DNA of 64,000 nt, filler included, from Basidiobolus ranarum (Eukaryota): the NCBI GenBank assembly GCA_040143965.1. It is 19 parts of 19 records of this genome, joined end to end, with 100 filler letters (N's around TTAATTAATTAA, not from the genome) between each part and the next. Parts side by side here need not be neighbours in the genome. Positions count along the whole stretch, not along the records: positions 27,156 to 30,441 come from JASJQH010009465.1; 18 more parts are not named here. One strand, given 5' to 3'. Numbering within the stretch: position 1 is the first letter of the stretch; each line of letters opens with the position of its first letter. The notes beneath the pieces were generated by a model, which saw only the letters and a program-made list of their open reading frames with translations, made no database searches and was not told the DNA's origin. The position numbers and the translations under genes were made by a program. Of the stretch, positions 1 through 64,000 are shown in pieces.

Positions 1-419
1 CTATATGGATCAAAACCAAGTGTTTCAGCATATTGCCTAATTTCAGCTCAAAAATGCTCTCTATTGGAACTCAAAAGCAACAAATGCATATTTCTTGGTT
101 ACTGAGCTAGAGCATCTGATATTTATATTAGCACTGACACATTCAAAATAACTGACTCTGATTACCACTTAAAATCAGAATAAGCACTTGCATTTTAGCA
201 AACTTCCATAAAGAATTTAGCCAAATTATCCCTGTCCAAAAATTCACAAATTTTTCACTACCAGTAGAAGTGACAATAGTACAATGTATTACACAATGGA
301 TAAAATAATATTATTTTAAATCTTGTTCTATCTTACTAACAAGTCTGTCATGCAGAATTCCTTGTTGTACCATTATAGTTTCACAAGAACAAAATAATAC
401 AAATTATAGAGATACTTAC

Positions 420-1010
420 TGTTTTCCATGGATTGAGTTTTGTTGCAGTTATTAGGCTGCATCAAAGCAAAAACCCATGAGCACATTGAAAAGAGCCCTG
501 TGATTGAAGATCAAAGTCTGGAGTATCCTTAACCCATTGTATTACAACTATCACTGATTTTGTGTTTTATTGTATATTAGATTAGCATATGGTACAGCCA
601 ATGATTTCACATGGAGCCTCATTTTACCATAGGTATATATGCATGGGGACTCCTAGAATGTAGAGCCAGCACCTATGATCTCTATGCATTGTAAACAATG
701 CAGTAGTGAATGTATTGAATACTGGCATATATTCAATTTATCTTCTTTAAATCTGTAACAAAGTTTTTCATATCCAATTATAAAGTCTTTGCACAGTCAC
801 TGTATCAACCTTAGATCTGCCAATGTGAGTTAAAGCCGTAACAATATATTAATCATATCAACAAATAAATATGATATCTCCATCAAAGCCTGCCAAGATA
901 GTAAACCATTAATAAGATATATTCAATTTGATAACACCTAAGTGTCAAATTCACAAATACATAACTAGGTGAAACTCTTCCAAATCTTTTAATCACTTTT
1001 GTCAAGAAAT
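420..1010 (-). mobile_element. Degenerate CACTA/EnSpm-like transposase fragment
   Basis: Nucleotide homology to the transposase ORF at about 42430-43030 (e.g. CCATGAGCACATTGAAA, GATTAGCATATGG, CCAATGTGAGTT). Contains many stops; boundaries approximate. Confidence 0.75.
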
Positions 1011-1049
1011 TGCACCGCTAAACAGTTTTGTTTGGATACTTATATGGGA

Positions 1050-3301
1050 GTGTACATGATTTCAGTCATCATTTCATCAGTAGGTCAACATTGAAGTTCC
1101 ATGATATCTTTCTCCATTGCTTATCTAACTAAATGATGCCTAATATCTATATGTTTGTTCTAACATGAAACAGGGCTTTCAGCTAATGGAATACAACTTT
1201 GAATATCTTCAAGTATAGTAATAGCTTGTTTTGACATGTATTATAAGCTAATAGACAAAGTCCTCAACCACAGAGCTTCTTGCGTAAGTAATAACAGAGG
1301 CAGCCATATACTCTGCCTCTGTAGTGGAAAGTATTCCACTTGATTTCTTCTGACTATTCCAGGTTATGGCCCCATTCTCAGAGAGAAAGAGTATAAAGTT
1401 GTTGATCTTGCTTCATCAAGGTTTCTTCCCCAGTGTGTGTCACTGTAGCCTTCAAAATTTCATGCATGAGGAGTGCCAGGGTGTTCCACAACTAGATCCT
1501 CAGTTCCTCTGAGATACCAGATATTTGGGTTACTGTTACTGCAGTTTTGTGCTCAGATCCAGAATTTTTAGACATTGGGCTGAAAGTTCCCACAGCTGCA
1601 GCAGCTTTTGGATGTGTTCCAACCACTGTATACATTAAACTACCCACCATGGACTGATAAGGGAACTCCAGGCATTGTTTGTGTCTTGTTGGGACCAAAT
1701 CAGATGAAGGTTTGCTTATTTTCACACCAGGATCCATTGGTGTTGATACAGGCTTGCTATTTATTTGTTGAGCATTTTAGGATGACTAGGATCTCTCTAG
1801 ACCAACTCAGCAAGATTTTCTGCATAGATTCATCCTCTTGATTTGGATTCAAAGGGAATAATTTTATTTGCGCATGTTAGTCATCAAAAATTGGTTTGTT
1901 AAGCAGCTTTTTGTCTGTTTAGTGTTTTGAGATCATTTGTGGCTACAAGCAAGTCATCCACCTAAAGTGTCAAGAGAGGAATCCTGTTTCTGGTTGTTTT
2001 GTGTAGATACTGTGAGCTGCTACGCATTTTTGGAATTCCAGTGATTGCAAAAATATCTATCTTGTTGTACCATGTCCTAGATGCTTGCTTGAGTCCATAC
2101 AGCAGTGTTTGCATTTTACAGAGCATGTCAGGGTGTTCAGGGTCAGCAAATCCTTTTGGTTCATCCATGTAGATCTCTGCTTCTAGATATTTATTTATAA
2201 ATGTTGTTTTTTGAATCCAGTTAATGTGAATCTTGGATATGAATTGGGGAAAGAACTAGGATTGCTGTAATGGGGTTAAACATAGCTACCAAAGCAAACA
2301 TTCCATTAACATCAATACCTGGAGTCTGCAAAAAACCTTGTGCAACTAATCTTTCTTTGTACCTCACAATGGTTCTATCAGCTTGGTCTCTGGCTTTGTA
2401 GTCCCACTTGCAACCTATTGGCTCTCTCCCTGATTGTAGAGGACTTAAAAACTGTGTCTTAATGTCCCAGAGTGTACAAAACTCATTCAACATTGCTTTT
2501 TGCCATAACTTTGATTCTGGAAACTCCATAGCTTTGGATAGAGTCTGTAGCCCATCACAGAATGATGCACAAGCTTAGACATTAGCATTAGAAGTGTACA
2601 CAAATTATTTTGCTTATTCCTCAATCTGGATGATCATTTATTATCTGAGTCAACCCCTGATGTAATAGGCACTTGAATCCTGGTTAAAATGTGGTCAGAT
2701 ACATCTGGAAGTTTGTGAGAAACTTCCTGAATGGTTGTTATTGTGTTTTCTGGATCAACAACAGTGATTTGGGGTGAAAAAATTGCTAGTTCATTAAAAA
2801 TCACCTCTCTGCACCTAATGAACTTTTAATTTTTTGTATCAATTGGTAACTAGGCCTTGGATCCTTCCCAATAACCAAAAAATATGCATTGAAGGCCTTT
2901 GGGTTCCTATTTGGAGCATTTTTAGCAGGAATTAGGCAGTGTGCTGTGCAAACAAAGATCCCGAGATGATCTACATTTGATTTTGATTCATATTTCTTCA
3001 AATATCTGAAAATCCACTTAACTGCTGCATAATACTCAGATCCTTGGTTTTGCACATGTTGGCTAACTACTCCCACTTCAAAAAATATATCTGGCTGGGT
3101 TCCAGTTAAAGCATGGATCAAACTACCTACAGACAAATGATAAGAGAACTCAGGGATTCAAATGACATCTTTTGAGCCATAATTGGCAGATCTTCATCAT
3201 TTTTTATGGGAATTTTGACTAGTTTCACACCTGGATCCATGGGAGCTACTACTGGCTTGCTATTCTCCATCCTGTAATATCTGAGAATGTCTGAGATGTA
3301 T
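1050..3301 (-). mobile_element. Degenerate Ty1/copia pol (RT and RNase H), at least two nested fragments
   Basis: ORF pieces PIGCKWDYK..RYKERLVAQGFLQTPGID, MDEPKGF..LLYGLKQASRTWY and FPYQSMVGSLMY..GTHP. RNase H STTEAEY motif near 1310-1330. A second VGSLIHALTGTQPDI segment at about 3100. Confidence 0.9.
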
Positions 3302-3401
3302 NNNNNNNNNNNNNNNNNNNNNNNNNNNNNNNNNNNNNNNNNNNNTTAATTAATTAANNNNNNNNNNNNNNNNNNNNNNNNNNNNNNNNNNNNNNNNNNN
3401 N
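3302..3401. other. Artificial contig linker (first of 18)
   Basis: 100 nt of N with a central TTAATTAATTAA (stops in all six frames). Other copies start at 6702, 10100, 13496, 16890, 20280, 23669, 27056, 30442, 33827, 37209, 40590, 43966, 47341, 50716, 54088, 57459 and 60830. The contigs between them fall in length from 3300 to 3271 bp. Confidence 0.99.
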
Positions 3402-4565
3402 GATCTAATATGATTGGACGGGAGAAAAGATTTTTACGATCTCCGAGTGAGTGTTTTTGAGATTTATTTTTCTATTGCATGATTTGGATTTTCATGACAA
3501 ATGTTTGATTAGATTTATGTCTTGCAACTGAGAAGCTGAATAAGTAAAACTCAACTGCTGTATGGTTCAATCTATCTTTAACCATATATCGACTACCGGT
3601 CGAGCCATCCTTTGTAGGGAACAAATTCCCTGAAATAACCATTTGGGCAACATCTGTGGGTTCAAAATAATATCCTGTGAGTCGCTTTTTACCAAAAGAA
3701 ATTTCATTCGCAAATCGATTGGAGAACTCATCCTTTAGATCACTTCACGCACTTTTCCTGGTAACCTAGTTGACAAAAATCGACTGATCCACTTCAATAG
3801 ATTGATCTAAAAGGTTGGTGAATGCATAGGTTTCAGGCTTTAAAGCTTGTGTAGAGACTGGAAAGATTTCATCATGAATACTTAACAACATTACCATGTC
3901 ATCGCTAACCGCATAATATGAAGAATAGCTTAGAAAGTATGAAGGCTATCCATAATGAAAATGGGTGGCATCTCTCCTCATCTTCCAACAATGTAAGTGC
4001 ACTGTGAAGCTTAACTAACTAATAATGAGTACTTGGTCAAAATATATACAATTAACCCGAATCTACAGCGGTCCAGTCTAACAAAATGTGGATTTTCTTT
4101 CTTTATTACAAGCTTCATATCGGAGGAAATGCACTCAAAAAGATACATCTACTACTCTTTCAAGTATATTCATTTCCACTTTGCTATCAACTATTTTCGT
4201 AGAGTGAGCGGTGAAAACGAAATTTTAGAAGCGTTAAAAAACGAGGTTTTCCTTGGATAAATTAACCTTTCTCTATAAAATGACTCTTAGAAGAACAAGG
4301 TGGGGAAAATATAGAGACAAGCAAAGAAACAAAAACTCAAAGTGGCGTATAGAGAAGAGGAACAATATAATGGAACATGTTATAGGACAAGTTGAAAGAG
4401 GAAATTCAAACAAAAAGGATTTACGAGAACATCAAAATGAAATATATATAATATACTTGATTGGTGCTAGTAGACTTAGCCTACTTCCGAAAGACCAGTT
4501 CTTGAAAGAATTCGCCATATTAGATGAGAAGATGTGTATGTTTTACAAAAAGCCATAATTTCTAC

Positions 4566-5310
<745 letters not shown>

Positions 5311-6801
5311 TTTTTAACCTCAGTTCTATAGAATAATTTGACAGACAAATGAGCGATGTATTTTGCAGCAAATGAAGTTCGATGTTCGTCGGCTCAGTCT
5401 ACCGACAAGTATAACGGTTGTATCACAAAATAAGAGTGGTCGCGTGGTATGCTAACTTGAACGCGTCTAGGTAATAATTCTAGAACGTGATTATTTGGGT
5501 AGCTATCGAGATATGGTTTCGAGAAGTCAACAAGAATGTTGCAAAACAGAGTTACTAACAAATCCGGGCTCCTTATCTTAAGAGTTATGATCCCCGAGTC
5601 AACAGCTTAGGGATCCATTTTGGGAAAATAGCCCCTTTTATAAAAATCACTTGAGGGAACAGAAAACAAACTGAAATCACCAAAATGATGATGTGTATTC
5701 TAAAATAGCGGAAATATTCCATCCTGAAACCCGCACAAAATCGCCTGAATCGAGTATTTTATATGCTATAAAGTTGGGTGTGACTTGAATTGAGGTGACC
5801 TTGTGAGCACGATCACAAGACAGTAAAGAGCTCAGGTAGCACATTTTCAAGTGAAATTGTCGAGGAGCTTAAGAGTTTTAGACAAAAACAATGAATAAAA
5901 TGAATCGGATCTTTTTGCTAGATTTCCGATAGATTTTGGTTTGTTTGTAAACAAACGATTATATCAATGAGGGTGGGACAGCATGATTGTTCATTTATGG
6001 TAACCCTTTGTTCCATTTTGCACACTTCGCTGAATAGCGTCGCAATTCAATTATGTTCCTATTCAATCAGCCATCTCCGACTTCAAGCTCGCGATGGGGA
6101 TTTATTTGTTTGTTCTTCGCCCAAATAACGAACCCTCTGCATACACCTTCGTCCGGCTGTAATGCAAATCCAAGAAGGCGGATAATTCACCAGGGCGCAT
6201 CTACAGGAGCTATTGAGGATACGTGGCAGGCCTGACCCTTACCGGATACCAGGTTGACCGCCCCTCCCGATGATTTTCACCCAGCAACTAGATCACTTCT
6301 GCTTGGTGGGATCAGCCCGAGTTACCTCGTGGATATTACTCCTGAGTTACGTCATTGCTGGGGTTCTGGTTTTTAATTCCTCATGTAGCTTTCACTTTGC
6401 CCATCATAATGAAGACATTTAGAACTCACATGCCTCGAATAGCCATCAAGGCCGTGTGTCTCACATTCGATAGCCAGACTGGATTGGTTATGAACCTTGA
6501 ACAATGCTCACTGAAGAACACCTTAACTGTAGACAAAGTATTGAGTAGTTCATGCCACTGCCACTTTAAGTAAGGTGGCTTTATTTTGGATCTCACATTT
6601 CTTGGTGTGACTCTTGCCTGAAAGCCTTAGAGCTCGAGTGATTGGCACCGCATCCCGCCGCCTGTGCCCCACGGGTAATAATCGGATTTGAGGATGTACT
6701 GNNNNNNNNNNNNNNNNNNNNNNNNNNNNNNNNNNNNNNNNNNNNTTAATTAATTAANNNNNNNNNNNNNNNNNNNNNNNNNNNNNNNNNNNNNNNNNNN
6801 N

Positions 6802-7420
6802 CTCATCACAGCTGAAGCAATCACACTTGCCCAGCAACTTGCCAATCGTGAGAAAACAAAGAGTGACCTTATTGATGATGGATTCAACAAGAGCACTTTC
6901 CGTGACGCTCAAGGTTTACCAGAATGGTTTGTGGATGATGAGAGGAAGCATTCCAAGCCTAATGTGCCTGTTACAAAAGAGGCCATGAACGCTCTTCGAG
7001 AGAAGATGAAGGCGTTAGATGCTCGTCCCATCAAGAAGATCGCTGAAGCCAAGGCCAGAAAGAAGTTCAAGGCCGTCAAGAAGTTAGCCAAGATCCAACA
7101 GAAGGCCTCTACAATCGCTGAGAATGAGGACCTGACGGAGCGTGAGAAGGCTGAGTCGATCAACAAATTGCTCTCTAAATCCATGAAGAAGAAGCCCAAG
7201 AAGGATATCAAGGTCGTGGTGGCTAGAGGTGGTAACAGAGCTATCAAGGGCAGACCAAAGGGTGTTAGTGGTCGTTATAAGGTATGTTTTCATTGAATAT
7301 ATTGGTGACCCTCGATTGATTCTAATTGTTGCCTTTTTACAGATGGTTGATCCTAGAATGAGAAAGGAGGTTCGTGCCTTGAAACGAGTCGCCAAGAAGG
7401 AGAAGAAAAGTCGTCGGTAA
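6802..7420 (+). CDS. SPB1: rRNA 2'-O-methyltransferase Spb1, C-terminal part (5' truncated), intron 7282-7342
   Basis: [56 protein letters not shown] matches the Spb1 C-terminal domain. Confidence 0.93.
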
Positions 7421-7875
7421 AGCGACTTGTTAGTAGTCAGCCCTTTGAACATCTACCTCTGTCAAACATAGCAATAGATAATTAATCATGTACATTGTGC
7501 ATACCTTGGCAAGCAAAACACTATTGTTATTATCATTTGAAACTCAACGATGATGCCAGGATATTTTAGAATCGATGTATACTTTAATACCGATGCAAAC
7601 TTTTTTTGTATTCCAAACTTTTGTTGCGTGGTATATTTTATTTTTGTTTCTTCACCAATAAAGAAATGTTCACTACCAAGACAATGTGAGATTAAATGCT
7701 TTCGTAATCAGCTTAAGTAAAGATTTATTCGCAGCAGATGTTGGTCTTGCTTAAGTGAAATATGTTCATACCAATCACCAATCAGTGACACGCAAAAGGA
7801 GAGAGTCAAAACATCATTGCAATTATTTATTGGCAGTATTGGTACACCTTCCTTCTCGACCTTCTACCGAACAAG

Positions 7876-8677
7876 ATGGTAAAAATTTTAGTTTTACTTT
7901 AAAAAAAGGGACTCCCTACTTGAGTTCACAAAGTTAAAAGGAACAATTCAACTAATAATAACATGTATTCCGAAACTTTAGGCAAACAGTTCTGCTAAAA
8001 AGATTGCAATTGAAAACGCGAAAACCCTAGAAAACCTACGTATTTGGTTTATGGGAGTGAATGTGAGTTATAGTAATAGTAAAGAGAATTCCCTTTCTCA
8101 GGGATTCTATCCTTCTTTGAGAATCAAAACTAATGTTTACTTCTTCCAAAGGCGTTTTATATATTGATTAGGGGGATATTTTATTTCTCCAGTTTTGGTT
8201 TATATCACTTCTTAGGGTATGCCATTACCGGTGGAATAAGTTTATTTCTCTATTTGCAACTTAAAAGCATGGGAACCCCTAGATACTCATTTAACGGACA
8301 ATTGGAAAGTTCTGGAGATGATTTGAGTGCTGAAGGACTCACCGCTTATTTTTTCGACATCATCTATGTTACCTGGTTTGTACACGTTGGTTCAGTCTTT
8401 ACTGACTATTTCTGGTTTGTATATCTTGTGGTAAGTGCTGAGTGGTTCTACTCATATTCTCGAACGGTTATTTACTTTGATACGAGTTCAATTTAACACT
8501 TTCTGCTTAACCTAGATTCCTGTATATGCTTCTATCAAGTTATGGACTTCAGTGATCAAACCTTACATGGGATCAAAGGGTGCGGTCGAAGAAGAACCAG
8601 TCCTAGACGATAAAGCTCGCAAAAGACAAGAGAAGAAGCAGAAAAAAGAAGGTCGCGTAAAGTATAGGAGTCACTGA
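7876..8677 (+). CDS. SND2: SRP-independent ER targeting protein Snd2/TMEM208 (DUF788); exons 7876-7878, 7982-8062, 8152-8430, 8516-8677
   Basis: MANSSAKKIAIEN..; GDDLSAEGLTAYFFDIIYVTWFVH..YLV|IPVY..; basic tail RKRQEKKQKK..VKY. Confidence 0.88.
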
Positions 8678-8838
8678 TCATAAGCATCTTTACGATTGAA
8701 AAGACAATAAAAAAGAAGATATGAAATCTTCCAAATTTTTTAGAAATTCCATAGATTAACTTTATTTCGGAAGAATCAAGAGAGCATGTGAAGGGATAAT
8801 AAAAATACATGACAACATCAGTTATGCTGGAAGTAAAG

Positions 8839-10099
8839 TTAAATTCGGATCTGGAATTTTCCAGACTTCGTGACACTACGTACTCCCTACAATATAATCC
8901 AAGCAGAGTTAGAAAGAAATGGCTAGTACGGGATAATGGATGTAACTAACTTTGTATGGCTTATATCCTTCATAAAACACCTTCAAGCTGTCTACTTTTA
9001 ATCCAGAAATTGCGTACATATTTATCTGGAAATCAGCTAGGATGGAACTACCGGCGGAGCCTAGTTTCTCACTACAAGCACAGTCAGAACGTCTTCAACA
9101 TCAAGTACATGGAAAAGCAAGGGCACTTACGATGCAGTGAAAGTTCCAGAGATCATGGGCATTCTATCTTTCATTTGAACCCGACCGATGTCCCATCGCA
9201 GCACCTACATATAAGCCCATGTTAGTATTGATCTAGAGATATCGAGGGTCTTCTCCCGCTAACCTTGGTGGTGCGATCAAACGTGTACTGGCCAATGTTC
9301 GGTGAAGCAGACACATTTTCTATGCTTTGGGCCATCGGGAAGGTGATGGCTAGGTTCTCCACGGGCTTACCGTCGGAGTGACGAATGCTTACGCTGATGT
9401 CAAATTTACCTACAAAAGGGATTGGTGAGTGGCTGGGTAGGAATCCATGAGATTGAGCAAACGAGAGTACCTCCGTTGTTATAGATTGATATTTGGGGTT
9501 TCACGTAGATGGGAAGATATGTTGGATGACGTAGATCCACTCTGACAACTTGTTAGATCAAGATCGAGGGGAGGGGAGGGGAAGGATCGAACGAAGTACC
9601 TGTAACTCATCAATTTGAAGTGACCGTCAGGTGGAATGAACGAGAGAATCCGTTCGTTTTCATACTTGCCATGTCTGTTGATGTAATGTGGCACGGATTA
9701 GCACGAGGGGTTTAGAGTCAAAGGAACACAAGGGAGCACTGACCTAATGCAAGGGTGCAAACTATAATCATCAAACAGTCTAGGGTTGACAAAGCTGAGT
9801 GTCAGATCCGGCATGCCTGTAAAGTACAACGCAACATGAGTACATTACAACAACGATGATGTGGTGTGGTCTTACCTGATAGTCGACTGTTGCTGAGAAT
9901 GTTTCCATTGATCTCGCACGAAATGACGGATCCATTGCTAAGATGTGAGCGTAAGTAAACATTACAACAAGATTTCGTTACAACGAGGTACCTGTCAACA
10001 ATGGCATCTAACTCCTCCACAATATCGAAGTAGATCTCATTGTTAGTGTATTTCACACCAGATTTTCTCCAGGGTACGTTTGATAGCGTTCCATTTGGC
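8839..10099 (-). CDS. APM3: AP-3 adaptor complex mu subunit (5' truncated, several introns)
   Basis: PWRKSGVKYTNNEIYFDIVEELDAIVD, SRLS|GMPDL, ILSFIPPDGHFKLMSY and C-terminal ISGLKVDSL..YKPYK|GVRSVTKSGKFQIRI*. Confidence 0.9.
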
Positions 10100-10199
10100 N
10101 NNNNNNNNNNNNNNNNNNNNNNNNNNNNNNNNNNNNNNNNNNNTTAATTAATTAANNNNNNNNNNNNNNNNNNNNNNNNNNNNNNNNNNNNNNNNNNNN

Positions 10200-10487
10200 G
10201 ACGCAAGCAGCACCAACGGTAGGTGTATAGATGAGTGGCATGATCTCCTCGGGAGAGCTCATGATCATCTTATAGAAAAGACGAGTATTGGTGTTTCTCA
10301 ACCAAGCCAAAAAGATGTACTTCTCAAGATCACTAGTTTTATTACGAAGTTGTTCGAAGGAGCGAGTTACCTGATTTTCCAAAGATTCTACAGTAGATGG
10401 CATCAAACCACGCAATTTGTAGGAATCCCGGTCGGTTTGGGAGGTGGCTGTACCTTGAGCAACGAAAGAGGAACGAATGTTGGTCAT
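10200..10487 (-). CDS. Malic enzyme, N-terminal part, no presequence (runs off contig)
   Basis: RDSYKLRGLMPS..LEKYIFLAWLRNTNTRLFY..MPLIYTPTVGAAC is the malic enzyme N-domain motif. There is an in-frame stop upstream of the ATG and TATAAA about 75 bp upstream. Confidence 0.92.
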
Positions 10488-13144
10488 AGTTGAAGAATGT
10501 AGAAGATGTTGATCGAATGTGGAAATCGAAGTGAATTGCTGTAGGGTTCTGTTAGTTCAATTTATACTTCGGTTGGGAATGACTCAATGGTGGAAATACT
10601 GAAGCAACCGGTGAATTGAAACAATTCCATATTTAATGGGAGTGATCTGAGCCACTTAATATATCTGATCTAACAAACAACTTCGATCCGATGACAACTC
10701 GGTATTTAGTGGGCCTGATCCAACCAATGGTACAGATAGATTCTTGTCCATAACGATGCGATTGATGGATTAAACTGAGCTAGATATCGATAACCACACC
10801 CAAGGCCAAATAATCCGTCGGCAATACTGCACTCGACTGCACAATAGCGATACATTCATATTCCACCCTAACCGCATGGCTTCCTCACGTCATGTTTAGT
10901 TAACCGTGCGTGCGGGCAGATTCAGCTCCTTTTGTGCTGTAGGATAGTCTAAGAGTGCTAGCCAGCATCTATTAACGATATGTAATGTATGGGTTTGATT
11001 GTCTTCTTGTTTAGGAGTCACATCAACACTGGTACCATACCACGATGTATCCATTTCCGTCACAGTGTACTGGATGGGGAGCATAGATCAGGAATGTCAC
11101 ACGAACCAATGGGGTTCAGAGTTAAGCTATTTTTATTACTGAACTTACTAATGCACTTACGAAACATCCCGCATTTGATTCACCAACTTTCATACCACCA
11201 GTGTCCGGTACATCCCGGGTTGGCGATATGTACTGGAATAAAGCGCCATTTGAGAATTACCATGTCGTAAGCAAGATAATCAATAGAAATTCAACACAAG
11301 TGGCGATAATCATGAGAGTAGGTAACAGGAGAGGATGGGTAACTTTAGGTGATAATCTGGCTCAAGTGAATTTCTAGAGATGAGATAAATCAATCGCCAC
11401 ATCTCATCTTATGCGACATCTCTCTAGCACTGTTTGATTACAAATGCCCGTTTGTCCTGAAATCCATACTATAAGCTTACCTGTATGGCTTTTGGGCCCA
11501 GTAAACCTCCGAAATTTACCGCTCTACGCCACGATCGTAGACAAGGATTGTTTACTATGTGAACACTCCCAATGTTACCATAGTAAATGGCGACGATGCG
11601 CGCACTCGCGGTCACCTAAAGCATGCCCTGGGGTAGGAATGCTATCCGTGCATTACCATTCATAGGGTTCACTTCTCTGTAAACCCGGTTGCGTTCATCT
11701 TTCGAGGTAAGGACTCTTTTAGCATGCCAAAATTATGACCTATTAGGTGTGAATAGGCGGCAAGTTGGTCATTGTGAGATGGAAATCTCCACACCATGAT
11801 CGATAAGTGAATTTGTTGATTTCATTTGTAATTTAGCGCTTGTGCTCCTACTCGTACTCGTATTCTCATTCACACTTTTATTTTCATATACCATTGAGGG
11901 AATGTTTTCCCACCGACTGAAACAGTTCCTCATGACCTGAATAGCAATTATAATGAGAGTGTTATTGTTAGGGATTATAGTGTGTAATGTGTGGTTTGTC
12001 ATGTACTCAGTTATCTCACATCCAGTCAACTTTCATATGGGTAAACAGCATTACAGGGTCACTTTCAATACCACCATAGGGTTGCGTTGCTTCCATTGAA
12101 ACTGGTTCGACCCACCTCTAGAGGAAAGTAGGACCTGATTCCATGAACGGACAACCAACCGAGTATCACTCATAGGTACCGAAGTTTCGGAACCAATGGC
12201 TCGGCATAAGATGCCTGAATTCAATGTCCAACTGACCCTTTCCTCTATTTCACGACTAAACAAGATCTAGATCGGGGGAGAAATTCCCCTAGAGGAAAGT
12301 ACGATCCCCTTTTCTACTTGATCATGAGAACATGAAACCTCCGTCCCGGAAGAGCCCGGAATGGCTTACATTCTCGTCGGTGATGGTTAGAGTAAGGTAG
12401 TGGATGTCAAGCTGGATTTCACATGGAATCTTAGTCACGATTAGCCACTGGGTTCATGGTTTTAACATGATGATTCACCTAAGCCTTGGTTGAAACTCGG
12501 CTTTTCCTGGAGACATTGACTGATTCCATAAAAGTGACCGTGACCATGGCTAATGACTGGCTTACAGGCTTATTACGGGCTAGGCAATTGGATTCATTGG
12601 AATTGGATCAACATTCGGTGGTTTGCATGTGTCAGTGGAACCTTGTTTGTTAGAAAGGAATCTAAGCATTCTACTACCTCTAGAGGAAGGTGACAATAGG
12701 AAAAGCTTAAAACTCTCGGAAGAGCATATAGTCTGTCTGACTTAAACTTTCACTACACCATCACCAATAACCGCCTCCATGCGGGACTAATGGTTACTGA
12801 TTATGAGTCATATCTTGGCTGTATGATTGCCATTGATTCGCTTATTCGCCATCAACATTCATGCTAGTATTGGATTGAAACCATGGAATTGTCGAGATGA
12901 GCATAGCCTATCATTCTGTTTGTTTATATGAGAATAGTTAGTGGGAGATCTAGAGTGATGTCCACATATGGCCAGATAATAATGATTCAGAGTGACAGGG
13001 GGTGATCTTCGCTGACTATATATATCCCACATGGTGGAAATGATTTATCTAGGTTCATGTTGTGAGGGATTAGGTACCATTTCTGTTCACCAATCTTTGC
13101 TATCTTCACCAGTTCATTCCATATCATTTCCTGCTTTTCAAATT

Positions 13145-13495
13145 ATGCTGGCCATACGTAATATAGTAGCCATGCAGCTACGCAGACCAACATTCTGGCG
13201 ACCCATGTCCACCAACATTCGTTCCTCTTTCACCGCCAAGGGTACAGCCACTCCCTTGGTAGAGCGGGATCAACTTCAGCTACGTGGAATCATACCTTCC
13301 TCTGTTGAGACGATGGATAAACAAGCCATTCGTGCATTCGAACAGCTACGTAATAAAACCAGTGCACTTGAAAAGTACATCTTTTTGGCTTGGTTGAGAA
13401 ATACCAACTCGAATTTATTCTATAAAATGGTATTGGATTCGCCAGAAGAGTTAATGCCACTCATCTATACACCTACCGTCGGTGCTGCTTGCGAA
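13145..13495 (+). CDS. Malic enzyme, N-terminal part with putative mitochondrial presequence (runs off contig)
   Basis: MLAIRNIVAMQLRRPTFWRPMSTNIRSSF..LRGIIPS..LEKYIFLAWLRNTN..MPLIYTPTVGAAC. The 20-aa extension is Arg-rich and has no acidic residues. TATA-like TATATATA at about 13017. Confidence 0.9.
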
Positions 13496-14429
13496 NNNNN
13501 NNNNNNNNNNNNNNNNNNNNNNNNNNNNNNNNNNNNNNNTTAATTAATTAANNNNNNNNNNNNNNNNNNNNNNNNNNNNNNNNNNNNNNNNNNNNATGCC
13601 AGAGGGTGATGGATAGTGCCAAATTGTGCCGCATAAATTTTAGAATAATTTATCCAATATGATATATACAGCACAATCTGGCACTATCACAGAGAACAAG
13701 TCCACTATTGAGCACCCCCAAGCCTTTCAGTTTCAATCGGTATTACACTGTTATGTTGTGCCCTGATCCAATAATACCTGGCCTAAAGGTACAAATCAAA
13801 TTTAGTCTAGACATGTATACTGAGATGCAAATAAATTTGTCCTCAAAGTACTGAATCTACATGTCATGTGAACACAGAGATTTTGAAATTTGTAGTATGA
13901 AAGAATGAACAATAAACTATGTTTGATTGCTTAGTGGTAGGAGATGACATTGTACAGAGTGCCTCATCAATTCAGGATACTAATGACGTACTACTCACTC
14001 AAAGACCATACCTCCCCTCGGATCCTAGATCTATAATCATTTAAAGACTTGTAAGCCAGGCACATGCAGAGATGTCAACAAGGGACGAACTACCTTCTAA
14101 CTTCAGTCAGTCGAACTAGTACCTTAGCTACAACAGACGACCTTCACTTTTGCCTACTGTCTTCTAGTATCAAATTCATTGGTTGACAAGAAATTGATTG
14201 AAAGCATCAATATTGAAAAGCGATTGACTATCAATGGTTACATTATGAGTCGCATAGCTGCTCTATGTTTACAAGTATGAAGAGATCATTAGTAAGGTTT
14301 ATATTGAAGCACCAAGTTAGTTATATGGGACTTTACTTAACACTAAAGGTAAAGAGTATAGAAAGGATTATAGCTTAATTTGAATATGCCTTGTATGGGT
14401 TTATTGTCAGTTCAAGTTTCATTCTAGTT

Positions 14430-15257
14430 CTAGTCAGACGCGTCTTCAATATCAGACTCAGTATCCCATCCATCTTCCCACTCTTCACCTTTTACTGGAA
14501 TTCCGCGGCTCTTCCAAAATAATTTCCCATAAGTACACAAAAGCTCTTCGTCCTTTTCTATTCTTTTTAAAATTTTGCACCCCATTCGGACTTGACCACT
14601 CGTCTCACATCGATATAAATCCCAAGCTACATTAGGCCCTTGCTCTTGAGTACGTATCTGTCTGAAATCGTTTACAAAGCGCCCTTGGTTTCCTGCTTTG
14701 CAAGCATCGAGGTTTAAACAATCCAATAGATGCAAGGTATAATCGGATTCAGGGTCAGTCACGTTGTCTGGAAGGACTTCAGCAATATAATCCAAAAGGA
14801 GAGCTCCTGGTCGAAGAGTTGTACAAGCAAAGAGACCATAAGAATTAAGAACTGGATGTGTTGGTGGTGAAGTAATAAGTCGAATCTCGTAAAGAGGGGA
14901 GTCATGTCCGTTGGGTAAAGTTGGAACAGTTAAAAGACGCCCTATTGGAATTTCATCGTATTCCAGCTCAAGTTCGGTTCTTTTTGGAAGTTGTTCATCT
15001 TGCATTACTCTATCTATTACTGTGGAAGAGCCTGTAACTGAATCTGAATTCTGCTTTTTATCTTGGCTTTTGTTTGATGAGTTGACACTTTTCTCAACAT
15101 TAGCAGATATTGATTGTGCTTTTAGCTGACGTTTGCCTTGTATAACATCCAACAGATCACTAGAGATACTAGGGTGATATCTATATTCCGTCAAATACTC
15201 CACATCTTTGGGCCAATTAACAGGTAGGCTTGACGACGAATTTGTCAAAGTAGTCAT
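14430..15257 (-). CDS. SET-domain protein (intronless)
   Basis: YGLFA..LLDYIAEV..LDACKAGNQGRFVNDFR..PNV..IEKDEELLCTYGKLFW are SET motifs. ATG at 15257. Confidence 0.85.
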   Translation of the reverse strand: MTTLTNSSSSLPVNWPKDVEYLTEYRYHPSISSDLLDVIQGKRQLKAQSISANVEKSVNSSNKSQDKKQNSDSVTGSSTVIDRVMQDEQLPKRTELELEYDEIPIGRLLTVPTLPNGHDSPLYEIRLITSPPTHPVLNSYGLFACTTLRPGALLLDYIAEVLPDNVTDPESDYTLHLLDCLNLDACKAGNQGRFVNDFRQIRTQEQGPNVAWDLYRCETSGQVRMGCKILKRIEKDEELLCTYGKLFWKSRGIPVKGEEWEDGWDTESDIEDASD

Positions 15258-16157
15258 AACCAAACTTAGCGCTTTGCGCGTCTTCTATAGTATTAATACG
15301 GCCAGAGCTGCTCATATTGTATCACTGTTGGATTTGAAAAAAAAAATCATTTCAAATGAAGTTTACCATAAATACTCGCTTCGAATGACCACTAATTTGG
15401 ATAATTATGATTTGTGACTTACTTGGTTGACAATGATGGTTAACCCCAATCGCGATTAGAGCTCGCTACATCAAGATGCCCCATCATCCAAATTTAAAAA
15501 CCTGTGGACTGTAAAGGATGTTATTGTCATGGTGATGTACCAGTCACAATGTGTGGTGACTTCAGAAAGAGAGTTAGAACTGCTAGTGCTTCGTAGGTGC
15601 ATAAAAGAGAATGATAAATAAACCATATTGCTTTGATCTACTGCTCTATCTAACATATCGAACATTATTATCAATACTTATGGCATAGAGGTGCAAACCA
15701 AAGTGAAAGAGTAAGGTAAGAAACAAGAGCTCTTTGGAAGTTACTCTCACAAAGAATAATGCTACTTGGTTATGCACTGAGAATCACTGTTATGATTGTT
15801 GAGAAGATACTATATCTGTAACGTATGGCTGATGGATTAAAGAGTGGAGAGACTTGGAGACAGTAAAGTACCACAGTCAGGTAACAAGCTATTTGTATAT
15901 GATATATGAGTAGTACACTGGATATGCTTAAATTCGAGCTACCAAAGCTAAACTGATTTTCTTACTAACATTATTTTTCTTTAATTTTGATACTGGCATA
16001 AATTCCAAAATATGATGATATTTAGTTTAAATGTTATGGATTAGGTGTATTTGGTTACTACGAGTAGGTTAAAGATGTGCTAAGAGGCACAACCAGAGAT
16101 AAGTAATGTTAAGTTACTTGAAGGTAGGATGAGTGTGCCAATTTATAGAGAAGATAA

Positions 16158-16889
16158 TTAAATATCAGCGGTTAAGTTTTGAGTCACAGCCTTTTGAATG
16201 GCACCATCAGTGGATTGCTGCTTATGCTCCAATGGCATGAAGATAATTTTAGTACCACTACTTTTACTCATGCTACTTAGAGTCTCCAAATAACGGATTT
16301 GCATGGCAGCTGGAGTATTTAGAATTTCTGCTGCTTCACGCATCAGCTTTGCGGAATCGACTTCAGCCTGAGCGGAGATTACCTTGGACTCTCCGATTCT
16401 TTTTTGAGTGGCAGCACTTGAGAGTGACTCCTGTAGTTCCTTTGAAAAGTCCAAGTCTTTGATCAGGATTGACTCGATGGTAACACCCCATTCTCTAGCA
16501 GGAATATCTATCATTTCGCGAATGTCATCTGCAATAGTCTCACGGTTCTCAATGCAATCTTGTAGAACTCGTGTGCCTAGTACACCACGAAGGGTAGTTT
16601 GGGTACGTTCTATCAAGGCTTGGTGGACATTACTGACTCCAAAGAGTGCTTGATAAGGATCCACTACGTGATAATAGAGTACTGAATCAATGGTGATGTT
16701 GACATTGTCTTTAGTCATGATACGAATATTCTCGATGGAGGCAATCTGAATCTTAATATCCACTTTATGAAGGGATTCTGTCAAAGGATTGATGGAGACT
16801 AGACCAGGATCAACGCATCTATATACACGTCCGAATTTTGACACTAGGCCCACAGTTCCTTGAACAATTTCTTTGTTGGGATTGGGACA
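16158..16889 (-). CDS. Stomatin/SPFH (band 7) family protein (5' truncated)
   Basis: GLVSKFGR..TKDNVNITIDSVLYY..ERTQTTLR..AKLMREAAEILNTPAAMQIRYLETL. Confidence 0.93.
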   Translation of the reverse strand, partial: CPNPNKEIVQGTVGLVSKFGRVYRCVDPGLVSINPLTESLHKVDIKIQIASIENIRIMTKDNVNITIDSVLYYHVVDPYQALFGVSNVHQALIERTQTTLRGVLGTRVLQDCIENRETIADDIREMIDIPAREWGVTIESILIKDLDFSKELQESLSSAATQKRIGESKVISAQAEVDSAKLMREAAEILNTPAAMQIRYLETLSSMSKSSGTKIIFMPLEHKQQSTDGAIQKAVTQNLTADI

Positions 16890-17999
16890 NNNNNNNNNNN
16901 NNNNNNNNNNNNNNNNNNNNNNNNNNNNNNNNNTTAATTAATTAANNNNNNNNNNNNNNNNNNNNNNNNNNNNNNNNNNNNNNNNNNNNAAAACTTACCA
17001 CAGGCTCCCCACATACTTTTAAGAAATTTCTAAAATATCAAATAAAAATATGTATTTGTCTTTGTAGTTTTTTCACCCCCCCCCCCTCACTTATTCATTG
17101 GATCTTATAAAGCAAATTCCAGCTTACCTGATTTGCTTCTCTGCTTTAGAAGCCAAAATATTCTGTTAAGATATAGTACAACTACAACAGTACCACAAGT
17201 ATTTTATATATATTGCAGGCTATCCTTATTATGACCAAATCCTACAACATGCTGATAATTGAATGACACATACACAAAATATAAATTAGATATACCTGCT
17301 AGCATATTTTTTGACATGTATTGCCACTAGCAATGCTCATAAACCATATATCTAAAAAAGATGAAGAATTCTAACTAAGAGCAAAGAGAATAATTGTACT
17401 TGATGATTTCAGTACAAATGCTGCACAAACTAAACTCTGCTTAAAAAAGCTGATTATCCTCACTAGATTTTAAGTAACTTTCCAGTTCAGTGTCACCATG
17501 TATATTTGAGTTTACATGCATATTGTCTTTCTAACATATCACCTGAAATTTGAAAATATATTGTAGATAAGTTACGACTCAAAAGAAATCCAGGATTACA
17601 AACCTTATGATTAGACATTGGAATAAGCCTATATAAGTTCTTGTTAATATTCAGAAAAAAATAGAATTGCTGCTAGAGTGCCCAATAATATGAAGCAATG
17701 GTCAATATAAAAATATCACTCGTGAAAGGTTTTCAAACTTCCTTAGTATTCAAATATAAAGATACATCCAGTTCAAACACATTTGTTGCGTTTATTCGCG
17801 TTAAAGTATTCGTTACATGTGGGGTAGATATTTCAATGTCTCCGATATTAGGTGCTTCGTGTACTAGCTTCCGCTTACTATCTGGCTGGCTTATTCAACA
17901 ATGCGATACAAATTTTGCACATATATATGCGACCGGCTAAATTGGGGTAGATTGCATAATAGGCACTCTAATTGTCTAGAATGACCAACCATATCGAAT

Positions 18000-19600
18000 T
18001 TATGTTGAACTCCAGCTAGGCCTGGTGTATAGATATACATAGGAAGACAACGCCCTTAAGCGTTTTTAGAAAGTGTAGTGCTACCAACTCCCATAACAAA
18101 GGATTTACTTTCGTGGGGTGAATTTTAGGAATGATGGACCAGTCACTTTTATCTCCTCCTCCTCATAAAAGGTAATATGGGCTTAAGTAAGCTAGCTAGG
18201 GAATAAATCCCTAGTAGTGCAGATATCTCTAGTCCAATTTCTCGCTAATACTTTGCTCCAATAACCTCGCCTATTAGCTGGTCATTTGAATCATGATAGG
18301 AGCAGCACTTGAGCATGTGCACATTGAAAGTCAGTCTATTCAATTCAAGGGATGGATGATTTGTCTGGGAACGAGCTTTAAGAAGCATCCGCCTAGGAGC
18401 AAATCGATTTGGATTTTATTGCGCTGGATAGCAATCACACGTATGAAACATAATTATCAGTTGAGTATATATCCAGTTTGAAATATTCACCAGTGACTCA
18501 GTTTCTTCCAGGAGAATTCGATATCGAAGTTTGGTCAAACAAAAGTCATGAGTGCCTTGATTGAGAGCTTGAGTACTGATTTTAGAGGTTTAGGCCTCCA
18601 TGCACAAACCAGGAGCACCCTCGATTTGAATTGCTGGGGTGGGAATGGTCAAAGTATGTGAATCCTTGAATGTTCTCTTAAGAATTCAGCGACTTGAAGT
18701 CAGGCCCTGTTGAAAGTACTGATTCCCATTGCGAGCGAGAATTGCCCCCAACATTGTTGGAGATCCAAACAAGTAATGCCTTAACAATCGTGCTCGTTGT
18801 GAAGAATATATTAGCTAGCTACCGACTCATTCGCTCTAGAGTCACAACTGTCCCAGAAAGCTCATGGAAATGGTCTTGGTAAGTGTGGGAGTTTAAAGAA
18901 TGATTTGATCGTTTCATATTACACCAAGGTGGATGCTGGGGAGAAGTATGTGAACGGATATTCGTGCCACCAGAAACAAGATTATGTCAGACACTGAATT
19001 CGATGTTTTGGAAGTCGTAGGAACACTACATGGAGATCTTTTTCTCTGAACGAATTAGGATTCAAGGCTGTCACACTTGCTATCACTCACTTCCCGTCAT
19101 TTGAAAAGCTAAATAATGACAACACTGAGCGATCCGTATCCATGAGTTTTGCATTTGAATATATTATGGCCTGGGTGCCACATTGTATGACGTCGCAATT
19201 CAACCGGATTCCAATTAATTGAGATTCTAAAATATGGCAACAGGTTGGTTTCATCGCTCTCGATTACTTCAAAGGATCCGAGAAACTGGGTTTTGATCAG
19301 GAACCTCAGCTTTGATAACGCACGCACGAAGGATTCGTGAACATAGGTGGCACAGCTGAAATCAAGAGGAAGCCTAGGTATGTGTGGAAAGCGATGTGCA
19401 AGCATGAGACGACCGTTTACTAGTGGCTCATAGGCACCTGGTGTACTCTAGCCTTCATCTCTCCAATAATAGTCAATACCAGTCCAGCGTAGAACTCACA
19501 TGGTCTGTGTGAAGAATGTGGTGTATCATCCAACAAATAAGCAGCGGGCCTTCGACAGCAAACACCTTCGACTCATCCAACATTAATTAGTACTTCTATG
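18000..19600 (+). mobile_element. Very old Ty3/gypsy-like pol relic (tentative)
   Basis: Scattered motif remnants in the expected order: LLRWIA (RNase H end, about 18420), FW..CHTC (integrase zinc finger, about 19005-19080), WVLIRN..KPRY (integrase C-terminus, about 19285-19385). Many stops and frameshifts. Confidence 0.35.
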
Positions 19601-20379
19601 AAGTAATTGGTTCAGTTACATTGATCTGAGTCCATACACTATTGGCTGATCTATTCATAGCCCATGGCGCTCATTATGACCCCAAAGTGGCGACGTTGTA
19701 AAATTAGTTGGAACACGTTTTCCTTTCAAGGGAGTAGAGTCGATATTGATTTGATCTTAGCGACGGGGATTGACGAGCATATGGGAGCCTCACGTAGGAC
19801 AGATGAAATTCTCACGAATGAAATTGAATGCGCTCATCAAAGTAATCCATTCACTGGCAGAATACCTCTTCGTCACGTGGCTGGTTTCGGATTAGCTTCT
19901 GTTGGAGATGCCACGATATATTGCGAGGAAGAAAGAGTCAGAGCTGATTAGTAGTTGTTGGGTCTTCCATGAATTTGACCAACCTAATGTGTTCCTAATT
20001 TGATATTCAATCCTCAAAGCAACCGTTCGCTGATGAGGGTGAATATTAAAGTGATACATCTGGCCTTATTGTTATTGCCTTTCAATTTCGTGCATAGGGA
20101 TGAACAGCCACAATGTTTGTTGGAGACGGTGTGACCTTCGTTATTTCCCTCAGGAGATATGGCCCGCTCCCTAGTTCCTTAATTCGAAATCCTTTGATTG
20201 CCTAGCGATTTTTCACAGCTAGAGAAGCTAACTATGTCTCTAACAGTAATTCTAAATGTGCCTACCATTATTCCTTGGGNNNNNNNNNNNNNNNNNNNNN
20301 NNNNNNNNNNNNNNNNNNNNNNNTTAATTAATTAANNNNNNNNNNNNNNNNNNNNNNNNNNNNNNNNNNNNNNNNNNNN

Positions 20380-20775
20380 GGTGACAATACGTTCTAATTC
20401 TTCGTTAGTGAGTTCACCAGCTCTCTTGGTAAGGTCAATATCAGCCTTCTTGCAGACCATAGTAGAATAACGTCTACCAACACCCTTGATGGCAGTCAAG
20501 GCAAATACAACCTTGGTTCTACCTTCAATATTGGTATTGAGGAGACGGATAATGTGTTGGAATTGGTTCTTGTCGGGAACTACGAGAGACTAAAGAAGAG
20601 AGAGCATTAGTAATTGATATCTAAGTTGCGGGCGGTTACATAAAATGGTGGATTTAGAGGGCAGAAATAATGTGCATGCATCTACATGTTTAACGAATAC
20701 ATCCATCATTCAAATTCTCTAGGTTTTACGATCTCAATAGGCATATACACAAAAAAGTTAAATTTCCCTTACCAT
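20380..20775 (-). CDS. RPS18: 40S ribosomal protein S18 (uS13); ATG-only first exon, intron 20590-20772, 3' truncated
   Basis: [62 protein letters not shown]. Confidence 0.97.
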
Positions 20776-21208
20776 GATGAACGCTTAGACACCAAGTAAA
20801 GGAGGAAGCGTCTACAATAGTCGTCAACCTACTTTATTCATTGAGACTAAAAAAAAAGTGAAAAAAAAGGATGAATTTCTGATCAAAAATTATCCCTCTT
20901 ACTGAAATACCCCATTTTGACCACACTTTTAAGCAATGATTGATTTCGGTGGATTTATTCCATAATATTTTCAAATATCATGGTAATTTTATATGGATCA
21001 TGAAATATAAATGCATTAAATAAGTTGGGTTAAGACAAGCGAAATTAAGCCCAACTAGCACTTGATCATTAATCTGTCTACGATGCTCAATGACGAGTGA
21101 CATATTGCATAGACTGCTCTTGCTATTTTAAAATGCAGAGTTTCATCACTACGTGTTTTTTTATTATCTCCCAGAAATAAAGGACTCTTTAGTCTAGTGT
21201 CCATTGAA

Positions 21209-23668
21209 ATGGGATTTATTGAGGAACTATCAAAAGTAGAAGAGAATGTTGGAGAAGGTAACATATTTATGCATACAGCGATAGACATGGTTACAGCGTA
21301 GCTACATCACAAGAAGCAATTACTGATCCACATTTACATTTGTCTAGGCTCTAGTAAAGAGCTAGAGTTTGGGTTATTAGATGTTGGAAATTCGGGTCGT
21401 ATAAAACTCATACCTAAACGACAAGATCCTACTGATATATATCGTGTTGTTAGCGATGTAAGTTAAAGTTATTCTCTGTTGTTCTGAGAGTCTTCAACCT
21501 AACCTTGTTTATAGCATCCCATTGGCTTTGCTCCTCCAGTAACTAGAGATGAAATTTTAAAGGATTTAGAAGAAAAATACCTGAAGCCTAAGAAAGTCAT
21601 GAATGACAAATGGCTTTCCAAGTGTCAAGAGTATTTTACACTTTGTTTTATTATTTCTTATTTCAAGATTTTAAATTCAATCAACTTTTAAAGATATTGG
21701 TTTAAGCCTTCCGAGTATACCAACTTACTTCTTTCAGAGCCTTCAAAACCTGCAACAAAGATTGATTTTGTCAGAGATCCCCTTAGTGATCAGATTAACG
21801 GTTATGAAGAGGTAATACCCACCTAGTAAATTCCTTTATTAGCTTCAAATACTAAGAGAATGTCCATACGAAATATATCAATGTTACAGACCGCTATACC
21901 CGAATCAGCTTTAACGGCTTCGAACTCCACTTCCTTACAAAGAGAACCAGGCGTAATGAATGATTTTGTGCGTGGAAGAGCAGGCAATTTTCCATTTGCA
22001 CCGGGTATTTCTTACTCATTTCAATTGTCGATATGCCAATATCTAACCATTGAGCATTATGACATTGTGTAGGCGGTTTGGAATACGATATTATGGCTGA
22101 GACGGTTGAGGATATTGCCAAAGGAATTGAGAAAAGTTTGAGTCTTCATGAGGGTTAGTTAGTTAATTACAAAGACTAAACAATACCTAGTCTGTCAACT
22201 ATTTTGCATTACGGGTTGTTAATCATTTCGCGATAATTAGATGAGATTCTATCCATTCCACCTGGCTTTGATCGTGGTTTAGCTCTTGAAGGTATGCTGA
22301 ATGATTTTTTAGATATCAAAGGACAAGATCTTTACCATTCGGCTGTTATTGAATAGAAGGGAAAGAATACAATCAGTCGGTTCCGAACTCGCTGTGTATT
22401 GAAAATATCTTTGATGATGATGATTTCGATATTGACCAATACCTGAATGAAGTCCCTGTGAGTATGATGTTATGTACAGTTCAATCGTTGGGATTTTACT
22501 CATTATCCGAATAATTTATTTAGGTTTCGGAGGTGATTGAAGAAGAGGCTAAAGAAGGTTTGTGTAGTATTTGTCGTTGACTGGAATTTAATTTCGCTGA
22601 TGATTATCAATCTTTTAGAAAAATTATCAGAGAGCAAAGATAGCTTGGAGAAAAGTATCGATGACCTTCTTCCGGAACGTGTTAGTATATCTATGTGGTA
22701 CAGTTGTATAATCACTTGCTCAATCATCATTGACTGTTAGGCACCCCCGATTTTGATGGCTCCTCGACAAGGGCCTGCCATTTCACGTAATAAAGAATGG
22801 GCTCATGTGGTGGACATCAATACTGATTTAAGTAATTTCGACGAGCTCGTGCCGGAACTGGCTCACGAGGTTAGTTGCGCGTTATACTGATTCAATGAAC
22901 TAACGTTAATGTCGTGTTTAGTATCCTTTTGAGCTAGATACCTTCCAAAAGCAGGCAGTCTACCATTTGGAAAATGGAGATTCAGTATTTGTCGCGGCTC
23001 ACACATCTGCTGGTAAAACTGTAGTAGCAGAATATGCAATTGCTCTGGCCACTAAGCATATGACTCGGTAAGTTAATCTACGTGAGTATTGAATACATTT
23101 GGATAAACTTCTGATATTTTTTTGTAGTGCTATCTATACCTCCCCTATTAAGGCTCTCTCAAATCAGAAATTCCGAGATTTCAAAAACACCTTTGATGAT
23201 GTTGGTATTCTTACTGGTGATATTCAAATTAATCCAGAAGCCTCTTGTTTGATTATGACTACCGAGATTCTCCGGTCTATGCTCTACAGAGGAGCTGACT
23301 TGATCCGTGACGTGGAGTTTGTAATCTTTGATGAGGTTCATTACGTGAATGACAGTGAGGTAGAGTATTTTCATTATTTATGCTTGGTGAAGCGATTCAA
23401 CTTAGATAAGCATTTCATAACCACGTTCTTTCAATCGTCTAGCGTGGTGTGGTTTGGGAGGAGGTAATCATTATGCTCCCCGCTCACGTTAGTCTTATCT
23501 TACTCTCCGCCACCGTTCCTAATACCAAAGAATTTGCTGATTGGGTTGGGTAATGTATCTTCCATTACGTACGGGTTGTCTTGAAGTCGGCTAATATATC
23601 AATGTATATCCTCTCCTATAGTCGAACAAAGAAAAGAGATATTTATGTCATCAGTACACCCAAGCGTC
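21209..23668 (+). CDS. SKI2: Ski2 DExH RNA helicase, about 14 short introns, 3' truncated
   Basis: [14 protein letters not shown] (Ski2 N-terminal), [75 protein letters not shown]. The start codon position is inferred. Confidence 0.92.
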
Positions 23669-24969
23669 NNNNNNNNNNNNNNNNNNNNNNNNNNNNNNNN
23701 NNNNNNNNNNNNTTAATTAATTAANNNNNNNNNNNNNNNNNNNNNNNNNNNNNNNNNNNNNNNNNNNNGCACCCCGAGGAGCTTCCCGGCCTGATTGATA
23801 AAATGAAGCAAGTTCAAGAGGATGTTGCAGTTTCGACTGTTGTTCTTCACCTTTTTTCACCAACATTTACCTGGGTCAAATTAGACGGGGTTTTCTGGGC
23901 AACACAAGATAGTCTCCTTTTAGTAGTACGCTCTTATAAACCCAAAATACACCAAAGGCCATGGCGATTTCTGTTGGACTCTGGAACCGACACTACCAGT
24001 GAAGCGGAATTACTAGAATTCGCAGCAGAGATAGAGTAGCTCAGTAACTTTACGGACACATTTTATTTTATGAATCATATACCCCAAGAAAATAAATTAT
24101 AAGGTCGCCTTTTAACTCTAGTTTGCTATATACATCCTTAACATGCAATAGGGGGTTTTTACATTATCCGAACCGAGTGTATTCGATCATATAGGGCCGA
24201 GATCTATGTAGCATGTAATATATTCAGCATGGAATCATTGTCTGTTGACAATAGCTTCATTACACTTGAGTTTTGCTCTGTGCACTGTATTGTTCTCAGT
24301 ACAATATGCCTCCTTCCGTACTCAATACTGGCTAGGTTTGTATGTTCGAACATAATAAACATACGACAATCTACCGAGGTTCAGGCTTCACATTACATGT
24401 CATATGATTTCCTACCAATGCGTACGACCCTTGAAACAGAGCAATTATACACTACAATGCGTCTAATGATGAAGCCTTGAAACAGCCACACGGGTGCAGA
24501 TGGCCATTCTCAAAGTTGTGAGGAGGATAATTTTAATTTGGCCGCTCCGAAACGAGCTGCGCATACCGTATTCTGGCTACAATACAACTATGGATATCCA
24601 TTGACATAGGGAATTTCAGACCACATACGTGTGGTGGATTGAGGATTTTTAGGCGTGTTTCATAAACTCTCAAATTCATTCAAACCCTCGATGATTGCAA
24701 ATGGATAAAATGGAATGAAGGAGAGAATGGAACAATAATGCTTGTAGGAATCCCATTCATACTTCTATTCCTACGTTTCAGCGCAAGTTAGAGCGACTTC
24801 TGAAACGCTTTGTAAGTTGTGACATTAATGGTATCCGGGTTTTGAAGAAAACATCATGGCTCGAGACACAATTTGATTTCCAACCTCAGTTGGATATAAA
24901 AGTGTCCGTATGAACTGCGAATCGAAGTAATATTTCCAGTTTAATCTTATTTGACCATTGATTTGAATC

Positions 24970-25740
24970 ATGAGCCATCTTACCAAGTCAGCCAACATCT
25001 TAGTTGCTAAAGCTCCAAAAATGGTCAAAAAGCCCGGGTTTGGGTTTAAATCCGCGTCTAGTCCGACTGAGAAGCAAGTCGTGTCGGGCCTAACACAAGT
25101 GCTTGACGAGAAGCTAGTGGGTCATATGATCAAATATCTTGATCTCGCCACCTTGATTAGTGCTATGGAAACCTGTAAAAGTTGGTGGAAATTAGGGATC
25201 CCTGTGGTTCAGGAGCATTTGAAAGGAAGCAAATTCACTCTCTTGCTACAACAAGAATACCGACTAAAACACACTGTTGAGTTCACTTACGAAATGATCG
25301 ATCCGTCCTCAGGACAGGTGATATTCATGGCTTGCAACCCCAATCCGCGCAGATACTATCATGGCTCGCCTCAGCCTGATGTCACGGACTTTACATTTAC
25401 CCAACAATATACTCAGACCATATTAGCCACCAAGAACTATACAACTGATATCAAACGTGGCGGAGTCAAGGGAACTTCGCACCCATTGGATGGCAAGAAG
25501 CCTACCAATCCAAAATCTTGGGAGTTCTTCTATAGAGTGGTTGAGGATGGCAAAGAGCGCTGGGTTTATCCTATCACTTTCCAGTGCGATCTGTGCTTTT
25601 TGACTTCTCCAGAACCTGCCTCTCCCACCACCGTCAACAGAATCACCAATTGGATCAAAAGAACCCCAAGTGTTCAAGAAATACGCCGCAAAAATAGTAC
25701 CAGATCTCTCTTCAGAAGAAAAACGCTATCTGCTGCATAG
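24970..25740 (+). CDS. F-box-like protein (intronless, 256 aa)
   Basis: LDEKLVGHMIKYLDLATLISAMETCKSWWKL fits the F-box consensus. TATAAA at about 24895. Confidence 0.7.
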   Translation: MSHLTKSANILVAKAPKMVKKPGFGFKSASSPTEKQVVSGLTQVLDEKLVGHMIKYLDLATLISAMETCKSWWKLGIPVVQEHLKGSKFTLLLQQEYRLKHTVEFTYEMIDPSSGQVIFMACNPNPRRYYHGSPQPDVTDFTFTQQYTQTILATKNYTTDIKRGGVKGTSHPLDGKKPTNPKSWEFFYRVVEDGKERWVYPITFQCDLCFLTSPEPASPTTVNRITNWIKRTPSVQEIRRKNSTRSLFRRKTLSAA

Positions 25741-26322
25741 TCTCACAATAGCCTTCAGCCTCCAACAAATTAGAATGTCGTACCAGAATTTAAAGATTCC
25801 CAATCAAATCTTTTATGCCATTTCCCCCAGTTGTGTTTAGATTACCATTTAAGAGTAACGTGGCAAGCATGCAAGTGTGGTAAATAAATATATAGAAATC
25901 CTGTTTGCTCAATCACATTAATCACTGGTTTTAAAACGAGCAGTGTACTTGTGCCCTTTTGGGGAGGTATAATTTCAGATGTAACCCACGTACTGGCCAA
26001 CTCCTGCCAAGCCTGCAACTAATGCTGGGATATCGTAAAGTTATGCTGTCCATCTTTTGATCTGCTAATAAATTGTAGGGCATTCTACACAAAAGTCTAT
26101 ATGCCGTTGAAACCCCATCAAATATATTTAGCAAAACCTGTTATTAACAATACAGATATTAAGTTTCATGAGGTTCAAGTGTATGGTAGCATAGTAACTT
26201 GGAGCTTTTATGAAAACTGAGAGAGACACTTAAACTATAGGCCAAATATACGGTGTGAGGCATTTTCAAAGTTGAAAACTTTACTTTTGTTTTAGACAGG
26301 ACGAGCACCAAAACAATATATA

Positions 26323-27055
26323 ATGAGTTTACGTTCACCACCACAAAAACTCAAGTCTGAAGCAACTAAACACAGAGTTTCTTCATTCAGTGGTAATAGT
26401 GATAGTATACCGAAGGAAAAAATGCTTCTTTCAACAACTGTACCCAAACCTGGAGTTGTTAGTTCTTTAACCCAAGTGTTTGAAGCAAACCTGATACAAA
26501 GTTCCAACCAATTCCCACCTGTTTCTGGAAGTAGTTCGCGTTCAAATTACTCCACCATAAGACCTCGAAATTCCACCATTTCAGCACTTGGAAGAAATTC
26601 AAATAGCGCAAAGAGAGGTTCAATACAGGGAATCTTTACTGTAGACGAAACTTCATCTTATGATGAATTTAAAGCCAAATTTCAGCAAGTTCCCACAAAT
26701 ACGAAAGTATATTACTACTTTACATAAGTATATGAGATTGATACTTTAACTAAAATATTGTTTCAGGCCTCTCAAACCTCACAAACATTATCGCGGTCGA
26801 GAAAATTCCCATTTCATCAATTCAAACACACTGTCGAATTGAAGACTTCACCAACTCATTCGGATACAGTTCGTACAGAGACAAGCTTACTTGGAAAGTT
26901 GACAAGTAACACGGATAAAGCGCAGAGTTTACTTGTTATTGATGAAGAAACTATCACATCAAGTTATGATAGTATTGAAGACATTATTACCAACACACTG
27001 CCTACTTCGTCAAACGATATAGTTGCTGATATTTCTAACCATCCAACACCCTTTC
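26323..27055 (+). CDS. Ser/Thr-rich N-terminus of an unknown protein (intron about 26707-26766; 3' truncated)
   Basis: Two consecutive open frames joined by a GTAT...TTTCAG intron with an ACTAA branch site. Low-complexity sequence with no recognised domain. Confidence 0.6.
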
Positions 27056-27155
27056 NNNNNNNNNNNNNNNNNNNNNNNNNNNNNNNNNNNNNNNNNNNNT
27101 TAATTAATTAANNNNNNNNNNNNNNNNNNNNNNNNNNNNNNNNNNNNNNNNNNNN

Positions 27156-27855
27156 GTCCTGGTTTGTTACAACCATAGCATAAACCTGGTTTCCTTCTTT
27201 TGTAACCTTTGTACTTGCCAAAGCTACATTTTCCAGCTCCAAAAAGAGCCACTTCCTCAGATTCTTATTCCAAATTCTTACTTCTGAGATGTTGCTCCAT
27301 TAGCCTTGGTACCACAAACTCCACAGACAACTTGTGAGATCTTGCTTCCAAAGCTGTGACCAAGTTTGAATACTGTTCTGGTAGACTACTTAAAAGAGTC
27401 ATAATGACATCTTCTTGACATAAAGTTGCACCAATATTTTTCAGTTGTTTTGCCAAAGATCTCACATTTGAAATATGTGTAACCATGCTTTCAGACTTTT
27501 CCATCTTTATATTGAAGAATTTTTGTCTGAGAAAAAATCTATCAGCAAGACTCTTTGCTTCACAACACTCTTCCAATATAGTCCAAGCTTGATGGGAAGT
27601 CTTTGCATATTGAATATTCACAAGTTGTGAGTCCTTCAAACTTTGACAAATAACATTAAAGGCCTTCTTGTCACTTTTCTTGCATGCTTCCAATAAAGAA
27701 GGGTCAGAAGGTTTCTTTTCATCTCCAGAGACTACATCCCAAAGCCCCCTGTCTTTGAGTATGATTTGCATCTTGAACTTCCAGATATTGTAACATTCTT
27801 TGTCAAGCTTTTCAACACTTGAGTTAATAAAGATAGTAGTAGTGGTTTATGTCAT
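27156..27855 (-). mobile_element. Ty1/copia gag (family A)
   Basis: WKFKMQIILKDRGLW..LLSSLPEQYSNLVTALE followed by a zinc-knuckle remnant. Near-identical sibling at 37309-37795. Confidence 0.9.
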
Positions 27856-27875
27856 GCTGTAAAGGTTAGAACATG

Positions 27876-28264
27876 GGGCTCAAAACCTATTGGGAAAATA
27901 TGGGCTGTTTGGTGGAACTTTAAAAAAGTGCATTTGTTAATAGCTTTGTGAGATAATTGTTTATTGTCTAGAAATAAAGCATTTATACATTTTGGTGGAA
28001 ATACAGAAAACTAACACTGGGGTTGGGTTCAGAACATCTGTGGGAGTAAAATGAGCTATTCTTGGAGCATTTTGGATGAGTTTGAAATTTCCAATATGGA
28101 ATTGCTAATTCTCACATTTTTCACATATATATATATTATATTTTTTGATTTTCAGCTGAGTGATATTTGACTAAGTAATGTTAACTAACTTATATGTGAT
28201 ATATGAAATAGTAGGTGTATAAAGAAAGAGATAACAAATATGATAAAGACAATAAATTTCAACA
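27876..28264 (-). repeat. 5' LTR of family A (27888-28264) plus PBS (27876-27887)
   Basis: On the minus strand it reads TGTTGAAA...TTCCCAATA then GGTTTTGAGCCC. It aligns end to end with 32659-33033. Confidence 0.85.
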
Positions 28265-29198
28265 GAAAATACATACTAATAATGGTGGTAAATATACTTC
28301 AACACTATTTAAGCATTTTGCAAAGTTCATGGAATTAAGCCAGAAACTACTGCCTCCTATTCACCTCAATCAAATGGAGTTACCAAAAGAGCTAATAGCA
28401 CTATAACAGTAATGGCAAGATCTATGATTAATGCACAAGATATATCTCATAATATTTGGGTGGAATCTGTTGCTACAGCTGTATATCTGAAAAACAGGAG
28501 TTCTACTAGAAATCTGTCTAACGCTACACTATATAAAGCTTGGTTTGAAGGTCCGCATGATGTATAACAATTGACAATCTTTGGATGAATTGCGTATCTC
28601 AAAATTATGACCAAAAATTGGCCTAAATTGATCCAAAAAGTGATAAATGCTTATTTCTGGGTTATTTACTCAAAACAAGGTCTACAGACTCTTTAATACA
28701 AGAATTTCCAAGTTATTCAAGTCCACAATTGTTTTGTTAAATGAAAAAGAAAAAGCTTCATCAAAAATGACCCAACATGATGACAAGAATCAATGTTCTC
28801 CTGATCCAATCATTAAAATTGATTCAAATTAAAATAATGAAGAAAATTGAGGAGATATATATGGACAAGCCAGATGGCTTCATGGACCCAAAAGACCCTA
28901 AAAAAGTTTCAGACTCCAGAAAACACTCTATGGCTTGAAACAATCTCCAAGAGCTTGGAATATCATGATAAACACTTTTTTGGAAAAACTCAAATTCCAA
29001 AAAATAATGCTGACTATAGTATCTGCTTCAGGCTAAAGACAAATCCAGTTTTGTTAGCCAAATATGTAGATGATCTTATTATAGCAACCAATGACTTGAA
29101 GACTTTGGAGAAAACCAAATCCAGCTTATCTGCCAAATTCAAAATGACTCTCTTGGTGATCAGACATACTATCTTGGAAACCAAATAAAGATAGATAA
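28265..29198 (+). mobile_element. Degenerate Ty1/copia integrase and RT fragments (family B, internally deleted)
   Basis: HTNNGGKYTS, NQNG..KRAN and LAKYVDDLII motifs. Collinear with 61063-62540. Confidence 0.85.
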
Positions 29199-29480
29199 TG
29201 TTGAAAGTCAGGTGACTTGTGTTACATGCAGTAATTCCCAAAGAGGAAAATATGGAGTATGGTGACTGCATCTGAACACAAAGCTTAATACCAATCAGTT
29301 GCTTGTATAGCTGAAATGCCAAAGTACCATACATTGGCAGACTAGGTTAAGGTTCCCTAGCAATATAGGCAGAGCATACAAGGACTGGTAGCTCAGTGGT
29401 TAGAGCACCTTGCTTGAGTGAAGGAGGTCCCAGGTTCAAATCCTGGCCAGACCAATATTTCTCCCTAAATAATTTCAATA
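29199..29480 (+). repeat. 282-bp LTR-like unit containing a tRNA-like sequence
   Basis: Termini TGTTGAAA...TTTCAATA form an 8-bp inverted repeat with 1 mismatch. It interrupts the copia RT, compared with the uninterrupted sibling near 62540. Confidence 0.6.
29382..29454 (+). tRNA. tRNA-like cloverleaf, probably a pseudogene or element-borne; nominal anticodon TGA
   Basis: Acceptor GGACTGG/CCAGACC, D-arm GCTC-AGTGGTTA-GAGC, anticodon arm CCTTG-CTTGAGT-GAAGG, T-arm CCAGG-TTCAAAT-CCTGG. A and B boxes are intact; there is no long variable arm. Confidence 0.75.
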
Positions 29481-30441
29481 GTTTGTTATTGCAGATCAAA
29501 GAAATGGGTTTCAAAGAAAAAGGAAGCATATAATACCATTAAAAGAGGAAATGAATACTATATACTTATGGCAACCTCTAAATCAAGAAATGACTTTGCT
29601 GATATATGGATTGTGGATTCTGGTGATAGTGATCATATGAGTCATAATAGAAATGTAATTCTTGACTATAAGGAAATAGAATCTCTGGACATCATGGTAG
29701 CTGGAAGGAACAAACTAGTTGCATATGGATTGGCAAAGTGACACTTGACTTACAAATTAGTAAAACCAAAAGTGTAAAGGTAACCTTGGAAAATGTCAAA
29801 TATATTCCATCATTTGCAACAAATCTTCTTTCAATTGGAGCAATTGAAAAGAAACATTATGATGTCAAATTCAGCCAAGAAAAAGCAACCATATACAAAT
29901 CAAAGGACTTGAAAGTGGCAACTGGAACAAGAATTGGGAATCTATATCATCTAGATATTGCATTGACAATTGAGACTGTTTCTAACTTTGCAACAAGTAC
30001 TTCTGGAAAGTGGATGACCTGGCACCAGTGCTTGGGTTATTTAAACTATAATAGTGTGAACCTATTATTCAAAAAAAGCCTATGTACTGGAATGGATCTT
30101 GAGCCCTCAGATATTACCAATTGTGAAAGCTGTATTCAAGGGAGAATCATCAGAAAATCATTTCCAAAAGAAGGAGCTAGCAGAGCCAGAGACTTATGGA
30201 TCTTATTCATACAGACTAATGTGGCCTAATGCAAACTCTGACACTAAGTAAGTGACAATATTTACTCATCTTTATTGATGATAAATCACACTTCATGGTT
30301 TCATATCTTCTGTTGAGCAAAGGAGAAGTGTATCATTATTTCAAGATATATGAAGCAATGGTCACAGCCTTAACAGGAAGAGAAATCAAATACCTACACA
30401 GTAATAATGGAACTGAAAGTAGCAATGAAGCCATGACTAGC
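29481..30441 (+). mobile_element. Ty1/copia protease, GAG-pre-integrase and integrase fragment
   Basis: WIVDSGDSDHMSH, LENVKYIPSFATNLLSIG, WHQCLGY..CESCIQG, HTD.CGLM, HSNNGTE. Confidence 0.88.
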
Positions 30442-30629
30442 NNNNNNNNNNNNNNNNNNNNNNNNNNNNNNNNNNNNNNNNNNNNTTAATTAATTAANNN
30501 NNNNNNNNNNNNNNNNNNNNNNNNNNNNNNNNNNNNNNNNNTGGGATTTCAATCAATCCCACCCATACATATAAACATCACCATGACAATCAAGCAGAGC
30601 AGAATATGTGTCCGACCATTAAGCCTTTG

Positions 30630-32658
30630 GGAGTAGTTCTTGACAAAACTGTTGGCAAAAGTTTGCAAATACAAGGAAAGATTGGACATCTTTCACATTC
30701 TTTGGAATATCCCAACATAGAATAGATTCAACCCTCATATGGTCCATGGAGATGCTGATGGGCTGATGTTATATCCAAGGAAATCAACTTGAGCTTGATC
30801 AAATTCACATTTCTCAAGTTTAGCATGGAGCCCAGAGGTTTTCAACTTCTCTAGGACTTGGGAACATGACTATTATATTCTTCTTAAGAGCTTGAGAAGA
30901 CAAAGGTATTGTCGAGGTAGATTACAACAAATTAGTCAAGAGACTCTCTGAAGATATCATTCATCATCTGTTGAACAACTGCAGGGGCATTGGTAAGTCC
31001 AAATGGCACAACATTGTATTCAAAGTGTTCATAGCAAGTTTGAAAGGCAGTTTTCCATTGGTCTCCTGATTTGATTCTTACAAGATTGTAAGCACCTCTT
31101 GGATCAATCTTAATAAACACCTTGGCTGAAGCAAGCTGATCCAAGAGTGAGTTGGTCAATGGCCAGGGGTACTGTTTTTTGACTGTAATGCTATTTGGGC
31201 CTTGATAATCAACTCAGAGATGGAGGGATCCATCCTTTTTCTTAATGAACAAGATTGGAGAGCCTGCTGGGGACTTTGAATGTTGGATAAATTTTTTGTG
31301 CAGATTTTCTGCAATGTACTATTTCAGAATGTTGAGTTCTAGCTGGGTCAGCCCAAATGGTGGTTGTTTTCCTACTTGTAGATCTATATGGCAATCATAG
31401 GGCAGTGAGCAGGGAGTATATTGGATTTTTTCTTGTCAAAGACATCAGCAAAGGCTAAGTATTTTGGTGGGAGCTTATGAACAATAGGTTTTGGTGGTTT
31501 CAGCACTTCAGCAACACTGTCAATGGATATTGGCTTCCTAGATGTTTTTAGGATTGGGGCCAATGATGAGTTGGATAGTTTGCAGGTTGGCATATATGGA
31601 CTAGGAGGTGAAGTTTGCTTGAACATGATAATCTTCTTCTTCCAGTTGAAAACTGGGTTGTGCTGCATGAGCCATCAGATACCAAGGATGACAGGGTGGT
31701 GAGGTAAAGATATAATATCAAAGGCTATTTCTTCTCAATGAGCAGTGGGCACGAGCATCATAAAGATTGTCACATGTGTTACTGCACCTGATGATAGCAG
31801 CCTGCCATTGATTACTTCTACAAGGACTGGACAAGATTTTTTGATTGTTGAAATAGATTGGGATTTGAAAAAGGCAGAGTCAATAAAACAGGTGGAAGCA
31901 CCTGAATCAAGAAGTGCAGTTGTTTTTATTGATTTGGAATTTGGTAGAAGAAGTGTAATGGGCAGCTTCAATGATTGGTATAACTGCAGAGATTGCAATG
32001 TATGGTGAAAATATATTTTTTGAAGATGGTTGGCCCAACTGCATGCCCATTATGCAGCTGGGTGCTGAAGTTTTCCAATGGTTGGGAAGAGCTTTATTCT
32101 ACTTGCATATTGTTGATCTTAAATCTAGGATTCTTTTTTTGGACAGGTTCTTGCTACATGTCCAGGAGCTCCACAATAGAGGCACAGATTCTCTTGTTGG
32201 CATCAATACTTCTTCTCCGGGCTAAGCCTTCTGAAATGAGTTCTATCAATTTGCATTGGGTCATCTGCTTGAGCTATATTTTGTGTTTAATTGAAGGGAG
32301 GTCTGAAAGTAGATGAGGAAGGAGAGAAGAAAGGAGCAATATATCTTTGTTGTTGTCTCTCAAACAAATGGTTGTCACATTTAACTGCCTGATGGATAGC
32401 TTCACTCAAGGTCACTGGGTCAGCCATAGTGAGTCAAAGATCCTTAATGCTTGCTCAGAGTCCACATTGGAATTGGTTGATCAGGGCTGATTCTCCTCAA
32501 TTCAAATCACATGAAAGAAGGCAGAATGCTGCAGCATAGGTTGATGCAGGCTTTAACCCTTGTTTGAGTGAATGGAGCTTGGTGGCTAAAGTTCTATCCT
32601 TATCTGCATTTCCAAATGTGGCTTCCAGGTCATAAAGAAAGGCAAGGAAGCTTGAAAG
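30630..32658 (-). mobile_element. Degenerate Ty3/gypsy (Tf-like) gag-protease-RT
   Basis: Gag LEATFG..KLHSLKQG, protease [50 protein letters not shown]. Confidence 0.9.
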
Positions 32659-33450
32659 TATTTGGAAACTATGGGTTGTTTGGAGGAACTTTAGAAAGTT
32701 GGAGTTGTGAATAGCTTTGTGAGATAATAGTCTGTTGTCCAGAAATAAGCATTGATACTTTTTGGTGGAAATACAGAAAACTAACAATGGGGTTGTGTTC
32801 AGAACATCTGTGGGAGTAAAATGAGCTGCTTTTGGGGCAACTTGGACAAGTGTGAAATTTTGAATATGGAATTGCTAATTCTCACATCATTCACATATAT
32901 AAAATATATGTTCTGATATATAGCTAAATGATATTGGACTAAGTTATTTTAACTGACTTATGTGTAACATAGGAAATAGTTAGGTGTATAAAGATAGAGA
33001 TAACAAATATGATAAAGACAATAAACTTCAACACTCCCACTCAACTAAATATTCATATATCCTAATCCTAACTTGAATCTTTATTCTTCAAATTTTGGCT
33101 TGGGTAATGGTTTGGTAAGGATGTCAGCAATTATGTCCTCAGTTTGACAGTACTCCAGCTGGACATGCTTATTCTCAATAGCTTCCCTAACAAAGTGATG
33201 TTAAATATCAATGTGCTTACTTCTAGCATGAAATTTGGGATTTTTAGCTAAAGAAATAAAACTTTGATTATCCTTGAAAATTTTGGTGTGTGAACTTTGA
33301 AAAAGGCCCAAGTCTTTGAACAGTTTCCTTCACCACATAGAATCCTTTGTTGCATGTAATGCTGCCATATACTCTGCTTCAGTTGTTGAAAGTGCTGTGG
33401 TGGGTTGTTTCTTTCTATTCCAAGATATGGCTGCTTCACTACCATAACAG
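32659..33450 (-). mobile_element. 3' end of a family-A copia (RNase H, PPT 33034-33045, 3' LTR 32659-33033) inserted in the gypsy gag
   Basis: ALSTTEAEYMA..SKHIDI..ADILTKPL remnants. The purine tract GTTGAGTGGGAG abuts TGTTGAAG. The LTR matches 27888-28264. Confidence 0.87.
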
Positions 33451-33926
33451 AAATTTAAGGATTGTTATTGTAGGAAAACCATCACAATTTTAATCCAGTT
33501 GGGATTGACCATTTACTTACCATCATAAAATTATCAAGTTGGATTTGATTTTGATTGATTTTTTCAGTTTCAGGAGTGCAATTTCAAGATCTTGCAAAAT
33601 AGTTGCACATGATTGGCTGCAATCTCAGAGAACTATGGAGCAACATATGTGCAAAAAATGCAACTCAAATTTTGCACAATTACCACATGAACACTAATTT
33701 GTCACCTTCAAAATCCCTACTCACTTTGATATATTCTCCTGAATATTTTATAGAGTTCTTCATACCCAAGGTTTAGCTCCTACCCAACATGAGTTTGTAT
33801 CAATATCTCCATCAAAGCCCACCATTNNNNNNNNNNNNNNNNNNNNNNNNNNNNNNNNNNNNNNNNNNNNTTAATTAATTAANNNNNNNNNNNNNNNNNN
33901 NNNNNNNNNNNNNNNNNNNNNNNNNN

Positions 33927-34965
33927 TTCTCCAAATCACCTCATATTTTCACCCATGCTTAACAGGCATGTTTGTCACTGAATCAGGTAAATATTGTTCA
34001 TATTTGGCTTACCTACCATTGATTATCCATCTTAAAGCTTTGATGAAATCACCCAAATATATATCATTGATCCAATACCAAAGTACACCCATAAAGCTGA
34101 TGGTATTACCAATATACTTGATAGATATCACTACTAGAATCTGAAAAGTCAAGGTTTCTTTGAGAACACATATGATCATGCATTTGCATTGACTCTGGAT
34201 GGTTGCTCACTAAACATATATACTGTTGCAAAGTCTTGTTGATCATAGTATACAGGTGATAATGTTTTGGTACTATCAAGACATATCTCTTGGTGAGATA
34301 AAGTGAGATATGCAATATTACTCTTTTAGCCATGAGGTAATCTATTCTAGCAATGACACATCTACTTGTGGCAGGACATTTGTTGACTGCAAGTTGAGGA
34401 TGTTTTGGCTGAATTCTTTACAGAAATTTGCTAAAATACAAAAGCTTATTCATATTTAGAATGGTAACAAGAGTCAGCTATGTACCAAGTGTTAATGCTA
34501 TTCAAAATTTCAGATGTTTAGCAATTTTTCTACCATTGGTTTGCTGGTAAAGCATATTGATGTTGTTGAGTTAAGTCTGATCAGTCAAGTATATACATAT
34601 GTTGAGTCTAAGCACAATGAGATTCTTGTATTCTTTGATTCTCATTATGGTTGGAATACAGAACCTAAAATATTTAATAAAGGCATGCATATTAATTCAA
34701 ATTCCTACAGCAGCAAACCTAGTAATTTGCCATTTGAAAATTTGATTTTTGCATAACTTGCTGGAAATCAAATAATGCATTGCAAATATGAAGAACAATA
34801 TTATATCATGTAAGAATACAATCAAAATACCATCAAGAAGCCACTGTCTCACCATCAAAATTCCTGGCAGAATGCAAGCCATCAATATTGCAACAGTTCT
34901 CTGATGGTTTTGCAGTCTAGAAGGGTGAATCCAATCCAGATCAAATTGTTTTATTTTTGTCAGAG
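33927..34965 (+). mobile_element. Internally deleted CACTA-like element with its 3' terminus
   Basis: FALTLDG motif at about 34185, then the subterminal region shared with 39470-40065 and 40690-41205, ending ..TTTTATTTTTGTCAGAG. Confidence 0.75.
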
Positions 34966-34969
34966 ATAT

Positions 34970-35628
34970 GCACTGTCAAAGAAACCATGACTTTTCAAAT
35001 TCTAGTAATGCATCAAGTACATTAATAATACCATCAGCTCTATGGTGAGCACTTTGGTAACAAATTAATGATATATATTTGGGCAATTTGATCAAAACTT
35101 TAAGATGCAGAATCAATGATTTGTATGCCAATTATAAATGATATATACTGGATTCAGTGATTGCTAATTGTGTGCAAACAATACTTAACTGAATGTTCTT
35201 CACATCACCAGTGAGGTCAAACAACCATTTGGACAGGAACATAGCTTAATTTCTGACATATTATAAGTCATATGATTGACTAATGTGTTCAACTTGTAGC
35301 AGGTCTGTGGCAAGCACTAGTTGCCAATCAATTGTGGTAAAAGTGTCAGAAAAATGGTAAGCTCCTGACTGCTATATTTGGATTGAACTCTCCACTCATC
35401 AATAATCAAAGCTGCTTCCTTTAATCTAGGTATCATTGGTGGACTAAAGCTTGCCACTAACAAAGAGTTTGTAACAAAACCGTTTTCTTCTTCTTCTTCA
35501 TCTTCTAGTATATTATTATCAGTGGCCACAATAACAAGGTTAACAATCAGCAGCATGTTCTTAAAGTTTTTTGGACTTACTGGTTTGACCAAAGGTGCAT
35601 TTCTATTTATATACACCAACCTTACCAT
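34970..35628 (-). mobile_element. N-terminal part of the CACTA-like transposase (decayed)
   Basis: 35020-35160 is the reverse complement of about 33975-34110. Upstream lie a CSCPNGC cysteine motif (about 35225-35245) and an acidic EDEEEEE segment. Confidence 0.6.
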
Positions 35629-35640
35629 CAGAAACTTCTA

Positions 35641-36666
35641 ATGCCTTTCAAAAAGCATTTAATATATAAATCAAAATTGGCTTCCAAGCAAAAGCCTGCT
35701 GGCACAGAAAAAAAAACCAACAAGAACAGAGGACTTATTGATGAGCAGGCTAGCAATGCACAATACACTTTGGGAGGCAACAACATGCCCAAAACTAACT
35801 GAAGTAATGATGAAGTATTAATCAATTTACCAGATGTGTTACTCTCAAGCAATTTTGAAAGTGAAACAATCACAATACCCAAATTATGTAGTATATCAAT
35901 AGTTGTACAAAGTTCTACAGAAATATCCTTGATTCCATCACCTTGCAAATTGCCTACTTTGCCAACTATTGAACACCCTTCCACAGGCAATTTGAATAGA
36001 ATTATTATAGTAGGGCAACCTCAGTGAGAACACCACAATGATTGGTATGCTATCATAAGCAAAAGCTACAAAGTTGCTATACAGGCCATTACATGCACTA
36101 ATGCCATAATATTGCAATTAATGCAGTGTTCTGAAGCCACTAGTCATCATTTAGAGAGTCACTCCAAAATTACACAAGACTTTCAGAATGCTGTATTTGA
36201 GCTACAGCAATGTGCTGCTCCCTCTGAGCATTCTCACATGGGATTTCAGTAAGTACAACACCATACATATGGATGACAGCATGACAATCTAGCAGAGCAG
36301 AATATGTGACAGACCATTAAGCTTACACAACAAACAAAAATTGCTTGGGCACATGAAAGTAGAAATCTCATAGGAAAACCTGCAAGCCAACTGACCTGGA
36401 ATGACAGAGCTGCTATCACCTGCACTAATGATGAATGGTTTAACATTTTAGAAACTTGGTAGAATCTTGCCCAAAATCACCTCAATTTGAGCCAATTGCA
36501 GAAAAACCAAAAACCAGGTGGCACTCTGAAGATTCTTGGCTTATCTCATATAGCTTATCCTGGGCTTTTGCAAGCAAATGGCAATTGGGCTAGCATAGGC
36601 CTTTTCATGAAAAATCTTGAAAATTTATGTAATCGTTGGCTTGGAAAAGAAAGAAAAGCCGCTTAG
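35641..36666 (+). pseudogene. Decayed accessory ORF of the CACTA-like element
   Basis: One reading frame of about 340 codons with six internal stops (four TGA). Partial copies at 30542-30625 (+) and about 37800-37975 (-). Confidence 0.55.
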
Positions 36667-37308
36667 GAAGTAATCAGCACCAGTATGTTAGTAAGCACAA
36701 GGGCAAAGCAATGGAGCCAGTGAGCTTAGGGCCTACTCTCCCACTTGCCAAAATCTTCACACCATTACCAAGACCTGTGTTTCCAGATTCAGATGTACCA
36801 GCAGATTTACTGGTAAAAAGGCTTGATTTTACCTTGTAACCAAGTACACTAGTTGGAACAGAGCTAAATTTAGGAGATTAAGCCACACCAGCCACCTCTC
36901 ATTGAGCCAGAGCACTAGCAAATAGAACTCACTGCTCTCCAATCTTGACTGGTACTTTTCAGAGTGTCAAAACTAGCCCTAAACTCAAAGGCAAGCAAAA
37001 AGCCATAAAAAACTGCAAAGCACCCTCAGTAGTGTCACACTCCAAGGACATATAATAATAGTGGAAGTTCTTCAAGAGTATTTTCAAAGTATGAAGGGAA
37101 AAACACAGTGCAAGTACACAGTGAGTGGCTTCAGAAGAAGCACATCAAACCTGACATTCCGGCTGATTTTGACAATGCAGAGATCTGGGAAGAGCTTAAT
37201 ACAGAATGNNNNNNNNNNNNNNNNNNNNNNNNNNNNNNNNNNNNNNNNNNNNTTAATTAATTAANNNNNNNNNNNNNNNNNNNNNNNNNNNNNNNNNNNN
37301 NNNNNNNN

Positions 37309-37795
37309 TTTTGAGTGTCTTAAACCAGTTTTTTTGATTAGAAAAATGTTGAGAGGCTCCAGAATCAGTATACCACAACCTACTGTCTTGTTCAGAGGTC
37401 ACTGATAGGGCAGAAATCAATAGAACCTCCTCTTTGGTTGAAACCTGATTTGCTTGTTCTGACTTCCCAATTTTGTTTTAATTTCTTGATTTGCAATCTT
37501 TTAACTGGTGTCCTGGTTTGTTACAACCATTGCATAAAGCTGGTGTCCTTCTTTTGTAACCTTTGTACTTCCCAAAGCTACATTTTCCAGTTCTAAAAAG
37601 AGCCACTTCCTCATATTCTTTTTCCAAATTCTTACTTCTGAGATGTTGATCCATTAGCCAAGCCACCACAAACTCCAAAGACAACTTGTCAGATCTTGCT
37701 TCCAAAGCTGTGACCAAGTTTGAATACTGTTCCGTAGACTACTTAGAAGAGTCATAGTGACATCTTCTTCCTGTTGTTTTGCCAAAGATCTCACA
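37309..37795 (-). mobile_element. Ty1/copia gag-protease fragment (family A)
   Basis: LVTALEARSDKLS..CNGCNKPGHQLKDC zinc knuckle and WYTDSGASQHF. Near-identical to 27156-27470. Confidence 0.88.
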
Positions 37796-37979
37796 GTAGC
37801 TCAAGTACAGCATTCTTAAGGTGTTTTATCATTGTTAAGTGACTCTGTAACTGTTGGCCAGTTACTTTGGTGCACTCCATTAACTCTGACATTGCAGCAT
37901 TATTGATTGTCATGACCTGTATAGCAACTTTCTAGCTTTACTCATAATTGCATACAAACCAAATAACTCACCATAAGGA

Positions 37980-40065
37980 TGATGGTATTACTAGTATACT
38001 TGATTTATATCACTAGCGAAATCTGAAAATTGAGGTTTCTTTAAGAATATATTTGATCATGCATTTGCATTGGCTCTGGATGATTACCCACTAAACAAAT
38101 ATACCATTGGAAGGGCTTGCAGGCCATAAATTTTAATTCACTAAAACTTTCCTCCTCCAAATGGTATAACAGTCATAAAAGTTTGAAACTATCAATGATA
38201 TCTTGGATTTAAATTTCCAGTGCTATATAGATAGCTTCTTGGCACCTTTATTGCAGAATTCAAAATGTTATCTAATGGGGTTCAAATGGGTGATTATTTT
38301 TTTCAGGCTAATATCACTATATGTATTAGTGACACTCCTACCATTAATAAACTTGGAAATGTTTCCACGCACTATGCTCTATCTTGCTCTAGATTTGTAA
38401 AATCAATGGAGCTTACTCTTCCAGGCATATGCATTACTACTATTCAAATAATACACTAGACTCCATGATTTTGCCATCAAGAGCCTGGTCAAATTACAAA
38501 ATGCTCACTAAAAGTGATTCACCAAATATCAGTCTGACATCAAACTTGTAATTATCCATAAGCCTAAGTTTATATCTCTAAAGGGGTTCAGCTGGAGCTA
38601 TAGGTTCCCCTTTGTCACTAAGCACTTACTATTCATTAACATTCCAATACCACTTACTCAACTTTATAGCCAAAAAATCAATATGAATATGCCATTTGAA
38701 ATAGGATCAAAGTATGGATTCATTTGGAAAATGCTTGAAAACATGCAGATATTTTCACTTCAATCAGCACTCCCATCAATATCCACTCATCTAGGTGTTT
38801 ATTCTACTGCAAAGACTGGCAGTATTGAACTTGTTCATATTGCAGTGGAATCTTCAAAAATATTTTGCCTGAAAAGTATTGGCAACATTGGGAGTTGTTT
38901 GTGGATAATGTGAATTTATACTTAAAGCATCAACTTACATTGTCAGATCTCATGCATATACTGTGACTGTGCAAAGATTTTAGAATTGGATATGAAAAAC
39001 TTTATTTCAGGTTTGAAGAAAATAGACTTAATCTATGGTGGGATTTAATACATTCCTTGCTGCATCTTTGACAATGCTTAGATTATATGCCCTTGCTATA
39101 CATTCTGGGAGTACCCAATGGAGCACACCTATGGTTAAATAATGCTCCTTGTGCAATTTTAAGTAATACTGCATGCTAATCTGATTAACAATGTATCAGC
39201 AAAATCAGTGATGGATTTAATATAGTGGGTCCAGAAGACTCCAAAGTATATGAACCTTTTGACAAAGGGCTCTTTTCAAAATGCACACAGGCTTTCACAT
39301 TGTGTGAGCATAATCACAGCAACAAAGCCCAATGAATGGACCCATAGTAAGTATCTCAATAATTTGGACTAATTTGTTTGTGCAATAATCTGATGGTATT
39401 TCTAGGAAATCTGCAAGACAGACCTCTTGGTGAAATATAGCAAGATACACAGTATTAATGTTGTTGCCATGAGGTTATCTATTCAAGCAATGACACATGT
39501 ACTTGATGCAGGACATTTGTTGACTACAAGTTGGGGACATCTTGCTGAATTTGTGACACAAATTTGCAAATCCAAGAGCTTAGTCTCATTGTGGATGGTA
39601 ACCAGAGTCCACTATTTTCCAAGTGTAAGTGCAATTGAAGTTTTAGATGTTTAACAATTTTTCCACTATTAGTTTGGTGGTAAAGCATACTTATGTTGTT
39701 GCATAATGTCTGACAAGTCAAGTGTGTGCAAATGTCCAGATTAAATATAATGAGATTGTTATTTTTTTTGATTCTCATTATGTCTGGAATACAAAGCCAA
39801 AAATAACTGAATAAAGGCATGCATATTAATTAAAATTCCTTCAGCAGTAACCTATTAATTTGCCATTTGAAAATAGTTTTTTACAAACATTGTGGAAATA
39901 AAAAATTCATGCCAAATATGAGTATCAATTTTATACCAAGTACAAAGAACATTTAAATACCAATAAGAAGCCACCATCTCATCATCAAAATCCATGGCAG
40001 AAAGCAAGACACAAAATATTTTGATGGTTCCCTGATGGTTTTGCAATCCAGTAGGGTGGACCTAA
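37980..40065 (+). mobile_element. Decayed CACTA/EnSpm-like transposase with 3' subterminal region
   Basis: FALALD, IDSFLAPLL, ISDTPTINKL..CSRF, NMPFEI and WEYPME remnants are typical of the Transposase_21/tnp2 family. Confidence 0.8.
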
Positions 40066-40589
40066 CCCAAACAAAAATAAAATCAATTTGATCCGGATTG
40101 GATCCACCCTCTGAAAGAGCAAAACTGTTGGAGAACTGTCACAATATTGGTGGCTTACATTCTGCCAGGGATTTTGATGATGTGATGGCAGTTCCTTGAT
40201 GATATTAATAAATGTTAAAATATTGATCCTCAAATTTGGCATGTGTTATTCAATATCCGGCAATTTTTGCAATAATACCATTTTTAAATGGCAAATTACT
40301 GGGTTTACTGCTGTAGGAATTCAAATTAATATGCAGGCCTGTATTTAAATATTTTAGGCTTTGTATTCCAGCCATAATGTGAATCAAAAAATACAACAAT
40401 CTTGTTATTTTTAGTCTCTACATAAGTACATACTTGACTTATTAGACATAACTCAACTACATCAATATGCTTTACCATCAAACTAACCGTGGAAAAGTGG
40501 ATAAACATCTGACTTTTTCAATAGCACTGACACTTTACAAATAGCTGACTCTTGTTACCATTCACAATGAGATTAAGCTCTTGGATTTT
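40066..40589 (-). mobile_element. Inverted 3' terminal fragment of the same CACTA-like element
   Basis: Reverse complement of about 39570-40060 and of 40690-41200. Confidence 0.8.
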
Positions 40590-40689
40590 NNNNNNNNNNN
40601 NNNNNNNNNNNNNNNNNNNNNNNNNNNNNNNNNTTAATTAATTAANNNNNNNNNNNNNNNNNNNNNNNNNNNNNNNNNNNNNNNNNNNN

Positions 40690-41205
40690 CTCATTGTGAA
40701 TGGTAACAAGAGTCAGCTATTTGCCAAGTGTCGGTGCTATTCAAAATTTCAGATGTTTAGCAATTTTTCCACTGTTAGTTTGCTGGTAAAGTATATTGAT
40801 GTTGTTGAGGTATGTCTAATCAGTCAAATATGTGCATATGTAGAGACTAAACACAACTATATTCTTGTATTTTTTAATTCTCATTTTCGCTGGAATATAA
40901 AGCCTAAAATATCTAAATAAAGGCATGCATATTAATTTGAATTCCTATAGCAGTAAACCCAGTAATTTGCCATTCAAAATTATATTTTTGCAAAAATTGT
41001 GGGATATTGAATAACACATGCCAAATTGGAGGATCAATATTTTAACATGTATGAGGACTATCAAGATACCATCAAGAAACCTCTATCACACCATCCAAAT
41101 ACCTGGCAGAATGCAAGCCAACAATTATGATAGTTCTCTGATGGTTTTGCTATTTCAGAGAGTGGATCCGATCTGGATCAAATCAATTTTATTTTTGTTA
41201 GAGGG
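40690..41205 (+). mobile_element. 3' terminal fragment of the CACTA-like element, ending ..ATTTTTGTTAGAGGG
   Basis: Same subterminal sequence as above. It abuts a transposase fragment (EFPM..TCGE) at about 41205-41349. Confidence 0.8.
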
Positions 41206-41349
41206 AGTTCCCAATGTAGTGCACCTGTGGTGAAACAATGCTCTGTTTGAATTTGTCAGTTTTACTGTTTGCTAATCAGATTAACAATGCATCAGTAAAA
41301 TCCATGATGGATGTAATATGATGGGTTATGGAGATTCCAGAGTATATTA

Positions 41350-42160
41350 TGTTGAAATTAGGTAAATACCAACTCATTAATTAGTAGTCAGTTCATTCTT
41401 GTTCTGATTATTTAGCACTCAATTCTGTCATTGAAAAATGTGTGTTTATTGCTCTAATTGATAGAAATATTGATTGGAATACTTTTGCCAATTTTCAGTG
41501 CTTTATCAAAGCTTCTCCAAATCACCTCAAATTTTAACTCATGCTTGACAGAGAAGTTTTTTATGATCTCAGCATATCCAAAAGTCCTGCTTTATAGTAA
41601 ACTATAAACAGCACATATTCAATTCAACATAATATATGTGTCCAATTCCCAAATCCAAATCTTGTGCAAAACACTTCCAAATCCCCTCAACTCTTTTATC
41701 AGGTAATGAGCCCCAAACTTGCTGTTGACAGAATGTCTACCAGTACTATTTCAAGTTTTTTGCCTCTGTGAAGAAGTTTGATGGTGAAGACTTTCACCTT
41801 TGGAAGTTCAAGATGTAAAAAGTGCCAGAAGACAAGGACATTTTGCAATTTGTTACATGAGAAGAAATAGAACAAAAGGTATTACCAGAAGCTATCCTTA
41901 CCTTTCACAAGAACCAGAGGAAAGCACCCTCTACATTTTGTCTACATCTCAGAGACTCTCAATTAAGACTCATACAATCAGCCAAAAATATCCAAAATGG
42001 TTGGGAAACACTTGAGGGATTATATGAGACTAAAAGCCTAGCTAATGGGCTATATCTTAGGCAAAAATATACTTAATTCAGATGAATTTATATGATTCCT
42101 TGCTTAATAATATATATCTGTTAAAAGCTGTGGCAGATCAGCTCATCCATTGGAGCACCT
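41350..42160 (+). mobile_element. Copia 5' LTR (41350-41701), PBS (41702-41713) and decayed gag
   Basis: TGTTGAAA...TATCA, then GGTAATGAGCCC, then ATG..KKFDGEDFHLWKFKM. Confidence 0.82.
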
Positions 42161-42164
42161 CACC

Positions 42165-43190
42165 CATAGCTGACTCTTGTTACCATTCACTATGAGAATA
42201 AGATCATGGATTTTGGCAAATTTATGTAAAGAATTCAGCCAATATATCCCCAACTTGCAGTCAACAAATGTCCTACCACAAGTAGATGTGTCACTGCTTG
42301 AATAGATTACCCCATGGCTTAAACAACGCTACTGTATATCTTGATCTATTTCACCAAGAAGTCTGTCCTGCAGCTTTCACGGAAATACCATCAGATCATT
42401 AAACAAACAAATCAATCTGAATTATTGAGGTACTCACTCTGTGTCCTTGGATTGGGCTTTGTTGCTGCCATTGTTCTCAAACAATGCAAAAAGCCATGAG
42501 CACATTGAAAAGAACCATTTGTTGAACGGTTAATATACTCCAGAGTCTCCTTAACCAATTGCATTGCTTTCATCACTGATTTTGTGGATACATTATTAAT
42601 CAGATTAGCATATGGCAATACTGATAATTTCACATGGAGCATCATTTCACTGCAGGTACCCTTCACTGGGAACTCCAAGAATGTATAGCATGGGCCTATA
42701 ATATCTAAGCATTGTGAAAGATGTAGCAGGTAATATATTGAGTAACCACATAGATTTAGACTACCTTCATTAAGCCTGTGATAGAGTTTTTTGAATCCAA
42801 TTACAAAATCTTTGTGCAGTTGCTGTATTTGCCTGAGATCTACCAATGTGAGTTGATGCCATAAGAATATATTAACAATATTCACAAACAACTCCCAATG
42901 TTGCCAATACATATCAGGCAGAAATCTTTTCAAGATTCCACCTGAATATATACAAATCCAATACTTCCAGACTTTGCATTTGAATAAATGCCAAGATGGT
43001 TGGATATCAATGGGAGTCCTGGTAAAATATGACAGTCTCTTGGCATATTCAAGCATGTTCCCAATTGATTTGCACTCTGATCTTATTTCAAATGGCATAT
43101 TGATATTTAATTTTCCACTATATAGCTGAGTAAGTAGTATTCGAATGTTGTTGAATAGTAAGTGCATAGTGCCTAATGGGAGGCTCTGGC
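42165..43190 (-). mobile_element. CACTA/EnSpm-like transposase, best-preserved copy
   Basis: MHLLFNNI..FTRTPIDI..FKCKVWKYW..YS..LP..YWQHW..FV.GFKKLY..YLLHL..GPCYTFLEFPV..PYANLINNV is the fungal tnp2-like C-terminal consensus. Confidence 0.85.
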
Positions 43191-43855
43191 TCAAGATGAA
43201 CTTCCAAACTGTTTCTGCTTTGTTGTTAGGTAGAGCTCTGGCTTCCACCCAGCCACTAAGTTCATCTCTGGCAACAATGAGATACTTTTGTTGCCAGCTG
43301 TATACATATGTACAAGATCAATTCCCACCTTCTGCAATAGTGCTGGTACATAGGTAGGATAAAGTGGTTCCTTGCATCTTTTGGATGATCTCCTTTGGCA
43401 TGCATCACATGTCTCCCCATATGCTTTGATATCATGATATTGATTGGTCCAATAGCATCTTAGTGTTGAGTTCTTCAAAGTAGCTTCTCTGCCATGGGCT
43501 CCTCCTGGCTCTCCTTCATGGATCTTTAGAATCAAAGATGACTCTTCTTGGTATTTGTCCTGCCTTAACCTGCTTGAAAAGTAGTCCATTCCTTACAAGA
43601 GAGTGAGGGGCTTTCTTCCTGAGGTTTCTGAGTTGCTGGGGATCTAAGATGTAGGGTCTCTGTAATGCAGTCAAATAATGGACAATATCTCTCTATTCTT
43701 CTGCAACAACATTTGTTTTTGCTGGTATGTGTACTACTTTGAAGTCAAACATCTTGAGCCAAGCCATCCACCAGTTGGTAGCATCATCCAGTAGGTCTGG
43801 TTTGTTGATCATCCCAATAAGTGGTCTTGCATCTGTTCCAAGTATGAAGTGAGTA
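43190..43855 (-). mobile_element. Ty3/gypsy RNase H and integrase fragment
   Basis: HFILGTDARPLIGMINKPD..WMAWLKMFDFKVVHIP..NVVA, IHE..GAHGREAT..YW..CDACQRR, EARALPNNKAETVWKFI. Confidence 0.88.
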
Positions 43856-43965
43856 CCCCCTAACAAAAATAAAATCGATTTGATCCGGATCGGATCCACC
43901 CTCCGAAATAGCAAAACCGTCAGAGAACCGTCACAATATCGTTGGCTTGCATTCTGCCAGGGATT
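43856..43965 (-). mobile_element. CpG-intact 3' terminus of the CACTA-like element, inserted in the gypsy fragment
   Basis: CCCCCTAACAAAAATAAAATCGATTTGATCCGGATCGGATCC... aligns with 40070-40173 and with the reverse complement of 41095-41205. Confidence 0.8.
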
Positions 43966-44065
43966 NNNNNNNNNNNNNNNNNNNNNNNNNNNNNNNNNNN
44001 NNNNNNNNNTTAATTAATTAANNNNNNNNNNNNNNNNNNNNNNNNNNNNNNNNNNNNNNNNNNNN

Positions 44066-47000
44066 CATTCTGACCTATGTGGGCCCATGAAAAACATCTC
44101 ACTAGGTAGGAGAAGGTACTTTATGACCTTTGTTGATGACTAAACAAGATATACTTGGGTATTCTTTCTCAAATTAAAATCTGAAGCCTTAGCTACATTT
44201 GAGCACTATAAAGCAATGGTAAAGAAAAAATCAGCACAAAAAGTAAGTGTACTAAGGAGTGATAATGGTGGAGAATACTGCTTTAAAGACTTTACTAGTT
44301 TTTGTTCTGAACATGGAATGAAGCAACAAAGTACTTTACCTACAGCAAAATGGAGTTGCAGAACATACTAATAGGATTATGATGTAGATGGCAAGATCAA
44401 TGTTACAAGATCAAAAGTTAGATTACCAACATTGGGTTGAATCTGTCTCCACTGCAGTCTATATCAAAAACAGATGCCCAACAAGATTGCTACAAAATGC
44501 TACTCCATTTGAAGCCCTATATGGATCAAAACCAAGTGTGGATCATCTCATTGGACAAAAAGGCAATTAAGTGTATGCTGTTTGAATTTTAGAACAAAGG
44601 ATATTATCTACTAATTGCTGCCACAAATTGGATTATCTACTCCAAATATACTATATTGATTGAAGAAAAACTCAAATCTTTAAATCAAGTGAATTTAATT
44701 TTGGCTGAAAATCAATATCTCAATCCCACAAATTCTGAGTTAACAAGTTCTGAAGCTAATTTTGATCTAACAAGTACAGAAATCAAACAGGAAAATCATA
44801 AACTAGAAATAGACACTGGAACTAGGCCAAATTTGGATTCTGAAACTATCAATTATATTATTGAAATTTGGAAAATATCATATTTGGGATATGGTTTTAA
44901 AAAGCAATGGTCACAACCATTACAGGAAGAAAAATCAAATACCTATGCAGTTATAACAGAGCTGAATTTAGCAATGAAGCCATGACTAGCTTTTGTCATG
45001 ACAAGGGAATTCAGCAGCAATTTATCATTACATATAGTGAAGAACAAAACAGAGTTGCAGAAAGGATGAGCGGGACTTTATTAGATAGAGCATACAAAGT
45101 GCTGATTGATGCAGATCTGCCTAAGACATAAATGGGTGTTGCTACTTTAACAACTACGTATCTCCAAAATAGAAGTCCAACACATAGCAACCACAACTCT
45201 AAAACTCCTATTGAAATCTGGACTGGAAACAAGCTTAATCTGACTCTTCTCAGAATATTTAGTTCAACTATATATGCTCATATTCCTAAGTCTTACCCAA
45301 GGAAATTGGATAAAAAGGCAATTAAATGTATCCCAATAGGATATTGGAAAAAAGGCTTGAATCTCCTAATTGCTGGCACCAATGTAATCATCAGCTCCAA
45401 AGTTACTATATTCATTAAAGAAAATCTCAAATCTTTTTGTCCAGAGAATTGATTTTGGCTAAAAAGCAATTTCCAAAAAACTCAAATTCTGAGTTAACAA
45501 GTGCTGGAACCAATTTTGAGATAACAAGTTCTGCAACCAACTTGGAAAATGATACATTGGAAGTAAACATTGTATTTAGGTCAAATTTGGAATCTGAAAG
45601 TATCTATCAACTTTATCCAAATTTATAAATGTCACATATGGGACAAGGTGCAAAACATCACCCACTGATAAGTACATGATCAAAGTTAAATTGTTACCTA
45701 TCCATGTGGTAAATATTCTTAGCAGAAAACCAACAAGCAATAATCCTATTGCAAACTTGGCAACAAGTACTGAAACCCAGGAGAACAAACTATTATATAG
45801 TAATGTGAGTCAAGCAGCTATACAAGTGATGAAACATTAGGCAAAATTGGAAATGCACCAAGTTATACCACAAAACCTGATAATGACTCTGAAGATTCTG
45901 ATAATTTGGAACCTGGAAATCATCATATAATCTCTTCTAATACAAAACATGATGCTCAGAAAAAGGATACCTTTTGGGCCAATCAGGAATCAGCAAAAAG
46001 GCAATAATTGTCTGACCAATAATGTGCCCAAGAAATATCCCACACTCAATATGGTTGATAATCAATTAGCAATCAATTACTGGAAGTCTGCAATCAATCA
46101 AAGCAAGTATTCAACCAATCACAAAATTTGGGCAATATGATCTTAGAATTCATACCAAGTCAAAATCAGAAATGTCCTGGGAATGGCAAATCAAACCTTT
46201 CTACTGAGGACTTTGGATATTGCATATCAGAGCATGAAATCAACAGATTCCATTCTACAAAAGGGTGAAATAAATCTGCACATTCAGCCTTTTCTGAACC
46301 AGAAAATTTGACACAAGCTCTGAAATCTGTTGAAGCATTGCAACAGAAAACAGTTATTGATAATGAAATTTGCTCCCTAATCTAGCATTGACTATGATGA
46401 AACAGCTTCTACCATTGCTAAGTTGATCTCAGTCAGAGTAATCCTAGCTATTGTTACTTACTAAGGTACCTATCTATTGTTACTTACTAATGACTGCGGA
46501 TTGAACACATGGAGGTAAAGACAGTGTTTCTAACTGGAGAATTTGATGAAGATATATGCATGGATAAACCAGAAGGCTATATTGCAAAAGGAAAAGAACA
46601 TCAAGTATTTAAGTGGCAGAGATTTTTATATGGGCCTAAAAAGGCTCCTTCTGCATGCAGTACTAAAATAAATCAGATCTTCATCAGGCATCTTCCATCA
46701 TAGCATAGCTACTCAATGAATATACTTCATGACCATCACAACCACTAAAGTCATAACTGCTCTCAATGTTGATATTCTCATAGTGGCTGGTAACTGCTCA
46801 AATCTGACAAAACAAACCAAGACCTAGCTATCTACAAGTTTGAAATGACAGATCTTGGATCACCAGCATATTTTCTTGGAATAGAGACACATTGAAATCC
46901 AACATTGGAATACTCTATATTACAAATGAGAAATACATTGGACATGCTTTAAACAGGTTCAATATGTCAGATTGTAAAATAGCTTTGAATCCACTATGTA

Positions 47001-47340
47001 TGATGACACTCACTAAGAATATGGATCTAAAAACCTCTGAAGATATTAAAATGATGAAAATTTTCCTTACTGTAGTGCAGTTGGAAGTCTCACATATGTA
47101 ACAACTGGTACTAAGTTTGACATTGCAACAGCTGTCAGCATAGTTAGAAAATATATCAAAATCCTGCAATTGACATAAGATAGCTGCTTTACAGATAATA
47201 TACTATCTGAGATGAACAGGACATCATGGAATTCAATTTAGCAAGCAGTACAACATGTCACCCATATTGGAGAGATAGGCTGATGGATACAAAGTTAACA
47301 ATATAGAAGACCATAAGTCCTGAACTGGATATGTGTTTAA
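44066..47340 (+). mobile_element. Mosaic of decayed Ty1/copia integrase and RT fragments
   Basis: HSDLCGPM, LRSDNGGEY, QNGVAE, AVYIKNRCPT; a second integrase QNRVAERM; RT MEVKTVFLTGE..PEGY, FEMTDLG. Confidence 0.9.
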
Positions 47341-47440
47341 NNNNNNNNNNNNNNNNNNNNNNNNNNNNNNNNNNNNNNNNNNNNTTAATTAATTAANNNN
47401 NNNNNNNNNNNNNNNNNNNNNNNNNNNNNNNNNNNNNNNN

Positions 47441-47918
47441 CTCCAGTTTACCAAGCTTCTGTCAGTTTGGATGGTACATGTGGGAACGGAGTCGAATGTC
47501 CTACCGGATCTTGCTGTTCTACTTGGGGCTTCTGTGGTACTGGATCGGCATTTTGTAGTGGCAATGGAGGGAATGGCAACGCTAACAGTGACGGTAATGG
47601 AGGGAATGACAACGCTAGCAGTGATGGGAATGGAGGGAATGGCAACACTAACAGTGATGGCAATGGAAATGGGAATGGTGGCGGCAACAGTGATACTAGT
47701 AACCCAAATCATGATCACCAAACACCGCAGAACCAATCTAATCCTGAAAATTCTCTGGAAGTACACCCCAACAACCAACAGCAACTACTCCAGTAGCCAG
47801 CAATCCCGCTCCAGCCCCAAGTAATAATAACCATCCAAACGGAGGAGAATCACTTTTCACACCCCTAACAGTATTGAGTGGTGTAGCCATAGTGTTAGCT
47901 GGGTATTTAAGTCACTAA
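47441..47918 (+). CDS. Hevein/CBM18 chitin-binding protein with Gly-Asn linker and a GPI-like tail out of frame (5' truncated)
   Basis: DGTCGNGVECPTGSCCSTWGFCGTGSAFC is CBM18. After a frameshift near 47752 the reading continues SGSTPQQPTATTP..NGGESLFTPLTVLSGVAIVLAGYLSH*. Confidence 0.8.
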
Positions 47919-48907
47919 CTTTAAACGAAATCGACCCTTTAATCGACTAGAATTGATTTGAAATGCTACAATACTTGAAATAAATAACCAACAGGTGTAT
48001 CTGTAATCCTTGAGCTAAATACCATCAGAATGGTGTTACTGAAACAATTGTCACCTATCTTGTTGTAATCATATCTCTTCTATTCAAGGAGGGAGAAGTA
48101 TTTTGCCCTGGGTGAATCTGTCAAGAATGAGATATGGAATATTTGTATTCAAGTAAATTTCTGAATGCATATTTTCTGAATGCACATATATTAACAAGTC
48201 ACTAGTTGAAGGAAGATAGCACCTAAATATCGGACCCTTTTATCTGTCTCAAAAAATCATATCTTTCAGACCGTCTATTTACTTACTTTCCTATGCTTAG
48301 CCTAGAAGAACCCTAAATCCAACATAACTACTTTCTTCTCACTGCATCACTTCACGTCAAGATATACTAGAATGTCTAAAGGATCAAACCTACGCCTGTC
48401 CTGGTACACAGTTTGTCTTGAAGGCGGTTAAGATCGCCTTGGCAACAAGGTTGAGAAGATTCGAGTTTCATCCTATGGATAACTAACCAGTCTTTTATAC
48501 CTTTGCTGCACGGAAACCTAGGGAGTTTCAAATCTCACTCGTAGAACTGAGCTTAGGGACCTAACCCCTACCTCATTTCAGTTACCCTTTCATTCGTTGA
48601 TCTCCTGAACTTAGCTGACCACTCCATGGATCGTCAAGCCCCATTCATTGGATGCAGTACGCCCTATGTATCATTATATAACTTGATGGTGATATTCTCA
48701 GGCAGGTGTAATGGTACCGTAACATATATTAAGAAATATTTCACTTTGGTTGATTATTACGCGCAATATCCGGAGATCAAATAAATTGGAATGCAAAAGA
48801 ATGTAGTAAAAATATGTTTATTGAGGATCCTATATACAAATATTCATTAACAATATGCATTAATAAGTGTACTTTCATATAGTATAATATTGTTAGATGG
48901 AATCACA

Positions 48908-49864
48908 TTATTGGCTATTCTGACTGTGTAGAAATTTCGCGTATTGTTCTGTTTTGTAGTCGTCTAGCTGGTCTAAGAGAGACTGTGTTTTCTTCACTAG
49001 CATCTTTCTAGTGCTTCGCACAATATCTGATCCCATACTATCGACTTCATCTATGCGAATGAGCATCTTGAGCAGAGCATCTTCGTAACCGAGATAATTT
49101 TGATTTTCTTTTACCGGCAATACCTTGGCTGGATCCTCAGAAGAAGAGGCAAATACAAGTGAATGCTTGAAAACTCTTCCAGACTGCCGTTCGTGAATGG
49201 TATCAACTTCTGCCTCGTAAGCCCGTAACTTTCGCAGACAACTTAGAATCTCTCGTGCCTCACGTATCTTAATTCTTGATGAGATAAATTTGCTAATTTT
49301 GCTGGATGCCTCATTTAGCTGCTTTTGATGATGGAGACGCCAATGATACTGAATAGCTCTGGCTGCCTCATTTCGCTTCTGAACTAGCAATTTTCTATTT
49401 TCCGCTAATGAAGCACGTTGTCTTTGCTCTTGTTCCATACGAACTTCCTCTTCATCTAACTTTGACTTGTGAGTATCATCACGAAGAGGTGTCTTGGCAC
49501 AACACGCTCTTGTGCAATTTACTGGCCGACTTTGTGGTTGTAGGTGTCTTGAGTTCATTCTTACAGGAGCGAAGGGATGTACAAAGGTATTGTGTTCCGA
49601 ATCTAGTAACTGGTCGTAATCCCTTTCACTTGGACGATATCTAGCAGGTCGAATATAATATATATCAGGTGACGGTGTACGATAATATAGTGGATAGGAA
49701 GCAGAACAAGCTACTCTCCGCTCAGGAACGTAGTACTGTTCCGGCTGGGCTCGACGGTAATATACCCGGGGGTCATTGTAAAATGATTGACGTTGTTGGA
49801 TTGGATAACTAGGAGAGGATGCATATGGATAGCCAAGAGTATGAAATGGCAAGAAAGTAGTCAT
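48908..49864 (-). CDS. IQ-motif plus BAG-domain co-chaperone (intronless, 318 aa)
   Basis: IQ-like AARAIQYHWR; BAG-like YEDALLKMLIRIDEVDSMGSDIVRSTRKMLVKKTQSLLDQLD; Tyr/Pro-rich N-terminus. Confidence 0.85.
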   Translation of the reverse strand: MTTFLPFHTLGYPYASSPSYPIQQRQSFYNDPRVYYRRAQPEQYYVPERRVACSASYPLYYRTPSPDIYYIRPARYRPSERDYDQLLDSEHNTFVHPFAPVRMNSRHLQPQSRPVNCTRACCAKTPLRDDTHKSKLDEEEVRMEQEQRQRASLAENRKLLVQKRNEAARAIQYHWRLHHQKQLNEASSKISKFISSRIKIREAREILSCLRKLRAYEAEVDTIHERQSGRVFKHSLVFASSSEDPAKVLPVKENQNYLGYEDALLKMLIRIDEVDSMGSDIVRSTRKMLVKKTQSLLDQLDDYKTEQYAKFLHSQNSQ

Positions 49865-50398
49865 TGCTTGATTGATGACTTTGTTGACTATATTTTATTA
49901 GATAAAAATAAATTGACAGAAGCATTCAGTATTTATGAGAAATTCCTGGACTGATTAGGTATTTTCAGTTAATTCTAGCGATTCCTAGTAATTTCTGGTG
50001 ACTTCTACTTTAATCTAGAGTGTTCTCTGTTCGCTTATTCATCTGGTTATTTGCTTATAGTAATGATGATTGATTTGATTAATCATCCGATCATGTGTGT
50101 CATTCAATCCGAATTTCTGGATACATCATCTATTAATAACCAATTCATAGCATGTTCCATTGTATTCAAACAAATACATCAATTGTTATTAAAGAATTTT
50201 TCAAGGTATTCGGTTTACGTCCAAATAATGATTTCAAAGAAAATACAACTGGTCAAGAAGTAAATAATAGAAAAGGCATATTTATTCAAGATTGGCAAAG
50301 GATGATATAGCGTGTTTATTTACGAATTTACACCAGGATTTGGTTGGATGTGACTAAGTTTAACGTATGTTTACAAATATGGTACTTTTGAGTGGTAT

Positions 50399-50715
50399 TT
50401 ATTCAACCGTAGTAACGAACACCATGGTTGTGGACTCAGCTTGGCTAGGTTGCTCAGTTGGAGTAGTGCTTTGAGTAACAGTCGCTTCAGGTTGATCACT
50501 GGTAGTGGCTGTCTCGACAACAGTAGTATCAGCGGGACTACCAGATTGAGAATCGGTAGGTGTAGGGGTTTGTGTACTATTCTTGAGATATGGACAAGCA
50601 TCCTCAAGATATGTAGCAAGCTTCCAATTCTTCAGGTCAGCATATTGTGGCTCAAGCTGCTTGATATCTGAATACCAGGTGTCGGCACAAGGAGGGCATA
50701 ACTGCTCGGGATTTT
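50399..50715 (-). CDS. 3' end of a probable secreted protein with Cys domain and Ser/Thr-rich tail (absent from the ORF track)
   Basis: Open frame from the contig end: NPEQLCPPCADTWYSDI..EDACPYLKNSTQTPTPTDS..TTMVFVTTVE*. Confidence 0.7.
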
Positions 50716-50815
50716 NNNNNNNNNNNNNNNNNNNNNNNNNNNNNNNNNNNNNNNNNNNNTTAATTAATTAANNNNNNNNNNNNNNNNNNNNNNNNNNNNN
50801 NNNNNNNNNNNNNNN

Positions 50816-51011
50816 GGGGGGAAGAGGCCGGGGACGTGGTCGTTTTGGAAGAGGTCGCGGACGTTTTGGCCGTGGCCGGTTTGGTAGAGGTGGAAGGTTT
50901 GGTCGTTTCGGTGGTCGCGGTTTTGGTAGATTCGGAAGATTCGGGAGATTTGGTTATGGTGGATACGGATGGAATGATGACTGTGGTGGAGATGATTGTG
51001 GAAGCTGCTAG
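50816..51011 (+). CDS. Gly/Arg/Phe-repeat secreted precursor, copy 1 (3' end only)
   Basis: GGRGRGRGRFGRGRGRFGRGRFGRGGRFGRFGGRGFGRFGRFGRFGYGGYGWNDDCGGDDCGSC*. AATAAA about 100 bp downstream. Confidence 0.85.
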
Positions 51012-51874
51012 TCGATATTTACCAGCAATCTGACGATCTTGAATGACACTTCAGAACCTCTTTATACCTTACTTTCACCCCATAGTCTACTATTCCTTTT
51101 GCCTAATCAAATAAATCGATTCACTGTCCGTCTTCGTACCATGTTAGGGGAATATTTTAATCACCACTGATATATTTTTTAGCAGAACTCCAATGGAGCA
51201 CAATAAGAACTATTGAATTGCCCCCCGTACCTCACTATGCGAGAAGTGCATCATTCTCTCCTCAAATGGTATACAACTCTGGGGAGTCACAGCCTAGATA
51301 TCCTAAATACATAGCGTAGGGTATCAAGTGCTGCCAAGGTAAATGGAATGTATAATTAGACGGCCTTTGAAAAACGTTATGATATGCTAAATGTTTGTAA
51401 AAGTTTGAGCATGCCAGTAGCAAGGGGGCGCCTGAATTATATTGCGTGAGAAACACACCTTTGGGTACATCTCATTAAATATCAGATCAAATACTGGTTT
51501 CTTCCTATTTAGTGCTTTTAATATATGTATCTAAGCTAAAGTATTCAATACAATTAGTTCGTCTTACCGACTGCTTTTGTAAACAGTCGATTGATTTGTT
51601 GGTCAGAGTAAAACTTATCACTACCTGTTTCCAAGAAATATATAGCAGCCTATGTTGTCATTTATTAGTCTTGATGGAACTGTTTTATACTATATGGCCT
51701 TTGTTTTAGGCACAGGAACGTAACATTATGTTCAGGTGAATCGCCCACCTCTCCCTAACACAACCCTTCTCACTACTTTAAACTCATTAATGTAAAAGCA
51801 GTGAATACAGAACTCTAATATCAGCTATTTCAATATGACGGCGTCTTCGCTGTGACAAAATTCAGTATCCAATG

Positions 51875-51881
51875 TATAAAA
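51875..51881 (+). promoter_or_regulatory. TATA box of copy 2 (equivalent TATAAAA at about 53529 for copy 3)
   Basis: TATAAAA about 75 bp upstream of both ATGs, within conserved upstream sequence. Confidence 0.6.
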
Positions 51882-51949
51882 AGACCATGTATTACTTGAT
51901 TTTCATACAGCCTCAGTTGCTTTTCAACTATCACTTACTGGTATCAAGG

Positions 51950-52611
51950 ATGTATCTCAAAGCTACTTTTTTCAGTGCCATATTGTTAGCATCTCTAACC
52001 AATGCAGCCGACAATAAGCTAAGCTCACCTTCTGATCAACCTATTGAATTCTCTGCATCTAATCTTCCGTCAGATGAGAAGACTGTAATTGATGCAGATA
52101 TCGATTTCTTTGTTCCTGACTTCATGTTGGACAAGGAAGTTGAACTCACCCCCGAAGAATCCCAAATGCGTCGTATCAACTAAAAAAAGTATTATCTCAC
52201 TTGTCTAAAGCCTCTGGAGTGAAGAAGGGAAAACTCAACCCACTCAAGGTCAAGAAAGTTGGTAAACTTGTGACAGGGATGAGTCCTGAAACAGGTGACC
52301 ATGACACTCGTAACTCTACCTCGCCTGCTGTGGACAGTGCAGAGGATAACGATATCGACTACAGTGTAGACGGTGAGGGGAACACAGATTTAGATGCTTC
52401 ACCAGAAGAAACAGAGTTACGACGAGGAGGTCGTGGAGGTCGTGGTCGCTTTGGCCGTGGTCGCTTTGGCCGTGGCCGGTTTGACGAACGTGGAACATTT
52501 GGTCGTTTCGGTGGTCGCGGGTTTGGTAGATTCGGCAGATTTGGGAGATTTGGTTATGGTGGATACGGATGGAATGATGATTGTGATGGAGATGACTGTG
52601 GAGGCTGTTAG
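51950..52611 (+). pseudogene. Gly/Arg/Phe-repeat secreted precursor, copy 2 (full length, 1-nt deletion at about 52180)
   Basis: Signal peptide MYLKATFFSAILLASLTNA. AAC-TAA here versus AAC-CTA in copy 3. Tail ELRRGGRGG..FGYGGYGWNDDCDGDDCGGC*. Confidence 0.8.

Positions 52612-64000: not shown

Follow-up and report, generated by a model that had tools for sequence, protein, structure and literature searches.

How a sequence that reads as a tRNA comes to lie inside what looks like an LTR is the question raised by a 282-bp unit (29199-29480, plus strand) of the Basidiobolus ranarum genome (assembly GCA_040143965.1), where it is found amid the debris of copia-type retrotransposons. The preliminary description of this DNA had proposed that an LTR carries a Pol III cassette derived from a tRNA and had seen in it a tRNA counterpart of the plant Cassandra elements. 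The anatomy that we have found fits this proposal and matches that of the Helenus (TRIMp3) elements (Kojima, 2024; PMC10886601), whereas the copy itself is decayed and stands single in the stretch analysed. The unit is real, but its kind was already published in 2024. It is probably a solo LTR in a state of decay, or all that is left, of a Helenus-type (TRIMp3) LTR retrotransposon that was non-autonomous, and would add to Helenus either a new member or a copy not yet listed, at most a family not yet listed.

Helenus elements are TRIMs with a tRNA-like sequence in their LTRs, and 113 families have been described in rust fungi (Kojima, 2024; PMC10886601). In the TRIM structure, two LTRs enclose a short internal part in which PBS and PPT lie, the whole measuring 311-1263 bp. 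Helenus is held to be mobilised by Copia, and the fungal families have 5-bp TSDs (Kojima, 2024; PMC10886601). Many of the families persist only as solo LTRs, and families known from solo LTRs alone have been accepted by the same author. Transcription of Helenus by Pol III is so far a proposal for every family (Kojima, 2024; PMC10886601).

The Window and Its CpG Decay

The window, by which we mean the whole stretch of 64,000 nucleotides that was analysed, consists of 19 contigs in descending order of length (3,301 down to about 3,271 bp), the final one being cut at the window end. The contigs are joined by 18 linkers of the form N44-TTAATTAATTAA-N44 (3302-3401, 6702-6801 and so forth up to 60830-60929), and adjacent pieces of the window are therefore not neighbours in the genome. 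The contig that is home to the 282-bp unit (27156-30441) is made of repeat fragments only and holds 3 CpG per 3,286 bases, which corresponds to an observed-to-expected ratio (o/e) of 0.03. Across the window, the CpG o/e has been found to be two-peaked, with 0.02-0.13 in the 10 repeat contigs vs. 0.56-0.80 in the 9 gene-bearing contigs, and both TpG and CpA are in excess in the 10 repeat contigs. This gap between repeat and gene contigs points to a CpG-targeted mutation by which the repeats of this genome have been altered almost to completion. The unit itself is wholly devoid of CpG, in agreement with the CpG decay that had been described for it.

The gene-bearing part of the window offers two observations of its own. 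At 47559-47691, in a gene-bearing contig, a 33-nt tandem repeat with 4 copies listed would encode a Gly/Asn-rich stretch. On the minus strand of 55937-57457, an unbroken frame of 506 codons that reaches the contig end corresponds to a concentrative nucleoside transporter (Nucleos_tra2_N, Gate, Nucleos_tra2_C), whose closest Atlas cluster carries mostly an Ascomycota label.

Copia LTR Families as Comparators

Three copia LTR families have been delimited in the window, namely R, S and a third LTR. They start with TGTTGAA[AG], or with TGTGGAAA in one decayed copy, and end with CAATA, TTTAACA or TTTATCA, directly followed by GGT[TA][AT]TGAGCCC. Family R has two minus-strand copies, one from 28264 to 27888 and one from 33033 to 32659, which are 86% alike, and in addition a 40-nt end piece (61023-61062); it starts with TGTTGAA[AG]T and ends with CCCAATA or CCAAATA. 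The first of these copies (27888-28264, minus strand, 377 bp, starting with TGTTGAAAT and ending with CCCAATA) is a true copia 5′ LTR and has served as comparator; after it come the PBS GGTTTTGAGCCC (27887-27876) and then gag (27846-27265), in which Retrotran_gag_2 scores 146.8 bits. An Atlas search with the copia gag of the window gave plant-labelled clusters. Family S is found from 54786 on, from 59398 down to 59049, and from 63254 on, with the start TGTTGAAG and, in the other two copies, TGTGGAAA and TGTTAAGA; it ends with TTTAACA, after which the minus-strand copy shows the exact GGTTATGAGCCC. The third LTR (41350-41701) has a TGTTGAAAT start and a TTTATCA end, and continues with GGTAATGAGCCC. 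The copia PBS of the window is thus GGTTATGAGCCC or a one-mismatch variant of it, located at 59037-59048 (minus strand), 41702-41713 (plus strand) and 27876-27887 (minus strand). This type of PBS matches the anticodon loop of the initiator tRNA, not its 3′ end, and the same type has been reported for most fungal Helenus families as well as for Copia of Pucciniales (Kojima, 2024; PMC10886601). Taken by themselves, this PBS type, the CpG pattern and the clusters nearest to the nucleoside transporter would suggest a rust-type fungus as host, whereas the gag clusters bear plant labels.

In view of these starts and ends, the preliminary description was correct in ascribing to the unit the same terminal style as to the other LTRs, yet these lie in unrelated contigs. 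Membership of the unit in family S (54786, 59398, 63254) has been considered and rejected, the alignment giving no real likeness past the first bases.

Ends and Flanks of the Unit

On its left, the unit adjoins a copia fragment that extends from the C-terminal part of the integrase to the middle of the RT and is cut at the LTR (28266-29198, plus strand). By BLASTN, this fragment matches a second copia copy of the window, the likeness being 79.7% between 28266-28847 and 61063-61645 and 82.1% between 28850-29197 and 62193-62544. The RVT_2 match in this flank (E 9.4e-7, 29.1 bits) is under the Pfam cut-off of 31.6, and it is chiefly by its DNA similarity to the other copia copy that the flank is predicted to be RT. 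The DNA similarity to 62193-62544 (82%) ends at 29197/29198, while that other copy continues as RT; in the pairwise alignment, the similarity holds through ...GATAGATAA and collapses where TGTTGAAA starts, so that the left end of the unit is a homology break. With 16 occurrences of the motif TGTTGAA[AG] among 124,832 strand positions, the chance that one of these falls no more than 2 nt from the break is about 6e-4. The left end of the unit is more than chance. Regarding the earlier statement that the unit interrupts a copia RT, it is the left side on which it stands, by virtue of the homology break; on the right, a protease/integrase fragment has been found instead.

The exactness of this left end also bears on the integrity of the assembly. 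The 3.3-kb contig might be a chimera that joins reads of different repeats, in which case the context of the unit would be artificial and the tRNA-like sequence nonetheless real, and it suits such an origin that this is one of 19 short unplaced contigs and consists wholly of repeat fragments. A join made by an assembler, however, has no reason to hit an LTR terminus motif exactly, and we regard a chimera as very unlikely.

The two copies of the copia family on the left (about 80% alike) start at the identical integrase position, each against LTR family R. At the junction 28264/28266, it is the 5′ end of R in reverse orientation that is met, and at the junction 61062/61063 the last 40 nt of R in forward orientation; a third contig (57559-57589) begins with the first of these junction types.

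The right end of the unit, TTTCAATA, matches the perfect inverted partner of the start 8-mer at 7 of 8 positions. An inverted-partner 8-mer of at least 7/8 is expected with a chance of 2.3% over 22 positions when the limit is set by a decayed Zn-knuckle remnant, recognised by eye only, from 29484, and with a chance that we estimate at about 10% when the limit is the BLASTP-supported homology to another copia protein of the window, which begins at about 29562. A search for closer copia relatives by which to fix this boundary gave only 2 distant proteins, of 36% and 29% identity. The right boundary of the unit is less firmly fixed than the left. Beyond it, a different copia fragment follows up to the contig end (29481-30441, plus strand), with the protease and then the N-terminal part of the integrase (Pol_BBD and gag_pre-integrs). 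The two flanks do not continue one another, since integrase to RT is found on the left, and protease to the N-terminal part of the integrase on the right. Around the unit no 5-bp TSD is present (GATAA vs. GTTTG), and both the missing TSD and the origin of the flanks from different elements agree with what had been described. No PBS, PPT or second LTR adjoins the unit, these being features that a solo LTR is unable to display, and no second copy of it exists within the window. The ends TGTTGAAA and TTTCAATA that had been assigned to the 282-bp unit were confirmed at 29199-29480, and its designation as a Helenus-type solo LTR, or as the remnant of an LTR, is built on the homology break on the left, on termini like those of the copia LTRs of the window and of published fungal Helenus families, and on a length in the published range.

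The copia fragment on the right (29481-30441) suggests a further reading, in which the unit would be the 5′ LTR of this protein-coding, gag-deleted element, and LTRs with a tRNA-like part would then not be a property of miniature elements only. LTR and fragment lie on one strand and adjoin directly, and by eye there is a loose resemblance between the bases next to the LTR, GTTATTGCAGATC, and the 'cattatcagtac' type of PBS in some Helenus internal parts (Kojima, 2024; PMC10886601). Against this, there is no clear PBS after the LTR, nearly all of gag is missing, with the protease motif already about 130 nt past the LTR, and the autonomous partners of Helenus must, as Kojima argues, use Pol II LTRs (PMC10886601). 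We consider this reading highly improbable. Taken more broadly, namely that the tRNA-bearing LTR is either the 5′ LTR of the following protein-coding copia fragment or else belongs to a Helenus lineage not yet described, in which the tRNA-like part is of type I and lacks a variable arm, the idea is still quite unlikely.

Read as a Helenus-type solo LTR, which we prefer, the unit starts with an upstream part of 183 bp (29199-29381, plus strand) that is U3-like in its presumed role. This part contains 0 CpG and a TATA-like CAATATAGG at about 29362-29370, and has no BLASTN match elsewhere in the window. Downstream of the tRNA-like sequence, the unit closes with a U5-like tail of 26 nt (29455-29480, plus strand), which reads TTTCT at the place of the T4 run of the consensuses and ends with TTTCAATA; judged by eye, the published tails measure about 23-28 nt (LTR-1_PGr, Helenus-1_MAec, Helenus-2_MLP).

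The tRNA-Like Sequence

The tRNA-like sequence of 73 nt (29382-29454, plus strand) is the sole tRNA call of ARAGORN in the whole window, where it is classified as Ser with the anticodon tga. It is also the sole Rfam match at gathering score in the window (tRNA, 61.4 bits at a threshold of 29, model positions 1-71 of 71). With E up to 5, Rfam returns 5 matches in the whole window, of which only the two at the locus 29382-29454 are tRNA-related; the second of these is weak, lies on the opposite strand, belongs to a plastid 5′ UTR model and has been taken as meaningless. Box A, TAGCTCAGTGG (29389-29399, plus strand), and box B, GGTTCAAATCC (29433-29443, plus strand), were read from the sequence, the former fitting the TRGCY...YGG pattern of Helenus and the latter the GGTTC that is conserved there (Kojima, 2024; PMC10886601).

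Much of what had been said of this part is borne out by these results, i.e., its extent of 73 nt with boxes A and B, the TGA at the anticodon position without the long variable arm of tRNA-Ser, and an end 26 nt before 29480 that is not followed by four or more T, as no T run exceeds TTT within the 66 nt that come next. The acceptor stem, in contrast, had been described as still pairing, whereas the Rfam alignment reveals one non-standard pair in it (3-70) and another one in the anticodon stem (31-39). The MFE fold of the tRNA-like part has not been found to be stabler than that of shuffled sequences (z = -1.05), as 28 of 200 shuffles reach an equal or better fold. Its 73 nt contain 0 CpG at a G+C content of 55%.

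A functional nuclear tRNA gene is rejected on the grounds of a TGA anticodon without the Ser variable arm, two non-standard pairs, no T4 and 0 CpG. The sequence could still descend from a former tRNA gene or pseudogene of the host that has come to lie amid retrotransposon debris, with terminal 8-mers that are due to chance or to a truncated LTR upstream. Copia/Ty1-type elements target tRNA genes in yeasts, and the right end of the unit is weakly significant, as such an origin would have it. However, a TGA anticodon in a body without a Ser-type variable arm does not belong to a normal tRNA, a T4 terminator is missing, and CpG is absent at 55% G+C, while the gene contigs retain it. Moreover, the left terminus coincides exactly with the homology break and has its 7/8 inverted partner at the distance typical of Helenus, and a host tRNA gene is hence a most improbable source.

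A metagenome scan with a degenerate 32-nt pattern drawn from the 3′ half of the tRNA-like sequence gave at least 120 matching stretches. Among the matches listed, the 25 commonest distinct 73-mers are all CpG-intact and, judging from their anticodon loops, prokaryote-type tRNA-Ala-like, some of them with introns. With the CpGs in place, the 3′ half of the tRNA-like part is identical to many such prokaryote-type tRNA-Ala-like genes, and the tRNA-like part is therefore nearer to an Ala-type body than to Ser. No LTR relative is present among the scan matches listed, and in a literature search no mention of the 20-nt box-A string was found. The further suggestion of a self-primer is not supported, as the tRNA-like part has no complement of its 3′ end anywhere in the window outside itself, and Kojima likewise describes the Helenus tRNA-like sequences as not complementary to their PBSs (PMC10886601).

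It could finally be supposed that an ordinary copia-type LTR has received a SINE or a tRNA retro-pseudogene as a one-off insertion in this copy, the family being devoid of the tRNA-like part. The single copy within the window is in line with this supposition, and events of the kind do occur, given that the proposed origin of Helenus is a SINE2 insertion into an LTR (Kojima, 2024; PMC10886601). Around 29382-29454, though, neither a SINE body nor an A-rich or simple-repeat tail nor a TSD is visible, and the tRNA-like part occupies the very place that is typical of the published Helenus families, 26 nt from the end and followed by a T-rich stretch. We consider a one-off insertion unlikely.

Proposed History of the Copy and Its Significance

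For the Helenus-type family to which the unit probably belongs, a mode of propagation can be sketched in analogy to the proposal of Kojima (2024) and to Cassandra. In the tRNA-like part, boxes A and B would recruit TFIIIC and Pol III, and transcription would start in the 5′ LTR, where the tRNA-like part begins or close by. Passing over the weak T-run, the transcript would take in the PBS, short internal part and PPT before ending past the tRNA-like part of the 3′ LTR. As transcription would run from the tRNA-like part of the 5′ LTR to that of the 3′ LTR, the tRNA-like part would thus act as the repeated R region, and by our own inference read-through of the 5′ LTR would require that a short T-run terminate transcription only leakily. 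The family RNA would then be reverse-transcribed and integrated by the proteins of autonomous Copia elements.

The history of the copy itself can be followed in part. The 282-bp unit has inserted into a copia RT, as is evident from the homology break. Because the flanks are unrelated and the TSD is missing, we infer that its partner LTR and the right-hand target were lost later, probably through recombination between elements or deletion, and because of such events a missing TSD would be expected. Afterwards, CpG mutation has proceeded throughout the unit, as it has in the surrounding repeats. On account of 0 CpG, two broken stem pairs and no T4, this copy is best seen as dead and as no longer a working Pol III unit, and any Pol III role would be that of the family, not of the decayed copy.

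Beyond annotation, the significance of the locus is small, in that another predicted 'tRNA-Ser-TGA' of a repeat-rich fungal genome probably turns out to be a retrotransposon LTR. Counts of tRNA genes should therefore be masked against LTRs of the Helenus type. In P. triticina (Puccinia triticina), Helenus copies account for 183 of the 189 predicted tRNA-Ser-TGA genes (Table 2 in Kojima, 2024; PMC10886601). As to whether Pol III really drives Helenus elements, a dead copy brings no advance.

Comparison With Known Systems

Among the known systems, the Cassandra TRIMs of plants resemble the unit in that the LTR of a miniature element encloses a small-RNA gene whose Pol III promoter is internal. 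Cassandra is the only TRIMp3 lineage with demonstrated transcripts (Kojima, 2024; PMC10886601). Its module is derived from 5S rRNA, not from a tRNA, and its hosts are plants; Cassandra membership of the unit has been rejected, Rfam giving no 5S match in the window at gathering score or with E up to 5. Ajax, a 5S-derived TRIM of nemerteans, and the retrozymes, which have hammerhead ribozymes in their LTRs, share with the unit the principle of a small functional-RNA module in non-autonomous LTRs, but have other modules and other hosts; with E up to 5, no ribozyme match was obtained by Rfam in the window either. The tRNA-derived SINEs (SINE2) begin with a tRNA-like head, in which boxes A and B are present, and likewise decay into calls of tRNA pseudogenes. 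They are, however, mobilised by LINEs and have TSDs of LINE type, whereas the unit would depend on a Copia integrase. Assignment to SINE2 has been rejected as well, for the tRNA-like part begins 183 nt inside the unit and only 26 nt come after it, with no body, A-rich or repeat tail, or TSD.

Helenus differs from the unit in several respects (Kojima, 2024; PMC10886601). The unit has no TSD, PBS or PPT, it reads TTTCT where the consensuses have TTTTC(T), and it is fully CpG-decayed. It is not near-identical to any of the DataS1 consensuses compared. The string comparison with DataS1 was carried out with four short strings of the unit, the remaining likeness being judged by eye. The 14-nt start string is absent from DataS1, and the 19-nt box-A string has one occurrence there, in a wasp family, and none in a fungal consensus of the supplement. 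The 14-nt box-B string is present in 3 places of DataS1, all from a rust (Cronartium), namely Helenus-4, -14 and -16_CroRib, and a fourth occurrence, which runs across a line break, was found by reading in Helenus-2_MLP. By eye, the T-arm and the beginning of the tail resemble those of Helenus-4_PGr, 4_PSt, 12_PHor, 2_MLP and 4/14/16_CroRib. The Helenus-4_PGr-like group, which is closest by eye, has a long variable arm, whereas the unit is without one.

The likenesses concern the LTR as a whole. In the fungal Helenus LTRs, the tRNA-like part lies near the 3′ end and is followed by a tail of 20-45 nt with a T4 run (Kojima, 2024; PMC10886601); in the unit, a tRNA-derived sequence with a box A of the form TRGCY..YGG and a GGTTC box B is likewise situated near the LTR 3′ end, with 26 nt remaining and a T-rich stretch after it. 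The fungal consensuses start mostly with tgttg (a few with tgtc, tgta or tatt) and end with ...aca or ...ata, several of them with ttcaata, as in 'gttcaata' of the LTR-1_PGr group and 'catttcaata' of Helenus-1_MAec (Kojima, 2024; PMC10886601), and the unit has both the tgttg start and the ...ttcaata end. Its 282 bp are inside the range of 106-284 bp given for fungal Helenus LTRs (fungal rows of Table S1 in PMC10886601). Its anticodon is at odds with the tRNA body, just as the isotype model of tRNAscan and the anticodon have been found to mismatch in many Helenus families (Kojima, 2024; PMC10886601). It is a lone LTR, as is common in Helenus, and Copia-type elements whose PBS corresponds to the anticodon loop of the initiator tRNA are present in the same genome. 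The Helenus class can thus be recognised from one decayed copy by its LTR termini, by the place of the tRNA-like part and by the copia PBS type of the genome.
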